A DNA stretch of 47,581 nucleotides, taken from NCBI GenBank assembly GCA_002505355.1, contig DAUW01000076.1, positions 970 to 48,550 on the forward strand, in the 5' to 3' direction. Shown here piece after piece: positions 1-47,581 of the stretch (positions are counted from its first letter, which is position 1; every line of letters starts with the position of its first letter). The notes beneath the pieces are model-generated. The model had not been told where the DNA came from, ran no database searches, and worked only from the letters and a program-made list of their open reading frames with translations. A program made the position numbers and the translations under genes. The stretch comes from Euryarchaeota archaeon UBA229 (lineage in GTDB: Archaea > Thermoplasmatota > Poseidoniia > Poseidoniales > Poseidoniaceae).

Positions 1-2
1 TA

Positions 3-245
3 ATCGCTCAAGGATACCCTGAGGAAACCGCTCGGGCATATGCGCAACAATACGCAGCACAGGCCGGATTAGGAGGTGCAGGGGCTGGAGCAGCTCAAGC
101 CGCAACAGCAACTGCCTCTAACCCTGCGATGGACGCGGCGTATCAGCAGTATTACCAGCAGTTTATCTCACAAGGGTACGATGCTCAAACTGCAGCAGCT
201 TATGCTCAACAGTATGCAGCACAATATATGCAACAGCAAAATTAG
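3..245 (+). CDS. 3' end of a CDS truncated by the window edge; Q/A/Y-rich tail with two copies of a QGY-x4-TA-x-AYAQQYAAQ unit
   Basis: Frame +3 is open from the window edge to TAG at 243-245. My translation: IAQGYPEETARAYAQQYAAQAGLGGAGAGAAQAATATASNPAMDAAYQQYYQQFISQGYDAQTAAAYAQQYAAQYMQQQN*. It is absent from the ORF track because it has no in-window start. Confidence 0.4.
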   Translation: MAQGYPEETARAYAQQYAAQAGLGGAGAGAAQAATATASNPAMDAAYQQYYQQFISQGYDAQTAAAYAQQYAAQYMQQQN

Positions 246-310
246 GCCTCGATAGAATTGATTGACTTGTAGGTCAATGAGTTCAAAAGAGACAGGCTGC
301 AGGCTCGTCC

Positions 311-1576
311 ATGGACAAGACTGACATGTACACAGTTGCGGATATCTCGTTAGCAGAATCAGGAGCACTCAGAGTTGATTGGGCCAGAGCCAGAATGCCT
401 GTGCTCGCTGCACTCAAAGAAGAGGCACTCAAGACTAAACCACTTGCCGGAATGAAAGTAGCAGGTTGTTTGCACGTAACCAAAGAAACTGCGGTACTCA
501 TAGAGACTATCGCAGCAGCTGGGGCTGAAATCTCGTGGTCAGGATGTAACCCATTGTCGACTCAAGATGATGTTGCTGCATGGCTGGCAGCAGAAGGATA
601 TTCTATACACGCCTGGCACGGACAGAGCGTCGAAGACTTCTACTGGTGCATTGACCGAACCCTCGAATTCAACCCAACATTGACCCTAGATGATGGAGCA
701 GATTTAATCGTTAGAGTGCACGGTGAAAAAAGTGAATACGCAGAAGGCGTAATCGGCGGAACTGAGGAAACCACCACTGGAGTCCATCGACTAAGAGCGA
801 TGGGCAAAGCGGGTGATTTGAAATACCCAGTAATTGCAGTGAACGATGCTATCACTAAGTGGGATTTTGACAATGTTTACGGCACAGGGCAATCCACAAT
901 TGATGGAATCCTAAGGGCTACATCCGTACTCATTTCAGGAAAAACCTTCGTGGTCGCGGGCTATGGACACTGTGGTAAGGGTGTAGCTATGCGTGCACAA
1001 GGAATGGGCGCGAATGTAATTATTACTGAGGTAGACCCGCTACCTGCTTTGAGAGCAGTAATGGATGGCTTTAGGGTAATGAAAATGGACGAAGCCGCAA
1101 AACATGGAGACATATTTTGTACCGCTACAGGTATGAAGGATGTTATTGTTAACCGACATTTTGCGTCGATGAAGGATGGCGCAATAATCTCCAACACCGG
1201 TCACTATGACTGCGAGATTAACATCGAGGACTTGAAGGCACAATCCGCTAGCAGCAGGACCATTAGAGACAATAATGTAGAATACACCATGAACGATGGC
1301 AGGAAGATTTACTTGCTTGCAGACGGGCGTTTAGTCAATTTAGCTGCGGCTGAAGGTCACCCATCTGAAGTTATGGATATGTCATTTGCCAACCAGTATC
1401 TTGCACTTTGCCGTCTAGCAAATGAAGGCTCGGAAATGAAACCGATAGTTTATGATATCACCACCGAACAAGACCAAGGATTAGCGGTTACCAAACTAGC
1501 AACTCTTGGCTTTTCAATCGATAATCTAACTAACGATCAAACAGAGTATCTTGACGACTACAATGCAGGAACGTGA
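311..1576 (+). CDS. ahcY: S-adenosyl-L-homocysteine hydrolase (adenosylhomocysteinase)
   Basis: 421-aa ORF with SGCNPLSTQDD, GGTEETTTGVHRL and the NAD Rossmann segment GYGHCGKGVAMRAQGMGANVIITEVDP. Length and motifs are typical of the family. Confidence 0.95.
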   Translation: MDKTDMYTVADISLAESGALRVDWARARMPVLAALKEEALKTKPLAGMKVAGCLHVTKETAVLIETIAAAGAEISWSGCNPLSTQDDVAAWLAAEGYSIHAWHGQSVEDFYWCIDRTLEFNPTLTLDDGADLIVRVHGEKSEYAEGVIGGTEETTTGVHRLRAMGKAGDLKYPVIAVNDAITKWDFDNVYGTGQSTIDGILRATSVLISGKTFVVAGYGHCGKGVAMRAQGMGANVIITEVDPLPALRAVMDGFRVMKMDEAAKHGDIFCTATGMKDVIVNRHFASMKDGAIISNTGHYDCEINIEDLKAQSASSRTIRDNNVEYTMNDGRKIYLLADGRLVNLAAAEGHPSEVMDMSFANQYLALCRLANEGSEMKPIVYDITTEQDQGLAVTKLATLGFSIDNLTNDQTEYLDDYNAGT

Positions 1577-2617
1577 TTATTCTTCTTCATACGGTTGGGC
1601 GTCAATCAACGGCGAATCGCCATCTTCAATCACACCCATCTCATCCAAGTGAGACTCGAAATCGGGTAGTTCGATATTCCAATTTTTTGGAAGTTTGTTC
1701 TTTTCTTCAACAATTATTAGCATTCTTTCTTGCCATGCAACAGGTTTTCTTTGCAAGATATACATGTAAAGGACCGAGGTTCGAATCTCCTCTGATATTA
1801 TGCTGTAGCCTGAGGACGACTCGAAATTCATGGCTCTTAATAGATTAAACGCTGGTCTGTTAATCGTTCTGAACATATTCTTGGTAAACCTCATACCAGC
1901 AATCACTGCAATAAAGATAACAACGCTGGTTAGACAGAAAGCAGCAAGTCCTTCTCCTGCTAAGAAATTTGATAAAACAATCACGCCAAACAAAACTGGA
2001 ACAGTAATTAGCATGAAGATAGTTGTCTCGGATACTGGTGCCTTGCGCATTTTTGACTCTATTGCTAACCACCCTGGATGACGCTTTTCCCATGGTTTGA
2101 AGTGTTCATTTGAATTCTGCTGTACTGCCGTATTGAAAAGCCCCAGTAGTTGATGTACGCGTCCATACTGGCTGGTGGCGACATCCATGTTCTCGTTTAG
2201 TATCGTCTCTATTCGCTCACGACCTTCTGCGTACAAGCCAAGGTCTGCCAAGATTGTGGCTTGTTCAATCAGCGGTGTGACCTCGTAGGGAGCATGAAGT
2301 CTGACTTGTTGCCACCAATCGAGAGCGTCAATCATTAAACCAAGTTCATCGGCTAATAGTCTGCCACCGCGAACCCACATATCGATTCTTGTTGGGTCTA
2401 ATTTTACGATTGTCTTGACTGCAGTAAGCGATTTTGAAGCTTCGATAAGGCTTGCTGCCTTGCCATCAGCCAATAAATGGGCATCGGAAATTAGCTGCCA
2501 AGCATCGACATGTTCAGGGTCCAACTTGACTGCCTTGTAAGCCATGGCTAATGCGACATCTCGGTCTCCTTTGTCCAGTGCTTCGATGGCATCTAAGTAG
2601 TGATTCTCAGCACTCAT
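1577..2617 (-). CDS. Membrane protein with an N-terminal TPR-like helical-repeat domain; function unknown
   Basis: 346-aa ORF. The N-terminal ~190 aa look like helical repeats (AMAYKAVKLDPEHVDAWQLISDAHL). Two central hydrophobic helices follow (TIFMLITVPVLFGVIVLSNFL; AAFCLTSVVIFIAVIAGM), then an acidic C-terminus PYEEE. Convergent with ahcY. Confidence 0.55.
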   Translation of the reverse strand: MSAENHYLDAIEALDKGDRDVALAMAYKAVKLDPEHVDAWQLISDAHLLADGKAASLIEASKSLTAVKTIVKLDPTRIDMWVRGGRLLADELGLMIDALDWWQQVRLHAPYEVTPLIEQATILADLGLYAEGRERIETILNENMDVATSQYGRVHQLLGLFNTAVQQNSNEHFKPWEKRHPGWLAIESKMRKAPVSETTIFMLITVPVLFGVIVLSNFLAGEGLAAFCLTSVVIFIAVIAGMRFTKNMFRTINRPAFNLLRAMNFESSSGYSIISEEIRTSVLYMYILQRKPVAWQERMLIIVEEKNKLPKNWNIELPDFESHLDEMGVIEDGDSPLIDAQPYEEE

Positions 2618-2642
2618 GGTTAACTGCTTGTCAATGAATTAC

Positions 2643-3512
2643 TTAATCATCGCGATTTCTCTTTCTCGACCGTGCTTTCAGTGGTTGAGGTCCTCTGTTG
2701 TGCGCATGATTTGCTGATTTACCCTTAGCCCTGCGGAATCTTCGGTTAGCATCATCTGATCGGTTTTGCTTCGGTCTTCCACCATTCCCTCCTCGACTAG
2801 GGGGTTTTGATGTTCTTGATTGGCCATGCTTAGGCTCGCCGCACCTGTTACATTCAGTTCTGAATGAAAAGTTGACGTTACCACAATTGTTGCAGGTCCA
2901 GTCGTTGTCAGCAAATGTTTTCTTTGGGCTGTTTCTATTTCGAGCTTCTCTGTTCCTTGAGTCTCTATTATTCCCGTGCCTTGAGCCATCACTGCCGCGA
3001 CGATTCGAATCGCGAAACTGGGAGTCTCTACGAAAATTATCTCGACGTTGGCGACTAAAGTTTTCATTTCTGTTGTCTCGGCGACCGCCTCCTGAATTTT
3101 CCCGGCGGTTATCTCGACGATGGTTCCTAGAATCAGGGCGTCTGTTATCTCGCCAGTGTGAACCTCGCTGATTGTCACGATGTGTTCGCTCATTGCGTCC
3201 ACGATTGTCTCGATACCGAGAATCATTCCTGTCGCTTCGTTGATAGTCAGACCTGTCACGATTTTCACCCCGAGGGGTCTTTGCGCGAATTTGCGCGTCG
3301 CAGCCGATGAAAATATCTGGGTTCATTTTTCTATCAAGGTGGGCAATATGGGCGATTGGGTTATCTGTACCACCGAGAACTGCGTCAATTTTGCCAATGT
3401 AGGTTCCATCGTCAACTTTCACTATGATAGAGCCAAGTGCTGGTGAAGACCCGGTGAACGGTGCCAAAAGTCCACCTTCGTGGCTTAGTGATTCAATAGT
3501 TGCCTTGAACAT
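2643..3512 (-). CDS. gar1: H/ACA RNP subunit Gar1 core fused to an Arg/Asp/Asn-rich low-complexity linker and a RanBP2-type zinc finger
   Basis: Residues 1-78 resemble archaeal Gar1 (small beta-barrel; IGKIDAVLGGTDNPIAHIAHL...IFIGCDAQI). Residues 81-199 are RDNR/RSD repeats. Residues 205-224, WTCNNCGNVNFSFRTECNRC, fit W-x-C-x2-C-x3-N-x6-C-x2-C exactly. A basic tail follows. Confidence 0.75.
   Translation of the reverse strand: MFKATIESLSHEGGLLAPFTGSSPALGSIIVKVDDGTYIGKIDAVLGGTDNPIAHIAHLDRKMNPDIFIGCDAQIRAKTPRGENRDRSDYQRSDRNDSRYRDNRGRNERTHRDNQRGSHWRDNRRPDSRNHRRDNRRENSGGGRRDNRNENFSRQRRDNFRRDSQFRDSNRRGSDGSRHGNNRDSRNREARNRNSPKKTFADNDWTCNNCGNVNFSFRTECNRCGEPKHGQSRTSKPPSRGGNGGRPKQNRSDDANRRFRRAKGKSANHAHNRGPQPLKARSRKRNRDD
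2916..3272 (-). repeat. Coding low-complexity region (Arg/Asp/Asn/Ser-rich degenerate RDNR repeats) inside the Gar1 fusion gene
   Basis: Translation reads RGENRDRSDYQRSDRNDSRYRDNRGRNERTHRDNQRGSHWRDNRRPDSRNHRRDNRRENSGGGRRDNRNENFSRQRRDNFRRDSQFRDSNRRGS... The composition also produces long spurious ORFs in other frames (2678..3268, 2872..3171). Confidence 0.85.
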
Positions 3513-3532
3513 CTAATTTACGTCCGTTGATA

Positions 3533-5506
3533 TTATTCCTCGTCTCTACGAACAAGCGCTGCTCCAAATAGGGCGATAGAAATAGTAGCGAGCATAGAAA
3601 TGCTTGGCAATGCACTAACGTCATCACCACTGGTATCATCATCAGATGCAGTACCGTCGTTGGATGAATCCTGTGCATCAGGGTCTTCAACATTGACTTC
3701 CAGTATGCTATTGATATTTGATTCATCAGTTGCGGTTATGATTACGTCATATGTGGTAATTTCCTGCATGACACATGTGGCAATAGAGACGTCTATTTCC
3801 CAGTTAATGCCTACCTGGGTGAAGTCGGTTGCGCTTGCTCCACAAAGTTGCAAAGTCATTGATACACTTTCTCCGTCAGGGTCAGATACAGTACCTTTCA
3901 GCGTAAATTGTAGCCCAGTTGCGTCCCATGTTGCGTTATTACCGTCGAAACTGGTGCGCAGAGAAATGATTGGTGGTAGGCTTTGTTTTTCTAGTCCAAA
4001 GTCAAATACATAATCAAAATTCATCATGTTGTTAGCAGTGGCACTACCCATAACCATCACCATTCCTGGCTTTAGACCGTCCATCGGTAAAGCAATAGTA
4101 ATTGGTTCATTACTTGCCATCGAAGAACGCATGGCCCCCATAACTCCATCTTGGTGTGCATGGGCGCTGACCGTCATTTCAGCTACCAAACCTGTTGGTG
4201 TGACGGTGTAGTCTATATTTTCCCCGTCAGTGATACTCGCTGCGGCAGTGAATGGCTGTCCAAAGGTGAAATCTAGTGTCTCATCTGCGGTAGCGCCAAA
4301 GGGATCTACTACGCTGCAAGTGGCTGATGATGTGCTGGTGCCCGAGGGGGAGGTAATCAATAAATTTCCAGACTCATCTTGTCTTGATTCCCAACCAGCA
4401 TCAGTAAACGAACAGTCAAGATTCCATCCATTAGAATCGGTTGCCCAACCGGACAATTCGTCCGCAGCGATAGTGAGATATTCGGTACCAGTCATTAGAG
4501 GGATGATTGAGTTATTTGCTGGTTTCATATTGGTCCATTCTGGGATATCATTCGATTCAGGCTCTGCGGTGGTGAAATCTATGAACAGGTTTCTTCCGAC
4601 CGGCCAATTAGATTTGTCATAATCAACATGCTGGTATATTCTCAGTTTACCATCGGGGAGGAATTCTTCCTCTGGTGCAGTGTAGTCTAGTCCTTCAACA
4701 AGCTCGGCACCGTCGTCTTCCATACCAAAGCCGGCGATTCTCAACCCTTGCAGTGCAGGGAATGTCATGACTAGGTCAGCATTAGTCATGTTAGTGACGT
4801 TCAGCGCTAGAGTAAAGTTGGACACTCCTTGGTTTGGTAACTGGTCAAACCTCATATTGTTATTTTCACCAGTTTTGACGAAGAGGCTAATCTGTAGGTC
4901 ATCGGTGGCGGCAACAGGGATTTCCTTGCAATCAGCTGATGCACCAAAGTTAGTACATGAACGCTCTTCTGGGTGGTTTGGCGCAACTAAGTCCACTTCG
5001 TCGAGAGCTATTCCCTCCTCGACAAATTCGAGGTCATTCCATGCAACACCGCTGTTAGTTCGGTGTGGGACGCCTTCCCTAATACCAAGTCTAGTTTCCA
5101 TATCTTCAATGCACATTGGTCCGATTTCTCGGACTGCTTCTCGCTCATCAGTACTAATCCAGCCGTTATCACCGCCAGGTGCACCATCGAATAATCCATC
5201 CAAATTTTCTCGCACAGTAGCCGAGTTGCTGCCGTTGACAAAAGCGGTTGCATCCATTTCTGCCGTAGCCCAATCAGCACCAATATCTATGTTGAATAAG
5301 GCGAAATTGTAATCGAACAGGTCTTCAAAGGTATAGCCTGAGCAATCGACATCAGACAGGCCACTACTTCCCTGTCGACCTTCGGTTTCTACCGGTTGGT
5401 TAACCGTTAATTCAGGTGCGGTAACTCCGCTGGATAAACCCATCATAATCATCATAACTAGCATGGTTATTGCGGTGACTGGAACATAGTAACTTCTAGT
5501 TGCCAT
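3533..5506 (-). CDS. Large secreted or cell-surface protein with an N-terminal signal/anchor, an Ig-like DPDG module and a C-terminal TM anchor
   Basis: 657-aa ORF with a hydrophobic N-terminus (VTAITMLVMMIMMGLSSGVTAPE) and an acidic, Thr/Ser/Asp-rich body. A near-C-terminal module reads GTVSDPDGESVSMTLQL. The C-terminus is LPSISMLATISIALFGAALVRRDEE (TM helix plus basic/acidic end). It lies downstream of the ABC-2 genes on the same strand. Confidence 0.65.
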   Translation of the reverse strand: MATRSYYVPVTAITMLVMMIMMGLSSGVTAPELTVNQPVETEGRQGSSGLSDVDCSGYTFEDLFDYNFALFNIDIGADWATAEMDATAFVNGSNSATVRENLDGLFDGAPGGDNGWISTDEREAVREIGPMCIEDMETRLGIREGVPHRTNSGVAWNDLEFVEEGIALDEVDLVAPNHPEERSCTNFGASADCKEIPVAATDDLQISLFVKTGENNNMRFDQLPNQGVSNFTLALNVTNMTNADLVMTFPALQGLRIAGFGMEDDGAELVEGLDYTAPEEEFLPDGKLRIYQHVDYDKSNWPVGRNLFIDFTTAEPESNDIPEWTNMKPANNSIIPLMTGTEYLTIAADELSGWATDSNGWNLDCSFTDAGWESRQDESGNLLITSPSGTSTSSATCSVVDPFGATADETLDFTFGQPFTAAASITDGENIDYTVTPTGLVAEMTVSAHAHQDGVMGAMRSSMASNEPITIALPMDGLKPGMVMVMGSATANNMMNFDYVFDFGLEKQSLPPIISLRTSFDGNNATWDATGLQFTLKGTVSDPDGESVSMTLQLCGASATDFTQVGINWEIDVSIATCVMQEITTYDVIITATDESNINSILEVNVEDPDAQDSSNDGTASDDDTSGDDVSALPSISMLATISIALFGAALVRRDEE

Positions 5507-5566
5507 AACTGCCGGTAGTCTGTACTTGTCTAATACTCTTTGGATGTCAGCGTACTATATGGTGTG

Positions 5567-6394
5567 TTATGGCTGTATCCTGGCCATACGGGACTTAAAC
5601 CAAAACCACGGCAGTATAGTCCACAATGCGGCACAAAGCCACGCTACTATAGGTGATACACCTCTGTCGATTCCTGCGATATTTGTCTCTAGCAGGTGGT
5701 GGAACACTCCATTAGGTGACAACAAGTCCAGTAGCCCTTCAATTCTTATCATGTTAGGGTCGTTCAAGTCTCCTACGTTAACCCCCGAGGCAAAAGCCAC
5801 CATCGACGTGACTAAGGCCCAAAGGAAGGTAAACAAAAACCACATGCCGACGCCAAAGGCAATGGAGGTGCCTTGGTCTTTTGAGTAAGTTGAAGCAATC
5901 AGGCTGAATATTACGTACCAAAATAGCACTAGCGCAACGGACACGAATGATGCAATAGTTTCCCAGATAACTACACCTTGACTCAACCTAGACATCACGA
6001 TGAAGATTGAAATAAGCCACAGCACCCAGACTGGAATTAGAATGGCGAACCAGTGACCTAAAGCGATTCCTAGAGCTTGCTCTTGTCTCGGCATGGGTTG
6101 GGATAATCTAACCTCTAATACTCCACTGAACCGGTCTTTACTGACACCATCAAACGATAATAACACGCCGCACATTGTGCCGGCAAAAACGATTCCTAGG
6201 CTGGTGTAGAACATCACCTCCATGACATTGTTTGGCTTAATGCCGCCCGGTAGCATGACCTCTGGGTCTGAGAACCCCCAAGCCATACCAGGAATAAACA
6301 AGGTTAGTATTGGCAGCATAATTATCATTCTTGTTGAAACTAATTTCGTTGCAACAATCCTTTGGACAATCGATAGTACTTCACGATTTAGCAT
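5567..6394 (-). CDS. ABC-2 type (NosY-like) transporter permease
   Basis: 275-aa ORF with about six hydrophobic helices and no ABC-importer EAA loop. Its start codon lies one nucleotide after the stop of the upstream ATPase gene. Confidence 0.7.
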   Translation of the reverse strand: MLNREVLSIVQRIVATKLVSTRMIIMLPILTLFIPGMAWGFSDPEVMLPGGIKPNNVMEVMFYTSLGIVFAGTMCGVLLSFDGVSKDRFSGVLEVRLSQPMPRQEQALGIALGHWFAILIPVWVLWLISIFIVMSRLSQGVVIWETIASFVSVALVLFWYVIFSLIASTYSKDQGTSIAFGVGMWFLFTFLWALVTSMVAFASGVNVGDLNDPNMIRIEGLLDLLSPNGVFHHLLETNIAGIDRGVSPIVAWLCAALWTILPWFWFKSRMARIQP

Positions 6395-6395
6395 A

Positions 6396-7421
6396 CTACT
6401 CTTCCTCCGAAATAGTTCTCAATGGCATCATGTTTGGCGATTGAATTTCCATGCCAATTTCCTCCACTTCCAAACCAGTTGCTTGGCACAGTAACTCAAC
6501 TATATCAGGAGTTTTACGTTTCCACTCAGTGATTACGTGGCCCGCAGCGACAAGCTTGCTAACACAGTCGTCGGGCGGATTTTGTATAACATAGTTCCAG
6601 ACAGTTTCACCTCGCAATTTTTCAATTACGCTGCCATCTACAATATATTCACCAATATCAGGTATTTCGGCGATGCTGTTTAGCTCGATCCGATTTGCTA
6701 AGCCTAACTTGCTTTCAATCTCATTAATTGAACCATTAGCGACTATTTGTCCCCGATGAATTAGCAACAATTTATCGATCAGGTTCACTAAACCACTGAC
6801 TTGGTGTGATGAAATTATTACCGATACTCCTTGTTTGGTTATCTGTTTGATCATTTTCTCTACCGATTTAGCTGCTACTGGGTCAAGACCATTGAACGGT
6901 TCATCCAAAACGAGTATTTTCGGTGCCCCCATTAGGGCTATGGCAAGGCTGAGTCTTTGTCGCATACCTTGGCTCAATTCGTCCAGTGAGGCATCAGATC
7001 TACTACTCAGACCTACTAATTTGAGCAGTTTGTGGGGAGTTGTTGAATCCTGTCTCATGTTTGAGAATTCGGTAATTGTTTGCAATACTGAGCTAGATCC
7101 TGACCACCTAACCTGTTCTGGCATGTGGCCCACTATGCTTCTCAGTTGTTTGTCAATCGACTCATTGGCGTTAGTCAAATATTGATCATTGATTTTTACC
7201 CGTCCTTCATCAATTGGCATAATGCCGGCAAGAATACGCAAAAGGGTCGTTTTCCCAGCGCCATTTGGTCCAACAAGTCCAATAATTTCCCCCTTATTTA
7301 TACTAAAATTTAGGGTAAAAACGCCCGGTCCTTTTCTTGTATTCCACGGGTTAGTGAATTTTGGACTAGGGATTCGATGACGAAAACTGACATTGACTAA
7401 CTCAATTACTTTGTCCGCCAT
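6396..7421 (-). CDS. ABC transporter ATP-binding protein with a ~100-aa C-terminal extension
   Basis: Walker A GPNGAGKTT, signature LSQGMRQRLSLAIAL, Walker B ILVLDEPFNGLD, H-loop SSHQ. The final codons (TCG GAG GAA GAG TAG) contain GGAGG 12 nt upstream of the permease ATG. Confidence 0.9.
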   Translation of the reverse strand: MADKVIELVNVSFRHRIPSPKFTNPWNTRKGPGVFTLNFSINKGEIIGLVGPNGAGKTTLLRILAGIMPIDEGRVKINDQYLTNANESIDKQLRSIVGHMPEQVRWSGSSSVLQTITEFSNMRQDSTTPHKLLKLVGLSSRSDASLDELSQGMRQRLSLAIALMGAPKILVLDEPFNGLDPVAAKSVEKMIKQITKQGVSVIISSHQVSGLVNLIDKLLLIHRGQIVANGSINEIESKLGLANRIELNSIAEIPDIGEYIVDGSVIEKLRGETVWNYVIQNPPDDCVSKLVAAGHVITEWKRKTPDIVELLCQATGLEVEEIGMEIQSPNMMPLRTISEEE

Positions 7422-7472
7422 AACTCTGCCTAGTAGTTCAACTATGACAAATTAACTTGAAAATAACTCTAC

Positions 7473-8402
7473 TTGGCAAACATTATTGTTCAGACGCCCA
7501 ATCATCGACATGTTGAGATGCTTGCTTCGGTGATATTATCCTCGTTATTGGTAGGGGTTTTGTTTCTAATTGTCTTTCTCAAGAACAGCACCGATGAGAA
7601 TAACAAAATGACCGTACGAGAGGTATATGGCGATAAGGCACTAGAGTTGTTTCTCGCGTGTATCGCCCTACTGTGGATTCTTCCTTACGGGGCAATAGCT
7701 GTGCTCCCGCTAGCATTGTTGGTCTCAGTCATGAGTCCTGCAGGCCGCCAGGCTTGGAGCGCTCATGGTAAGTTCCGCACCTATGCAATAACCGCAATGA
7801 TAGTCATCCTACTAATGGGTGGATTAGTACCAACCTCCACACCTAAGTCTCCAGAGTCGTGGGGCCAGCCACTGTTTACGGAAAATCCCAATGCTCCACT
7901 ATATCCATCAGGCCAGCAATACACATGGTTACGTTTGCCGACAGACGGAGGGCTAAACGTTGAGATCATTCAGTCTCTTAGTATTAGAACGCCACATCAG
8001 TACGGTAAATTCTCTGCAGCGTCATCGACTTTTTCGATTGCTGACCTATTCAATATGCAAGAGTCAAGACTTGATCAAGCAATACAACTACTAGACCAGC
8101 AGATTGTATTTGATATCGATGAGGATGAAATGATGCTAGAAACTATCAACGATAAAAGAAGTCACACCTACGATATTGGCACTGAATCATACAAATTAGA
8201 TATTAGGTTGTATGAGTTAAGAAGTTTGACATTAACTTCAGACCCAAACGGATTCAAAGTAGGTGAGGTATTCTGCGTGGCTGAATCAACCTGGAGTGGT
8301 GAATTAAATATTCTCGTCGTAGTTCGACCCGTTGGTCACACGGGTTTGGAAAGTGATCGTTACGCAGAAGGGCTTACAGTACAATGGATTTCGGCCGATT
8401 AG
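7473..8402 (+). CDS. Membrane protein (about 3 TM helices plus an extracytoplasmic domain); function unknown
   Basis: 309-aa ORF with a TTG start in the track; an in-frame ATG (MLASVILSS...) lies 15 codons downstream. Hydrophobic helices include VILSSLLVGVLFLIVFL, LFLACIALLWILPYGAIAVLPLALLV and YAITAMIVILLMGGLV. Divergent from the ABC-2 operon. Confidence 0.5.
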   Translation: MANIIVQTPNHRHVEMLASVILSSLLVGVLFLIVFLKNSTDENNKMTVREVYGDKALELFLACIALLWILPYGAIAVLPLALLVSVMSPAGRQAWSAHGKFRTYAITAMIVILLMGGLVPTSTPKSPESWGQPLFTENPNAPLYPSGQQYTWLRLPTDGGLNVEIIQSLSIRTPHQYGKFSAASSTFSIADLFNMQESRLDQAIQLLDQQIVFDIDEDEMMLETINDKRSHTYDIGTESYKLDIRLYELRSLTLTSDPNGFKVGEVFCVAESTWSGELNILVVVRPVGHTGLESDRYAEGLTVQWISAD

Positions 8403-8430
8403 GGCTTAAAATTGATAGTTTAGGGAAACC

Positions 8431-8444
8431 TAAATAATATATAT
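8431..8444 (+). promoter_or_regulatory. Candidate archaeal TATA-like element upstream of the transferrin-like gene
   Basis: TAAATAATATATAT lies 33-46 nt upstream of the ATG at 8477 in an otherwise ordinary spacer. This rests on position and composition only. Confidence 0.25.
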
Positions 8445-8476
8445 CAGACGCTTTTCGGGCAACCTAAAGTGATACT

Positions 8477-10675
8477 ATGATGAGGACGAAATTACCTGTG
8501 ACAATGATATTAATAACGCTCCTTTCTGCAAGCCTTGCGGGCTGTGTTGGGAACGAAGATGAAGCGAGTACCTCAGCCTGTACCGGCGATGAGTTGAAAG
8601 TTGCCTTTGATGTGAAGGACGATTTAACACCAGAATCAATTGATAATCCAAACAGAATCGCCAGTTACCTGTGTGACAAGTTGGGTATGGATGTCACCAT
8701 ATATGACGTCGACAGCGCAGCATTAGCAATGGAGGCGCTAAGATTCGGCAATGCCGATATCGCCATGAACATTGACGGTGGACCAGCATGGGTTGGATGG
8801 AATGCCTACGACTTAGAGGTGATGGCTGCAGATACCAAGGATGACGGCAGAGCATTCTATAACGCACATGCCTGGGTTTTACAGGGTAGCGAAATGGAAA
8901 TTGCGCTCAATGACGGCGATGATAACACAGATCCGTTCGCCCTACTCGAGGGGAAGACCTCATGTCACACCGGCTGGTTGAAGTCTGCAGGAATGTTGAT
9001 GCCAATGGGATATTTGATTGGTAATGGCTACGTGAATGTTCAGGGAGACCTGTCAGATACAGAGACACTTAGAACGACTATCAGCGAATATTTTGACGGA
9101 TCAACCGGAAAAGGTAACCCGGCCTCAATCCCAGTAAGTGGCGGTCTGTATTCAGGCTATGCTGGAGCATTAGAATGCTTGAGTGAGGGCTATGGTGACG
9201 TGGCATTTGCTAAAGATTCAACAGTCGGCTCGTACTGTGATAACGAAGACGTCAACGATAATTCAGATTGGTGTTTGGACATAAGCCAGTACGTTCCGCT
9301 ACCAAAGTTTGGTTCCTCTCCATCCCACTCGGTAATGTACAATGAAGAGGTATTAGCTGAGGATAAAGAACAAGCTATCAAGGATGCCTTGGTTGAAATG
9401 AAGAATGATGAAGAAGGTCTAGCAATTTTACAAGAGGTTCTTGGTACTGATGCAATGGTCGCAACAAACTCCCAAGAACACCTTGGTACCTATGGTGCAG
9501 CATTGGAAAACATACCCGGGATTTCCACAAAATACGGTAATGCATTCGATGGTGGTAACGCCTTATCTGAAATCAAGTCAACAATAACCATAGCGTATTA
9601 CCTTGCTGAAGATTCATCAGCAAATGCCAACGCCATCGGTATGGCTGAGAGATTAGAGAATGAACTTGGAGTAAACGTAGAATTGTATGATGTTTCATCG
9701 GAAGGTATGATCATTCAAGCTCTAAGATTCGGCAATGCAGACATTGGTTTCATGGAGGGTGGTCCAGCATGGATTGCCTGGAAGGAGTATGATCTACAGG
9801 TCTTAGCAGTTGAAACAACAACTGCAGAGCGAGATACTTACTACAACGCAGCGGCATGGGTCCTAGCGAATAGTACTATGGCACAATATCACTTAGATGG
9901 TGATGCAACAACCGATCCATTTGCTGAGCTGGCTGGAAAAACCTCATGCCATACTGGTTGGTTGAAATCTGCGGGAATGTTAATGCCGATGGGTTACATG
10001 ATTGGTAATGGATATGTAACTCCAGTGGGAGATACTGAAGATATCAATTCGCTGAGAGACACCATCAACGGCCATTTTGACGGCTCAACAGGTGCAGGAA
10101 ATCCAGCATCTATCCCTGAAAGTGGTGGCTTATATTCTGGATATGCTGGGGCTCTTGAATGCTTGAGTGAAGGCTATGGTGATGTGGCATTTGCTAAAGG
10201 TGATGAATTCTCAACAGTTCACAAATATTGCGATAATGAAGATTCCAACGACAATTCTGATTGGTGTCTATCATTGGATCAGTACGTCCAACTACCTGCC
10301 TGGGGTTCTTCTCCAAGCCATCCAATAATGTACAACCCTGAAACACTTGATGTGAGAACTAGAAACGCAATCCTGAATACAATGCTTAGTTGGAATGATG
10401 AAATGTGGGTCCAAGATTACGAAATGAATGGAGTAAATTACACTGGCTGCTACAACACTGTAACAAATGTAGTTGCTGATATTCCTCAAGTACAATGTGG
10501 TGGGGAGATTCTTTCCACTGTCACCAGCAAAGGATATGGTCTTGCGGCAGGCAACAGCCAGAATCATTTAGGAAGCTATTCTGATTTGTTATCTGCAATA
10601 CCAGGTTTGTCAAAGTATTATCATGACGAGAAATACGGTATAACAGATGCTGCATCTGAAACTAGTGAGTCTTAG
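8477..10675 (+). CDS. Bilobal (tandemly duplicated) transferrin-like substrate-binding lipoprotein of an ABC importer
   Basis: Signal peptide plus lipobox (LLSASLAGC, Cys23). Two homologous halves are offset by 328 aa. Each half carries ALRFGNADI..(D/E)GGPAW, (F/Y)YNA.AWVL, GKTSCHTGWLKSAGMLMPMGY, GLYSGYAGALECLSEGYGDVAFAK and SSPSH, which are collinear with vertebrate transferrin lobe motifs. PhnC/PhnE-like genes follow. Confidence 0.85.
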   Translation: MMRTKLPVTMILITLLSASLAGCVGNEDEASTSACTGDELKVAFDVKDDLTPESIDNPNRIASYLCDKLGMDVTIYDVDSAALAMEALRFGNADIAMNIDGGPAWVGWNAYDLEVMAADTKDDGRAFYNAHAWVLQGSEMEIALNDGDDNTDPFALLEGKTSCHTGWLKSAGMLMPMGYLIGNGYVNVQGDLSDTETLRTTISEYFDGSTGKGNPASIPVSGGLYSGYAGALECLSEGYGDVAFAKDSTVGSYCDNEDVNDNSDWCLDISQYVPLPKFGSSPSHSVMYNEEVLAEDKEQAIKDALVEMKNDEEGLAILQEVLGTDAMVATNSQEHLGTYGAALENIPGISTKYGNAFDGGNALSEIKSTITIAYYLAEDSSANANAIGMAERLENELGVNVELYDVSSEGMIIQALRFGNADIGFMEGGPAWIAWKEYDLQVLAVETTTAERDTYYNAAAWVLANSTMAQYHLDGDATTDPFAELAGKTSCHTGWLKSAGMLMPMGYMIGNGYVTPVGDTEDINSLRDTINGHFDGSTGAGNPASIPESGGLYSGYAGALECLSEGYGDVAFAKGDEFSTVHKYCDNEDSNDNSDWCLSLDQYVQLPAWGSSPSHPIMYNPETLDVRTRNAILNTMLSWNDEMWVQDYEMNGVNYTGCYNTVTNVVADIPQVQCGGEILSTVTSKGYGLAAGNSQNHLGSYSDLLSAIPGLSKYYHDEKYGITDAASETSES

Positions 10676-10726
10676 TAGGGCAGTTGCTATATACACTCTG
10701 CTTGCCGCAAGGGATGGGGTGGATTT

Positions 10727-11443
10727 TTGGGGCGGCCTAAACCAGTGGATGAAATACCATTGTCCTCTAAATCAGAAGCTGGTTTAGACCCAATTATTCA
10801 ACTAAGGAAGCTCGAAATCGGCTATAATAAATCACTAGTAAGCAACATCAATGTTGACATCTACCCGGGTGATAGGATTGCCATTATCGGTCCATCTGGC
10901 GTAGGAAAGACCACATTGTTGCGCACAATCGCTGGTTTAATTGCGCCTGTTTCAGGTGAAATTGCGAACAGCTATACAGCTAGAGGCCAAATTGGATATA
11001 TTCCTCAAAAGTTAGGATTAGTTCGCCACAGTAGTGCCAAAAACAACATATTGTTGGGTGCACGCACCCGAAAATCAAGGTTCTATCCACCGTTCTTACG
11101 AATTGGTGAAACCCTCAACAAAGAAGTAGACCTACTGATCGATAAACTGGGAATCGCAAATATTTCGAACGAGCCAGTTAGAATATTGTCTGGTGGACAA
11201 CAACGACGGGTTGCAATCGCCAGAGCGCTTATTCAGAAGCCAAAAGTTGTCATTGCAGATGAGTTTCTAGGCGAGTTAGATGTAGCAAATATTGAATCGA
11301 TAATTGATATACTGCTAACTCAGTTGGAAAATATTGGAGCTACGTTAGTAATGGTTGAACATCAGGAAGACATTGCGCGAAGCATTGCGACAAGAATCTG
11401 GCGGATTGATGGTAACTCCATCACAGAGGAGTTGGTACCGTGA
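10727..11443 (+). CDS. ABC importer ATP-binding protein, PhnC-like
   Basis: Walker A GPSGVGKTT; NNILLGARTRKSRF block as in PhnC; signature LSGGQQRRVAIARAL; atypical Walker B VVIADEFLGELD; H-loop VEHQ. TTG start. The stop overlaps the next gene's GTG (GTGA at 11440-11443). Confidence 0.85.
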   Translation: MGRPKPVDEIPLSSKSEAGLDPIIQLRKLEIGYNKSLVSNINVDIYPGDRIAIIGPSGVGKTTLLRTIAGLIAPVSGEIANSYTARGQIGYIPQKLGLVRHSSAKNNILLGARTRKSRFYPPFLRIGETLNKEVDLLIDKLGIANISNEPVRILSGGQQRRVAIARALIQKPKVVIADEFLGELDVANIESIIDILLTQLENIGATLVMVEHQEDIARSIATRIWRIDGNSITEELVP

Positions 11444-12333
11444 ATAAAAAACTCCTTGCTAGCATAATTATCGTAATTTTGTTGACGCTTCTTGCAATCA
11501 ATGATGTTATTGGCAATTGGTCTGATATCGACGGCGGTTTCGAAAATTTGTATATTTTCTTTACAGAAGATCTATTTCCACCAGATTGGTCTATACTAGA
11601 AGCAGAACCAAATCTAGAGTGCAGTTCAGATATTGGCTTCTTTTGCTCTCAGGCATGGAAAGGTATCTCTGAAACAATACAAATGGCCTTTATTTCTACA
11701 GTTATTGGTTTCATCATCGCCTTACCGATTGCCTCACTAGCGGCAAATAACCTGTATCCTCTTCCTGTGGCAATGGTTGCGAGAGTTATTCTTGCCGGGC
11801 TGAGGAGCCTGCCAAGCATCATCTGGGCGCTAATCTTCACTATCGCGATCGGTTTTGGTCCATTATCCGGAGTTTTAGCGATGACGCTTTACACGATTGG
11901 ATACTTGGGTAAATTACAGTACGAAGGGATTGAAGGCATCGCCAACGAGCCTTTAGAGGCTTCAATGGCGATGGGATTAACGAGAAGTGAAAGGTTTGTT
12001 TTTGTCGTTATTCCCGAATCCAGCAACAACCTAATTAGTCAACTACTGTTTATGTTTGAGTACAATGTTAGACACGGTACCGTACTAGGTTTAGTTGGTG
12101 CAGGAGGAATCGGCAAATACATCGACACAAATCTTAAGTTCTTTATTTACGACAAAGCAATGGCATTCTTGATTGTGATATTTGTTGTTGTGGTAATCAT
12201 AGACATACTATCGATGATTATTCGCTCCTATGTAACCGACGAGAGTGACTTCAAGCGGCCAAAGTGGTGGACAGTGTTACTACCAAGCGATGCAGCAATG
12301 AAACTTCACCAGCGTAATGGTCATCAAGATTAG
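11440..12333 (+). CDS. ABC importer permease, PhnE-like
   Basis: 297-aa polytopic ORF with an EAA-type loop EASMAMGLTRSERFVFVVIPES and the overall PhnE layout. Translationally coupled to the ATPase gene. Confidence 0.85.
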   Translation: MNKKLLASIIIVILLTLLAINDVIGNWSDIDGGFENLYIFFTEDLFPPDWSILEAEPNLECSSDIGFFCSQAWKGISETIQMAFISTVIGFIIALPIASLAANNLYPLPVAMVARVILAGLRSLPSIIWALIFTIAIGFGPLSGVLAMTLYTIGYLGKLQYEGIEGIANEPLEASMAMGLTRSERFVFVVIPESSNNLISQLLFMFEYNVRHGTVLGLVGAGGIGKYIDTNLKFFIYDKAMAFLIVIFVVVVIIDILSMIIRSYVTDESDFKRPKWWTVLLPSDAAMKLHQRNGHQD

Positions 12334-12576
12334 TTATTCTGCTGCGATGTGGACAGCACCCGATTTGTAGAATACTTGAATCCGGTCAGGAACTTTTCTT
12401 GTTAGTGCAGCTACTGCCTCGTAGATTTCATCTTTCTTAACCTTGAATGCCTTGGCGGCACTGGCAGTAGACCACGGAACTGTTTCAAAGTCAGATTGTC
12501 GGATCCATTCAAACAGTCGTGCCTCGAGTTCGCTCAATTCATCCGCCATGATGTCCCCTATGGCAATGTTATACAA
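12334..12576 (-). CDS. Small (~71-80 aa) hypothetical protein, possibly a winged-helix fold
   Basis: The ORF lies directly downstream of gpsA on the same strand. The likely start is the ATG at 12549 (MADELSELEARLFEWIRQ...). A helix-helix-helix-strand pattern is judged by eye; no family recognised. Confidence 0.4.
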   Translation of the reverse strand: MYNIAIGDIMADELSELEARLFEWIRQSDFETVPWSTASAAKAFKVKKDEIYEAVAALTRKVPDRIQVFYKSGAVHIAAE

Positions 12577-12598
12577 AACAACACCGACGGTTCGCCGT

Positions 12599-13597
12599 CT
12601 AGTTCAAACCAACAATTCTACGACAGCATTCCTCTGCGTCAATCTCACCATCAAGTAGTGAGTTGATAGCGCGGGTGAATGGCACACTTATCCCTTCGTC
12701 GTTTGCGCGCATAATGAACATTCTAGCTGCTCTAACCCCTTCAGCCACCATGGTCATTTCTGCGAGTGCCTCATCGACTGTGAGACCCGTGCCCAACTTT
12801 TCCCCCATGCTTCGATTTCTCCCATATGGAGAAGTTGCCGTGACGTAAAGATCGCCCAAACCTGCTGGACCAAACGCAACCTCTGCTTTTGCACCAAGTT
12901 GCGGTAACAATAGGCATCCTTCTTTGAAGCCTGCCATGAATATAGCTGCTTTTAGGTTGTCACCACCAAGCGTACCGACTTTTTTCAAACCATCAACTAG
13001 ACCACATGTCAGAGCAATTACGTTCTTGAAAGCACCCCATAATTCTGCGCCGACTGGGTCAGACGCTGCATGAAGAATGAAGGTTTGAGTAGTTAGCGTT
13101 TCAGCTAATCGCTTAGCAACAGATTCATCCTCACTTGCCACGAGTGCGGTGGTAATGACTCCTCCAGCAGCCTCCGGCGCAATTGTCGGTCCGGTAACCA
13201 CGGCCAATGGATTGTTTTTTTCCGCTGAGTTGAGTTTTTCGTGAATTGCTTGTGAAATCAAACGCTTGCCTGGAGCAAGGCCTTTTGCCAGATCGATAAG
13301 CACGTGGCCAGGCCTTAGATGAGGTATTATTTGATCGACAACATCTAAGATTACTGAGGATGGAATCGCTAACACAACTATCTCAACCCCCTCTAGTGCC
13401 TCATCGATATGCATTGTAGCCTCTAAACCTTCAACAGGGTGATCTGGTAGGTATTTTTTGTTAATCCCGTCCATTACTACGGACTCATAAACTTCTTGTT
13501 CGATGGTCCAACCTTTGACTTTGTGACCTTCCAATAACCACATTCTTGCCACTGCAGTGCCCCAATTTCCAAGGCCTAGAATTGCAATATGCGCCAT
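12599..13597 (-). CDS. gpsA: NAD(P)H-dependent sn-glycerol-3-phosphate dehydrogenase
   Basis: N-terminal IAILGLGNWGTAVA dinucleotide fold; NVIALTCGLVDGL; GDLYVTATSPYGRNRSMGEKLG; 332 aa. All are typical of GpsA. Confidence 0.9.
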   Translation of the reverse strand: MAHIAILGLGNWGTAVARMWLLEGHKVKGWTIEQEVYESVVMDGINKKYLPDHPVEGLEATMHIDEALEGVEIVVLAIPSSVILDVVDQIIPHLRPGHVLIDLAKGLAPGKRLISQAIHEKLNSAEKNNPLAVVTGPTIAPEAAGGVITTALVASEDESVAKRLAETLTTQTFILHAASDPVGAELWGAFKNVIALTCGLVDGLKKVGTLGGDNLKAAIFMAGFKEGCLLLPQLGAKAEVAFGPAGLGDLYVTATSPYGRNRSMGEKLGTGLTVDEALAEMTMVAEGVRAARMFIMRANDEGISVPFTRAINSLLDGEIDAEECCRRIVGLN

Positions 13598-13691
13598 GTA
13601 TATCGAGTCTACGATATGGTTAGTGCTTATGTTAATTGTTGCTCAAGCAGACCTAAACTAGTGATTTACCAACTCATTGAGAGTATTGAAT

Positions 13692-14894
13692 TCAAAAAAG
13701 GTCGTCGTCTTCTTCGTCAAAGTCAAAGACATCATCATCTGGTTTCGCTTCAGTTTTCTTGGCCTTGGTTGGTTTTGCTTTCGACTTCGCCGGTTCTTTC
13801 TCTGCTTTTTTGGGCGGCGCCTCTGGCGATTTTTCAGCTTTAGCAGCCTTTTCGGCTGCTGCCTTCTGTTTCATCTCTGCGGTTGCTGCTTGGGTTCTCG
13901 CACTGGCGATTTCCAATTCTCGAGCTTTGATTTCTTCTGCCGAGCGACCCGTTTGAGCAGCAAGACTTCTGCGGCGGTCTTCACGGGCTTTACGTTCGAG
14001 CTGCTTGTGCCTTGCTTTCTCGATATTTTGTAGCATATACATTGCATCATGCTCTAGCAATGGTGAATCTGAAATTAGAGTAATGTCTAGCCATCCACCT
14101 TCTTCGACAATAAATTCAGCCAGGGGTTCGAAGTTGAGGTCGGATTTTTTAATCTGCGTGTAATGCATTGCGTTACCAGTTCGATGTTCTACACCGGAAA
14201 AGTGGCAATAAAATTCTTTGGTTCCAATGGTTTCGCGCACAAGATCAAACATCTCTCCGTAATCCTCAGATGTTCGCATACTACCATGACCTCTCGAATG
14301 GATGTGCGCAATGTTTAGCACCGGCACCGTCCCCTCGACGTGGTTGACTACCTCGAGAACTTCTTCGAGACTACCCCACAATTCCTGCCGGCCGGACGTT
14401 TCAATGCCGATTTTTGACGGAGTTCCGTCTTTTAGCCACGGGAATACCGGATAAACATCTTCATCATCATGCCATATCTCGTGGACTCTATCAACAATCC
14501 CAGCAAATACATTGGCCAGTTGTTCATTTGCTGCTCTCCCTCGACCCATCTCGCCGTAGTGACCTGCATGGAGTGTTATATGTCGGGCATTAATCGTTTT
14601 AGCCGCTTGTAGAGTAGACTCAATTTTTGTCAAAGAGCGCCCTCTTTCAACACGGTCACCAAGAAGTTCTGAATAATAGGGTCCGTGGATGTTCATTTCA
14701 AATTCAGTTTTGTTTGCCAAAACCCCAGCTTGCCAGTATTGTTCAAAATGCTGGGGAGCAATCATCCTAACGGTTTGAACTTCCATGGTTTCTAAGCCAA
14801 GAGAGATGATGTCGTCCATTCCTTCGACAATTGTTCGCCCTTTGCATGATAACGGAATTCCTGCTGGACCTAATCTCACCGACAACAAACCCAC
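13692..14894 (-). CDS. Endonuclease IV-like / xylose-isomerase-like TIM-barrel protein with a Lys/Ala/Glu-rich C-terminal tail
   Basis: Residues 1-290 have His/Glu metal-site-like blocks (NIHGPYY, ITLHAGHYG, IGIETSG, LNIAHIHSRGHG, FYCHFSGVEH). Residues 295-385 are KAAAEKAAKAEKSPEAPPKKAEKEPAKSKAKPTKAKK. The tip is DDDVFDFDEEDDDLF. Confidence 0.6.
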   Translation of the reverse strand: MGLLSVRLGPAGIPLSCKGRTIVEGMDDIISLGLETMEVQTVRMIAPQHFEQYWQAGVLANKTEFEMNIHGPYYSELLGDRVERGRSLTKIESTLQAAKTINARHITLHAGHYGEMGRGRAANEQLANVFAGIVDRVHEIWHDDEDVYPVFPWLKDGTPSKIGIETSGRQELWGSLEEVLEVVNHVEGTVPVLNIAHIHSRGHGSMRTSEDYGEMFDLVRETIGTKEFYCHFSGVEHRTGNAMHYTQIKKSDLNFEPLAEFIVEEGGWLDITLISDSPLLEHDAMYMLQNIEKARHKQLERKAREDRRRSLAAQTGRSAEEIKARELEIASARTQAATAEMKQKAAAEKAAKAEKSPEAPPKKAEKEPAKSKAKPTKAKKTEAKPDDDVFDFDEEDDDLF

Positions 14895-15027
14895 CCCGCA
14901 GGTTCAAGCCAACGGTCACCTAATGATAAGACCTTTCCGTTATTAGGACAAAAAATCCCGGGAAAAGGCAAATTTGCAGTTATGATGATATGCGACACTT
15001 CATGAATGAGAGGTTCAACCCGCAGCC

Positions 15028-15741
15028 ATGAGCAATTCAATCGAAGCGGCCATCGATGCTTTTGCCAATGGCTTACCAGTATGTTTGTTTGACTCCGAAA
15101 AACGGGAAGGTGAAACAGATTTACTATTTTCTGCCCAACATGCCACACCCGCTACAATGCGACAACTCCGGCAAGACTGTGGCGGTTTGCTGTTTCTAGC
15201 AATTGGTCACGAAGTTGGCGAGAAATTTGGTCTGCCTTTCCTACAAGATTTACATACCCAACCGGAACTTGTTTCCAAGTTTGATGTGCTAGAGCAGTTA
15301 GTCACCAATGATTTACGGTATGACGCCCGCTCAGCGTTCACTTTATCGCTCAATCACCGTGAAACCTACACAGGAATTACTGACAAAGATCGCAGTCTCA
15401 CAACACGAAGATTCGCAGAGTTGACCAGCGAGGTTTTTTCCAGTAACCTCTCGCCAGAAGCCGCAAAAAAGTTGCTTGGCAGTGAATTCAGAACTCCTGG
15501 GCACATTCCTGTGTGCCGAGAGACCGAGGGCGGTCTAACCCGTCGTCAGGGTCATACTGAGTTGGCGGTCGGACTTGCTAGGTTGGCTAACGTATCTCCA
15601 GTGGTAATCGGTGCTGAAATGCTTGAACCAGACGGCGACTTGGCCTTGTCAGTAGATGCTGCTAAATCATGGGCAGAAACTCGTAACATTCCGTTCCTTG
15701 AGGGAGCGGACATTATCCATGCTTTGGCTGAGATGAGTTAA
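15028..15741 (+). CDS. ribB: 3,4-dihydroxy-2-butanone 4-phosphate synthase, archaeal type
   Basis: IEAAIDAFANGLPVCLFDSEKREGETDLLFSAQ, FRTPGHIP and RQGHTELAV, in a 237-aa protein. It closely follows the Methanocaldococcus RibB pattern as I recall it. Confidence 0.92.
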   Translation: MSNSIEAAIDAFANGLPVCLFDSEKREGETDLLFSAQHATPATMRQLRQDCGGLLFLAIGHEVGEKFGLPFLQDLHTQPELVSKFDVLEQLVTNDLRYDARSAFTLSLNHRETYTGITDKDRSLTTRRFAELTSEVFSSNLSPEAAKKLLGSEFRTPGHIPVCRETEGGLTRRQGHTELAVGLARLANVSPVVIGAEMLEPDGDLALSVDAAKSWAETRNIPFLEGADIIHALAEMS

Positions 15742-15778
15742 TCGGTAGTATCATCAGTAACAACTAACAGGAATATCT

Positions 15779-15785
15779 GGAGAGG
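15779..15785 (+). promoter_or_regulatory. Shine-Dalgarno-like site for ribL
   Basis: GGAGAGG lies 5 nt upstream of the ATG at 15791. Confidence 0.5.
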
Positions 15786-15790
15786 AACTC

Positions 15791-16225
15791 ATGAGAGTCA
15801 TGGCGGTTGGAGTTTTCGATTTACTCCATGCTGGACATCTTCATTATTTAGAGCAAGCAAAGGCATTAGGAGACCATCTAACCGTTGTCGTCGCTCACGA
15901 CGATACGGTTCGAATACGGAAACACGAACCAGTTACCAACCACGACCTACGCAGGCGCATGGTTGAAGGACTAAAGCCAGTAGATGAAGCAATAATCGGC
16001 AATTCACCAGATGTTTCGATCTATGATATTCTTCCAAAAGTAGACCCTGACATCATTGCCTTGGGCTATGACCAAGAGCATGCAGAAGATGCTATTAAGC
16101 ATAAATTACAAGATTTAGGTCACAGAAAAATTACAGTTACTAGGGTCGCAGGACTTTCTGATGACTTAGATGGGACTAGGAAGATAATTGCCCGTATTCT
16201 TGAATTATCCCAAAATAAAGCTTGA
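15791..16225 (+). CDS. ribL: FAD synthetase (FMN adenylyltransferase), archaeal RibL type
   Basis: Cytidylyltransferase-fold N-terminus VGVFDLLHAGHLHYLEQAKALGDHLTVVVAHDDTV, plus LKPVDEAIIG and PDIIALGYDQ. 144 aa, located inside a riboflavin operon. Confidence 0.88.
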   Translation: MRVMAVGVFDLLHAGHLHYLEQAKALGDHLTVVVAHDDTVRIRKHEPVTNHDLRRRMVEGLKPVDEAIIGNSPDVSIYDILPKVDPDIIALGYDQEHAEDAIKHKLQDLGHRKITVTRVAGLSDDLDGTRKIIARILELSQNKA

Positions 16226-16234
16226 GGAATAGAC

Positions 16235-16846
16235 ATGTTCACTGGAATTGTTCAAGGAATTGGCGAGATCATCGCAACCACTGAGAAGAATACCGTGACC
16301 TCCTATGCAATAAGGTTGCCAAATGTCGAAGGGCTTGTTATTGGTGCTAGCGTTTCTATCAACGGTGTCTGTCTTACAGTCGTTGCTATTGATGCCGATA
16401 TCGTGCAGTTTGATATCATCAAGGAGACGTTGGAACGGACAAATTTAGGAGATTTGTCGGTTGGTGATGTCGTTAATATCGAACGGTCGTTGAAATTTGG
16501 TGATGAAGTTGGCGGGCATATATTGTCAGGGCATATTTTTGCTACTGGTGTTATCTCGACCAAATCCAAGACGGGCGACCAGATGTCGTTGAAGATAAAA
16601 TCCCCGCCAGTAATTGAAAAATATCTTACCGAAAAAGGCTATATTGCCATTGACGGCATATCATTGACCGTTGGAAAAGTTGAGGCTGGTTACTTCGATT
16701 TGCACATTATACCGGAAACGATGAGATTGACTACTCTAGACGCAAAAATAGTTGGAGATTTAGTCAATATTGAGATTGACAGTAATACTCAGTTGATTGT
16801 GGAAACGATAGAGAGATTATTACAAGAAAGGAGTGACCAGATATGA
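16235..16846 (+). CDS. ribE: Riboflavin synthase (bacterial/eukaryotic two-barrel alpha-chain type)
   Basis: MFTGIVQGIGEI N-terminus with internal duplication (SVSINGVCLTV / IAIDGISLTV; ETLERTNLG / ETMRLTTL). 203 aa. GAGGA lies 6 nt upstream of the ATG. Confidence 0.92.
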   Translation: MFTGIVQGIGEIIATTEKNTVTSYAIRLPNVEGLVIGASVSINGVCLTVVAIDADIVQFDIIKETLERTNLGDLSVGDVVNIERSLKFGDEVGGHILSGHIFATGVISTKSKTGDQMSLKIKSPPVIEKYLTEKGYIAIDGISLTVGKVEAGYFDLHIIPETMRLTTLDAKIVGDLVNIEIDSNTQLIVETIERLLQERSDQI

Positions 16847-17235
16847 GGATAGTAGCGGTATGTGGTTCGTTTCACAAATCAGAGATACAATCAATGCTTG
16901 ATTTTGCCAAAGATGAGGCAGATAAATGGAGTATAGAAATTGCTGAAGTTATCTGGGTTCCAGGTTCAATGGAGGTGCCCCTAGCTCTGCGACGAGTCCT
17001 CGAGCAATATGATGGCGCAATATGCTTGGGTATAATTGAGAAAGGTGAGACACTGCACGGTTCCGCAATGGGTAATGCAGTAATCAAATCGGTAGTTGAC
17101 CTGCAGTTAGATTTCAACAAACCAATCGGTTTAGGTATTATTGGGCCGGGCGCAGAGCCTCATCACATAGCACCTAGGCTTGAGCCACATGCCAGAGCTG
17201 CTGTTAATGCAGTTCGCGTAATGAACACAACGTAG
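16843..17235 (+). CDS. ribH: 6,7-dimethyl-8-ribityllumazine synthase
   Basis: 130-aa ORF. The ATGA overlap with the ribE stop indicates coupling, and AGGAG lies 9 nt upstream. Contains WVPGSMEVPLA, DGAICLGIIEKGET.H and operon context. Confidence 0.85.
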   Translation: MRIVAVCGSFHKSEIQSMLDFAKDEADKWSIEIAEVIWVPGSMEVPLALRRVLEQYDGAICLGIIEKGETLHGSAMGNAVIKSVVDLQLDFNKPIGLGIIGPGAEPHHIAPRLEPHARAAVNAVRVMNTT

Positions 17236-17272
17236 GGATATTGTTCAATTACTCGAACAACATCCCTCGCCC

Positions 17273-18985
17273 ATGCAGATGTTATGGCATTTCTCTAGAC
17301 CAACTGGCGATTCGCTCGATGACTCATCAAAGTTAGGGGGCATATGGAACCAAGTGAAAAAATTACGTTATGACGTCTTTGCTCAAGAGTTACAACAATA
17401 TCCGGAAAATGATCAGGGTTTGCTAGACGACCCGGGAGAGCATTTCATTGTCATACTTGAGGGGAATGAGTTAGTTGGCTATATCAGTTTGAACTCACCA
17501 ACCATAGAGGAATATCGTCTTACCAAATATTTCGGTAATGAAATTTTATCTCTGATAACTGCTGAGTATGGAGCGGAGCAGAATTTGTATGAAGTCCGAG
17601 GTTTGACTGTCACGCCATCTCATCGTGGCCGAGGTACTGCCCGACAATTGATGCTTGGTGCGTTGAAATACACTCTGCAAAATGGTGCAGACGGCATAAT
17701 TGCCATGGGTCATGATAGAGTTTTGCCTATGTACGAAAGTATTGGCATGAGGGTTTTCCATAATCATTCTACGACGGCGGGAAATATTGTATTTTATCCA
17801 ATGACGGCATCTGTTGCGAAACTCTGCCAATCCGTTGGTGAGGAGCTGAATCAAGTCGACTTAACTGAGCAACAGGCCCAAGATGAGTCATGTTATCATG
17901 GTGGTGCCTCATGGGACGAGAGCGGTTTTGATTTTATTCGAAGAAATCAATTGATTGTCGCTGATGTACTCGACAGCCCATTTCCACCCTGCCCTGAGGT
18001 TATGGATGTTATTTCGAGAAACTTGATTAGCAGTTGTCAAGAATCTCCACCGACACTATGCGACCCTCTTATCGATAAAATTGCCCAAGTACGTCAACTT
18101 GCCAAGCAGAGTATTCTTGTTTCATCAGGCTCTTCATCACTGATGTTTTCTTTAATGCCTCGATTACTCACTGAGCAATCTCGAGTATTAGTATTATCAC
18201 CAATGTATGGTGAATATTTACACATACTCACTCACATAATTGGCTGTCACATCACCCATTTTTCACTATATCCGGAAGATGGATTCGCTATTCAGGTTGA
18301 TGACTTTATTGATTTAGCGCGTAGACATGATGCTGTTATAATTGTGAACCCAAATAGTCCTACAGGAGTTTATAATGATAAATTGAGCAGTGCAATTGAC
18401 AGAATTTTGTCAAATAAATTTAGTAAAACTCAATGCAAGATGATTTGGGTTGATGAGACATACATCGAGTACGTAGAGGGGGCCGAATCACTAGAAGGGC
18501 TGACCTCAGTTTATGATGAACTGATTGTTTGCAAAAGCATGAGTAAATGCTACGCATTGTCTGGATTAAGAGTCGCTTACGCAGTCACTAAAAAGGCACC
18601 ACAATTACGACGATATATTCCTCCGTGGGCGGTTAGTCTACCGGCTCAAATTGGCGCTGTTGCCGCACTATCAAACCCTGAATACTACCATAAGCAATAT
18701 CTTACCGTACACAGTAATCGAGAACTTCTCAATCAGGAATTAATTGAACTTGGTTTTACTACATATCCGAGTGTGGCAAATTATATTTTAGCTCAATTAC
18801 CACCGGCGGTGACTCATAGCTCACAGCAGTTTATCGCTTTGTGTCGAGAGCAGGATGTGTTCATTAGGGATGCTGAAAATATGGGTATTACGTTAGACTC
18901 GAGTTATGTACGATTTGCTGTAAGGTCTATTGAAGAGAATGTTAGAATAATTGATTGTCTAACTAAACTGCTAACAGCATACTAG
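17273..18985 (+). CDS. Fusion protein: N-terminal GNAT-like acyltransferase plus a C-terminal class I/II PLP aminotransferase/decarboxylase (HisC/CobD-like)
   Basis: N-terminal part: LRYDVFAQELQQY, ELVGYISL and VTPSHRGRGTARQLM (acyl-CoA-binding Q/R-x-x-G-x-G/A). C-terminal part: IIVNPNSPTG and the PLP-lysine block SMSKCYALSGLRVAY. Confidence 0.75.
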   Translation: MQMLWHFSRPTGDSLDDSSKLGGIWNQVKKLRYDVFAQELQQYPENDQGLLDDPGEHFIVILEGNELVGYISLNSPTIEEYRLTKYFGNEILSLITAEYGAEQNLYEVRGLTVTPSHRGRGTARQLMLGALKYTLQNGADGIIAMGHDRVLPMYESIGMRVFHNHSTTAGNIVFYPMTASVAKLCQSVGEELNQVDLTEQQAQDESCYHGGASWDESGFDFIRRNQLIVADVLDSPFPPCPEVMDVISRNLISSCQESPPTLCDPLIDKIAQVRQLAKQSILVSSGSSSLMFSLMPRLLTEQSRVLVLSPMYGEYLHILTHIIGCHITHFSLYPEDGFAIQVDDFIDLARRHDAVIIVNPNSPTGVYNDKLSSAIDRILSNKFSKTQCKMIWVDETYIEYVEGAESLEGLTSVYDELIVCKSMSKCYALSGLRVAYAVTKKAPQLRRYIPPWAVSLPAQIGAVAALSNPEYYHKQYLTVHSNRELLNQELIELGFTTYPSVANYILAQLPPAVTHSSQQFIALCREQDVFIRDAENMGITLDSSYVRFAVRSIEENVRIIDCLTKLLTAY

Positions 18986-19014
18986 TTGGATGAATGTAAA
19001 GATTCAATAGGTGA

Positions 19015-19974
19015 GTGTCCTCTATTGGACTTGTAGGCGATTATATGGGTAATGTAAGAGATGTGGTGATTATTGGTTCTGGTCCTGCCGGTTACACTGC
19101 AGGATTATACACAGCAAGGGCAATGCTCAATCCGCTTATGTTTGCTGGCTACATGTCAGGCGGCCAGTTAATGTTAACATCTGACATTGAGAATTTTCCT
19201 GGCTATCCAGAAGGAATTGGAGGCCCAGAGATGATGATGCAGTTACGCGAGCAAGCTGAAAGATTTGGTCTCGAAGTACAAGATAGAAATGTTGAATCTG
19301 TCGATTTATCCCAACGACCATACAAGATTTTGGTCGAGGGTGAGGAGTTTCTGAGCCACGCAATAATAATCTCAACAGGAGCCGAATCAATATGGCTTAA
19401 TGCTCCTGGTGAGGCCGAACAAAAAGGCCGTGGCATATCTACTTGCGCAACTTGTGATGGGGCATTTTTCCGTGATGAGGAAGTACTCGTAATTGGGGGC
19501 GGCGATTCGGCTTGTGAAGAAGCAACTTTCTTAACGAGATTCGCTTCAAAGGTGACACTGATTCATCGGCGTGATGTGTTTAGAGCGAGCAATATTATGT
19601 ACGAACGGGCCGTAAATAACGAAAAAATAGAGATTAGAACATTTAGACAAGTCAAGGAGTGGTTGTCTGATGAAAATGGTTTAACGGGGGCAATTCTTGA
19701 GGATCCAAGAGACGGATCCACAGAGGAAATAGCCGCTTCCGGTGCGTTTATTGCCATCGGACACAAACCAATCACCGGATTTTTGCAATCTCAAGTTGAT
19801 ACGGATGATAATGGCTACATTATTCATAAACAGCACACAATGACTTCTGTAGAGGGTGTATTTGCGGCTGGCGATGTAGTAGATACAAGGTATAAACAAG
19901 CAATTACCGCTGCAGGCATGGGCTGCCAAGCAGCAATGGACGCTGAGAAATGGTTGGAAGATAACGTTCATTGA
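19015..19974 (+). CDS. trxB: Thioredoxin-disulfide reductase
   Basis: VVIIGSGPAGYTAGLYTARA; redox-active CATCDG; GGGDSACEEATFLTRFA; HRRDVFRA; FAAGDV. The track start is GTG at 19015, and the ATG at 19045 (MGNVRD...) is at least as likely. Confidence 0.92.
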   Translation: MSSIGLVGDYMGNVRDVVIIGSGPAGYTAGLYTARAMLNPLMFAGYMSGGQLMLTSDIENFPGYPEGIGGPEMMMQLREQAERFGLEVQDRNVESVDLSQRPYKILVEGEEFLSHAIIISTGAESIWLNAPGEAEQKGRGISTCATCDGAFFRDEEVLVIGGGDSACEEATFLTRFASKVTLIHRRDVFRASNIMYERAVNNEKIEIRTFRQVKEWLSDENGLTGAILEDPRDGSTEEIAASGAFIAIGHKPITGFLQSQVDTDDNGYIIHKQHTMTSVEGVFAAGDVVDTRYKQAITAAGMGCQAAMDAEKWLEDNVH

Positions 19975-20016
19975 ACAACCCAGTTAATTCATGAATTAGC
20001 ATCAACTCCGCTGGTC

Positions 20017-21168
20017 ATGGTCGACACCCAAAGGTATGCTAGACACATTACTCTCCCGGATGTCGGTATTAAGGGGCAAGAATTAATCGATAATTCCAAT
20101 GTTCTAGTTGTAGGCGCTGGTGGATTAGGCAGCCCAGTATTGATGTATCTTGCAGCAGCAGGAGTAGGACACCTTGGGATAATTGACGATGATGTTGTAG
20201 ACCTATCAAATCTTCAGAGACAGATAATTCATACTGAGAGCCAAATTGGTGTAGCTAAGGTTGACTCAGCGAAAGCCAGAATTTCCGCAATAAATTCTGC
20301 TATTAAGGTAACAACTTGGAACGAGCGACTATCTCCCGACAATGCGCGTGAAATCTTCACTGGCTGGGATCTTGTTGTTGACGGTACTGATAATATCCCA
20401 ACGCGCTATCTTGTTGATGATATGTGCAATACTCTCGGAATTCCATGGGTATATGGCTCAATCTATAGATTTGAAGGCCAGGTTAGTCTTTTCAATTATA
20501 ATGGCGGACCGTGTTATCGCGACTTGTTTCCCGAACCACCACCAAATGATATGGTGCCCTCATGTGCTGATGGTGGCGTATTCGGCGTCTTACCAGGAGT
20601 TGTTGGAGCAATTCAAGCAACTGAAGCGATTAAGGTGATACTAGATAAAAATCAATCATTGTCGGGTAAGTTGTTACTTTATGATGCAGACAATATGACG
20701 TTTAGAACGCTAAATTTTTCCAAAAACCCAGCGACAAAACCCGACTTGGCTGAAGTAAGGCAGATGTTTGAGGAGCAGGGTTGGTGTGTTAATCAAGCGA
20801 TTAAAGGAGGTCAATTTGAAGAACCGTCGACCGCACGTGGGGCCATGTTCAATCATTTGTCGGTTGCCGAGTATCAACAACGTCGAGCCGCAGGCTGGCA
20901 ACCATTTTTGATTGATGTTCGCTCAAATAATGAGTATGCGCAGGTTAAGGTTTCATTTACTGATCTGCAAGTGCCCCATGAAGAGATCCTATCAATCCAA
21001 GATCAAATTCCCGATGACAAGGACATAATTTTGCTCTGTCGCAGCGGTATGCGTTCACAAATGGCAGCAATGTATTTGCTTAATGCGGGTTTTTCGGGCA
21101 CTCGTTTGTTCAATTTTGACGGTGGTATCTTGGCTTGGAGTAACCATTTACCGGCAGATATCGAATAA
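20017..21168 (+). CDS. moeB: ThiF/MoeB/UbaA-family E1-like adenylyltransferase with a C-terminal rhodanese domain
   Basis: RYARHITLPDVGIKGQ, VVGAGGLGSP, DDDVVDLSNLQRQ and CADGGVFGVLPG. The C-terminal rhodanese domain has the active-site loop CRSGMRS. Confidence 0.88.
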   Translation: MVDTQRYARHITLPDVGIKGQELIDNSNVLVVGAGGLGSPVLMYLAAAGVGHLGIIDDDVVDLSNLQRQIIHTESQIGVAKVDSAKARISAINSAIKVTTWNERLSPDNAREIFTGWDLVVDGTDNIPTRYLVDDMCNTLGIPWVYGSIYRFEGQVSLFNYNGGPCYRDLFPEPPPNDMVPSCADGGVFGVLPGVVGAIQATEAIKVILDKNQSLSGKLLLYDADNMTFRTLNFSKNPATKPDLAEVRQMFEEQGWCVNQAIKGGQFEEPSTARGAMFNHLSVAEYQQRRAAGWQPFLIDVRSNNEYAQVKVSFTDLQVPHEEILSIQDQIPDDKDIILLCRSGMRSQMAAMYLLNAGFSGTRLFNFDGGILAWSNHLPADIE

Positions 21169-21313
21169 ACTGCGATATCTGTGTCTTATGGTAGTTTAAC
21201 AAAGCACTATGTTTGGCTAGATGTATATGACTTAGTTTTGCCCAAGTTTTGGGAATTTACGGGATGAGGTTCAAATGTCGGTGTTTACAATCACCCCATA
21301 GGGGGGAGAAAAT

Positions 21314-22408
21314 TTGGCCAAGGTCATTGTTGCTGACGAAAATGAAGGTAGAAGGTCACTGCTAGCAAATACGCTCGAGCGCGAGGGTTTTGAAATCACC
21401 CGTGCTGGAACCCTAAGACAAGCAGAAGGCACGGCACTTGCGACTATGCCAGAGGTAGTACTCATGGATGGAGACTGGCAAAATGGCGATGCTATTGATG
21501 CCTCTCAAAGGCTAATGAGCGATCCTGAGTTTGCCTTCAAATGCCGCATTGTTGTCCTATCAAAAATTTCTAGTCAAGAGTACTTAATATCCGCAGCAAA
21601 AGCGGGAATTTCAGAGGTAATCGCAAAACCTATCGATATGAAGGTACTGATAGATCAATTAAACAAACATGCGAGAAAGCAATTTGTTCCGCCGCCTGCT
21701 GATGTCGAAGGTCCCGCGTCAGGCGGTGGCAGTTTTGACGTCTCGATGCTTATGGGGGATTCGACATGGGCATTACCAATGTTGAAAGGTCTAGTTGGTC
21801 CGGAAAAAATCAATCCCGGATTCATAGATGAAATATTGGTCCAAATGGACGAAGAAGGGATTGAAGTTCAAGAAATGTTTGATCCCGCAACTATGGCGGC
21901 AATGTTGAGGATTGCGCTAAATAATCTGGTTCAAGATGTAGACCCAGAGCAGGTGGCGTCCCAACAAAATGATACGGAAAACGATGAATCAGAATCAACT
22001 CCATCGTATGACAAGATTGCCAAAGGTCAAACCTTAGGCTCCGGTAAAAGCGGTTCATCGAAGCTCAAAGGTGGGATGACAACGATGGAGGATATTCTCC
22101 AGCAACAAGCATCAGCAATCAAACACGATGTTGAGTCGGTAATGGATGATGTACTGGATGAGAAACCTGAACTTGTTGCTTTACATTCAGATGAAAACCT
22201 ATTTGGCGTTGACCCGGAAGTGCTCAAATTGACTAGATTAACCAACGAACTAGTATACGACTTAATGTGGAATCTAGGGCGCCCCGGAACCCTAGAAGAT
22301 GTGACATTGATAACTCAAATAGAGGATATTACAGAAATGGTTGGTGATGTGCTATCATCATTCCCCAGCGTTAATGCAATCGATGGGCTGGATAGCGAGG
22401 AGGAGTGA
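21314..22408 (+). CDS. CheY-like receiver (REC) domain protein with a ~240-aa acidic C-terminal region of unknown function
   Basis: The REC residues appear in order: VADENEG (acidic pocket), VVLMDGD (acceptor Asp), VVLSK, and AKP (conserved Lys). TTG start with GGGGAG 5 nt upstream. No recognised output domain. Confidence 0.6.
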   Translation: MAKVIVADENEGRRSLLANTLEREGFEITRAGTLRQAEGTALATMPEVVLMDGDWQNGDAIDASQRLMSDPEFAFKCRIVVLSKISSQEYLISAAKAGISEVIAKPIDMKVLIDQLNKHARKQFVPPPADVEGPASGGGSFDVSMLMGDSTWALPMLKGLVGPEKINPGFIDEILVQMDEEGIEVQEMFDPATMAAMLRIALNNLVQDVDPEQVASQQNDTENDESESTPSYDKIAKGQTLGSGKSGSSKLKGGMTTMEDILQQQASAIKHDVESVMDDVLDEKPELVALHSDENLFGVDPEVLKLTRLTNELVYDLMWNLGRPGTLEDVTLITQIEDITEMVGDVLSSFPSVNAIDGLDSEEE

Positions 22409-23136
22409 AGTTGTCCACTCGCTCAAAAATTAACATACAACAACAAACAGTAAGCCGATTTCGAGTGTACCTGTCGGCCGCCATAATTTTTATGTGGTTG
22501 TTAATCGGTTATTTGGTCTTTAACGACATTGCAGAATTCATTAACTGGTTTGATGATTACGGTGTTTGGGTTTCAGTAATCTATTGCTTGATGGTTACTA
22601 TTGCAATAGTATTGTTAGTGCCAACCCCAATACTAAAAGTTGGTGCTGGCGCATTATTTCCTTACCATGTCGCCGTGTTGGTGAATTTTGCCGCATCGGT
22701 TTTCGGGGGACTGGTTGCATTTTCGCTTGGTCGATGGATGTTTAGGGACTATATTGCCGAAATTGTTGCTAAGGATGAAAGATTAGTCAGTCTAGAATCG
22801 GCAATTACTGAGGATGCAATGCAGATATCAGTGTTAGTTAGACTATCGCCAATTATTCCCGATGAGTGGTTAAATTATGTAATGGCGAGTAGTCCAGTAT
22901 CAACAAAGACATTCTTTATTTCAAACCTCTCAAGCATCATCTATTCTTTTGCTTACGCCTATTTCGGTCTGGCCGCTGGTGAATTAGTACTCAACGGCGA
23001 TGGTATGGACGGCTTTGCTCAGTCACCATTAGGAAGCATTTTATTGATTGTTGGTGTTATTACTTCGATTTTTATCACCATTTTAATTGCTAAAATGACC
23101 AAGAAAGCCTTGAATTCCAAGGTTGATGCGATATAA
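22405..23136 (+). CDS. DedA / TVP38-TMEM64 (VTT domain) family membrane protein
   Basis: Polytopic 243-aa ORF with RLSPIIPDEWLNYVMASSPVSTKTFFISN (family-typical R-L-x-P-x-x-P...N-Y motif). GTG at 22405 overlaps the upstream stop. TTG at 22411, 5-8 nt after GAGGAGGAG, is an alternative start. Confidence 0.72.
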   Translation: MKLSTRSKINIQQQTVSRFRVYLSAAIIFMWLLIGYLVFNDIAEFINWFDDYGVWVSVIYCLMVTIAIVLLVPTPILKVGAGALFPYHVAVLVNFAASVFGGLVAFSLGRWMFRDYIAEIVAKDERLVSLESAITEDAMQISVLVRLSPIIPDEWLNYVMASSPVSTKTFFISNLSSIIYSFAYAYFGLAAGELVLNGDGMDGFAQSPLGSILLIVGVITSIFITILIAKMTKKALNSKVDAI

Positions 23137-23179
23137 TCAAAATCGTTCAGTTTGTATGTGAGTTTCATGTGGCAGTTGC

Positions 23180-25777
23180 ATGGCGCAGGGAGACCTACCG
23201 GAAATTTTTGGCGCAACTTGGTCGCCAACGGCTAGACTGGTCTTCACTCAACCGCTGCTGGCAGATGCTGCAAAGCGAGAGGTGCTACTATTTGTTGCGC
23301 AGCAACATGACGGTAAGATTTCACTAGTTTCTGATATTTGGGACCACGTTATTGACTCGGCAAATGAGCAATTTGAAGCGCCATCATGGGGCAAATTCTG
23401 TAATCACTTCATTAGCGCGCTGTCGAATGCACTGGTCGCCCAAGTAGACGCTAAAATGGCGGATGAGAAAGAAACAGAGGTGATTCCAAGACGGAATTTG
23501 TCCTCATATCTCGAACGTAGAAACACCCATTTTTTGATCGATATGCGCTTAATGCTGAGGCGACTTGCGCACTACATGTCTGTCACGCTAGAACACCGCT
23601 TAGAATGGCAACGAAATATGACAAGGACGCGAATAATGGATGAGGCGCTAAAGGAAATTTTCACTGAAGGCATGGAAACCCCGGACGGTTCGAAATTTGG
23701 CGGCAAAGGTTTTCGTTCAACCTGGCAAGAAGGTGTTGTTGCAGTGGCCACCGCCTTGGAGACCGATACAACTAGCAATCGCACAGCAAGACCCGGAGCT
23801 GGTTATGATGGCGATTTAGTCGCACCCATGATTAGGGATGTCGGGCTATCTCTAGCGATGGGGGATACGCCACTTGGTGTAATGGCTGCGAACCTTGGGA
23901 AAGTTGGTTCTAATCAAAATGGCGGATGGGATGATGCCGGAGGTCGTGATTTACACATCGGCGCTTGGCACGTTGGCGTTCTGCCACCGACTGCTCCATT
24001 ACCAATAGCCAGCGCAACTCTTACCGGTCTGGCATTCGCCGCTTGGCAACAGAAAAAACCACGATTTCACGTTGCTTGTATCGGCGAAGGTGCTTCTTCC
24101 TCGGGTGAATTCTGGGAGGCCTTAAATTTCGCTGGGACTAGGGGACTGCCAATAACCTACATTTTACAGAACAATCAAATTGCTCTTGATACGGCACCTG
24201 TTAACCAGTCTGGTGTTGAGGTTTGGGCTGACAAGGCAAAAGCGATGGGGTTCCCAAGTTGGACAATCGACGGATCCGATCCTGCAGCTTGGTACGCCAG
24301 TGTTGCATGTGCCCGTGAATTTGCCTTGGAAGGTGGGGGCCCCACTCTTATCCACGTCGAGACTATGCGTGGCTGTGGCCACGCACATCACCACGATGAT
24401 CTATATTTGGGTAACGAATCTGGTACACCACCTGGTTACGTTAATCGAGATATGCTTGATTATTGGGCTGCCAAAGATCCGCTGCCCACCCATCGTAAGT
24501 TAATGTTAGATCTTGGCATTGACGAGCAGGTAATACTCGATATGGAAGCTGAGGAACAGGCTTTAGTCGATGGCGATAGAGCAGAACTTAGCGCAATGGC
24601 CTGGCCGGAGCCTGAGACTGTAACAAAAGGAGTTACCAGCATTAGTGATGCAGAGACTCATGAAAATCACCTAAATCGACTAAAGAACAGTGAATTAGAG
24701 CTTCACCAATCGCCTCTCGGCGTAGGTGAATCAATCCTTGAGTATGTCGAGAAGGGTGGCTGGACATATGCCAGGGCGATACAACAGGCGATGGTTGACA
24801 TTGCGAATCGGTACGGCGACGATTGCGTATTCATCGGTGAAGACATGGAGGTTGCGGGGGCATTTGGCATGAATATCGGGTTAAAAAACGCCGGGCATGA
24901 TAAAAAATTGGTTGACATGCCACTTTGCGAGGCAATCATTGTTCACACCGGTACTGGTGCAGCACTATCAGGAATGAGGCCAATGGTTGAAATTCAATTC
25001 GGTGGCTTTGCCGCACTAGGATTCAACGCCCTCGTCAACAATGCCGCCATGCTCAGATGGCGCTGGGGAGCAGATTGTCCAATGACGATTAGAATACCCT
25101 TGGGCGCAAAAACTCGCTCAGGGCCGTTTCATGCAAACATGATAGAATCTTGGTTCGCTAATGATCCCGGAATAATAATTCTCGCACCAGGGACTCCTCA
25201 AGATGCTTATGATTTGCTCGTTGAGGCGGCCGAAATAGATGATCCCGTAATTATGTTGGAGCATATTGGATTGTATGGCTTACGCGGCGGTCTGACTGGT
25301 TGGGGTCAAAACATAAATCAGCAGGTAAATACTCTGTTAGTTAATCAGGCAATCGATGAGGGTCGAGGCTATAAAATCGGTAAAGCAGAGGTAATCCGTG
25401 GAGGCAGGGATGTCACTCTAGTAACCTGGGGAGCGATGGTCCACGTTGCGAAGCAGGCTGCTGACGAATTATCGAACGAGAATATCGAGGTTGAGATTAT
25501 TGATTTAAGAACACTGATTCCATTTGATGCTGATACCTGCATTAAATCAGTTACTCGCACAGGTAGGCTGGTGATTTTGCAGGAAGGACAATGGAGTGGC
25601 GGACTCGGGCACACCATACAAAGCCGTATTCTTGAGTCCTGCTTCTACGTTCTAGAATCTGCGCCCTGTGTGATTGGCGCACTTGACACACCGGTGCCAT
25701 TCTCGCCTCCCCTCGAAAATCACACCATACCTTCAGTTGATCACGTTGTTGATATTTTGCGAACATCTTGTCAATAA
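23180..25777 (+). CDS. 2-oxoacid dehydrogenase E1 component, alpha and beta subunits fused, with a ~130-aa N-terminal extension
   Basis: ThDP motif CIGEGASSSGEFWEALNFAGTRGLPITYILQNN in the alpha part. The beta (pyrimidine-binding/transketolase-like) part has FIGEDMEVAGAFG, DMPLCEAIIVHTGTGAALSGMRPMVEIQF and the C-terminal IDLRTLIPFD. Confidence 0.85.
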   Translation: MAQGDLPEIFGATWSPTARLVFTQPLLADAAKREVLLFVAQQHDGKISLVSDIWDHVIDSANEQFEAPSWGKFCNHFISALSNALVAQVDAKMADEKETEVIPRRNLSSYLERRNTHFLIDMRLMLRRLAHYMSVTLEHRLEWQRNMTRTRIMDEALKEIFTEGMETPDGSKFGGKGFRSTWQEGVVAVATALETDTTSNRTARPGAGYDGDLVAPMIRDVGLSLAMGDTPLGVMAANLGKVGSNQNGGWDDAGGRDLHIGAWHVGVLPPTAPLPIASATLTGLAFAAWQQKKPRFHVACIGEGASSSGEFWEALNFAGTRGLPITYILQNNQIALDTAPVNQSGVEVWADKAKAMGFPSWTIDGSDPAAWYASVACAREFALEGGGPTLIHVETMRGCGHAHHHDDLYLGNESGTPPGYVNRDMLDYWAAKDPLPTHRKLMLDLGIDEQVILDMEAEEQALVDGDRAELSAMAWPEPETVTKGVTSISDAETHENHLNRLKNSELELHQSPLGVGESILEYVEKGGWTYARAIQQAMVDIANRYGDDCVFIGEDMEVAGAFGMNIGLKNAGHDKKLVDMPLCEAIIVHTGTGAALSGMRPMVEIQFGGFAALGFNALVNNAAMLRWRWGADCPMTIRIPLGAKTRSGPFHANMIESWFANDPGIIILAPGTPQDAYDLLVEAAEIDDPVIMLEHIGLYGLRGGLTGWGQNINQQVNTLLVNQAIDEGRGYKIGKAEVIRGGRDVTLVTWGAMVHVAKQAADELSNENIEVEIIDLRTLIPFDADTCIKSVTRTGRLVILQEGQWSGGLGHTIQSRILESCFYVLESAPCVIGALDTPVPFSPPLENHTIPSVDHVVDILRTSCQ

Positions 25778-25845
25778 TTCTCGCTGTAAGGAAATAAACG
25801 CTAGAATTAATCCTGATTTCCTGAAACAGTTTCGTTCATTTACCA

Positions 25846-27045
25846 GTGGCTTGTCGACTAATCATGAGCGACTACCGCATAGCGATACTACCCGGCGACG
25901 GAACAGGTCGAGAAGTTGCCTTAGAGGCTCGTAAAATTCTCGAAACTATTAGTCAAAATACTAACCTAGGTTTTGATATTACAGAAATCGCTTGTGGTGG
26001 TCAAAATTATCAGCAAACCGGAGAAGAATGGGCTGAAGGCTCCTTCGAATTTTGCCGCGATGAAGCCGACGCGATATTTCTCGGTGCTATTGGGCATCCT
26101 GGTGCTTACTTGCCAAATGGAGATTTAGCTGGCGGCTCAGTGATTCTGGGACTTAGGTCAGGATTGGACCTTTACGCCAATGTTAGGCCAGTAAAATTGT
26201 TTGATGGAGTTATGCACAAAGTGCATGGCAAATTCAGGCAGATATGGCAGCCAGATATGGTTGATATGACAATCTTGAGAGAGAACACTGAAGGTCTCTA
26301 CCATTCATTATTGAAGCGAGCCTCCAATCGAGCGCAGGGTTTGGGTGATTATACCATACCAGAAGTTGAATTCCCTGGCCTCAAAGGAGAGGTAGTCTAC
26401 GACCCAAGGCCAATTTCATCGCACGGTACAGAGCGATTAGTAAAGATGGGTTTTGAGATTTCAAAGACGAGAAAAGGTGCGCCAATGGACGGCGTGAGTC
26501 GTGTATCCTGTATCGACAAGAGCAATGTCACTCGAGGATGTCAATTATTTCGTAGAACCTTTGACGAAGTAGCAAAAAATTATCCTAAAATCGCTACCGA
26601 TTACGGATATATCGATGCTTTTACTCAGTGGCTAACCCGAACTCCTGAACATTATGACGTAGTTGTCACATCAAACATGTTTGGCGATATTGCCACTGAT
26701 TTAGCATCTGTTTTGCAAGGTGGGATGGGCATGGCTGGATCGGGTAACATCGGCGATAACCACGCATTCTTCGAGCCAGTTCATGGCTCAGCACCAAAAT
26801 ATGCTGGCATGAATAAAGTCAACCCTATCGCATCTGTTAATTCAATTCAAATGATGATGGATTGGCTGGGAAGAAAGGATGGTAATGACGAGGTACTAGA
26901 AGTTGCCAAGGCAATTGAGCAAAGTGTTTCGGAACATTTGGCTGAAGGTAAACATCTAACCTATGATCTCGGTGGAGATGCCAGCTGTAGCCTGGTCGGC
27001 GATTTGATATCACAAAAACTGGGAACTATCTTGCGCGAGATTTAA
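25846..27045 (+). CDS. Isocitrate/isopropylmalate dehydrogenase-family enzyme (tartrate / D-malate / 3-IPM dehydrogenase-like)
   Basis: YRIAILPGDGTGREV, ILRENTEGLY, NMFGDIATDLAS and FEPVHGSAPKYAGMNKVNPIA. The likely true start is the ATG at 25864 (MSDYRIA...). Confidence 0.85.
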   Translation: MACRLIMSDYRIAILPGDGTGREVALEARKILETISQNTNLGFDITEIACGGQNYQQTGEEWAEGSFEFCRDEADAIFLGAIGHPGAYLPNGDLAGGSVILGLRSGLDLYANVRPVKLFDGVMHKVHGKFRQIWQPDMVDMTILRENTEGLYHSLLKRASNRAQGLGDYTIPEVEFPGLKGEVVYDPRPISSHGTERLVKMGFEISKTRKGAPMDGVSRVSCIDKSNVTRGCQLFRRTFDEVAKNYPKIATDYGYIDAFTQWLTRTPEHYDVVVTSNMFGDIATDLASVLQGGMGMAGSGNIGDNHAFFEPVHGSAPKYAGMNKVNPIASVNSIQMMMDWLGRKDGNDEVLEVAKAIEQSVSEHLAEGKHLTYDLGGDASCSLVGDLISQKLGTILREI

Positions 27046-27330
27046 TTAAAATTTCTTTGGTACTCCGACGGCGCTGGAATTTTCAATATCGAGATCATCC
27101 TCATCATCTTCGATTGTCACGGTAATTTCATCCACGGCATTTGTTGGTGACTTTGCCATAGATTCTAGTTTGTTGATATGTTGCTGAATCAGCTCAAATT
27201 CAATCTCTAAGTCATCCATTTCGTCTCTAACTGATTCGATTTTAGCGCTAATTCGGGCGGCAAGTTTCTTCAACTTCCGCATGACTCGCTTTTCGGACAT
27301 GGGTATAACCAGTAGCTTGGAGTTTTTCAA
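27046..27330 (-). CDS. Small coiled-coil hypothetical protein
   Basis: 84-94 aa, depending on the TTG start at 27330 or the ATG at 27300. It has heptad-like charged sequence and an acidic C-terminal half, and lies immediately downstream of the aquaporin gene. Confidence 0.4.
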   Translation of the reverse strand: MKNSKLLVIPMSEKRVMRKLKKLAARISAKIESVRDEMDDLEIEFELIQQHINKLESMAKSPTNAVDEITVTIEDDEDDLDIENSSAVGVPKKF

Positions 27331-27983
27331 TTGAATGCTTGGGTTTCTTTCGTTGAGTTACGCAATTTTTTGCTAATTAACGCTGCTAAGACCCCGCCAA
27401 ATGTTGTTGCGGTTAGGTATGCTGGGATTACTGTTGTACTACCAAATACCAAGTTTGGTCCAAAAGTACGTGCGGGATTCATCGATGCCCCTGTGTATGT
27501 GCCAAAGTAAAACGCTAGTATGGCGACGACAATACCGACAATCATGCCGACGACGATATCATTGTTAGTATGCCATATAGTGAGGTAAATACTTAGCATC
27601 AAAGCCATGGTAATTGCCACTTCAATCAGTATTCCCCAACCGAGGTTTAGTGAAAAATCAGTCGCTCCTGAGCCACCTAAGGCTAGTCCGGCAATTAACC
27701 CACCAAGTAACTGGGCGCAGACATAAGTGGGAAGCAATTTTTTGTCCAATTCGCCAGATATAGAAAATGCAATAGATACCGCAGGGTTGATGTGCGCACC
27801 ACTAAATCGCCGGGAAAATACAATCACAACACAGACTGCTCCGCCGAATGCTAGTGAAATAATAGGCTCGCCGCTATCCTGTTTGATCGCCAAACACCCA
27901 ATGAATACCATGAAAAAAGTCCCAATAAGTTCAGAGACAAATTCCACTCGCATGTGCCTGCCTGTGAGTCGAGGTTTTTTCAA
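27327..27983 (-). CDS. Aquaporin / MIP-family channel
   Basis: Two NPA boxes (GAHINPAVSIAF and GASMNPARTFGP) and six hydrophobic helices in 218 aa. Confidence 0.9.
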   Translation of the reverse strand: MKKPRLTGRHMRVEFVSELIGTFFMVFIGCLAIKQDSGEPIISLAFGGAVCVVIVFSRRFSGAHINPAVSIAFSISGELDKKLLPTYVCAQLLGGLIAGLALGGSGATDFSLNLGWGILIEVAITMALMLSIYLTIWHTNNDIVVGMIVGIVVAILAFYFGTYTGASMNPARTFGPNLVFGSTTVIPAYLTATTFGGVLAALISKKLRNSTKETQAFN

Positions 27984-28035
27984 TTATCTAAATAGATGAA
28001 TCAATCATAATTGTGAATAACTCACACAACTTAGC

Positions 28036-29166
28036 ATGCACATGGCGCAGGATGCTAAGTTGATGGGAATTCCACAACTCTTGCAGTTTAACACACTGCT
28101 TATTCTGGCTACCCTATTCTTAGCTATAGTAGGCAGTCAAATAATGTCAGCCAATCTAGGAGGCAACAACATAATTTATTCAATAATTATTTTGTTACTA
28201 GCTCTTGGTTTGTTGGTAGTATCGGCAGATTTCTTTATTGAGGGTGCAAAAGGATTAGCAAGGAGGGGTGGTATTCCAGAAGTTGTAATTGGTCTTACCA
28301 TCGTATCAATTGGAACTTCCTTGCCAGAAATATTGGTGACCTCGACCTCAGCACTCAACGTAACGGAGAACAAAGAGGTCGCAGATTTTGCGATTGGCGG
28401 CATTTTAGGCTCAGTATTAGTCCAAATAACTTTGATTTTGGGCTTTGTAGCCTTAGTCAAAGGGCTCAAAATAAGGCCATCATGGCTAAACCGGGACGGG
28501 TTAATCATGATGCTGTCACTACTCTTGATGACGCTGTTTCTCATAACAGATGAAGGAATAACTAGAATTGAGGGAATTATCCTGTCGAGTCTCTACGTTG
28601 TCTATATCAGCTGGTTACTCTACAACAGAAAAGAGATTATGGATCAAGAATCTAGCGGTGAGGCTGAATCAATTGAACTGCGCAGTCTATCATGGTCCGG
28701 AGCAGCATATTTTGTCATGGTTCTGATTGGTCTTGCGTTGGCAGTGTTCGCAGCGCATCACCTTGTTGTCAACGCTAGTGACTTGGCATATGAAATGAAC
28801 ATTCCTCACTCGATAATCGGAACGGTAGTCTCAGGTTTGGGAACTTCTCTGCCTGAATTGACAATTGCCTTCATGGCGGCGCAGCGGTCTCAAGGAGTTG
28901 CTATCGGGACATTGATTGGTTCAAACATCACCGACCCTTTGCTGTCAATTGGTATCGCAGCAACGGTCCACCCGCTATATCTCACCGATGCTGGAGCTGA
29001 TATGATTTTGTTAGTGATACTCCCAGCATCCATCATCAGCACCGCAGTTGCGCTTCTACTAATGCGAACATCATATGAATTTAGAAAGTGGGAAGGAATG
29101 ATTCTGATTGTCATATATTTCATCTTCTTAGCGGTTTGCGAATACTTTAGGCGAGTTGGTTTCTAA
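28036..29166 (+). CDS. Ca2+/cation antiporter (CaCA family, YrbG/NCX_Mj-like)
   Basis: Two alpha-repeats (GTSLPEILVTS and GTSLPELTIAF) separated by a cytoplasmic loop. About 10 TM helices in 376 aa. Confidence 0.88.
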   Translation: MHMAQDAKLMGIPQLLQFNTLLILATLFLAIVGSQIMSANLGGNNIIYSIIILLLALGLLVVSADFFIEGAKGLARRGGIPEVVIGLTIVSIGTSLPEILVTSTSALNVTENKEVADFAIGGILGSVLVQITLILGFVALVKGLKIRPSWLNRDGLIMMLSLLLMTLFLITDEGITRIEGIILSSLYVVYISWLLYNRKEIMDQESSGEAESIELRSLSWSGAAYFVMVLIGLALAVFAAHHLVVNASDLAYEMNIPHSIIGTVVSGLGTSLPELTIAFMAAQRSQGVAIGTLIGSNITDPLLSIGIAATVHPLYLTDAGADMILLVILPASIISTAVALLLMRTSYEFRKWEGMILIVIYFIFLAVCEYFRRVGF

Positions 29167-29203
29167 ACCATGAAATCTTAACCCTCCACCTCATCCGCAC
29201 ACC

Positions 29204-30352
29204 ATGGTCAACTTCAAGCTCGACGATATGCAAGAAGGTTTGAAAGAACTAGCGCATGAATTTGCCATTGATGAAATCAGACCACATGCAGAACATTGGG
29301 ACGAAAATTCTGAGTACCCTAAAGATGCGATTTCCAAAGCCCATGATTTAGGGATATTGAATTTGCATATCCCGGAACAGTATGGTGGCATGGGTCTAGG
29401 CTGCATGGAAGAGGTGCTTGTCAATGAAGAACTCGCTTGGGGAGACCCCGGATTTGCAACTGCCGCTTACGCTACTGCACTTGCATGTGCGCCGATAATT
29501 ACCGGCGCAACAGAAGAGCAAAAACAAATATGGTTGAGAAGAGTTGCTGAGGAAGGACATTTAGCATCATACGCGGTAACCGAGCCAGGTGCCGGTTCCG
29601 ATGTTGCGGCATGCAAAACAACCGCAATTTTAGATGGTGATGATTACGTCATAAACGGCGAAAAAATGTGGATAACCGGGGCAGGATATTCTGATTTTTT
29701 CTTCGTGCTAGCCAAGACCGATCCGGAAGCGGGTTACCGCGGCATGTCCGGTTTCATTGTCGAAAAAGATACTGACGGCTTTTCGTTGGGCAAAAAGGAA
29801 ACCAACATGGGTCAAAGATGTTCAGATACTCGGTCAATAGTTTTCGATAATGTTAGAGTTAGCAAAGACCACTTGATAGGTGGCAGTGAATCTGGCGGTT
29901 GGATGAATGCTATGAAAGCATTTGATGTCAGCCGACCAAACATTGCTGCGCATGCGACAGGTTTGGCTAGAGCATCATACGAACATGCCTTGCAATATTC
30001 AAATGAACGAATGACGTTTGGCAAACCACTACATCAACATCAGGCTATACAATTTATGCTAGCAGATATGAAAACTAAGATTGAAGCATCAAGAATGCTT
30101 ACTTGGAAATCAGCCAATGAATCTGATGAGGGGATCAGAAATACTGAGTCTGCGGCGCACGCAAAACGGTTTGCGGCCGACACGGCGATGGAAGTCTCGA
30201 CTGACGCAGTTCAGATTTTTGGCGGATATGGCTATTCTGAAGAATATCCAGTCGCCAGATTGATGAGAGCTGCAAAGGTGATGCAAATTTACGAGGGCTC
30301 GTCACAAGTTCAAAGGATGATTATTGGAAGAGAGATTACCAAAGATTTCTAG
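29204..30352 (+). CDS. Acyl-CoA dehydrogenase
   Basis: YAVTEPGAGSDVAA, KMWITGA, QIFGGYGYSEEYPVARLMRAAKVMQIYEGSSQVQRMIIGREI; 382 aa. Confidence 0.93.
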   Translation: MVNFKLDDMQEGLKELAHEFAIDEIRPHAEHWDENSEYPKDAISKAHDLGILNLHIPEQYGGMGLGCMEEVLVNEELAWGDPGFATAAYATALACAPIITGATEEQKQIWLRRVAEEGHLASYAVTEPGAGSDVAACKTTAILDGDDYVINGEKMWITGAGYSDFFFVLAKTDPEAGYRGMSGFIVEKDTDGFSLGKKETNMGQRCSDTRSIVFDNVRVSKDHLIGGSESGGWMNAMKAFDVSRPNIAAHATGLARASYEHALQYSNERMTFGKPLHQHQAIQFMLADMKTKIEASRMLTWKSANESDEGIRNTESAAHAKRFAADTAMEVSTDAVQIFGGYGYSEEYPVARLMRAAKVMQIYEGSSQVQRMIIGREITKDF

Positions 30353-30964
30353 TTGAAATTTCGAGGTGAGAATTTGCCAACTGGTATCCCCGCTATCGTC
30401 CTCAGTGGTGGCAGCAGCAATCGTCTCGGCCAACCAAAAGCGTTGGTTAGTATCCAAGGCAAGTCACTACTGTCACTGGCAATAAAAAAATTGCAGCATG
30501 CAGGTTGTATGCCAGTTGTCGTTGTCGTCAACAAAAATTTGCAATATGATGCCTTAATCCATTCACATGGTGCGACCATCGTAGTGAATAAAACACCACA
30601 GAACGGTCGAACCGGTAGTCTCAAGATTGGGTTAAACTCACTTATCGCCGAATTGGGTAGAGTTCCAAACCAGATTATTATGTGTCCAATAGATCGGCCA
30701 GGCTGGAAATCCAGTCATATCGGTTCATTGGTCAACTCCGGAACCTCATCATGTTTGGTAGAAGGTGGCAAAAAAGGTCACCCAGTATCGTTAGTAAAAG
30801 ATGACTTACTTAATATCTTGGGCGCACCTGATGATGCATCACTGAGGAGTCTAGTAGATTTCAGCCCGGTAGAAATAGACAATGGACTTTTGTGGCTAAA
30901 CATCGATACACCTGTCGATTTGGAAAAATTGGCCGACAATTCAAATTTCTTTGATGAACTTTGA
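30353..30964 (+). CDS. MobA/MocA-like nucleotidyltransferase (molybdenum cofactor cytidylyl/guanylyl-transferase family)
   Basis: N-terminal IVLSGGSSNRLGQPKAL (L-x-G-G-x-S-x-R-x-G-x-x-K). ~200 aa. Followed by an XdhC-like gene. TTG start directly after the ACAD stop. Confidence 0.65.
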   Translation: MKFRGENLPTGIPAIVLSGGSSNRLGQPKALVSIQGKSLLSLAIKKLQHAGCMPVVVVVNKNLQYDALIHSHGATIVVNKTPQNGRTGSLKIGLNSLIAELGRVPNQIIMCPIDRPGWKSSHIGSLVNSGTSSCLVEGGKKGHPVSLVKDDLLNILGAPDDASLRSLVDFSPVEIDNGLLWLNIDTPVDLEKLADNSNFFDEL

Positions 30965-31002
30965 GGCGTAAATGGTATCTGTGAAGATGATGCCGCCAAA
31001 CC

Positions 31003-31878
31003 ATGACGAAGCACACTTTATCCTGGGTGGTGAGTAAATTAGCACTTAGGCGACGGGTTGTCATGGCTAGTGTAGTTCAAGCATCAGGCAGTGTGCCCGG
31101 TAAGGTCGGTGCAAGACTAGCGGTTGCTGAGCTAACCCCCGGATTTCACGGAACAATTGGTGGCGCCGGTCTCGAGCATAAGGTGCTAAATCGCTGCAAT
31201 GAATTGCTCAATATCCACACTGAGCCATTTGGTGAGGTGTTGAATTTTGGTTTAAACAAAGGAGCGAAGGGCTATGAAGTACAACCGCTTGATTCTCTTT
31301 GTGGGGGAAGAGTTACAGTGTCCATAGAAGTAATAATTCCCCCACCGCATATCTTGATGATGGGTGGAGGCCACTGTGCTAATGCATTATCGGCTGCTAT
31401 ACAGTCGCTCAATTGGAATTATTCTATTACCGATTCAAGACTTGAATTCTGTAATAACGACCTCTTTCCCACGGCTTCGGAATTAATTCATTGCTCTGTG
31501 GAGGACCACCTCAACAAAGAATCCTATGAATCAGTTAATCGCTTTTCTGATATCCTATTGCTTGGACACGATTGGTCGGAAGATCAGTACAGACTGCTAG
31601 GCCTGCTTGAACTATGTCAAAGTAACAACGCCAGACCGAATGGGAAGACATTTCCCAGGATCGGCGTTATTGGCAGTAGAAGTAAATGGCAGTCATTTTG
31701 CCAAGCTGCCGTTCAGCAGGGCATCAACCAAGAATTACTCGATGACGTGATTTGTCCGATCGGGTTGAACATCGGAGCAGAATCTCCGGAAGAAATCGCA
31801 GTCGCCGTAACTGCGCAAATACTTGCCTTTGCTAAAGGTGTGTCCCCAGGTCAGAAAAATTGGCGGGAATCACTGTGA
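31003..31878 (+). CDS. XdhC/CoxI-family molybdoenzyme maturation factor
   Basis: The N-terminal XdhC_CoxI-like segment is VVMASVVQASGSVPGKVGARLAV. A central Rossmann-like segment is ILMMGGGHCANALSAAI. The 3' end overlaps the convergent orn gene by 9 nt. Confidence 0.72.
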   Translation: MTKHTLSWVVSKLALRRRVVMASVVQASGSVPGKVGARLAVAELTPGFHGTIGGAGLEHKVLNRCNELLNIHTEPFGEVLNFGLNKGAKGYEVQPLDSLCGGRVTVSIEVIIPPPHILMMGGGHCANALSAAIQSLNWNYSITDSRLEFCNNDLFPTASELIHCSVEDHLNKESYESVNRFSDILLLGHDWSEDQYRLLGLLELCQSNNARPNGKTFPRIGVIGSRSKWQSFCQAAVQQGINQELLDDVICPIGLNIGAESPEEIAVAVTAQILAFAKGVSPGQKNWRESL

Positions 31879-32442
31879 ATCAGTGAAGATTTTTTCCCTA
31901 AAATATTGCAACTCCTCAATCGACTCAAGCACATCATCGAGAGCTAGGTGAGAGAGTTTCTTTCGATAACGGTCCAACTTTGGATACCACCTTTTGGCCA
32001 GTTCTTTGATAGTAGATACATCGACCATCCGGTAATGAAGATAATCTGCAACAAGCGGCATTTCTTTATCTAAAAACCGGCGATCATTCCAGATACTATT
32101 GCCACACAGCGGTGCAGTTCTCGGTTCAACCCACTCCTTGAGAAAATCCAAGGTCTGGCGCTCAGCTTCTTTGATTGGTACACCAATCGTTTTGATTCTA
32201 TCGACTAAACCGCTTCTGTTGTGATGCGTGGTATTCCACTCATCCATGCCATCAAGTAATTCATCAGATACCGAAATTGCCAAATTAGGCCCTTGAGCAA
32301 GGATGTTTAATTCACTATCCGTGATTATTGTGGCAATTTCGATGATTGATTCCTTGGCAATATCTAGACCAGTCATCTCCAAATCAATCCAAACCATGCG
32401 CTGGTTCCGCTCGTCCATGTGGGGCCCTAACTGCCAATGCAT
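31870..32442 (-). CDS. orn: Oligoribonuclease (DEDDh 3'-5' exoribonuclease)
   Basis: VWIDLEMTGLD, IIEIATIITD, LCGNSIWNDRRFL, YLHYRMVDVSTIKELAKRWYP and the C-terminal H-x4-D (HLALDDVLESIEEL). High similarity to E. coli Orn as I recall it. Confidence 0.9.
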   Translation of the reverse strand: MHWQLGPHMDERNQRMVWIDLEMTGLDIAKESIIEIATIITDSELNILAQGPNLAISVSDELLDGMDEWNTTHHNRSGLVDRIKTIGVPIKEAERQTLDFLKEWVEPRTAPLCGNSIWNDRRFLDKEMPLVADYLHYRMVDVSTIKELAKRWYPKLDRYRKKLSHLALDDVLESIEELQYFREKIFTDSQ

Positions 32443-32478
32443 TTCAAAACGGCGGCCTTGTCTAAGTGTTAATACTGG

Positions 32479-33672
32479 TTAATCAACTCTAAACGTGCAA
32501 ACCTTTGGGCGAGTGAAAATTTTATGTCTAAAGCGTGCAACTATACTATATGCGAAATTTCTTGCTGGTAGAGGTATCAACCAACAGAGCGGGAATAGCA
32601 TTCTGTAATACCATTTCATGTATAATAAACATCTAATTGCTGCACTCGATTTCATGTATGGTTTCCCGTTTCTAATTAAGTATACAGTGTCTGCAGCGAT
32701 GAATTTTTTCGGTAGTGACATAATTACTCTTTGTGCATCCGGTGAACTATTGGGACGGTATCCAATGTTTGCCTTTGGAGACATACGCTTGTCCATGAAT
32801 GTAGCTAATCTATGACATAAACCACAATCCCCATCGAGGAATAGGAAGTCGCGGTTTATGTCGGTGCCAATTCGTTCTGCAATTTCTATAGAATAGGTGT
32901 TGACAACAACGCCGTCAGAATAGTGGACAATATCTGGAGTTAGATAATCATTAATTCCGAAATCAAAACTTTTGGTCAGCGAATTTTCTTTCAGCTCAAC
33001 CTTGGCGACACTAAACCGCCACGGCTTGTGGTGCGTATAGCCTCTCATTAATCGATTGTCTATGCTTGTATACAGGCTGTATCGTTCGAATAAAAATTCC
33101 TCAATACTACCTTTTTCTGCCTGTTGAGTGGGACCTGCGATGGTCGTCACACCAGATAGAGCCATCTCACTGGATTGTCTTTTGCTTTGCCACATTACTC
33201 GGCTATCATTTTTGATGACGCGCCCATTCGCATAATTGTACGGTAATCCGTAGGCCCTCGTAGCATAGTTACAGGTGATGATGCTTTTTGCTTCTAAGGT
33301 GAGAAAATAGACACCGGCAATCCCGTCTTTCTTAACGTAAGTTCGAACATTGAATTCTGGGAATGTAGAAATAAATGGCACGCTGAACAACCGTCTAGGC
33401 CTAACGTTTTTCATTACAAAGGGGACTAATCCTATGTACGCTTTCCCATCATAAGTGTCAATTTCTAACCCATCTGGAATGTGTGGCTGCAACTTGGCTA
33501 CATCAACTTCCCAATGCATGAAGGTCAAATCTCGCCATTCTTGCGAGAGCGAATGTTTACGACTCGGCATAGGGAATGGAAGATGGTCTGTTGGAAAACT
33601 CCCCTCCATGTTCAGCGCATGGCTTAATCTTGCTTGAATATAACCAATATTTCTTGTAAAAGAGTTGTTCAT
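32479..33672 (-). CDS. Fusion of a DUF2071 (YqjF-like) domain with a DCC-family thiol-disulfide oxidoreductase (DUF393) domain
   Basis: N-terminal part: DLTFMHWEVDVAKLQPHIPDGLEIDTYDGKAYIGLVPF (DUF2071 pattern). C-terminal part: FLFLDGDCGLCHRLATFMDKR (the D-x-x-C-x-x-C signature of DCC proteins). Confidence 0.65.
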   Translation of the reverse strand: MNNSFTRNIGYIQARLSHALNMEGSFPTDHLPFPMPSRKHSLSQEWRDLTFMHWEVDVAKLQPHIPDGLEIDTYDGKAYIGLVPFVMKNVRPRRLFSVPFISTFPEFNVRTYVKKDGIAGVYFLTLEAKSIITCNYATRAYGLPYNYANGRVIKNDSRVMWQSKRQSSEMALSGVTTIAGPTQQAEKGSIEEFLFERYSLYTSIDNRLMRGYTHHKPWRFSVAKVELKENSLTKSFDFGINDYLTPDIVHYSDGVVVNTYSIEIAERIGTDINRDFLFLDGDCGLCHRLATFMDKRMSPKANIGYRPNSSPDAQRVIMSLPKKFIAADTVYLIRNGKPYMKSSAAIRCLLYMKWYYRMLFPLCWLIPLPARNFAYSIVARFRHKIFTRPKVCTFRVD

Positions 33673-33713
33673 TGTTTAGTTATATTGATTTAACAAGCAT
33701 ACTAGCATAACTT

Positions 33714-35048
33714 ATGGCGGAGTTGCTGGAAGCAGAGTTGGTGGAAGAAAGTTCCTCCGGCAGGCTACTCGCCGGATTGCTAATCGCTTCGCTGCTGATA
33801 AGTGCAATTTTCTTAGCCTTCGCATATTCTCCAGCAGATAAGCAACCATCAAATTCGGCGGCAGTTGAGTCTTCAGACGACTGGCGTGCATTTTCTGTTG
33901 TCGCACCAATCGATACAGGCATCAACGTGTATCATGATCATTTCAGGACAAATGAGACTTATCCACAGTGGCTGTTAGACGATCTAGGTGTAAACAAAGT
34001 CTGTGAGCTTACATTCAACGGGACTTGGGAGGAAAGATACGAGTCTGACAGATTAGATTGCTGGGATAATCTCACAACTTCAGACATTGTCTACTTCCCG
34101 GGTACCAAGATAATCGGGACCTCACCAGATGGTAGCGGAGGTGTGTTAATTCTTGATGACCCATCAGATGGTCATGGAACTGCCGTAACGGGCTCGGTGA
34201 TTGACGCCAATCCAGACGCAGTAATTTTCTTTGTCGAGGGTTTCTCAGATAGTGCAGTCCTCGCCGCAGCAAACCAACCATTGGTTGATGTCATCTCGAC
34301 CTCATTTGGTGCCATTGGCTCGATACCCGTGCCAGGAATAGAAGATGCCACCAGGGTTGCAGTAGTGGATCATAACAAGTTGCATACTGGTGCTGCAGAC
34401 AATTCCCCGTCCCCGGCCATCCAAGATGCCACAGCAGGGCCGCCGTGGTCGATCGGTATCGCTGGATATGCAGAAGAAGGAGACGATCAAAAGGAAATAA
34501 TGTCAGGTTCTTATCCCGATATTTCGGCTGATTGGACGCAATACTTGCCTAATCATGATGACATTGATGGCTATCACGAAACCTCAGGCACATCGTTTGC
34601 CACCCCTAGGACGGCGGGTATTATCTCATACGTTCTGCAAAGTTTGCGACATGAGTTTAACGATACCAGTTCGGGAGCCTCTGACGAGCGCGGCGGTATG
34701 TTAGTGAACGGTACCAATTTCTCTGTGTCTAATTCAGAGGTTAGACAGGCGATAAATCTCTCAGCGTGGTACCCAGATTTTGGTTGGGATCCAACCTCCG
34801 GAACAATGCCCATTTCACCGGTAATGCCCTGTACCCAAACCGGCTGGGGTTTAGTCAACTTATCCAATATCGAACCTCTCATAGGTCACCTTAACCAAAC
34901 CTCTCCACTGGCTGATAGGCCGTCCGATGTTACTGCGTGTATGACAGTAAATCAAGAAATGCGGGAATCATATTGGGGGGCCTACCCAAGTTCCACTATT
35001 GCTCTGGAAATTGTGGACGCCGATGAGTACGCAACATGGCGAAATTGA
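33714..35048 (+). CDS. Subtilisin-like (S8) serine peptidase with an N-terminal signal anchor
   Basis: Catalytic blocks in D-H-S order: VVAPIDTGINVYH, DGHGTAVTGSV and SGTSFATPRTAGIISYVL. N-terminal hydrophobic segment LLAGLLIASLLISAIFLAFAY. Confidence 0.75.
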   Translation: MAELLEAELVEESSSGRLLAGLLIASLLISAIFLAFAYSPADKQPSNSAAVESSDDWRAFSVVAPIDTGINVYHDHFRTNETYPQWLLDDLGVNKVCELTFNGTWEERYESDRLDCWDNLTTSDIVYFPGTKIIGTSPDGSGGVLILDDPSDGHGTAVTGSVIDANPDAVIFFVEGFSDSAVLAAANQPLVDVISTSFGAIGSIPVPGIEDATRVAVVDHNKLHTGAADNSPSPAIQDATAGPPWSIGIAGYAEEGDDQKEIMSGSYPDISADWTQYLPNHDDIDGYHETSGTSFATPRTAGIISYVLQSLRHEFNDTSSGASDERGGMLVNGTNFSVSNSEVRQAINLSAWYPDFGWDPTSGTMPISPVMPCTQTGWGLVNLSNIEPLIGHLNQTSPLADRPSDVTACMTVNQEMRESYWGAYPSSTIALEIVDADEYATWRN

Positions 35049-35111
35049 GTATTCATGGCTAATACTTACAGACCAATTATTGATTAATCAGTGATGATTG
35101 GGTGATATCGT

Positions 35112-37025
35112 ATGACAAGAATGAGTGCCACGGTCTCGATATTGCTAATTTCCTTGATGCTTCTGCCTTCCATGGGGGCAGTTGTGCCTGTTGATGCTGA
35201 ACCAGCATCCCAAGAAGAACCAGGCTGGTGGGTCGATACTACCGTTGACCGTAACAAAAATGGTATTGGAGATATGATCGAGAAGCATATCGATAACCCA
35301 ATTTTATTGGAAGACGGAACCTTGCCTATAATCATTGATTTTGATCACACTCCAGACCAAGAAGATGTGGACATGTTAATCGAAAATGTTCACTATGAAC
35401 ACGAGTGGTTCTTACCGGGTATTGACGCTGTTGCAGGTAGATTACCAGTGAGTCTGCTCAGTGAAGCGACCAACCTACCAGGTGTTGTAATGCTCGAATT
35501 GGACGGTATTATGTCAATTCAGAATGGTGATGCTGTTGCACTGCATGGCGTAGATAGTGCATGGTCCGAAACTGGGTATGACGGTTCAGGCACCACAGTG
35601 GCAATTATTGACACTGGTATAGATGGTGCACACGCTAGCTTAGATGACCAAGACGATGACCCAGAGACCAATGACCCCAAAGTCATAGCATTTTATGATC
35701 CGGTGAACAACCCTAGTTTGACCAACGGAACTGAAATTTTCCCATATGACGACCAGGGCCATGGTTCCCATTGTGCCGGAACCACTGCAGGAACCGGTGC
35801 ACCTACCTTCGAAAACCCAGGGATGGCACCAAAAGCAAAACTAGTTGGTGTCAAGGTACTAGATTCTGGCGGCTCGGGCTCTTTTGCTGTAGTAATGGCT
35901 GGTATGCAGTGGACCATTGATAATCGCTACCAGTTCAATATTAGAGTTGCCTCAATGTCATTAGGAGCGTTTGGAATCATCGAATGGCAATCATCAGAAG
36001 AAGACAGTGTCAATCGTATGGCTAATGAGATGGTTTACAATGACATAACACTCTTTATCGCTGCCGGTAACTCTGCAGGAAGGGGAACCATCGGTACTCC
36101 CGGTAGTGCTGAAGATGCCATCACAGTGGGGGCTTTAGACAAAGACTCCTCGATTGCATCATACTCCAGTCAGGGACCAACAGAAGAAAATCGGGTCAAA
36201 CCAAATGTTGCTTATGTTGGCTCTGACGTAATGTCAGTAGCTCACAACACCGGAGATGGCTACACTGCCTTCTCTGGAACATCGATGGCGACACCGGGGG
36301 CGGCTGGTGTTGCAGCTCTTATGCTACAAGCAAATCCTGGGTTAAGCCCGTTTGAAGTAAGGAATTTCATGCAGGAAACCGCTGAATACCGGGCTTGTAC
36401 ATACATGGGTGATCCAGCAGGTGTTGATGGTTGTGACGATAATGATGCTCAGAATATTGTTACTAAGAATCGACAAAACAATGTTTACGGACACGGCGAA
36501 GTGAGAGCTCTTGAGTCGGTCCTTGCAGCTGCAGAGAAATATTACGTGTTCGATACATCGATGGAAATAACCATCGATAGTGATCCAACCCATGACAACA
36601 CACACACACATCTATCTCCAAAAGAGTCAATTAGTTTCTCGACCAGTGGTGGCATCGAAACAATTCAGTGGCGTAGCAATCACATTGTTGATGATTGGAC
36701 AAATCTTCAATCCTATCAAAGCGGCGACGCTGGTGGCGAAATAACGGCAATTGACATCATTCAACAATTTTCTTACTTGCCAGGTATCGATCTCGAGGGT
36801 AATCACACCATATCAATCAGAGGGTTACAATCAAACCAAAGCGGCGGTCATTCGTCATCACCACTGGTGACAATTGACATAATGCTGATGGACACTGATT
36901 CGGCTTATCAAAACGAGTCCGCTAACACTCCTGGTTTCACTTTGCTGACCGTCTCACTGGCGTCCGCAATCGCCTTATTTGTCAATCGAAAGCAAAAAAA
37001 TTCAACCGTAACCGATGAAGAGTGA
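35112..37025 (+). CDS. Secreted subtilisin/halolysin-like (S8) serine peptidase with a PGF-CTERM-like sorting signal
   Basis: Signal peptide (VSILLISLMLLPSMGAVVPVDA). Catalytic blocks VAIIDTGIDGAH, GHGSHCAGTTAG and SGTSMATPGAAGVAALM. C-terminus is NTPGFTLLTVSLASAIALFVNRKQK.... Confidence 0.9.
   Translation: MTRMSATVSILLISLMLLPSMGAVVPVDAEPASQEEPGWWVDTTVDRNKNGIGDMIEKHIDNPILLEDGTLPIIIDFDHTPDQEDVDMLIENVHYEHEWFLPGIDAVAGRLPVSLLSEATNLPGVVMLELDGIMSIQNGDAVALHGVDSAWSETGYDGSGTTVAIIDTGIDGAHASLDDQDDDPETNDPKVIAFYDPVNNPSLTNGTEIFPYDDQGHGSHCAGTTAGTGAPTFENPGMAPKAKLVGVKVLDSGGSGSFAVVMAGMQWTIDNRYQFNIRVASMSLGAFGIIEWQSSEEDSVNRMANEMVYNDITLFIAAGNSAGRGTIGTPGSAEDAITVGALDKDSSIASYSSQGPTEENRVKPNVAYVGSDVMSVAHNTGDGYTAFSGTSMATPGAAGVAALMLQANPGLSPFEVRNFMQETAEYRACTYMGDPAGVDGCDDNDAQNIVTKNRQNNVYGHGEVRALESVLAAAEKYYVFDTSMEITIDSDPTHDNTHTHLSPKESISFSTSGGIETIQWRSNHIVDDWTNLQSYQSGDAGGEITAIDIIQQFSYLPGIDLEGNHTISIRGLQSNQSGGHSSSPLVTIDIMLMDTDSAYQNESANTPGFTLLTVSLASAIALFVNRKQKNSTVTDEE
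36930..37022 (+). other. PGF-CTERM-like archaeosortase recognition/anchor segment (protein-level signal)
   Basis: Pro-Gly-Phe (36930-36938) is followed directly by a hydrophobic helix (TLLTVSLASAIALFV) and a basic stretch (NRKQK). The post-helix tail (NSTVTDEE) is longer than I recall for canonical PGF-CTERM. Confidence 0.6.
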
Positions 37026-37094
37026 ATAAAAAATCACAGTATTTCAGTATGAAATAGCGGTGATGTAAAGAGTAGTACTCATTGGCAATACCAT

Positions 37095-38684
37095 ATGTCA
37101 TGGCTAAAGGATCCTGAAGGTGACAGCCATCAAAGGATTAGCCTAACCTATCGTTTTCTCCGTAAATTTAACCGTACTGTAATGTCGGTGTGGTTCCGGG
37201 AGTTAGACATTGTAGACAACCATAATTTGCCGAACGAGGGCGGTATAATATTCGTTTCTTGGCATCCTAGTGGATTAATTGATCCAATGTTATTGCACGC
37301 CTCACTGCCTGGAAGGTTATCGATTCTTGCAAAGCATACACTATTCGATATGCCAGTAATTGGGCGGATGATAAAATCAGGCGGAGGCCTGCCCATATAT
37401 CGAGTCAAAGACAGCGACGATATTGATGCTTCTAAGCAGAAAAACGCATCAATGCTACAAAACGCTGGGCTGGAGGTGGCTAATGGTGGTAGACTTCTAT
37501 TATTTCCAGAAGGCAGAACTCACGCCGATTCAGATGTCGGCAAAGTCAAGACTGGTGCAGCAAGGATTATGCTCAATGCTTTACGTGAAGCCCAGCGGAA
37601 AGGCCTTCCAGTACCAACACTAATTCCAGTAGGTTTGCATTATTCAAATTCAAATAAATTTAGGGAACGAGGTGCGGTGATATTAGAACGGGCAATGGAT
37701 TTACCGGAAATCCCGGTCAGAATAGGCGAGGACAATGAGGATTCAAATGCTGACCAAAGTTGGGTGTTAGAGGTTACTAAATCTATAGAAGCAGAACTAA
37801 AGCGGGCTAGTTTATCGAAAACCACTTGGCAAGAAAGACGATTGATTTGGTTAGCCCGCAGTGTTGCATATGCTGAGAGAGCGGTACGAAGCGGTGAAAG
37901 AATTCAGCGACCGAGCTACGCAGAATCAGTGCTCGGGGCCAGAAGGCTTCGAGCGGGATGGGAATATTATAATGCCAAAGATCCAGAAAAAATTGCTTCA
38001 TTAGTTAACAAATCAAAAAGCCACTTTGCCGAGTTGGAATCGATTGAAGCCACTCCCTATGATGTTGCTGCAAAGCCAGAAAAGCCAGCTTTTCTTGGTT
38101 ATGCAACAGCATTTATCGCATGGATATGGGTTGCTGCATGGATGCTTGGTTTAGTGACTTGGAGCGCTATTTTAGGTAATGTTCCACCTTATCAGGCAAA
38201 TTATTTTACCATGTGGCAGTTGAAAAAGCGCGGTGTTGAACAATCGATACTCGGAACACTGAAAATTGGAACTGGTGTCATTATGTTCCCTATTTGGTGG
38301 ATTTTTGTTTCCCTTGCTGTGACGGTTATGTTTCTGGCAACTGAGAGTCCAGTTTACATATTACTGAACAAACACTGGCTGTTAGCATATTTCACAAAAA
38401 TCAATCCGTTAATAATGTTCTTTGTTCTATTAATTTGGTGGCCAACATCAGGGCGACTGCACATGAAACTTTATGCGCGTCTAGTTCGGAATTGGCGCGA
38501 GTTAAAGCGATGGAAAAATTGGCGAAAGGACGAACAATATTGGGAAAAACTGCAATCAAGACAACGCGAAATTGGCGGGATGTTGATTGAATTAGGCGAC
38601 AGTCTAATCCTTCCTGGGGACGATGAATGGCAGGAACCAAAAACGGGTCGCGATGATTTTAATTATGTAAGTTTGAGGAATTGA
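37095..38684 (+). CDS. PlsC-family (lysophospholipid/glycerol-phosphate) acyltransferase with a large C-terminal membrane domain
   Basis: Acyltransferase motif I is H-x4-D in FVSWHPSGLIDP. Motif III is LLLFPEGRTH. Motif IV-like is TLIPVGLHY. The C-terminal ~200 aa contain several hydrophobic helices (AFIAWIWVAAWMLGLV, VIMFPIWWIFVSLAVTVMFL, LIMFFVLLIWW). Confidence 0.78.
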   Translation: MSWLKDPEGDSHQRISLTYRFLRKFNRTVMSVWFRELDIVDNHNLPNEGGIIFVSWHPSGLIDPMLLHASLPGRLSILAKHTLFDMPVIGRMIKSGGGLPIYRVKDSDDIDASKQKNASMLQNAGLEVANGGRLLLFPEGRTHADSDVGKVKTGAARIMLNALREAQRKGLPVPTLIPVGLHYSNSNKFRERGAVILERAMDLPEIPVRIGEDNEDSNADQSWVLEVTKSIEAELKRASLSKTTWQERRLIWLARSVAYAERAVRSGERIQRPSYAESVLGARRLRAGWEYYNAKDPEKIASLVNKSKSHFAELESIEATPYDVAAKPEKPAFLGYATAFIAWIWVAAWMLGLVTWSAILGNVPPYQANYFTMWQLKKRGVEQSILGTLKIGTGVIMFPIWWIFVSLAVTVMFLATESPVYILLNKHWLLAYFTKINPLIMFFVLLIWWPTSGRLHMKLYARLVRNWRELKRWKNWRKDEQYWEKLQSRQREIGGMLIELGDSLILPGDDEWQEPKTGRDDFNYVSLRN

Positions 38685-38745
38685 AATTAGCCATTTCATC
38701 CCTATATTGATATGCATCCTTTGTTAGGGTAATGCGGGTGAGATA

Positions 38746-39348
38746 GTGGTTGGTTCCGAGTATGTTAAGATGACCCCCTCTGCCCCCAAAACGATATGGA
38801 GCGCAACGGTAAACAAAAAATCGTTCGAATTACTGATTAATTCCAATGCGGTGCTTCTGGATGTCCTCCGCGACCAGGTTGGAACCCTCGGAGTCAAACG
38901 AGGTTGCGACTTGGGCACTTGTGGATGCTGCACAGTCATGGTCGATGGAGAGCCAAGACTTTCTTGCTTATGCCTAGCGGGTCAGGTCTCAGACACGGCA
39001 ATAACCACTGTTGAAGGGCTTGCTAACGGGGCACACTTAGCACCAATCCAGGCTTGTTTTGCTAAGTATGGCGGGTCACAGTGTGGATTTTGCACCCCAG
39101 GTTTCCTTGTTGCATCACAAGCTTTACTTGATGACAATCCTTCACCTACCGACCAAGAAATCGCTGATGCTATTGAGGGCAATCTGTGCCGCTGTACAGG
39201 ATATCAGCAAATTATTGAATCAATTCAGGAAGCAGCTAAGATTCATCGTGGCGAAGTTGCACACCCGCAACCAGCCTCCGATCCTCACCCAGACCCACAT
39301 CCGGATGGTCCCGGGGAACCATCTATGCCGCCCGGTCATGCGAAGTGA
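38746..39348 (+). CDS. [2Fe-2S]-binding small subunit of a xanthine dehydrogenase/aldehyde oxidase/CODH-family molybdoenzyme
   Basis: The plant-type cluster motif is GCDLGTCGCCTVMVDGEPRLSC. The second cluster motif is QCGFCTPGFLV...NLCRCTGYQQI. It has an unusual His/Pro/Asp-rich C-terminal tail (HPQPASDPHPDPHPDGPGEPSMPPGHAK). Start is GTG at 38746 (GGTGA upstream) or ATG at 38770. Confidence 0.9.
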   Translation: MVGSEYVKMTPSAPKTIWSATVNKKSFELLINSNAVLLDVLRDQVGTLGVKRGCDLGTCGCCTVMVDGEPRLSCLCLAGQVSDTAITTVEGLANGAHLAPIQACFAKYGGSQCGFCTPGFLVASQALLDDNPSPTDQEIADAIEGNLCRCTGYQQIIESIQEAAKIHRGEVAHPQPASDPHPDPHPDGPGEPSMPPGHAK

Positions 39349-42155
39349 TTACTATGTCAGCAGGATATCGACAACAACCAGGTAATCGTTCGTCTAAGCG
39401 TACAGATGGCAAAAGAGTGGCTGGAAAACAGGTTTTCCCACCTCCTGGTTCCGGCGGTTCGAGGCCGGTCATGAAGGAAAGAGATTTAGATTTCATACCA
39501 GAGTCAGTCGGCGGCAAAGAGCCACAGCCTGCGGGATCTCACATACATGACAGAATAAGAACTGGTACTGTGGTCGGTAAGTCCCTGTCGTTAGTAGATT
39601 CAAATGCTAAGGTTACTGGACAAGCATGGTATGGCGATGATGTAAGGTTGCCGAACGAAACAATTGGTAAGATTTTACGTTCACCCCATCATTATGCCAA
39701 AATAAAATCAATTGACACCTCAAGAGTCGAAGCATTACCTGGTGTAATATCGGTGGCAACAGGTCAAGATGCTGCCAATAGTTTTGGCGTATTACCGGTC
39801 ACCAAAGATGAGCATGCAATGGCGGTCGAAAAAGTCAGACACATGGGTGACTTGGTCGCATGTGTGTGTGCGGAAACAGAAGCAATTGCTATTGAAGCAC
39901 TCTCCCTATTTGACATCGAATGGGAGGTTCTCGAGCCCGTATTTGATCGTAAAATGGGCTTAGAGGACGTAGACGAGCCGATTCACTGGCGAGGTAAATA
40001 CCACTTGTCGAGAACCAATGTCCAAAAGCGAGTTTTCCAAGAATTCGGCGATCGTTCACTTGTTGACAATCCACACGCAGCGTCCCACGGCAAATGGAGT
40101 ATGGAGGGGGTTCACCACGGCTTTACGGAGCCTCACGCAGTGGTGGCTCACTGGGATCCAAATGGTAGGTTACAACTGTACACTCCTCAGCAAGTTCCGC
40201 ACTACACTCACAGAGCATTGTCTACTGTTTTGGATGTGCCAATGCACCAAATTAACGTGATTAGAACCTTTGTTGGTGGGGGTTTTGGCGGAAAGTCGGA
40301 TCCGTTCCCGCACGAGATGTGTGCAGCTATATTGTCAAGAAAATCCGGCAGGCCAGTTAGAATAACCTTTGATCGTGAGGAGGTTTATTGGATAAATCGC
40401 GGACGTCACCCCAGTGATATCGAAGTGAAGATGACTGCTGATGATGTCGGCCGAATCTCTGGTTTTGATATTGATGCGCTCATTGACGGCGGTGGTTTTG
40501 CATCGTTCGGGCACGTCACATCTTACTACAATGGTGTTTTAGCGACTGCACCATATGAATTGGGTTCGTTTCATTACACTGGAGCAAGAGTATGGACCAA
40601 TAAACCAGCCTCGGGCGCAATGCGAGGTCATGGTGCTGTTAACACTAGATGTGCGGTTGAGGTAGGACTCGACGAAATGGCAGAACAGATGGCCGTTGAC
40701 CCGATAGATCTCAGATTAGCAAATCTCCTGCCTCCCCATAGCAGGACAATAACCGGATTTAGAATTACCTCAAACGGGATGCGTGAGGCTCTTGAAGAGG
40801 TAAGGGATGGGTCAAAGTGGGATGAAAAATTCCGACAACTTCCGTTAGGTAAAGGAATAGGCGTTGGGTGTGGATTTTTCATTTCTGGCTCGGGCTTGCC
40901 TATTCATTGGGACCCAAATCGTTTCCCTCACGCAACAGTTCACATTCAGGTAGATATGGATGGTGGAGTTACTGTTCACACTGGTGCAGCAGATATCGGA
41001 CAAGGTTCTACAACTGCGGTCGCGCAAGTAGTTGCCGAGGTATTGGCATTGCCGATTGAAATGATTCACGTTAGGAGTCATGAGAGTGATACGGCTCCGG
41101 TTGATTTAGGCTCATACTCCAGCAGAGTTACTTTCATGAACGCCAATGCAGCAATACGGGCCGCTTTGGAGATTAGAGAGCAAATTCTCAATGCTGCTTG
41201 GGACATACTCGGATATCATCCCAATACCTTGGTACTAAATGACAGAAGAATATACTACAAGCACGATCCATCAATTGGTGTATCATATCTGAAAGCGTTA
41301 CACAAAGCGCAAGAGGACAAGGGCTCATTAATTGCCAGTGGCGCATATCGATCACCGCCTATGGGAGGGGTCCACAAAGGGGCAGCTGCGGGCCTCGCAC
41401 CAGCGTACTCCTTCTCTGCCTACGTTGCTGAAGTCGATGTAGACGTTGAGTTAGGTTTGGTTAAATGTACCAATGTCTGGGCGGCACATGACTGTGGTAA
41501 AGCACTAAATCCATTGGCTGTCAAAGGCCAGATAATCGGTTCATGTCACATGGGATTGGGTCAAGTATTATCTGAGAAAATGGTTTATGGAAGAACGGGA
41601 CATCTGCAGAATGCCAACCTGTTAGAATACAAAATTCCGTCCGTCCATGAGATGCCACACGTTGTTCCAATTATCATAGAATCATGCGATCCAGAGGGGC
41701 CATTCGGCGCAAAAGAAGCCGGCGAAGGTCCGCTATTGCCAATATTACCAGCCGTTGTCAACGCAGTGTATGATGCCGTTGGAGTTAGATTTAGGGACTT
41801 GCCACTGACTCCTGATATAGTCTACAAAGGCATCGAACGTAAGCGAAAGTCGTTGAAACTAGATGATTGTCTAGAATTGCCTAATCCGAGATTAGAGCAC
41901 GGACCTATGCAAGAGGTTTTGGTTGCAAGAGCTAATGAACACAAAACACGCGACAAAGCCAGACAGCGAACCGAGGACACCTCTCACTACGTAAACGGCG
42001 TGCTGTTTGGTTTTGATCCGAACATACCTTTGGAAGACCAGGTTGATGGTTGGCGAATGGCTACTGAGCCAGACCCAGAACAACTTGCTGAATTGGGTCT
42101 TGCTGGTAAGGCTTGGCTTAAGAAAACGCAGCGTGAAATGGGGCGTGATGATTGA
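39345..42155 (+). CDS. Molybdopterin-binding large subunit of a xanthine dehydrogenase-family enzyme (not a form-I CO dehydrogenase)
   Basis: VGKSLSLVDSNAKVTGQAWYGDD N-terminal domain, GGGFGGKS, SGAMRGHG, and C-terminal GAKEAGEGPL with the catalytic-Glu context. It lacks a VAYRCSFR-type CODH loop. Extra ~75-aa N-terminal (if GTG 39345) and ~100-aa C-terminal extensions. Confidence 0.88.
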   Translation: MITMSAGYRQQPGNRSSKRTDGKRVAGKQVFPPPGSGGSRPVMKERDLDFIPESVGGKEPQPAGSHIHDRIRTGTVVGKSLSLVDSNAKVTGQAWYGDDVRLPNETIGKILRSPHHYAKIKSIDTSRVEALPGVISVATGQDAANSFGVLPVTKDEHAMAVEKVRHMGDLVACVCAETEAIAIEALSLFDIEWEVLEPVFDRKMGLEDVDEPIHWRGKYHLSRTNVQKRVFQEFGDRSLVDNPHAASHGKWSMEGVHHGFTEPHAVVAHWDPNGRLQLYTPQQVPHYTHRALSTVLDVPMHQINVIRTFVGGGFGGKSDPFPHEMCAAILSRKSGRPVRITFDREEVYWINRGRHPSDIEVKMTADDVGRISGFDIDALIDGGGFASFGHVTSYYNGVLATAPYELGSFHYTGARVWTNKPASGAMRGHGAVNTRCAVEVGLDEMAEQMAVDPIDLRLANLLPPHSRTITGFRITSNGMREALEEVRDGSKWDEKFRQLPLGKGIGVGCGFFISGSGLPIHWDPNRFPHATVHIQVDMDGGVTVHTGAADIGQGSTTAVAQVVAEVLALPIEMIHVRSHESDTAPVDLGSYSSRVTFMNANAAIRAALEIREQILNAAWDILGYHPNTLVLNDRRIYYKHDPSIGVSYLKALHKAQEDKGSLIASGAYRSPPMGGVHKGAAAGLAPAYSFSAYVAEVDVDVELGLVKCTNVWAAHDCGKALNPLAVKGQIIGSCHMGLGQVLSEKMVYGRTGHLQNANLLEYKIPSVHEMPHVVPIIIESCDPEGPFGAKEAGEGPLLPILPAVVNAVYDAVGVRFRDLPLTPDIVYKGIERKRKSLKLDDCLELPNPRLEHGPMQEVLVARANEHKTRDKARQRTEDTSHYVNGVLFGFDPNIPLEDQVDGWRMATEPDPEQLAELGLAGKAWLKKTQREMGRDD

Positions 42156-43129
42156 TGTTGATGCCCCCATTCACCCTACACCATCCCAATACCGTCGATG
42201 AGGCCGTTGGGATTGCCTCTCAACTACTTGAGCAACAAGAAGATTTTGATTGGGTTGCAGGTGGAACGGATGTTGTTCCTAATTACAAATGGCGAATAAA
42301 CCCTAAGCCTCACGTTATCTCATTAGCTAATATTCCGGAAGCAAATCAAATATCGCAATATGAGATCGGCTGTATGACCAAACTTTCCCAACTAACAACA
42401 GAAAACAAAGTTCACCCATTAATAGTTGAAGCAGCCTCTAAAATTGCCTCGTCCCTAGTTAGAAAAAGTGCCACAGTAGGTGGCAATCTTTGTCTTGACA
42501 CACGATGTTTCTGGTATAACCAGAGTGAGGACTGGCGTCGTTCGATTGATTGGTGCCACAAAGCAGACTGTGGAACTGGTGCTGACTGTAGAGTCATCCC
42601 AAACCAAAATACCCTGTGTGTTGCTACATATCAAGGAGATTTGGCACCTAATTTTATGGCTCTTGGGGCCAAAGTTTCGCTCATCGGTCCCGATGGTGAG
42701 AGAACCATACTTTTGGAAGATTTTTATCAATTGGATGGTATGAAAAAGAATGTACTACAGCCCGGAGAGTTCATGCTCAAAGTGAGCCTCCCAGCAGATG
42801 CCTTCGAGTATGATGGAAGCTACCAAAAGTTACGGCTACGAGAATCGTGGGATTTTCCTGAGGCTGGTATCTCTGCGGTATGGAAAAAAGGCGACTATTC
42901 GACGCTAAAAATAGCCTCTACAGCATTAGAATCAATCCCTAAAACTCATGATTCCCAAGTTGGAGAGTTCGCTTCATCATGGCAAAATGGAACCACTATT
43001 TCTCAACTATCAGATGCTATTCGCAAGTCTGTTAAGCCAGTAAATAACACAGCCTTACCGCCCAATTACCGTAAATCTGTAGTAAGAATACTAACCAAGA
43101 GGGCGCTAAAAAATATCGGATGTGAGTGA
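42152..43129 (+). CDS. FAD-binding medium subunit of the molybdoenzyme, with a ~45-aa Cys-rich insertion
   Basis: VAGGTDVVPNYK and SATVGGNLC ... GDLAPNFMALGA are FAD-domain blocks. Between them lies LDTRCFWYNQSEDWRRSIDWCHKADCGTGADCRVIPNQNTLC. The start overlaps the large-subunit stop. Confidence 0.85.
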   Translation: MMLMPPFTLHHPNTVDEAVGIASQLLEQQEDFDWVAGGTDVVPNYKWRINPKPHVISLANIPEANQISQYEIGCMTKLSQLTTENKVHPLIVEAASKIASSLVRKSATVGGNLCLDTRCFWYNQSEDWRRSIDWCHKADCGTGADCRVIPNQNTLCVATYQGDLAPNFMALGAKVSLIGPDGERTILLEDFYQLDGMKKNVLQPGEFMLKVSLPADAFEYDGSYQKLRLRESWDFPEAGISAVWKKGDYSTLKIASTALESIPKTHDSQVGEFASSWQNGTTISQLSDAIRKSVKPVNNTALPPNYRKSVVRILTKRALKNIGCE

Positions 43130-44089
43130 GTGGCAAATTCAACAAAAGGTGTTGTAACTCTAGTATTGTGTTGCCTCCTCTTTGGCGCTTTTTTGCCTGG
43201 TGTGGCTGCACAAGACCAAGTTGAGATTCCGTCGTGGGAGGTTGGCTGGGAGACCAACATGGATGGTATTTACGAACTAGAATTATCAGGTCAAGACGAC
43301 ATCGATGATTCTATTGAGTTCTTTGTTGCCAACGAAAGAATGATCGATTTAAATCTTGAGATAACCATTGAATGGGATGAATCAGATAACATACCGATTG
43401 AACTAGAATATGATGAATCGATAAGCGTCGCAGCATCAGATAATCAGACATTTACTATAGAAATCTCAGACTTATCGGGTTATTCCTTCCTGAGGTCTCC
43501 TACCAAATCCATGACGTTATTGCTCAGCGCTCAAGAGGTTGCCCTTGAACAACCACTGTCAACGCAAGAAATTGACGCTGAACTGGTAGTCCCAGCGGTC
43601 TTCAACCTCAAACTTGAATCCCAATCTAAGGACGAAATTCTCTACTCAGGTTCATCGGTAGAATATTTGCTAAAAGTGTCCAATGAAGGTAATACGAAAG
43701 ACGTGATTAAGTCTCCTCAGGCGTCAATTAAGTCATGCCCCAGTATTAATGTTGAAGGACTGGATGTCATGGCTGACGTGGAACTAGAGAACTCAACAGT
43801 AGGTGAGTATGTAGTTAGGATTTCAGCCTCTGCTTCTCAACCAGAGAGAATCTGTGAAATCACTATCTCGATAAAATCGGCTGGTAATGGCCAAATCTCA
43901 AGCACAATTTTCGAAATAGATGTGAATTCAAACGCCGGGAATGACGATGAGCGTACGGTGAGTGATAATGACGAACCAACTAACAACGGAGAAACGGAAC
44001 TAACTGAAACAGATACTCTAGATTTTATTGGAATATTCGAGCTTATTTTCATCGTCGCTATCGCAGTGTCATTTCGTCGTCTAAATTAA
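43130..44089 (+). CDS. Secreted acidic protein with a C-terminal TM anchor; function unknown
   Basis: The GTG start is the nucleotide right after the medium-subunit stop. Signal peptide VVTLVLCCLLFGAFLPGVAAQD. Body is acidic and beta-rich by eye. The C-terminus is FIGIFELIFIVAIAVSFRRLN. Confidence 0.55.
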   Translation: MANSTKGVVTLVLCCLLFGAFLPGVAAQDQVEIPSWEVGWETNMDGIYELELSGQDDIDDSIEFFVANERMIDLNLEITIEWDESDNIPIELEYDESISVAASDNQTFTIEISDLSGYSFLRSPTKSMTLLLSAQEVALEQPLSTQEIDAELVVPAVFNLKLESQSKDEILYSGSSVEYLLKVSNEGNTKDVIKSPQASIKSCPSINVEGLDVMADVELENSTVGEYVVRISASASQPERICEITISIKSAGNGQISSTIFEIDVNSNAGNDDERTVSDNDEPTNNGETELTETDTLDFIGIFELIFIVAIAVSFRRLN

Positions 44090-44167
44090 TGTTAGAAAAC
44101 GGGCTGTTGCGCCCGATTAAAGGACATTATTTACTGGCTAAAACTCAAGCCCAAGACGTATAAATCA

Positions 44168-45853
44168 TTGTATAAGGTTGCTCACCAATCAGCAAGCATT
44201 ATGAGTGGAAAGAATTTCGAGGTAGTAGTAGTGTGCCATGCATTGCGCAAAAGAGTGAATATTATGGCAGAAGAGGAGAAGAAAAAAATTAGTCTTGAGA
44301 CATGGCTCAAGGTTGGTTTTATGGCTTCACTTTTCATTTCAGTATTGCTAATCGGGTTGGTAAGTTTCGACAAAGAAACCGTATTTTCTCCATATGAGCA
44401 AGATCCAGAATACTACAATATACAATTAACTGAAATGCGAGCAAATCTTGGAGATGATGGAACTGGTTATACTGTGGCCAATACAATGTCAACTCCAATG
44501 TTAGTGAACGATTGGCGAGATCCTCATCGAACCTTGCTTGTCATAGCAGCTCCCGAGAAACCATTTGATGCTGCCGAGGCCGCGGCAATACATGATTTCG
44601 TAACTAAGAAAGGCGGAAAAGTAGTGCTTGCCTCAAATTCTACCAATGCCCAACTGGTGGCAAGTGAGTTTGGTGTCAAGTATTTCGACGCCCCAGTAGT
44701 TGACCCTTTCCAGTTTTACGAAGTAGCCGATGAGACCGGTGATGCATTAAACCCAGATGAAAGAAAACTTTGGGCCGCCGCTAGCCTTACTCGTGATGTT
44801 ACGCAAATGGGCGATGAAAAACACGTACCCTGTTCAAGTAACAATCTAGCCAACGCTCAAGTAAGCGACTGCCGCATGCCGGTATTATTTCACCGAGCAA
44901 CGGCAATCCAAGTGCTGGACGAAGAAGTAGACGACAACAGAGACGTAATGGTTCTTGCGCACGCCTCAACCCCAGCATTCATCGCTAGACAGGACACCAA
45001 CATCGACAATCTCAATAATCCAACCCTAGGAGAGGGTAAAACCGGTTTGATAATTCGGATGGATTATCCAGGAATCGAGGTGCTGGATGAGCAACCGAAC
45101 AATAATTTTGGCGAGGTTGATGTAACAGGTTCGATAGTTTTCGTTTCCGACCACTCCGTATTAGCTAACCATTTGTGGAACCAAACAATTGCTGAGGAAA
45201 CCGGTAAACAACAATGCAAATCGCCATTTTATGTCTCTAATGCGCTGGGCAATTCACATGCTTGCTGGGATAGTGCCTTATTTTCCTCCGATGGTGCAGA
45301 GGTAGTTTGGAATGGCAATGGTCCTTATTTCCAAGCATTGTTTTACGATATGATGGAATTTGATAACGAAGAAATAACCACAAAAGTGACCAGAGATCCG
45401 TCAGAGTTCAACCTTGTCTTTGATGAGAGCCGACACGTTTCAAGCGCTCTCTCATCACCATTTACCGAGGCTATAGGCGCCGTTGTCTTACTAACTAGCG
45501 ACAATGTCTTGAAGTGGTTGATTATTCTAAATTTATTTGCGCTGTTAGCGATTGCTATCATGGTTGTGCCAGAAAAAGAGAATTGGCGCCATGTGTTTGA
45601 TTTGACAAGATTTAGGGAGCGACCGACCAAGATAGACTCCTCTCAATATCAAATGCGAGTTAGAGAAGCGTTTTTGTCTAAAGTTAGGCAGTTCAATGAC
45701 CTAACTCGCGATGAATTCGCCCGCAAGACACCTGCGGAAATCATGTATATGGTAAAAGACCCGCGATTGGTTGAACTGATTAGTTCAAACCGTTCCTACT
45801 CCAACGAAGAATTACGGGAAGTGATTCCCCAAATACGTCGTTGGGGTAAATGA
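44168..45853 (+). CDS. Two-TM-anchored extracytoplasmic protein preceding MoxR/DUF58 (positionally like DUF4350-type genes); function unknown
   Basis: The track start is TTG at 44168. The ATG at 44264 (MAEEEKKKISLETWLKVGFMASLFISVLLIGLV...) is more plausible. A second TM helix lies near the C-terminus (LIILNLFALLAIAIMVV), followed by a basic cytoplasmic tail. Confidence 0.5.
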   Translation: MYKVAHQSASIMSGKNFEVVVVCHALRKRVNIMAEEEKKKISLETWLKVGFMASLFISVLLIGLVSFDKETVFSPYEQDPEYYNIQLTEMRANLGDDGTGYTVANTMSTPMLVNDWRDPHRTLLVIAAPEKPFDAAEAAAIHDFVTKKGGKVVLASNSTNAQLVASEFGVKYFDAPVVDPFQFYEVADETGDALNPDERKLWAAASLTRDVTQMGDEKHVPCSSNNLANAQVSDCRMPVLFHRATAIQVLDEEVDDNRDVMVLAHASTPAFIARQDTNIDNLNNPTLGEGKTGLIIRMDYPGIEVLDEQPNNNFGEVDVTGSIVFVSDHSVLANHLWNQTIAEETGKQQCKSPFYVSNALGNSHACWDSALFSSDGAEVVWNGNGPYFQALFYDMMEFDNEEITTKVTRDPSEFNLVFDESRHVSSALSSPFTEAIGAVVLLTSDNVLKWLIILNLFALLAIAIMVVPEKENWRHVFDLTRFRERPTKIDSSQYQMRVREAFLSKVRQFNDLTRDEFARKTPAEIMYMVKDPRLVELISSNRSYSNEELREVIPQIRRWGK

Positions 45854-45856
45854 AAT

Positions 45857-45862
45857 AGGAGG
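45857..45862 (+). promoter_or_regulatory. Shine-Dalgarno site for the MoxR gene
   Basis: AGGAGG lies 8 nt upstream of the ATG at 45871. Confidence 0.6.
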
Positions 45863-45870
45863 AAAAAGAC

Positions 45871-46074
45871 ATGCAACCAGCCCCCCCACCCCAGCCTGCG
45901 CCAGCGCAGCCAGGGATGCCAGCAGCACCTGCACCAGCAGCGCCTATGCCAGCAGCGCCTATGCCAGCACCACCAATGCAAGCAGCACCAGCGCCAGCGG
46001 CACCAAGACCCGCAGCTCCAGCAGCACCTGCCCCGGCAGCCCCAGTAGCGCCAGCCGCTCCGGCCAAGCCGAAG
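45871..46074 (+). repeat. GC-rich coding low-complexity region (Pro/Ala repeats, including a direct CCAGCAGCGCCTATG x2 repeat)
   Basis: The run of GCN/CCN codons visibly contrasts with the AT-leaning surroundings. It generates long spurious antisense ORFs (45780..46067, 45796..46176). Confidence 0.85.
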
Positions 46075-47046
46075 CACCAGAGTACCCCAGAAGTTCGTGA
46101 GAGACTTTCTGCAGTAGGAGCTATCGCTCAAGCGATTAGCGCTGAAGTTCAGAAAGTAATTATCGGTAAAGCACACATTATCGATAACGTTCTCATCAAC
46201 ATTCTTTCCAACGGAAATCTTCTGTTCGAAGACTATCCTGGATTGGCGAAGACATTGATGACCAACACTTTCGCTGACGCTCTTGGTTGTGATTTCAAGC
46301 GTGTTCAGTTTACGCCCGATTTACTACCAGCGGACATCACAGGAACCAACGTATATGATGCCAAGAAGGGTGAATTTACGTTTAAACCCGGACCGCTGTT
46401 CTGTAATCTACTACTAGCGGACGAAATTAACCGTGCTCCGCCAAAGACTCAGGCTGCTCTGCTTGAGGCTATGCAGGAAAAGCAGGTTACAATCGGTACA
46501 GTGACTCACAAATTACCTGCTCCGTTTATCGTTATGGCAACTCAAAACCCTGTCGAACAAGAAGGTACCTATCCACTTCCTGAAGCACAGCTTGACAGAT
46601 TCATGTTCAAGATGTCCGTAGGCTATCCTGATAGAGCCGATGAAGATGAGATACTTGCCCGACGTATTACTCGCGGAAAAGACGCAGTAGATGTCGATGT
46701 TATTACCGACCCGCAACGTGTTATCGCAATGCAGCAAGCCTGTGAAGATGTTTATGTCGACCCTGCACTAAGAATGTACATGGTTGAGATTGTGGCAAGA
46801 ACTAGAGAGGATCCTAGAGTTCTCGTTGGTTCCTCACCTCGTGGTTCGCAAGCGTTGTTGAAGACATCAAGAGCCGCAGCTGCCCTTCGAGGTAGGGATT
46901 TCGTTACTCCTGATGATATCAAAGCAATTGCTGAATTAGCTATCGCCCACAGGATTATTCTGAAGCCAGAACATCAAATTAAGGGACTTGAAGCAGGAGA
47001 AGTAATTCAAACAATCCTGCGCGAAGTTCCAGTGCCAACAGTCTGA
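45871..47046 (+). CDS. MoxR-family AAA+ ATPase with a ~70-aa Pro/Ala-rich N-terminal extension
   Basis: Walker A context EDYPGLAKT, Walker B/MoxR block LLLADEINRAPPKTQAALLEAMQEKQVT, then VMATQNPVEQEGTYPLPEAQLDRF and SPRGSQALL. The N-terminus is MQPAPPPQPAPAQPGMPAAPAPAAPMPAAPMPAPP.... Confidence 0.9.
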   Translation: MQPAPPPQPAPAQPGMPAAPAPAAPMPAAPMPAPPMQAAPAPAAPRPAAPAAPAPAAPVAPAAPAKPKHQSTPEVRERLSAVGAIAQAISAEVQKVIIGKAHIIDNVLINILSNGNLLFEDYPGLAKTLMTNTFADALGCDFKRVQFTPDLLPADITGTNVYDAKKGEFTFKPGPLFCNLLLADEINRAPPKTQAALLEAMQEKQVTIGTVTHKLPAPFIVMATQNPVEQEGTYPLPEAQLDRFMFKMSVGYPDRADEDEILARRITRGKDAVDVDVITDPQRVIAMQQACEDVYVDPALRMYMVEIVARTREDPRVLVGSSPRGSQALLKTSRAAAALRGRDFVTPDDIKAIAELAIAHRIILKPEHQIKGLEAGEVIQTILREVPVPTV

Positions 47047-47068
47047 TCTATTGTAACAGGTGTTTACT

Positions 47069-47581
47069 ATGTGGAGCCGCAAATCAGCAATGTTGGGTAG
47101 TTTAGCCATAGCAATGTATCTGCTTGGCTTGACGCTTCGAAATGAACAACTAGTAACCATTGCAGTTGTGATTTTCGTGTTCCTAACATGGGCCGCCTTA
47201 TTTGGCGGTCATGCCGATGTTGCTTCATCAGGAAGGCGGGCCGATGAATGGTCTGGAGAGGAAGGTATTGCCCTTGGCAGCGTAATCGCAATGCGAAAAT
47301 TATCCAGTGCCAGGTTATTTGAAGATGGAGAATTGAATGTCACACTGCGTATGCAGAATAACTCACCCCTGCCAAAAATTCTCGAGGTTAGAGATCGCGT
47401 GCCGGAAGTTATGAGAATCAAAGAAGGGTCAAACTACATTCTTATGGAATTAGGTCCGAGAAGAGAGACATTCATCGAATATACCATTGAATGTCCCCTT
47501 AGGGGATTTTACAGTATTGGCCCGGTCGCAGTACGGATCCAAGATCCATTTGGGCTATTTCACAAGGAAAAAGAAATGCAT
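47069..47581 (+). CDS. DUF58-family protein, 5' portion (truncated by the window end)
   Basis: My translation from the ATG at 47069 is open to the window end. It has two N-terminal hydrophobic helices (MLGSLAIAMYLLGL; LVTIAVVIFVFLTWAALF). It then reads ...ECPLRGFYSIGPVAVRIQDPFGLFHKE, which matches the DUF58 R-G-x-Y-x-x-G-P...D-P-F-G-L-F signature. Directly downstream of MoxR. Confidence 0.75.
   Translation, partial: MWSRKSAMLGSLAIAMYLLGLTLRNEQLVTIAVVIFVFLTWAALFGGHADVASSGRRADEWSGEEGIALGSVIAMRKLSSARLFEDGELNVTLRMQNNSPLPKILEVRDRVPEVMRIKEGSNYILMELGPRRETFIEYTIECPLRGFYSIGPVAVRIQDPFGLFHKEKEMH

What the first reader, a model, noticed from the sequence alone, without database searches (positions are those of the whole stretch)
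2643..3512. Archaeal Gar1 fused to an Arg-rich low-complexity linker and a ZRANB2-like RanBP2 zinc finger
The first ~78 aa look like the archaeal H/ACA pseudouridylation subunit Gar1, normally a ~75-100-aa stand-alone protein. Here it continues in frame into ~120 aa of RDNR/RSD repeats. Then comes DWTCNNCGNVNFSFRTECNRCGEPK (W205-C224; nt 2841-2900). This fits the RanBP2-type finger consensus W-x-C-x2-C-x3-N-x6-C-x2-C exactly. It is strikingly close to the ssRNA-binding fingers of human ZRANB2 as I recall them (...CGNVNFARRTSCNRCG...). A basic tail follows. Eukaryotic Gar1 is flanked by Gly/Arg-rich domains. RanBP2 fingers are regarded mainly as eukaryotic RNA- or ubiquitin-binding modules. An archaeal Gar1 with an Arg-rich region and this finger suggests an added RNA-recruitment function on the H/ACA RNP.
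Basis: partly seen in the sequence, partly recalled or inferred. Interest (0 to 1): 0.7.

Follow-up and report, generated by a model that had tools for sequence, protein, structure and literature searches.

The report
Archaeal Gar1 with RNA-binding zinc-finger tail
Marine Group II archaea (Poseidoniales) encode their Gar1-type pseudouridylation subunit as a long protein with an arginine-rich disordered tail, one to four eukaryote-style RanBP2 RNA-binding zinc fingers and a conserved end motif, contradicting the textbook view that archaeal Gar1 is a bare ~100-residue core.

Summary
ORF 2643-3512 (minus strand, 289 aa) is real. It is encoded identically in three independent assemblies and conserved in at least 177 Poseidoniales species genomes.

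- **N-terminal domain (residues 1-78):** a very divergent Gar1. It fails the Pfam and NCBIfam cut-offs. Two AlphaFold models superpose on P. furiosus Gar1 (TM 0.85-0.88, rmsd 1.3-2.1 A). A profile-profile comparison gives 90% probability (E 1.5e-6).
- **Linker (79-199):** predicted disordered. It is 31% Arg with only 7% Gly and no RGG, so it is not a eukaryotic-type GAR domain.
- **Finger (202-228):** a RanBP2-type finger of the RNA-binding subclass. Six of the seven ZRANB2 RNA-contact positions are conserved, and the seventh is aromatic, as in FUS.
- **C-terminal motif (259-289):** FRRAKGK..NHAHN..P, strongly conserved.

The architecture is order-wide, with two fingers the most common number.

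Not tested: whether this is the only Gar1 in these genomes, whether it binds Cbf5, and whether the finger binds RNA.

I found no paper describing it. Database pipelines label only the separate parts.

Verdict: a new variant of a known kind, of moderate to high interest.

The parts
2643..3512 (-). Whole gene: 289-aa Gar1-like protein with an Arg-rich tail, a RanBP2 finger and a C-terminal motif (stop codon 2643-2645)
   Evidence: ORF list and translation. Identical product in three independent assemblies. 342 homologs in the protein database. 177 species-representative genomes carry a relative.
3279..3512 (-). Residues 1-78: divergent Gar1-type six-stranded beta-barrel
   Evidence: AlphaFold2 pLDDT 92. 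Foldseek top hits are 2ey4_D/C and 2hvy_B (P. furiosus Gar1), TM 0.81-0.88, rmsd 1.3-2.1 A, followed by eukaryotic Gar1 and Naf1. hhalign against a Thermococcales Gar1 profile: 90%, E 1.5e-6. Sub-threshold Gar1 HMM hits only. 22 invariant positions among 24 non-redundant homologs.
2916..3278 (-). Residues 79-199: Arg-rich, mixed-charge, predicted disordered linker (R31 N16 D12 S11 G7 %)
   Evidence: Composition and charge +19. pLDDT below 50 across 84-199. Length and sequence vary among homologs while the composition is kept. No tandem repeats.
2829..2909 (-). Residues 202-228: RanBP2-type C4 zinc finger of the ssRNA-binding subclass (DNDWTCNNCGNVNFSFRTECNRCGEPK)
   Evidence: Pfam PF00641 26.6 bits, E 3.5e-6. 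PDB matches to ZRANB2, ZNF265, RBM10, FUS and RBM5 fingers. pLDDT 83-91. Contact residues D204, N212, V213, F215, R218 and N222 are conserved. F217 replaces ZRANB2 R81, as Trp does in FUS.
2739..2828 (-). Residues 229-258: second short disordered spacer rich in basic residues, Gly and Ser
   Evidence: pLDDT below 50 across 232-257. Variable in the alignment.
2646..2738 (-). Residues 259-289: conserved C-terminal motif F-R-[RK]-A-[KR]-G-K-x3-H-A-H-N-x2-P ... R-N-R-D-D, function unknown
   Evidence: Invariant R260, G264, K265, H269, A270, H271, N272, P275 and D288 in alignment A2. Present in 127 of 221 family proteins, many of which are fragments, and in 57 of 65 complete species genes. pLDDT 62-69. 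No Pfam or PDB match.
3533..5506 (-). Upstream neighbour, 20 nt away on the same strand: conserved 657-aa uncharacterised protein with hydrophobic N- and C-terminal segments (context, not shown to be functionally linked)
   Evidence: No Pfam or NCBIfam hit. The same gene, 657-677 aa, sits directly upstream of the Gar1-like gene in both Poseidoniales families.
1577..2617 (-). Downstream neighbour, 25 nt away on the same strand: conserved 346-aa protein that is TPR-like with predicted transmembrane segments (context)
   Evidence: Weak TPR hits only. A 331-352-aa gene is in the same position in loci L001-L008.

Best explanation
This gene is the Poseidoniales (Marine Group II) version of Gar1, the small subunit that binds the catalytic domain of the pseudouridine synthase Cbf5 in box H/ACA ribonucleoproteins and controls substrate loading and product release.

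In this order the ~78-residue Gar1 barrel has diverged strongly. It has been extended at its C-terminus by three things:
- a long, disordered, arginine-rich region;
- one to four RanBP2-type zinc fingers of the kind that read GGU-like triplets in single-stranded RNA;
- a conserved terminal peptide.

The proposed mechanism is as follows. The barrel docks on Cbf5 as in the P. furiosus complex. The flexible cationic tail and its fingers reach out and hold single-stranded RNA near the enzyme. That RNA could be substrate rRNA or tRNA, or the guide RNA. This would raise local RNA concentration and add multivalent, partly sequence-selective RNA binding, which canonical archaeal Gar1 lacks because it makes no RNA contact.

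Shown here: the gene and its frame, the Gar1 fold and remote homology, the finger and its conserved RNA-contact residues, the predicted disorder of the linker, and order-wide conservation.

Inferred: binding to Cbf5, RNA binding by the finger, GGU-type specificity, and a role in pseudouridylation.
For: **Fold.** Two independent AlphaFold2 models put P. furiosus Gar1 first, then 10-15 eukaryotic Gar1/Naf1 chains, ahead of any other fold.

**Sequence homology.**
- hhalign of a 55-sequence Poseidoniales N-domain profile against Thermococcales Gar1 gives 90.2% probability, E 1.5e-6, over 69 columns that cover the whole barrel.
- Gar1 is the only Pfam family hit by all 24 N-domains, and Gar1 equivalogs are the only NCBIfam hits.
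- Hallmark positions line up with P. furiosus Gar1: H11, G14-L-L, P24-x-L, and G40-x-[IV]-D-x-V-x-G...P52.

**Orthology-like behaviour.**
- About one locus per genome in 177 species-representative genomes.
- Conserved synteny in both families of the order.
- JGI/IMG already names some members 'rRNA processing protein Gar1'.

**Finger.**
- Matches to the RNA-binding ZRANB2, RBM10, FUS and RBM5 fingers.
- Across 251 fingers of the family, the ZRANB2 contact positions are D 251/251, N 239/251, aromatic 251/251, R 251/251 and N 238/251.
- The contacts themselves are defined in PMC11789483.
- Arg-to-aromatic at the seventh position keeps GGU specificity in FUS and EWS (PMC6384913).

**Background biology.** Gar1 binds Cbf5 but not the guide RNA, enhances catalysis and is critical for product release (PMC7991803, PMC4551948).
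Against: - The N-domain fails every curated Gar1 threshold.
- A profile search of the PDB sequences does not find Gar1.
- An exhaustive HMMER search of 1.84 billion representatives reaches only 121 proteins. Those whose source could be looked up are Poseidoniales, and none is a recognised canonical Gar1. Homology therefore rests on fold and profile-profile evidence.
- I could not check whether a canonical Gar1 also exists in these genomes.
- No Cbf5, Nop10, L7Ae or guide RNA lies in this window. Their presence in Poseidoniales is only indirectly suggested: CBF5 is one of the 122 archaeal markers used for the order.
- The neighbours are membrane or surface-type proteins with no RNA connection.
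- Nothing here measures RNA or Cbf5 binding.
Confidence: 0.6

Rival explanations
1. It is a Gar1-fold paralog, not the working Gar1. The barrel may have been re-used in an RNA-binding protein with another job. One option is a Naf1-like assembly chaperone for Cbf5. Another is an H/ACA-independent factor for ribosome biogenesis or RNA metabolism. A canonical Gar1 would then sit elsewhere in the genome.
For: Extreme sequence divergence: below all curated Gar1 cut-offs, and no HMMER bridge to canonical Gar1 among 1.84 billion representatives. Naf1 shows that the Gar1 fold can be redeployed, and Naf1 chains are among the structural matches. No H/ACA partner is nearby.
Against: Archaeal Gar1 matches better than Naf1: TM normalised to the target is 0.85-0.88 against 0.54-0.63. 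The gene is single-copy, order-wide and syntenic, as expected of a core informational gene. No second Gar1-like ORF is in the window, though that covers only about 2% of a genome.
Confidence: 0.2
2. It is the true Gar1, but the tail acts mainly as a non-specific polycationic, multivalent scaffold. It might be an RNA chaperone or a condensate former that concentrates H/ACA particles on nascent rRNA, much like the nucleolar GAR/RGG domains of eukaryotes. On this view sequence-specific reading by the fingers is secondary.
For: The linker keeps its composition but not its sequence or length: 243-516 aa overall, tail 20-29% Arg. It is predicted disordered. Finger number varies from 0 to 5. Some members have finger-less RGG-like tails, for example P0195 and P0183.
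Against: The RNA-contact residues of the fingers are almost invariant across 251 fingers. That argues for selection on base-specific contacts, not on charge alone. 63 of 65 complete species genes keep at least one finger.
Confidence: 0.12
3. The finger is a protein-binding module, not an RNA-binding one. It could be ubiquitin-like or SAMP-binding, as in the NZF/TRABID class. Alternatively it is only a structural zinc ribbon.
For: RanBP2-type fingers include ubiquitin-binding members (PMC6384913). The Pfam score is marginally below the cut-off. Weak hits to generic zinc ribbons and to ribosomal proteins eL37 and bL32 appear in the lists.
Against: The best matches are all RNA-binding fingers. 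The aromatic stacking residue and the Asp, Asn and Arg contacts are conserved. The Lys/Ser substitutions that mark the non-RNA-binding ZRANB1 finger are absent. From my own knowledge of the family, the Thr-Phe dipeptide typical of NZF ubiquitin binders is not present (the sequence here is C-G-N-V-N).
Confidence: 0.06
4. The long protein is an assembly or gene-calling artefact that joins a short Gar1 gene to an unrelated downstream ORF.
For: Low-complexity DNA is prone to indels. One long-read contig shows the gene split into 93-aa and 59-aa ORFs. A few species loci show low-Arg tails that look frameshifted (L014, L016).
Against: The identical 289-aa product is found in three independent short-read assemblies. 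The finger and the C-terminal motif are conserved in frame in 57-63 of 65 complete species genes. All three ordered modules are under clear purifying selection.
Confidence: 0.01

Closest known systems
Archaeal Gar1 (e.g. Pyrococcus furiosus Gar1; PDB 2ey4, 2hvy, 3hay)
   Same: Same six-stranded barrel of about 75 residues (TM 0.85-0.88, rmsd 1.3-2.1 A). Same N-terminal position in the protein. Same hallmark positions: His near the N-terminus, P-x-L, and G-x-V-x-D-V-x-G...P. A basic C-terminal extension is present in both.
   Different: About 20% identity, and it fails the curated Gar1 HMM cut-offs. The canonical proteins are 90-128 aa with only a short Lys-rich tail. This one carries about 210 extra residues with a disordered Arg-rich linker, a zinc finger and a conserved end motif.
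Eukaryotic Gar1/GAR1 with flanking Gly/Arg-rich (GAR, RGG) domains
   Same: A Gar1 core attached to a cationic, Arg-rich, low-complexity region. Some Poseidoniales members have genuinely Gly/Arg-rich tails, up to 23% Gly, with GGYRGGGDRR-type repeats.
   Different: In this window's protein the extension is on the C-terminal side only. It is Arg/Asn/Asp/Ser-rich (Gly 7%, no RGG) and contains zinc fingers, which eukaryotic Gar1 lacks. The review literature states that archaeal Gar1 lacks GAR regions (PMC7991803).
ZRANB2 (ZNF265/ZIS): two RanBP2 fingers plus an Arg/Ser-rich domain
   Same: Finger sequence 15 of 29 identical to finger 2 and 17 of 31 identical to finger 1. The GGU-contact residues D, N, V, aromatic, R and N are conserved. 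Fingers are combined with an Arg-rich low-complexity region.
   Different: The first Arg of the Arg-Arg pair is Phe here. The fingers are attached to a Gar1 barrel, not to a splicing-factor scaffold. The host is an archaeon without spliceosomal introns.
FET proteins (FUS, EWS, TAF15): RGG - RanBP2 finger - RGG
   Same: The core N-F-S-[FW]-R of the finger matches FUS N-F-S-W-R. A finger is embedded between disordered Arg-rich segments. In FUS and EWS the aromatic substitution still gives GGU binding.
   Different: No RRM, no prion-like domain and no PY-NLS. Here the fingers are repeated up to five times and are joined to an enzyme-complex subunit.
Naf1 (eukaryotic H/ACA assembly factor with a Gar1-like domain)
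   Same: A Gar1-fold barrel embedded in a larger protein with disordered regions. It is among the structural matches (2v3m, 2eqn).
   Different: Poorer structural match than archaeal Gar1. Naf1 is not known in archaea and has no zinc fingers.

Membership tests
Gar1 (Pfam PF04410; NCBIfam Gar1 equivalogs NF009627-NF009634) | Scores above the curated profile cut-off | tested here: not met
   Pfam gives 11.7 bits for the full protein and 15 bits for the isolated domain, against 29.3. The best of 24 homologs reaches E 2.3e-4. NCBIfam gives 14-27 bits against 103-156. This is an operational criterion, not a biological one. The hits are consistent and exclusive to Gar1 but sub-threshold.
Gar1 (Pfam PF04410; NCBIfam Gar1 equivalogs NF009627-NF009634) | Gar1-type six-stranded beta-barrel that superposes on solved Gar1 | tested here: met
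   The models have pLDDT 92 (domain alone) and 88-91 (in the full-length context). Top PDB hits are 2ey4_D/C and 2hvy_B with TM 0.81-0.88 and rmsd 1.3-2.1 A over 75-77 columns. The next 10-15 hits are eukaryotic Gar1 or Naf1.
Gar1 (Pfam PF04410; NCBIfam Gar1 equivalogs NF009627-NF009634) | Sequence homology to canonical Gar1 over the whole core | tested here: met
   hhalign profile-profile: 90.2%, E 1.5e-6, columns 8-79 against 6-76. Profile against the single P. furiosus sequence is in register at E 0.006. HMMER alone does not bridge the gap.
Gar1 (Pfam PF04410; NCBIfam Gar1 equivalogs NF009627-NF009634) | Binds the catalytic domain and thumb loop of Cbf5 | not testable with these tools
   No multimer prediction or biochemistry is available here. 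The Poseidoniales Cbf5 sequence was not retrieved.
Gar1 (Pfam PF04410; NCBIfam Gar1 equivalogs NF009627-NF009634) | Is the only Gar1-family gene of the genome (orthology), alongside Cbf5, Nop10, L7Ae and H/ACA guide RNAs | tested here: inconclusive
   There is no second Gar1-like ORF, no partner gene and no Rfam RNA in the 47.6-kb window. There is about one locus per genome in 177 species genomes. CBF5 is a marker used for the order. Whole genomes could not be scanned.
RanBP2-type zinc finger (Pfam PF00641), ssRNA-binding subclass | W-x-C-x(2-4)-C-x3-N-x6-C-x2-C with four Cys ligands | tested here: met
   WTCNNCGNVNFSFRTECNRC at residues 205-224. Chance expectation is 4.7e-5 per window.
RanBP2-type zinc finger (Pfam PF00641), ssRNA-binding subclass | Scores above the Pfam gathering cut-off | tested here: inconclusive
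   26.6 bits against 27.0, E 3.5e-6, for this protein. Most of the 120 listed homologs carry a precomputed PF00641 call. PDB finger matches reach E 5e-6.
RanBP2-type zinc finger (Pfam PF00641), ssRNA-binding subclass | Aromatic stacking residue plus the Asp/Asn/Arg/Asn base contacts defined in ZRANB2-GGU | tested here: met
   D204, N212, V213, F215, R218 and N222 are conserved. The R81 equivalent is F217, an aromatic residue as in FUS and EWS, which still bind GGU.
RanBP2-type zinc finger (Pfam PF00641), ssRNA-binding subclass | Zinc-dependent binding of GGU/GGN single-stranded RNA | not testable with these tools
   Needs biochemistry such as SELEX, RBNS or ITC.
Eukaryotic GAR / RGG domain | Gly- and Arg-rich sequence with repeated RGG or RG motifs | tested here: not met
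   The linker is R 31% but G only 7%, with zero RGG and four RG. Other family members are closer, with tail Gly up to 23% and GGYRGGGDRR repeats. For this protein the resemblance is functional and compositional only.

The most novel reading that the evidence does not exclude
Poseidoniales have independently built, or inherited from an old archaeal stock, a eukaryote-like RNA-handling module made of Arg-rich disordered segments plus GGU-reading RanBP2 fingers, as in FUS and ZRANB2. They have bolted it onto the H/ACA pseudouridylation enzyme. Substrate choice would then be partly protein-encoded. The fingers would recruit Cbf5-Nop10-Gar1 to specific single-stranded sites in rRNA or tRNA. This would strengthen or partly replace guide-RNA targeting, building on the known guide-independent activity of archaeal Cbf5 that Gar1 enhances. 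The multivalent tail would organise a nucleolus-like condensate in an archaeon. The conserved C-terminal HAHN peptide would be a docking signal for a further, unknown partner.
Probability: 0.12. Interest if true: 0.85.

Novelty: new variant of a known kind. Interest (0 to 1): 0.55.

Why it matters
Gar1 is a universal archaeal and eukaryotic subunit of the RNA-guided pseudouridine synthase. The accepted picture is that archaeal Gar1 is a bare core, that it makes no RNA contact, and that Arg-rich extensions are a eukaryotic addition (PMC7991803).

Here an entire order has a Gar1 with a long Arg-rich disordered tail and RanBP2 fingers. This order is one of the most abundant archaeal groups in the surface ocean. 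The fingers carry the RNA-reading residues known from human ZRANB2 and FUS.

If the tail works as proposed, three things follow:
- It gives a natural experiment on what cationic low-complexity tails and modular ssRNA fingers add to an H/ACA particle.
- It extends the RNA-binding RanBP2 finger, usually treated as eukaryotic, to Archaea.
- It offers compact archaeal fingers, 251 natural variants in the proteins collected here, for RNA-binding protein design.

It also matters for annotation. Current pipelines call these proteins 'hypothetical' or only 'zinc finger Ran-binding domain-containing', so Poseidoniales genomes may appear to lack Gar1.

Tried and rejected
1. **Tandem repeats in the linker.** TRF finds none. 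The 'repeats' are compositional.
2. **Direct HMMER links to Gar1.** A PDB profile search with the N-domain alignment finds no Gar1. An exhaustive search of 1.84 billion representatives reaches only 121 family members and no canonical Gar1.
3. **True stand-alone short forms in the family.** The 93-aa P0182 lies on a long-read contig, and its Arg-rich tail continues in the +1 frame. It is probably an indel error.
4. **The C-terminal HAHN motif as a relative of the N-terminus of ribosomal protein eL29.** This was my own recollection. There is no PDB or Pfam hit at E up to 10, and hhalign gives 0.8%. Rejected.
5. **A bridge to canonical Gar1 through the most canonical-looking outlier, P0205.** The last word-indexed search returned nothing.
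6. **Canonical Gar1 diversity.** The search with P. furiosus Gar1 returned only Thermococcales, so the comparison profile is narrow.
7. **H/ACA partners or guide RNAs in the window.** None were found: no Rfam hit, no tRNA, and only metabolic genes.
8. **Literature.** No paper in the held library links Gar1 with Poseidoniales, or RanBP2 fingers with archaeal Gar1.
9. **Structural match for the finger or C-terminal motif.** Foldseek with the full-length model returned only barrel matches.
Full report
**What is there**

The minus-strand ORF 2643-3512 encodes a 289-residue protein that starts MFKATIESLSHEGG. It lies 20 nt downstream of a 657-aa gene and 25 nt upstream of a 346-aa gene on the same strand.

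The window is a piece of a Marine Group II (Poseidoniales) archaeal genome:
- The identical protein is found on a 107-kb TARA scaffold and in two other independent assemblies, with the same neighbours.
- All named homologs come from Poseidoniales, Poseidoniaceae or 'Euryarchaeota archaeon' metagenome-assembled genomes.
- The rest of the window holds ordinary metabolic genes: AdoHcy hydrolase, ABC transporters, riboflavin synthesis, a ThiF-rhodanese protein, 2-oxoacid dehydrogenase E1, isocitrate dehydrogenase, a xanthine-dehydrogenase-type molybdoenzyme and MoxR.
- It has no tRNA, no Rfam match and no Cbf5, Nop10 or L7Ae.

**Checking the observation**

- The finger string WTCNNCGNVNFSFRTECNRC occupies W205-C224 (nt 2841-2900).
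- The RanBP2 consensus is expected 4.7e-5 times by chance in the six-frame translation of the window and occurs once.
- The stretch between the two folded parts (residues 79-199) is 31% Arg, 16% Asn, 12% Asp, 11% Ser and 7% Gly, with net charge +19. The whole protein has pI 11.3.
- The stretch is a compositional bias and not a tandem repeat.
- The continuous frame is not an artefact. Three independent assemblies give the identical product. Of 65 complete genes recovered from species-representative genomes, 63 keep at least one finger in frame and 57 keep the C-terminal motif.

**Is the N-terminal domain Gar1?**

Sequence profiles alone do not settle it.
- Pfam Gar1 scores 11.7 bits on the full protein and 15 bits on the isolated domain, against a cut-off of 29.3.
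- NCBIfam Gar1 equivalogs score 14-27 bits against cut-offs of 103-156.
- A profile of 24 non-redundant N-domains finds no Gar1 among PDB sequences.
- In an exhaustive HMMER search of 1.84 billion representative proteins, that profile reaches only 121 proteins, none of them a recognised canonical Gar1.

On the other hand:
- Gar1 is the only family that all 24 domains hit, and Gar1 equivalogs are the only NCBIfam hits.
- An AlphaFold2 model of the domain (pLDDT 92) has P. furiosus Gar1 as its three best PDB matches (2ey4_D, 2ey4_C, 2hvy_B; TM 0.81-0.86, rmsd 1.6-2.1 A over the whole domain). A run of insect, yeast and human Gar1 and Naf1 chains follows before any other fold.
- The barrel in an independent full-length model gives the same result (TM to target 0.86-0.88, rmsd 1.3-1.8 A).
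- I confirmed the P. furiosus Gar1 sequence against PDB 2hvy_B and collected 83 Thermococcales Gar1 proteins.
- I then compared a 55-sequence Poseidoniales N-domain profile with an 18-sequence Thermococcales profile. hhalign gives 90.2% probability and E 1.5e-6 over 69 columns that span the whole barrel. The hallmark positions are in register.

I conclude that residues 1-78 are a highly divergent Gar1-type barrel. It fails the operational HMM thresholds but meets the fold test and the profile-profile homology test.

**The finger**

- Pfam Zn_ribbon_RanBP scores 26.6 bits (E 3.5e-6), 0.4 bit under the gathering score. Most homologs carry a precomputed PF00641 call.
- The best PDB sequence matches are all RNA-binding RanBP2 fingers: ZRANB2 finger 2 (E 5e-6), ZNF265/ZRANB2 finger 1, RBM10, FUS and RBM5.
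- In the ZRANB2-GGU complex the base contacts are Asp68 and Arg81 (G1), the Val77 backbone and Arg82 (G2), and Asn76 and Asn86 (U3). Trp79 stacks between the guanines (PMC11789483).
- The equivalents here are D204, F217, V213, R218, N212, N222 and F215. Six of the seven are conserved.
- The Arg81 position is Phe. FUS and EWS have Trp at that position and still select GGU (PMC6384913).
- Across 251 fingers from the collected family members these positions are almost invariant: D 251, N 239, F/Y 251, R 251 and N 238. The seventh position is F 182, W 29, R 28 and K 10.
- The finger is confidently modelled (pLDDT 83-91).

This is the signature of the ssRNA-binding subclass, not of the ubiquitin-binding one.

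The last 31 residues are not just 'a basic tail'. The motif F-R-[RK]-A-[KR]-G-K-x3-H-A-H-N-x2-P, followed by a basic stretch and an acidic end, is among the most conserved parts of the protein.
- Invariant positions are R260, G264, K265, H269, A270, H271, N272, P275 and D288.
- It is present in 57 of 65 complete species genes.
- It has intermediate model confidence, pLDDT 62-69.
- It matches no Pfam family or solved structure.
- My suspicion of a link to ribosomal protein eL29 was not borne out.

Its role is unknown. A short docking peptide for a partner protein or RNA is the obvious guess.

**It is a lineage trait, not an oddity**

- 342 database proteins match.
- 177 species-representative genomes encode a relative, essentially one locus each.
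- A more distant branch from Thalassarchaeaceae and other Poseidoniales has the same barrel with Arg/Lys/Gly-rich tails, with or without fingers.
- Among complete species genes the finger count is 0 (2 genes), 1 (10), 2 (42), 3 (8) and 4 (3). A five-finger protein exists in the protein set.
- Lengths run from 243 to 516 aa, with a median of 341.
- Canonical Thermococcales Gar1 is 90-128 aa, with a median of 102.
- The window's single-finger, Asn/Asp-rich form is a minority variant. Many relatives have Gly-richer tails, up to 23% Gly, and some have GGYRGGGDRR-type repeats very like eukaryotic GAR/RGG domains.
- The order 657-aa protein, Gar1-like gene, ~340-aa TPR/membrane protein is conserved in both families of the order. 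General synteny is also conserved there, so this need not mean a functional link.

**How it most likely works**

Established knowledge: Gar1 binds the catalytic domain of Cbf5, does not touch the guide RNA, enhances catalysis, and promotes product release through the thumb loop (PMC7991803, PMC4551948).

My best explanation, with confidence about 0.6, has two parts:
- The barrel does this same job in Poseidoniales.
- The flexible cationic tail and its fingers add multivalent, partly sequence-selective binding of single-stranded RNA, with GGU or GGN triplets as the expected preference. This would tether substrate or guide RNA near the enzyme.

Shown:
- domain identities
- conservation of contact residues
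- predicted disorder of the linker
- phylogenetic spread

Inferred:
- Cbf5 binding
- RNA binding and its specificity
- any effect on pseudouridylation

**Rivals**

- It is a Gar1-fold paralog with another role, Naf1-like or H/ACA-independent. Confidence is about 0.2. This is the main uncertainty, because I could not scan whole genomes for a second Gar1.
- The tail is mainly a non-specific scaffold or condensate former. Confidence is about 0.12.
- The finger binds protein, not RNA. Confidence is about 0.06.
- The long protein is an artefact. Confidence is about 0.01.

**Comparison with what is known, and novelty**

The protein works like a Gar1 joined to the C-terminal half of a FET or ZRANB2-type RNA-binding protein.
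- It meets the structural and remote-homology tests for Gar1 but not the curated HMM cut-offs.
- It meets the motif and contact-residue tests for RNA-binding RanBP2 fingers.
- Its linker does not meet the definition of a GAR/RGG domain.

The standard statement is that archaeal Gar1 proteins 'lack both GAR regions' and conserve only the central domain (PMC7991803). No paper in the searchable library connects Gar1 with Poseidoniales or with RanBP2 fingers.

Automated pipelines have seen the pieces. JGI/IMG labels some members 'rRNA processing protein Gar1/predicted nucleic-acid-binding Zn-ribbon protein'. NCBI labels some 'zinc finger Ran-binding domain-containing protein' and most 'hypothetical'.

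I therefore rate it a new variant of a known kind. It is a real, order-wide and apparently undescribed architecture of a well-known protein, of moderate to high interest. Its functional meaning still has to be tested.

Noticed in passing
window 2646-2738 (-), residues 259-289: Strongly conserved C-terminal peptide FRRAKGKSANHAHNRGPQP...RNRDD (invariant R, G-K, H-A-H-N, P, D). It has no match in Pfam or the PDB. It is present in 57 of 65 complete species genes. A possible docking motif.
   Followed up: partly
window 3533-5506 (-) and 1577-2617 (-): The Gar1-like gene is flanked at 20 and 25 nt by two uncharacterised genes. One is a 657-aa protein with hydrophobic N- and C-terminal segments and no family hit. 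The other is a 346-aa TPR-like protein with predicted membrane segments. The trio keeps its order in both Poseidoniales families.
   Followed up: partly
window 2678-3268 (-): A 196-aa ORF in another frame lies wholly inside the Arg-rich coding region. It is almost certainly a by-product of the biased composition, not a gene.
   Followed up: no
L004 8001-8458 (ERZ28548091 north_1__contig_21628_pilon, 2.5 Mb): The Gar1-like gene is split into 93-aa and 59-aa ORFs, and the Arg-rich tail continues in the +1 frame. This is probably a long-read indel error. Such errors can make these genes look like short stand-alone Gar1.
   Followed up: partly
L030 (CALDQY010000298.1) and L060 (NZEQ01000076.1): Contigs that carry this Poseidoniales gene are binned into MAGs labelled Rhodobiaceae bacterium and Verrucomicrobiales bacterium. 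This is likely bin contamination.
   Followed up: no
L042 and L045 (MAG RS440, PBUZ01000088.1 and PBUZ01000010.1): One MAG carries two loci with the gene (334 and 350 aa). This could be strain heterogeneity in the bin or a real duplication.
   Followed up: no
proteins P0201, P0208, P0210, P0217 (distant Poseidoniales branch): A variant finger, W-x-C-P-K-C-x-N-H-N-Y-A-S-K-x-x-C-N-R-S-x-C, occurs in place of the standard RanBP2 pattern or beside it. It has Tyr at the stacking position and a different C-terminal half.
   Followed up: no
proteins P0188 (1361 aa) and P0231 (3525 aa): Two very long proteins match part of the N-domain profile (positions ~10-48) in eight or nine repeated stretches. 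It is unclear whether this is a repeated barrel fragment or a compositional match.
   Followed up: no
window 8477-10675 (+): A 732-aa protein has duplicated transferrin-like/phosphonate-binding periplasmic domains next to ABC transporter genes. It is conserved near the Gar1 locus across Poseidoniales.
   Followed up: no
window 17273-18985 (+) and 20017-21168 (+): Two fusion proteins: a GNAT acetyltransferase joined to a class I/II aminotransferase (570 aa), and a ThiF/MoeB E1-like domain joined to rhodanese (383 aa, Uba4/MOCS3-like layout).
   Followed up: no

Follow-up and report, generated by a model that had tools for sequence, protein, structure and literature searches.

The PhnC/PhnE translocators of ABC importers belong to the phosphonate/phosphite family (TC 3.A.1.9), for which no cation substrate is known to us. 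The transferrins of eukaryotes function independently of ABC transporters, and transferrin sites bind many hard cations. The diatom phytotransferrin ISIP2a is related to FEA1 (PMC7676907), and "the transport of phosphonates" has been counted within the core genome of Marine Group II (Tully 2019, PMC6336850), a group of abundant ocean archaea. The gene cluster described here carries a phosphonate-transporter annotation and most likely imports ferric iron by way of a lipid-anchored, two-lobed relative of transferrin. The transferrin-like system occurs almost universally in Marine Group II (Poseidoniales). More specifically, we consider it likely that the cluster encodes an ABC importer of Fe(III)-carbonate under DtxR control, with metal, anion and transported species all surmised.

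The window, that is, the whole stretch of DNA analysed, comprises 47,581 nt of Euryarchaeota archaeon UBA229 (GCA_002505355.1, contig DAUW01000076.1, positions 970-48,550 of the forward strand). The features of the locus are:

8419-8434, + strand: operator palindrome 1, TTTAGGGAAACCTAAA, core TTAGG-N4-CCTAA, immediately upstream of the TATA-like box
8434-8444, + strand: TATA-like box ATAATATATAT, read from the sequence, putative promoter of the binding-protein gene
8452-8468, + strand: operator site 2, degenerate palindrome TTTTCGGGCAACCTAAA between TATA box and start codon, one mismatch to the core
8477-10675, + strand: binding-protein ORF (732-residue lipoprotein), Pfam Transferrin 117.4 bits, Phosphonate-bd 95.4 bits, syntenic with PhnC/PhnE
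8477-8545, + strand: signal peptide and lipobox (LAGC, Cys23), read from the sequence and from conservation of Cys23
8585-9562, + strand: lobe 1 (residues 37-362), with Asp100, Tyr128, Thr165, Lys169, Tyr228 and His284
9575-10660, + strand: lobe 2 (residues 367-728), with Glu427, Tyr456, Thr493, Lys497, Tyr556 and His615
10688-10742, + strand: spacer between the binding-protein gene and PhnC, with TATA-like TATATACAC (10688-10696) and degenerate palindrome TTTTTGGGGCGGCCTAAAC (about 10725-10742)
10727-11443, + strand: PhnC-like ABC ATPase, PF00005 109 bits, best NCBIfam model PhnC TIGR02315
11440-12333, + strand: ABC permease of the PhnE family, TIGR01097 235 bits, PF00528 59.6 bits

The three ORFs proposed in the initial annotation (732, 238 and 297 residues) exist as described, as do the signal peptide with its lipobox and the PhnC/PhnE-type genes downstream, where the GTG start of PhnE overlaps the PhnC stop as GTGA (11440-11443). 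The binding protein begins with MMRTKLPVTMILITLLSASLAGC; Cys23 is kept in 120 of the 121 members of the family alignment (mean column identity 62%), and the N-terminal helix is of low confidence in the full-length AF2 model. The two halves, rightly taken to be homologous, share 182 identities over 342 aligned columns (53%), and lobe 2 possesses an extra Cys-rich insertion at approximately residues 636-678, which is predicted to form β-strands. The two-lobe layout arose by duplication within the archaeal lineage, an event not common to the two-lobe architecture of metazoan transferrins. Altogether 646 homologues were found, those named being Poseidoniales.

Pfam Transferrin outscores Phosphonate-bd (PF12974) both for the whole protein (E = 9.8e-34 for the former) and for each lobe (69.3 vs 55.3 and 56.6 vs 45.5 bits), a comparison that had been suggested as a check. 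A phmmer search of the PDB returned 94 distinct sequences; all 60 of those listed are transferrin-family proteins, the best of the listed matches being ovotransferrin (E = 6.8e-24). The archaeal lobe profile detects the N-lobe of human transferrin (hTF) with 63.4 bits (E = 1.5e-16), and a search with lobe 1 among 1.84 billion representative proteins yielded only 308 matches at E <= 1e-3, the identified ones being either archaeal relatives or transferrins of eukaryotes. By sequence, the 732-residue protein groups with transferrins rather than with PhnD. The best 50 structural matches listed for the full-length model are likewise all transferrins. The lobe 1 model (pLDDT 84.6), predicted in the open state, has transferrin lobes as its best matches (20-23% identity), with TM values of 0.67/0.67 against the open iron-loaded ovotransferrin N-lobe 1nft; apo PtxB appears at rank 5 (E = 2.6e-13, TM 0.62/0.75), and the search with this predicted fold alone does not decisively separate transferrin from PtxB. 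Since both Pfam models match and the fold resembles both transferrin and PtxB, the description of the protein as a possible "living intermediate" between PhnD-like proteins and transferrins fits the data.

MAFFT alignment of lobe 1 with the hTF N-lobe (PDB-verified sequence) places Asp100, Tyr128, Thr165, Lys169, Tyr228 and His284, the residues named in the initial annotation, opposite D63, Y95, T120, R124, Y188 and H249, respectively, and HMMER pairs the first five with D60, Y92, T117, R121 and Y191 of ovotransferrin. The family profile aligns PSH(S/P)VM with PSHTVV of human transferrin. At the iron and carbonate positions lobe 1 reads D/Y/T/K/Y/H and lobe 2 E/Y/T/K/Y/H; the full ligand set claimed for each half is thus present in lobe 1, whereas in lobe 2 Glu427 (FMEGG) stands in place of Asp. 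Of the 121 family sequences, 89 have D in the first-ligand column of lobe 2 and 31 have E. In both lobes all six positions vary little or not at all across 121 homologues down to about 53% identity, and the DYTKYH signature recurs in single-lobe archaeal relatives and ichthyosporean transferrin lobes. The cysteines expected to be in common with transferrin include Cys163 and Cys234, which are invariant in the family and align with hTF C118 and C194, which form a disulfide pair. Two differences from hTF, Lys for the carbonate-binding Arg in the archaeal lobes and Glu for the Asp ligand in lobe 2, are counted against the iron reading; the corresponding hTF mutants show weaker iron binding.

What is new relative to the initial annotation is the genomic context, namely the operator palindrome, DtxR genes, flavodoxin, and FEA1/ISIP2a-family neighbours. 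Operator palindrome 1 is the sole exact match to TTAGGNNNNCCTAA in the 47.6-kb window and resembles a DtxR box. The palindrome is found within 200 nt upstream of the binding-protein gene, abutting the TATA box, in 63 of 72 related loci, mostly at −57 to −65 from the start codon, and an A/T-rich ..TATAT.. element follows it in the same place. Many related loci have a second exact or near-exact copy at about −27, and some lineages have TTTCGG/CCGAAA variants in place of TTTAGG/CCTAAA. Within 1.03 Mb of related loci, 110 of 135 exact palindromes lie at most 130 nt upstream of the binding-protein gene, and most of the remainder precede PhnC or co-clustered genes. No DtxR gene is present in the window; in seven related loci genes for DtxR-family repressors (PF01325 and PF02742) adjoin the operon, directly upstream in two and divergently in five, the latter with three palindromes in the intergenic region. 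Flavodoxin genes are found inside or beside the operon (loci L019, L074/L075, L085/L086, and L090), and the binding-protein gene has as neighbours FEA1-family (PF07692) lipoprotein genes with pairs of the palindrome ahead of them (L059, L061, L072, L074, L075, and L088-L090). In other genomes the same palindrome stands before neighbouring genes for FEA1/ISIP2a-family lipoproteins and PhnC-type ATPases. Locus L085 also has a PNPOx/DUF2470 protein and a FecCD permease nearby.

As we envisage it, the lipid on Cys23, suggested by the lipobox, would tether the 732-residue protein to the outer side of the membrane and display two transferrin-type lobes, each closing on one Fe(III), a chemistry that we infer from the observed homology and residue identity. 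The predicted metal ligands are a pair of tyrosinates, one histidine, and Asp (Glu in lobe 2), while Thr165/Thr493, Lys169/Lys497, and the N-terminal end of the next helix would bind carbonate. Judging from gene order and the general mechanism of ABC importers, a loaded lobe would dock on PhnE2-PhnC2 for ATP-driven translocation of iron; having two lobes per anchor probably concentrates capture sites locally, as tandem binding domains would in other importers. In metal-sufficient cells a DtxR-family regulator probably represses transcription, and would do so by binding the TTAGG-N4-CCTAA palindromes flanking the TATA box and a weaker site before PhnC, the operator and its linkage to DtxR genes being seen by comparison of loci. 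Because sister lineages have the same operator before adjacent FEA1/ISIP2a-like lipoprotein genes and other cluster genes, and in some of them a flavodoxin gene directly follows, the operon would form part of a low-iron regulon.

The site could instead serve a hard cation other than Fe(III) (Mn(III), Ti(IV), Al(III), V), or it could bind iron together with another synergistic anion, for example phosphate as in bacterial FbpA; we regard this reading as unlikely. Metal-bound PDB entries (Al, Ti, Yb, Bi, Cr and Ru) are among the structural matches, and the DtxR family includes Mn sensors. The adjacent regulators have Glu at what we take to be the position of DtxR Met10 and MntR Asp8, and Cys at that of DtxR Cys102; judged by these mixed metal-site residues their metal specificity appears ambiguous. 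The anion-site Arg is replaced by Lys, or by Gly in Nitrosopumilus-type relatives. Against this, the clusters include iron-specific markers (flavodoxin and FEA1/ISIP2a-like genes), and the carbonate site keeps its Thr, its Lys/Arg position and its Ser-Ala-Gly helix cap. Carbonate species are available at millimolar levels in seawater, and we know of no demand on such a scale for the alternative cations.

That the cluster imports phosphonate, phosphite or phosphate, and resembles transferrin through common ancestry only, seems very improbable, even though Marine Group II has been read in this way in print (PMC6336850) and the JGI and NCBI labels are phosphate/phosphonate binding proteins; paper and labels alike bear out the suspected mis-annotation. 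In its favor, PF12974 is also significant (95.4 bits), PhnE exceeds the TIGR01097 equivalog cut-off (216.7), PhnC is the best NCBIfam model of the ATPase, and the lobe fold fits apo PtxB with a TM of 0.75 normalised to the target. An anion-binding helix N-terminus and one Tyr are common with PhnD, and some relatives adjoin GDPD, gpsA or PHO4/PhoU genes. The PhnD-specific models are nevertheless missed (38.6 vs a cut-off of 261.1 bits for the NCBIfam equivalog; 69.2 vs 112.05 for a second), the archaeal lobe profile gives no significant detection of E. coli PhnD (9.9 bits, E = 2.7), and the reverse search, with E. coli PhnD as query, returns only PhnD, PtxB, HtxB and ArrX. E. coli PhnD reads G/Y/T/S/H/D at the six aligned positions, with Gly where transferrin has its Asp ligand. 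Apart from Tyr93, the phosphonate- and amine-contacting residues, whose retention would have favored PhnD, are not kept: S127, H157 and D205 give way to the transferrin residues K, Y and H, S129 is also replaced, and a conserved Asp is added, so that the exact transferrin metal set results, near-invariant in both lobes. GDPD falls outside the regulated unit because the operator sits between it and the binding-protein gene, and the co-clustered genes are flavodoxin, FEA1-like and DtxR neighbours, not pho genes. The original proposal of iron, not phosphonate, as substrate thus draws support from profile scores, residues, and the operator/DtxR/flavodoxin/FEA1 context.

We give scarcely any credence to the idea that the lipoprotein serves in iron sequestration or storage, or as a surface sensor, and does not feed PhnC/PhnE, its adjacency being incidental or its promoter separate: the spacer before PhnC does have its own TATA-like box and operator, some single-lobe relatives (L083/L084) have no adjoining ABC genes, and eukaryotic transferrins need none, but the order binding protein-PhnC-PhnE is kept in 65 of 80 related species-level loci and extends to genomes of Marine Group IIa and IIb, those labelled Marine Group III and other Thermoplasmatota, single-lobe forms included. 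No other binding-protein gene lies beside these PhnC/PhnE pairs in the related loci, ABC importers commonly give their binding protein a strong promoter of its own, and the spacer operator matches the main one, which points to co-regulation of PhnC with the binding protein.

For the preferred ferric-iron importer, membership of the translocator in the phosphonate/phosphite family is counted as an adverse observation. The PhnC-like ATPase itself scores 133.7 bits against TIGR02315, under the cut-off of 266.1. The spacer palindrome has one mismatch to the core (10727-10740), and exact palindromes occupy the same spacer in seven related loci; the spacer probably holds a second, co-regulated promoter. 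The PhnC ORF as mechanically called begins at TTG 10727, whereas the in-frame GTG at 10745, just past the palindrome, is the more likely start.

The operon comprises three genes on the forward strand, the second and third of which are coupled by a GTGA stop/start overlap:

8477-10675, forward strand: binding protein, 732 aa, with signal peptide and lipobox LAGC (Cys23)
10727-11443, forward strand: PhnC-type ATPase, 238 aa; PF00005 at 109.3 bits
11440-12333, forward strand: PhnE-type permease, 297 aa; PF00528 (BPD_transp_1 fold) at 59.6 bits

The three reading frames, their overlap and the lipobox are as claimed in the initial annotation, and Cys23 is kept in 120 of the 121 aligned relatives of the binding protein. 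The two homologous halves that it described are also borne out, lobes 1 and 2 being 53% identical over 342 aligned columns. In base composition the region does not stand out from the rest of the window. The spacer before PhnC holds a TATA-like box and, just 5′ of an in-frame GTG at 10745, a one-mismatch version of the palindrome TTAGG-N4-CCTAA; this GTG is probably the true PhnC start.

Profile comparisons place the binding protein among the transferrins. Pfam Transferrin (PF00405) matches the whole protein at 117.4 bits (E = 9.8e-34; cut-off 20.3) and Phosphonate-bd (PF12974) at 95.4 bits, also above its threshold (27); the bit-score comparison suggested in the initial annotation comes out in favor of Transferrin for the whole protein and for each lobe (lobe 1, 69.3 versus 55.3 bits; lobe 2, 56.6 versus 45.5 bits). 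PhnD did not emerge as the better match, the NCBIfam PhnD equivalog TIGR03431 reaching 38.6 bits against a cut-off of 261.1, and TIGR01098 (phosphate/phosphite/phosphonate subfamily) 69.2 bits against 112.05. The permease passes TIGR01097 (PhnE; 235 bits, cut-off 216.7), and TIGR02315 (PhnC) is the top NCBIfam model for the ATPase at 133.7 bits, under its cut-off of 266.1. A search of all PDB sequences with the binding protein matched 94 distinct chains (best E = 6.8e-24), and the 60 listed are all of the transferrin family (ovo-, lacto-, sero- and melanotransferrin, and the transferrin-like carbonic anhydrase inhibitor). In the same search E. coli PhnD matched only PhnD, PtxB, HtxB and ArrX, with no reciprocal detection of transferrins. 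The archaeal-lobe profile scores the human serotransferrin (hTF) N-lobe at 63.4 bits (E = 1.5e-16) and E. coli PhnD at 9.9 bits (E = 2.7). An exhaustive search of 1.84 billion representative proteins gave only 308 matches to lobe 1 at E ≤ 1e-3. The prokaryotic matches named are Poseidoniales/Thermoplasmatota proteins and one Nitrosopumilus protein; the eukaryotic ones are transferrins of Chromosphaera, Corallochytrium, Amoebidium, Creolimax, Ichthyophonus, Abeoforma, Bryopsis, Branchiostoma, Ciona, Trichoplax, a bird and a scorpion. Neither FbpA nor SBP_bac_1/6/8/11 is present among the listed Pfam, NCBIfam and PDB matches of the binding protein. Judged by its sequence, the binding protein is a true transferrin-family (PF00405) member.

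The residues at the metal and anion sites were compared using an hTF N-lobe sequence identical to PDB over 331 residues and an E. coli PhnD sequence checked against PDB and aligned with the archaeal and holozoan lobes. The ligand and carbonate positions follow the established numbering of hTF, and the residue types at these numbers agree with the PDB-checked sequence.

Residues aligned to the metal and carbonate positions of hTF (hTF residue and role; lobe 1; lobe 2; E. coli PhnD)
D63, Fe ligand; D100; E427; G
Y95, Fe ligand; Y128; Y456; Y93
T120, carbonate; T165; T493; T
R124, carbonate; K169; K497; S127
Y188, Fe ligand; Y228; Y556; H157
H249, Fe ligand; H284; H615; D205

The alignment thus agrees with the predicted placement of Asp100, Tyr128, Thr165, Lys169, Tyr228 and His284 at transferrin positions. 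The transferrin motifs had been ascribed to both halves; lobe 1 has the complete D/Y/Y/H, but lobe 2 carries Glu427 for Asp, a position that is Asp in 89 of the 121 relatives. The six site columns are invariant or nearly so among these relatives, where mean column identity is 62%. A126 and G127 of hTF, at the helix N-terminus of the carbonate site, correspond to A171 and G172 in lobe 1 and to the same residues in lobe 2. Shared cysteines had likewise been noted, and the invariant Cys163 and Cys234 align to hTF C118 and C194. The complete pattern, DYTKYH in the order of the table, is also found in archaeal relatives that have a single lobe, and in all four lobes of the Corallochytrium protein and all five of the Chromosphaera protein.

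PhnD S127-T128-S129 aligns to transferrin R124-S125-A126, and the two sites are positionally homologous. At every position that separates PhnD from transferrin, the archaeal protein has the transferrin state. The phosphonate and amine contacts reported for E. coli PhnD in the 3P7I work, Y47, Y93, S127, T128, S129, H157, E177 and D205, match the PDB sequence in identity. Conservation of these contacts would have told against the transferrin assignment, and Y93 alone is retained: Y47 is replaced by A or E, S127 by K, T128 by S, S129 by A, H157 by Y and D205 by H, and E177 lacks a counterpart.

Other members of the family depart from the DYTKYH pattern. Paralogous two-lobe proteins are encoded in the same clusters (L041, 8432-10528; L088, 8487-10586; L090, 4781-6901; proteins P0122, P0123, P0127, P0129 and P0130). 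In the L088 paralogue (DYTKYH/NSSDDD) lobe 1 is intact and lobe 2 alone is degenerate; both lobes are altered in those of L041 (DYTHFD/PRTSEE) and L090 (DYTDYN/DSVHTR), the former lying in tandem between the intact binding-protein gene and PhnC. Such paralogues may bind something else, or one lobe may have lost binding. Single-lobe relatives of about 330-360 aa (P0214 from Nitrosopumilus, P0217, P0225 and P0203) read D/Y/T/G/Y/H, with the metal set complete and Gly at the Arg/Lys anion position. Iron-specific transporters have been stated to be absent from the Nitrosopumilus maritimus genome (PMC6776035).

AlphaFold2 modeling of the full-length binding protein gave a mean pLDDT of 77. Every one of the 50 top PDB matches listed is a transferrin, at a TM of only 0.3-0.4 because the lobe-lobe arrangement differs from that of transferrins. 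Lobe 1 alone was modeled at pLDDT 84.6 in an open state resembling open/apo forms, with two predicted α/β domains around a cleft as in transferrin lobes. Melanotransferrin is its top match (E = 3.4e-14); against the open iron-loaded ovotransferrin N-lobe 1nft the TM is 0.67/0.67 at 23% identity. Apo PtxB ranks fifth (TM 0.62/0.75, 16% identity), followed by AioX. The structural comparison proposed in the initial annotation therefore places transferrin lobes first, but with PtxB and AioX so close behind that the fold of lobe 1 is intermediate and does not by itself separate transferrins from PhnD-type proteins.

Scanning one genome per prokaryotic species revealed 299 encoding stretches. The 80 best all come from MAGs or single-cell genomes of Marine Group II (Poseidoniales), the original CM001443 assembly being one; also among them are a bin that carries a Marine Group III label and two that are labelled bacterial. 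The last two (L011, Pseudobdellovibrionaceae, 75% identical to the archaeal gene; L071, Rhodobiaceae, 48%) show complete Marine Group II synteny and are probably mis-binned archaeal contigs. PhnC and PhnE genes follow the binding-protein gene in 65 of the best 80, the exceptions being mostly contigs that end early. Other Thermoplasmatota encode single-lobe versions (316-355 aa, DYTKYH) in the identical three-gene order, and a three-lobe version also exists (P0018).

The binding-protein gene is preceded by a 74-bp spacer that reads, in order, TTTAGGGAAACCTAAA, ATAATATATAT, TTTTCGGGCAACCTAAA and GTGATACT-ATG. The core TTAGG-N4-CCTAA has one exact copy in the whole 47.6-kb window. Among related loci with enough upstream sequence, the palindrome precedes the binding-protein gene in 63 of 72, mostly at -57 to -65 and abutting a TATA-like box; another copy is usually found near -27, and the flanking sequence has diverged. 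Related loci totaling 1.03 Mb contain 135 exact palindromes, against about 1 expected for this 10-base pattern; 110 of the 135 lie no more than 130 nt upstream of a binding-protein gene. The remainder are mostly found before PhnC, an upstream gene of the same cluster, a second transferrin-like gene or FEA1-like genes. Kept across species and overlapping the promoter, the palindrome has the features of a putative operator of a DtxR-type regulon. Its half-sites are the same as those of the DtxR/IdeR box, the consensus of which is TTAGGTTAGCCTAACCTAA; in L032 and L038 it reads TTAGGTTAGCCTAA.

Genes for DtxR-family regulators (PF01325 + PF02742) adjoin the operon in seven related loci. In L081 and L087 they precede it directly and in the same orientation; in L028, L035, L042 (at 5493-5873), L045 and L079 they are divergent from it, with three palindromes in the shared intergenic stretch. 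No DtxR-family gene is present within the window. The metal site of the adjacent homologues is mixed, with Glu at the Met10/Asp8 position and Cys at the Cys102 position. By comparison with DtxR/IdeR regulons, the archaeal palindrome is shorter (14-16 bp with a 4-bp spacer versus a 19-bp bacterial box) and set around an archaeal TATA box, and the regulator is short (127-142 aa) and without the SH3-like domain.

Several related loci have iron-linked neighbors. A flavodoxin gene separates the binding-protein gene from PhnC in L019, is found just upstream of the former in L074 and L075, and comes after an FEA1-like gene in L090. In L085 and L086 it is situated just downstream of the binding-protein gene, and a PNPOx/CREG/DUF2470 gene stands between it and the ABC genes. 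As a standard response, flavodoxin takes the place of ferredoxin when iron is limiting (PMC12974425). A FecCD permease is encoded near the L085/L086 cluster. In L085, which represents one Poseidoniia lineage, the flavodoxin and PNPOx/CREG/DUF2470 genes occupy 7059-8372, the binding protein there being single-lobed. The PNPOx/CREG/DUF2470 protein resembles HugZ-like haem-degrading or FMN-binding proteins, and may act in the cytoplasm as a ferric reductase or in the release of iron.

Lipoprotein genes of the Pfam Fea1 family (PF07692, "low iron-inducible periplasmic protein"; 87-88 bits) adjoin the transferrin-like gene in L059, L061, L072, L074, L075 and L088-L090, each with a pair of the same palindromes upstream. 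Four have the following positions:

L074, 2163-3818: FEA1-like gene
L059, 2080-3567: FEA1-like gene
L088, 7001-8245: FEA1-like gene
L090, 7001-8242: FEA1-like gene

Their homologues form 778 clusters, one of which NCBI names "FEA1-related lipoprotein"; a family search revealed no FEA1-like gene within the window. ISIP2a, the phytotransferrin of diatoms, is a relative of FEA1 (PMC7676907). As FEA1-like and transferrin-like genes share the palindrome, archaea appear to keep a relative of each of the two eukaryotic iron-capture proteins within a single regulon.

Lobe 2 alone of the binding protein contains a Cys-rich insertion (window 10382-10510; aa 636-678) with the pattern ..TGCYN-x-V/M-T/S-H/N-x7-9-C.., predicted as β hairpins. 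It is repeated three to four times in lobe 2 of P0027, a homologous protein, and in the C-termini of the FEA1-like proteins of L074 and L059, and may be a docking or surface-attachment module common to the two kinds of lipoprotein.

These data most probably reflect an Fe(III)-carbonate importer, in which the binding protein would be anchored by a lipid on Cys23, its lobes would bind Fe(III) and carbonate and deliver to PhnE2-PhnC2, and a DtxR homologue would repress the operon when metal is sufficient; two lobes on one anchor would presumably bring a gain. Against this reading stand Lys for Arg at the anion site and Glu for Asp in lobe 2; moreover, DtxR-family regulators can be Mn sensors. Another metal, or another synergistic anion, is nevertheless unlikely, given the conserved carbonate site and the flavodoxin and FEA1-like neighbors. 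A true phosph(on)ate transporter is a poorer candidate still: the translocator does belong to the phosphonate/phosphite family, GDPD or gpsA lie beside some relatives, and PHO4/PhoU are 4-5 kb away in L082, but these phosphorus-linked neighbors were rejected as functional linkage because the operator separates GDPD from the binding-protein gene, and gpsA runs convergently in the window. A non-transport role of the lipoprotein is slightly more improbable still. An extracytoplasmic lipobox protein, a BPD_transp_1 permease and an ABC ATPase are encoded in one cluster, in the manner of ABC importers.

Compared with eukaryotic transferrins (sero-, ovo-, lacto- and melanotransferrin, and those of Ichthyosporea and Corallochytrium), the archaeal protein shares significant sequence homology, the lobe fold, tandem lobes, the metal ligands and carbonate residues (with Lys for Arg as in ichthyosporean lobes) and the equivalents of hTF C118 and C194. 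Eukaryotic transferrins are soluble or GPI-anchored and taken up by receptor endocytosis, whereas the archaeal one is a putatively membrane-anchored lipoprotein whose gene accompanies those of an ABC translocator; it also has Glu for Asp in lobe 2, an 11-residue acidic insertion (ALNDGDDNTDP) and the Cys-rich insertion in lobe 2, and lacks the partner of the dilysine pair (K296 in hTF). With PhnD, PtxB, HtxB and AioX and their PhnC/PhnE partners it has in common the Pfam clan and fold, the operon grammar, a bona fide PhnE permease, an anion site at a helix N-terminus and the tyrosine at PhnD Y93/hTF Y95. It differs from this group in being bilobal, in missing the NCBIfam cut-offs for PhnD and for the phosphate/phosphite/phosphonate subfamily, in having ligand contacts swapped to the transferrin set, and in a DtxR-box-like operator in place of a pho-type context. 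FbpA, HitA, SfuA and FutA bind free Fe(III) through Tyr/His/carboxylate ligands and a synergistic anion for delivery to an ABC translocator, under an iron repressor. The resemblance would be one of proposed function and logic; these proteins belong to another binding-protein cluster and use an FbpB-type permease rather than PhnE, and, with no sequence kinship detected, FbpA is an analogue only. ISIP2a/FEA1 proteins (PF07692) of algae perform carbonate-dependent Fe(III) capture at the cell surface in marine plankton, as is proposed here for the archaea, but the binding protein of the window falls outside PF07692, and ISIP2a reportedly acts via endocytosis without an ABC transporter.

A neighbor-joining tree of near-complete lobes, a crude method, was rooted with a single distant outgroup (E. 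coli PhnD) and bootstrapped 100 times. Nitrosopumilus-type proteins (DYTGYH) fall outside the rest, and the lobes of Holozoa and Thermoplasmatota form separate clades, each of these three features having about 68-70% support. The tree argues against recent transfer in either direction, and nothing further. Recent transfer from a eukaryote is unlikely in view of the unremarkable base composition, the synteny of the gene in 299 species-level genomes and the reciprocal monophyly of Holozoa and Thermoplasmatota in about 70 of 100 bootstraps. The two lobes of the binding protein are each other's closest relatives in 72 of 100 bootstraps; from this and their 53% identity it follows that either the archaeal lobe was duplicated separately from, and later than, that of Metazoa, or the lobes evolve in concert.

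The summary of McQuaid 2018 in PMC7676907 reports that transferrin and phytotransferrin descend from phosphonate-binding proteins. By gene order, the archaeal protein is a transferrin-family member still working as an ABC binding protein, so that the transition from PhnD to transferrin becomes directly testable. It is possible, although we hold it with more doubt than confidence, that the archaeal proteins are the surviving prokaryotic stock of eukaryotic transferrins. The Fe(III)-carbonate site (D/Y/Y/H + T/K) would have arisen on a PhnD-like scaffold, which still docks to PhnE/PhnC, in marine archaea (Poseidoniia, plus the Gly variant in Nitrosopumilus-type Thaumarchaeota), and later have passed to the ancestor of Holozoa, with Ichthyosporea and Corallochytrium retaining the archaeal Lys at the anion site and multiplying the lobe two to five times. 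If so, a single prokaryotic locus would house the two eukaryotic "transferrin" routes to iron capture side by side and under common control.

Among eukaryotic proteins, the archaeal lobe is matched best by multi-lobed transferrins from unicellular holozoans, with four to five complete DYTKYH lobes, such as P0124 (Chromosphaera, 1894 aa) and P0134 (Corallochytrium, 1524 aa), which have Lys at the anion site like the archaea. Giant proteins with many transferrin-like stretches occur in the green alga Bryopsis (P0153, 2619 aa) and in amphioxus, Branchiostoma (P0158, 2661 aa).

In the surface ocean, the archaea of Marine Group II rank among the most abundant heterotrophs; to our knowledge, they have never been cultured. 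The sole published reading of the operon that we found lists "transport of phosphonates" as a core trait of the group (Tully 2019, PMC6336850). The databases give the binding proteins generic or phosphonate names, as the initial annotation had foreseen. The other Marine Group II genomics papers searched mention neither iron nor phosphonate, and no account of iron acquisition by the group was found in the literature searched. Full-text searches revealed no paper linking Marine Group II/Poseidoniales or Nitrosopumilus to transferrin, ISIP2a or the operon. Nor does the literature searched, to which the McQuaid 2018 phylogeny did not belong, describe an archaeal transferrin-family ABC binding protein, the operator or the FEA1 linkage. 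Were the operon an Fe(III) importer, the inferred nutrient ecology of Marine Group II would lose a phosphorus trait and gain competition with phytoplankton for inorganic iron; and should carbonate serve as the synergistic anion, as it does in the phytotransferrin of diatoms, the iron supply of these archaea would be tied to seawater carbonate chemistry. The binding protein would further offer a small, tractable prokaryotic model for the transferrin site, and the conserved operator marks a candidate archaeal iron regulon that could be mined in metagenomes.

The genes flanking the operon are also partly conserved. A predicted 309-aa membrane protein without Pfam match (window 7473-8402, forward strand) lies directly 5′ of the operon promoter; it holds the same position in 35 of the 80 loci, together with a divergent ABC-2 type exporter (window 5567-7421, reverse strand), and in other lineages its slot is occupied by an FEA1-like gene. 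Both were rejected as parts of the operon, having no family or iron link and preceding the promoter. Convergent to PhnE are gpsA, encoding a bacterial-type NAD-dependent glycerol-3-phosphate dehydrogenase, and a conserved 80-aa ORF (window 12334-13597, reverse strand); this neighborhood is kept in about 50 of the 80 loci, and gpsA is also found near the single-lobe genes of L085 and L090. Further downstream, a xylose-isomerase-like TIM-barrel protein (AP_endonuc_2; window 13692-14894, reverse strand), conserved in 39 of the 80 loci, ends in a Lys/Glu/Ala-rich C-terminal tail of roughly 90 residues.

Follow-up and report, generated by a model that had tools for sequence, protein, structure and literature searches.

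A predicted HcrB-type [4Fe-4S] loop in the FAD subunit of an Hcr-like molybdoenzyme of Poseidoniales

The window examined here, the whole stretch of 47,581 nt that was analysed, encodes a three-subunit molybdoenzyme whose FAD subunit contains a Cys-rich insertion. From its sequence, this insertion is very probably an HcrB-type loop that binds a [4Fe-4S] cluster through Cys119, Cys135, Cys146 and Cys156. On balance, and with some reserve, we favor reading the system as a whole as a member of a sister subfamily of Hcr that carries this cluster loop and works as a ferredoxin-linked aroyl-CoA dehydroxylase, feeding an oxygen-dependent, Box-like route. [quoted passage not shown]

The Cys-rich insertion of the FAD subunit

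The FAD (medium) subunit (42152–43129, + strand; Pfam FAD_binding_5) has 325 aa when read from TTG 42152 or 324 aa from ATG 42155; the second start is likelier, because it overlaps the stop codon of the large subunit as TGATG and yields the same length, 324 aa, as identical database proteins. The initial annotation described a 45-aa, Cys-rich insertion with six Cys residues between the GGN(L/I) and (D)LAP blocks. It lies at 42491–42634 (+ strand; residues 114–161), with codons for C114 at 42491–93, C119 at 42506–08, C135 at 42554–56, C140 at 42569–71, C146 at 42587–89 and C156 at 42617–19. Six of the eight Cys of the subunit fall inside 43 residues, a clustering with a chance of about 1e-5 according to our own arithmetic, which assumes ~1% Cys per residue. 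When compared with the loop-less CutM (1ffu_C), the alignment stops at residue 114 of the query (CutM 117) and restarts at residue 169 (CutM 130), so that the query has ~42 extra residues, net, between its GGNL and DLAP blocks.

HcrB (1rm6_B) aligned with the FAD subunit in a single full-length stretch (query 3–319 to HcrB 3–317, E 2e-38), in which C119, C135, C146 and C156 from the query correspond to HcrB C122, C138, C146 and C155. The insertion is thus collinear with the HcrB [4Fe-4S] loop and conserves its four ligand Cys, as had been proposed; the HcrB positions 122/138/146/155 and the 16-residue spacing between C119 and C135, as given in the initial annotation, were also correct. The two other Cys are not equally conserved: C114, an extra Cys that is not a predicted ligand, aligns to HcrB C117 and is kept in 72 of 127 relatives, while C140, also an extra Cys, lies inside a lineage-specific insert of three residues that is common to only 2 of the 126 other relatives. 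Conversely, the four predicted ligands were invariant in all 127 full-length FAD-subunit sequences compared (the query plus 126 representatives of clusters at 50% identity, 30–56% identical to the query), as well as in all 41 rows of alignment A1, in which the FAD motif AGGTD was likewise invariant. Additionally, the motif GGN-x-C-x15-C-x7-11-C-x8-10-C was found in 75 of the 76 FAD-subunit ORFs from the fetched loci, the exception being a loop-less second paralogue. Neither a shift in the position of the insertion, nor fewer than four conserved Cys, nor a phylogenetic placement among aerobic, loop-less enzymes appeared in our alignments and trees.

An AlphaFold2 model of the FAD subunit reached a pLDDT of 92, and its top match in a Foldseek comparison was 1rm6_B, with a TM of 0.91, whereas all the other chains were at or below 0.81. 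The loop itself was modeled with a lower pLDDT than the rest (77–81), as could occur if its cysteines were structural, forming disulfides or a Zn site, and held no Fe-S cluster. We consider this extremely unlikely, because the residues coincide exactly in position with those that bind the cluster in the crystal structure of HcrB, and none of the four varies among 127 divergent sequences; moreover, disulfides are improbable in a cytoplasmic protein such as this.

Taken alone, the loop of the MGII (Marine Group II) enzyme is an ordinary HcrB loop of a type already known. Since an equivalent four-Cys loop also occurs in oxidative aldehyde oxidoreductases, it indicates an extra electron-transfer station and says nothing about the direction of electron flow.

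Family placement of the three subunits

The FAD subunit is preceded by genes for a small subunit (38746–39348, + strand; 200 aa; Pfam Fer2_2 and Fer2), with two [2Fe-2S] motifs and a C-terminal tail rich in His, Pro and Asp, and for a large molybdopterin subunit (39345–42155, + strand; 936 aa; Pfam Ald_Xan_dh_C, MoCoBD_1 and MoCoBD_2). The large subunit has extensions of ~75 aa at its N-terminal end and ~100 aa at its C-terminal end, which are conserved in Poseidoniales and absent from HcrA. [quoted passage not shown] The small-large-medium order, already noted in the initial annotation, is conserved over the entire loop-bearing clade and is the order that we take to be that of hcrCAB from Thauera.

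Among proteins of solved structure, the best relatives of the small, large and FAD subunits were HcrC (1rm6_C, 162 bits), HcrA (1rm6_A, 563 bits, with the runner-up at 257) and HcrB (1rm6_B, 135 bits), respectively. Likewise, their best NCBIfam models were TIGR03193, TIGR03194 and TIGR03195, although the scores were below the equivalog level in the three cases: 176 bits against a cut-off of 258 for the small subunit, 745 against 995 for the large subunit and 222 against 405 for the FAD subunit. None of the 121 Poseidoniales genomes sampled exceeded the cut-off of TIGR03195. In the FAD-subunit tree, HcrB from Thauera grouped in a starred clade of seven rows and the MGII sequences in a separate starred clade of 29 rows, and HcrA from Thauera was likewise outside the clade holding the MGII enzyme in the large-subunit tree; both trees were quick builds, with SH-aLRT support only. 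[quoted passage not shown]

The suggested kinship to 4-HBCR therefore holds in that Hcr is the best relative of all the subunits, and fails in that a true 4-HBCR would score above the cut-offs and would not occupy a separate clade. Relatives are annotated by JGI as 4-hydroxybenzoyl-CoA reductase subunit beta and, together with the best matches of the three subunits to Hcr models and structures, this could suggest a genuine orthologue acting in the classical anaerobic benzoyl-CoA pathway. However, besides the failure to reach any of the three equivalog cut-offs and the different clade, we found neither a BcrB/C-type (HGD-D) protein nor a benzoate-type CoA ligase, and the host is aerobic, making a genuine orthologue most improbable.

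Identity as a xanthine or purine dehydrogenase also appears very unlikely. MGII genes were labeled xdhC, yagS and putative xanthine dehydrogenase in a transcriptomic study (Damashek et al., 2021; PMC9723583), and the NCBIfam XdhA models were the second-best family, with 499 bits against a cut-off of 780. However, the large subunits of solved xanthine dehydrogenases (XDH) reached at most 153 bits, vs. 563 for HcrA, XDH FAD subunits lack the loop, and the relatives of the enzyme neighbor genes for CoA-thioester metabolism instead of purine genes. Furthermore, the motif GGGFGGKS of the MGII large subunit places a Ser after GGGFGGK, in the position of the purine-binding Glu. In purine hydroxylases the substrate-binding Glu at that position is, we assume, equivalent to bovine Glu802. 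As for aerobic CO dehydrogenase (CODH), its models scored 270–296 bits against cut-offs of 950–991, the genes follow the small-large-medium and not the coxMSL order, and the large subunit reads PASGAMRGHGAV (PASGAMRGHG) at the position of the CODH active-site loop, and not AYRCSFR or AYRGAGR. The loop sequence, the far lower XDH scores and the Ser after GGGFGGK agree with the early view that the enzyme is unlikely to oxidize CO or xanthine.

Distribution, gene neighborhood and a possible Box-like route

TIGR03195 matched 120 of 121 Poseidoniales genomes, once in each of them, and the Hcr-like enzyme belongs to the single-copy core of the order. Its large subunit is the sole XO-family large subunit in the genome of the window. 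The host also contains a heme-copper oxidase, indicating that it respires oxygen.

Genes for cofactor maturation and for CoA-thioester metabolism accompany the enzyme in the window and in other loci. An XdhC-family Moco insertion chaperone (31003–31878, + strand; Pfam XdhC_CoxI and XdhC_C) is encoded in the window, and genes of this family adjoin the operon in 19 loci from Poseidoniales and in three others. It is preceded by a gene for a MobA/MocA-like nucleotidyltransferase (30353–30964, + strand; Pfam NTP_transf_3), likely a molybdopterin cytidylyltransferase for MCD, which directly adjoins the Hcr-like operon in two loci from Thalassarchaeaceae (L036 and L051). Rinke et al. (PMC6461757) noted that synthesis of the molybdenum cofactor is universal in Poseidoniales, and their passage on this subject names nitrate reductase alone as a molybdenum enzyme, as a general example. 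About 7 kb upstream of the operon there is a gene for an acyl-CoA dehydrogenase (29204–30352, + strand; Pfam Acyl-CoA_dh_N/M/1), which did not reach any specific NCBIfam equivalog; the same protein cluster occurs beside Hcr-like genes in KSB1 (L072), in L065 and in Chloroflexota (L091). In KSB1 and L065 the gene order is ALDH, crotonase, thiolase, acyl-CoA dehydrogenase, small, large and FAD subunits, and 3-hydroxyacyl-CoA dehydrogenase, whereas in Acidobacteria it is TetR, crotonase, ALDH, BoxB-like, crotonase, rhodanese, small, large and FAD subunits, and amidohydrolase_2. The MoxR/DUF58 genes downstream of the operon in the window were considered as CoxD/CoxE-like maturases, which was unsupported: the module resembles generic MoxR-DUF58 cassettes, and the two genes that intervene before it encode extracytoplasmic or membrane proteins. 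A search of a plasmid collection retrieved only PaoB-like subunits of ~27% identity and was uninformative.

A shortened BoxB-like diiron protein was found in 119 of 121 Poseidoniales genomes. It keeps all six diiron ligands of BoxB from Azoarcus, although it is far below the BoxB cut-off (~165–222 vs. 499 bits), and genuine BoxA and BoxC were absent from the genomes searched. In a genome of MGIIb (G027) its gene is clustered with those for three crotonases and an ALDH. From these sequence features, the BoxB-like protein is a candidate benzoyl-CoA consumer, core to Poseidoniales. Among 134 genomes of Thermoplasmatota other than Poseidoniales, 14 carried the Hcr-like gene and 20 a strong BoxB-like gene; nine carried both, against about two expected by chance, although these genomes are related and not independent. 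In 11 of those 20 genomes the BoxB-like gene was not accompanied by an Hcr-like gene, whereas the Hcr-like gene lacked any BoxB-type match in three genomes only, two of them incomplete. Such an asymmetry, with the first situation common and the reverse rare, is the pattern expected for a peripheral feeder enzyme. The two genes were not adjacent in any of the archaeal loci examined, and their link comes from bacterial operons and from co-occurrence. It is unlikely that the Hcr-like enzyme is the missing BoxA-type reductase, because of those 11 genomes containing the BoxB-like gene alone; that the BoxB-like gene has its own flavoprotein neighbor also counts against it. The idea of a shared regulator was also discarded, since the HTH_10 proteins encoded upstream of the Hcr-like operon in MGIIb and upstream of the BoxB-like gene resemble each other in the DNA-binding domain alone (35% over 62 aa).

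We also looked for enzymes that could activate an aromatic acid or supply electrons. No benzoate-CoA ligase scored above its cut-off in the profile search; near-complete MGII genomes have one AMP-forming ligase each, of the long-chain fatty-acid type, and a family III CoA-transferase is limited to the genus of the window. ADP-forming acyl-CoA synthetases were rejected as activators, because the sole PF13607 matches look like the alpha subunit of succinyl-CoA synthetase. Of the two gene types proposed for search in the initial annotation, the aromatic-acid CoA ligase was therefore not recovered, whereas ferredoxin genes were present in relatives, as small ORFs with two [4Fe-4S] motifs. A 2-oxoacid:ferredoxin oxidoreductase is present in the genome of the window.

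In the mechanism that we propose for the Hcr-like enzyme, the loop cluster would be the outermost of five redox stations in the chain [4Fe-4S]–FAD–2x[2Fe-2S]–Mo-MCD. An extra [4Fe-4S] station implies that electrons are exchanged one at a time with a ferredoxin-type carrier, rather than at the flavin with NAD(P) or O2. Electrons would come from ferredoxin reduced by the 2-oxoacid:ferredoxin oxidoreductase of the archaeon, and the enzyme might remove the para-hydroxyl from an aroyl-CoA, e.g., 4-hydroxybenzoyl-CoA. The product might then pass to the short BoxB-like diiron epoxidase, which has crotonases and an aldehyde dehydrogenase as partners, amounting to an oxygen-dependent CoA-thioester route for phenolic acids. 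We regard it as rather probable that the substrate is an (aro)acyl-CoA; that the enzyme works reductively and feeds the BoxB-like route is a more tentative proposal, to which we give somewhat less than an even chance.

An oxidative function is the main alternative, and we judge it considerably less probable than not. The enzyme would then be a hydroxylase or dehydrogenase whose Mo site adds a water-derived OH to a (hetero)aroyl-CoA, an aldehyde or an N-heterocycle, and electrons would leave via FAD and the loop, as in PaoABC-type enzymes, for a one-electron acceptor such as ferredoxin. The aldehyde oxidoreductases 5y6q_B and 5g5g_B, which are among the top fold matches, have an equivalent loop with four Cys in the alignment. 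The reductive direction in the initial suggestion of a reductive or ferredoxin-linked member therefore does not follow from the loop, while its view that CO and xanthine are unlikely substrates is supported. Additionally, the host is aerobic, the enzyme lies outside the Hcr clade of Thauera, and the crotonase and acyl-CoA dehydrogenase neighbors would suit an oxidative aroyl-CoA hydroxylase equally well; for such an enzyme with such neighbors, we assume 2-furoyl-CoA dehydrogenase to be the type for comparison. Nevertheless, all three subunits are far nearer to Hcr than to PaoABC or the Methylobacillus enzyme (for the large subunit, 563 bits vs. 202 and 166; for the FAD subunit, 135 vs. 58 and 66), and the presence and absence of the Hcr-like gene relative to the BoxB-like gene fits a pathway feeder.

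If the enzyme did dehydroxylate an aroyl-CoA for the BoxB-like oxygenase, phenolic acids would be among the compounds consumed by the uncultured MGII archaea. The broadest version of this proposal is doubtful: that the archaea most abundant in the plankton of the surface ocean perform an "anaerobic-type", ferredoxin-driven reductive dehydroxylation in oxic water, passing phenolic acyl-CoA to a short BoxB epoxidase in the absence of BoxA and BoxC. Phenolic acyl-CoA could derive from, e.g., phytoplankton 4-hydroxybenzoate, tyrosine or phenylpropanoids, and the archaea would represent a sink of aromatic carbon in the sea that has gone unrecognized. Aerobes would also be using a type of enzyme that is considered strictly anaerobic, fed with ferredoxin by archaeal 2-oxoacid oxidoreductases, and there would be a reason for Poseidoniales to keep a full molybdenum-cofactor pathway. 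The 4-HBCR from Thauera is reported to be oxygen-sensitive (PMC12771579), in contrast with the aerobic life of the host. Our literature searches found no paper joining 4-hydroxybenzoyl-CoA reductase with Marine Group II or with furoyl-CoA dehydrogenase.

Comparison with known systems

The closest known system is HcrCAB from Thauera aromatica (1RM6/1SB3; HbaBCD in Rhodopseudomonas palustris), which shares with the MGII enzyme the three subunits, the small-large-medium order and a beta subunit with a loop of ~40 aa and four equivalently placed Cys. However, the FAD subunits are only ~28% identical in the Foldseek alignment, and the MGII enzyme differs in the extra N- and C-terminal segments of the large subunit, the extra tail of the small subunit and the 3-aa insert with an additional Cys in the loop. 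The motifs close to Mo are also different, with GGGFGGKS and PASGAMRGHG in MGII vs. GGGFGART and PPCGAMRGHG in Hcr, and the MGII host is aerobic, with neither benzoyl-CoA reductase nor a CoA ligase of the benzoate type.

The FAD subunits of PaoABC (5G5G) and of the aldehyde oxidase from Methylobacillus (5Y6Q) align with that of MGII through the loop, which in both enzymes presumably holds a [4Fe-4S] cluster; in 5y6q_B, the four Cys are at, or no more than two residues from, the ligand Cys of the query. Unlike the function proposed for the MGII enzyme, these two are oxidative aldehyde oxidoreductases, and they are more distant than Hcr (58–66 bits for the FAD subunit and 166–202 for the large subunit). 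The urolithin C dehydroxylase of Enterocloster (Ucdh/UcdCFO), which contains MCD and needs XdhC, is the second reductive dehydroxylase known in the XO family (PMC12771579, PMC11760930); unlike the MGII enzyme, it has no [4Fe-4S] loop in the FAD subunit. It depends on NADH and acts on a substrate other than a CoA ester, whereas ferredoxin and an aroyl-CoA are proposed for MGII. Finally, CoxMSL and the xanthine dehydrogenases resemble the MGII enzyme in overall fold and in their wire of Mo, 2x[2Fe-2S] and FAD, but have no loop in the FAD subunit (an alignment gap at query 115–168); CoxMSL also has another gene order, and the MGII enzyme has neither the active-site loop of CODH nor the purine-binding Glu.

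The Cys-rich loop of the FAD subunit

The genes for the small (two [2Fe-2S] clusters; 38,746–39,348), molybdopterin large (936 aa; 39,345–42,155) and FAD (325 aa; 42,152–43,129) subunits of the molybdoenzyme overlap one another on the plus strand, and all three ORFs contain the expected Pfam domains. For the FAD subunit, the ATG at 42,155, within the TGATG overlap with the large-subunit stop codon, is the more likely start; the resulting 324 aa product has the same length as identical database proteins. The stretch 42,491–42,634 corresponds to residues 114–161 of this subunit; the codons for C114, C119, C135, C140, C146 and C156 were verified base by base, and six of the eight cysteines of the protein lie within 43 residues.

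[quoted passage not shown] Counting along this alignment, C119, C135, C146 and C156 fall on HcrB C122, C138, C146 and C155, so that the HcrB positions and the 16-residue spacing given in the initial annotation are correct; C114 falls on HcrB C117, and C140 lies inside a 3-residue insert. The alignment to the loop-less CutM stops at query residue 114 (CutM 117) and restarts at 169 (CutM 130), which, together with the checked codons, confirms a Cys-rich insertion, with a net length of ca. 42 residues. An exhaustive HMMER search across 1.84 billion cluster representatives yielded 243 relatives (E ≤ 1e-30). The four putative ligand cysteines were invariant in the 126 full-length sequences within the top 150 of these (30–56% identity to the query) and in the query itself (127/127), whereas C114 was retained in 72 of the 127 and C140 in only two relatives besides the query. 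An AlphaFold2 model (41-sequence alignment; pLDDT 92, with 77–81 in the loop) superposes on 1rm6_B with a TM-score of 0.91, and on all other chains with 0.81 or less. The FAD motif AGGTD is invariant. Collinearity, Cys invariance and the model strongly support the insertion being an HcrB-type loop, as initially proposed, and a predicted [4Fe-4S] site.

Affiliation and distribution of the enzyme

Hcr is the best solved relative for all three subunits, with 563 bits for the large subunit, versus 257 for the next match, and 162 bits for the small subunit. Likewise, the best NCBIfam models are those for the Hcr small, large and FAD subunits (TIGR03193, TIGR03194 and TIGR03195), although the scores of 176, 745 and 222 bits fall short of the respective equivalog cut-offs of 258, 995 and 405 bits. 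In the subunit trees, which come from quick searches and carry only SH-aLRT support values, the Poseidoniales (Marine Group II, MGII) sequences form a fully supported clade within a starred group that includes sequences from Thermoplasmata, Planctomycetota and KSB1. Thauera HcrB and its close relatives group in a separate starred clade, and Thauera HcrA forms a long branch external to the group with the MGII sequences. The enzyme is therefore outside 4-HBCR proper by both sequence threshold and phylogeny, and these comparisons place it in an uncharacterised subfamily of the loop-bearing Hcr-like superclade.

The initial annotation had also argued against a CO or xanthine oxidiser, and this holds. 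A CO dehydrogenase is ruled out by the sequence PASGAMRGHG at the loop position and by the small–large–medium gene order; a xanthine dehydrogenase is unlikely, since chains of that enzyme score 153 bits or less and the GGGFGGKS motif carries Ser at the presumed position of the purine hydroxylase Glu. Damashek et al. labelled these MGII genes as putative xanthine dehydrogenase (PMC9723583), and our literature search found no paper joining MGII with 4-HBCR. In the passages of Rinke et al. (PMC6461757) consulted, Moco biosynthesis is core to Poseidoniales and the only Mo enzyme named, as a general example, is nitrate reductase.

TIGR03195 matched a single copy in 120 of the 121 Poseidoniales genomes sampled, covering all 21 genera, never above the cut-off. 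Close homologues come from marine metagenomes and are labelled Poseidonia, Poseidoniales or Thermoplasmatota. In two loci under bacterial MAGs, L016 (NZEQ01000021.1, "Verrucomicrobiales bacterium ARS100") and L032 (CAXRAI010000016.1, "Salinimicrobium sp."), the MGII operon occurs at 62–71% identity with its full synteny (S8 protease, small, large, FAD, secreted protein, DUF4350); these are probably mis-binned archaeal contigs. [quoted passage not shown] The genes for XdhC and a MocA-like nucleotidyltransferase, 7 kb upstream of the operon here, directly adjoin it in Thalassarchaeaceae.

The large subunit has N-terminal (ca. 75 aa, GYRQQPG...GSGG; 39,345–39,570) and C-terminal (ca. 100 aa; 41,845–42,155) extensions, both kept in the two Poseidoniales families and missing from HcrA of Thauera as well as from most bacterial relatives. 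At the end of the small subunit is a tail rich in His, Pro and Asp (39,240–39,348).

Gene neighbourhoods and a BoxB-like oxygenase

ORFs were called and clustered in 80 loci fetched with the FAD-subunit profile. In Poseidoniales, the operon is followed by genes for a secreted acidic anchored protein, starting one base past the FAD-subunit stop, a DUF4350 membrane protein, a MoxR ATPase and a DUF58 protein (43,130–47,581), an order kept in 37–49 of 50 loci from both families. These genes say little about the substrate; by analogy with the CO dehydrogenase maturases CoxD and CoxE, the module might serve the molybdoenzyme.

Outside Poseidoniales, the neighbours of Hcr-like operons are enzymes of CoA thioesters. 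The order in Acidobacteria is TetR, crotonase, aldehyde dehydrogenase, BoxB-like protein (391 aa), crotonase, rhodanese, small, large, FAD and amidohydrolase_2; in KSB1 and a related bacterium it is aldehyde dehydrogenase, crotonase, thiolase, acyl-CoA dehydrogenase, small, large, FAD and 3-hydroxyacyl-CoA dehydrogenase. The gene at 29,204–30,352 in the window belongs to the same acyl-CoA dehydrogenase cluster as in the latter loci. Four Acidobacteriota loci (L080, L083, L089 and L092) have a rhodanese-domain gene (ca. 120 aa) directly 5′ of the small-subunit gene, whose product may supply the sulfur of the Mo=S ligand, and an amidohydrolase_2 gene (decarboxylase/hydrolase family) after the FAD subunit. 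A Chloroflexota locus (L091, JAUWLF010000007.1) contains two medium–small–large XO-family operons flanking two acyl-CoA dehydrogenase genes; one FAD subunit has the four-Cys loop and the other (291 aa) lacks it.

The acidobacterial BoxB-like protein has a homologue, truncated by the end of a contig, in the genome containing the window (G000:C124:10010-10521; L004 1426–1935), and occurs in 119 of 121 Poseidoniales genomes. There it is a shortened BoxB of ca. 390 aa, scoring about 165–222 bits against a cut-off of 499, in which each of the six residues that ligate the diiron centre of Azoarcus BoxB (E120, E150, H153, D211, E240 and H243) is conserved. In MGII the genes next to it encode an HTH_10 regulator, a conserved protein of ca. 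180 aa and an EamA-type transporter (relatives in L005–L010 and L095), and in the MGIIb genome G027 three crotonases, an aldehyde dehydrogenase and a flavoprotein. Hcr-like and BoxB-like genes were adjacent in none of the archaeal loci examined. Among 134 non-Poseidoniales Thermoplasmatota genomes, 14 had an Hcr-like enzyme, 20 a strong BoxB-like protein and nine both, with about two expected by chance; this is a pattern rather than a statistic, because these genomes are related to one another and a single family supplies the majority of joint cases. BoxB-like occurred without Hcr-like in 11 genomes, while Hcr-like was accompanied by only a weak BoxB/PaaA-like match in two and by no BoxB-type match in three (two of them incomplete), an asymmetry expected from an enzyme that feeds a BoxB-centred pathway from the periphery.

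Substrate supply and direction of electron flow

Several gene searches, like the lack of adjacency noted above, speak against a straightforward 4-HBCR pathway. Searches for an HGD-D (BcrB/C) protein and for true BoxA or BoxC found none. The initial annotation had suggested looking for an aromatic-acid CoA ligase elsewhere in the genome; none was found, and the AMP-forming ligase of near-complete MGII genomes is of the long-chain fatty-acid type. Four of five near-complete Poseidoniales genomes (G003, G012, G023, G027 and G056) have such a single AMP-forming acyl-CoA ligase (600–655 aa), and G027 has a second, weaker AMP-binding match (113 bits, 563-aa ORF). A family III CoA-transferase is restricted to the genus of the window and is missing from two MGIIb genomes; no ADP-forming acyl-CoA synthetase was evident. 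Aroyl-CoA might arise from amino-acid catabolism or from the beta-oxidation of acids with a phenyl substituent.

The loop implies a one-electron partner at the flavin end and does not by itself settle the direction, since oxidative enzymes also align through this region: in the aldehyde oxidoreductase of Methylobacillus (5y6q_B), four Cys coincide with those of the query or lie no more than two residues away, and Escherichia coli PaoB (5g5g_B) aligns at the level of the loop region. The genome encodes a heme-copper oxidase and a 2-oxoacid:ferredoxin oxidoreductase; an archaeon making reduced ferredoxin aerobically with enzymes of the latter type could drive the reductive direction. The reductive, ferredoxin-linked function initially proposed is plausible but unproven. 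The Thauera 4-HBCR uses reduced ferredoxin as donor and is oxygen-sensitive (PMC12771579); its [4Fe-4S]-binding loop is a peculiarity of HcrB, and UcdC, the other known reductive member of the family, lacks a loop of this type (PMC11760930).
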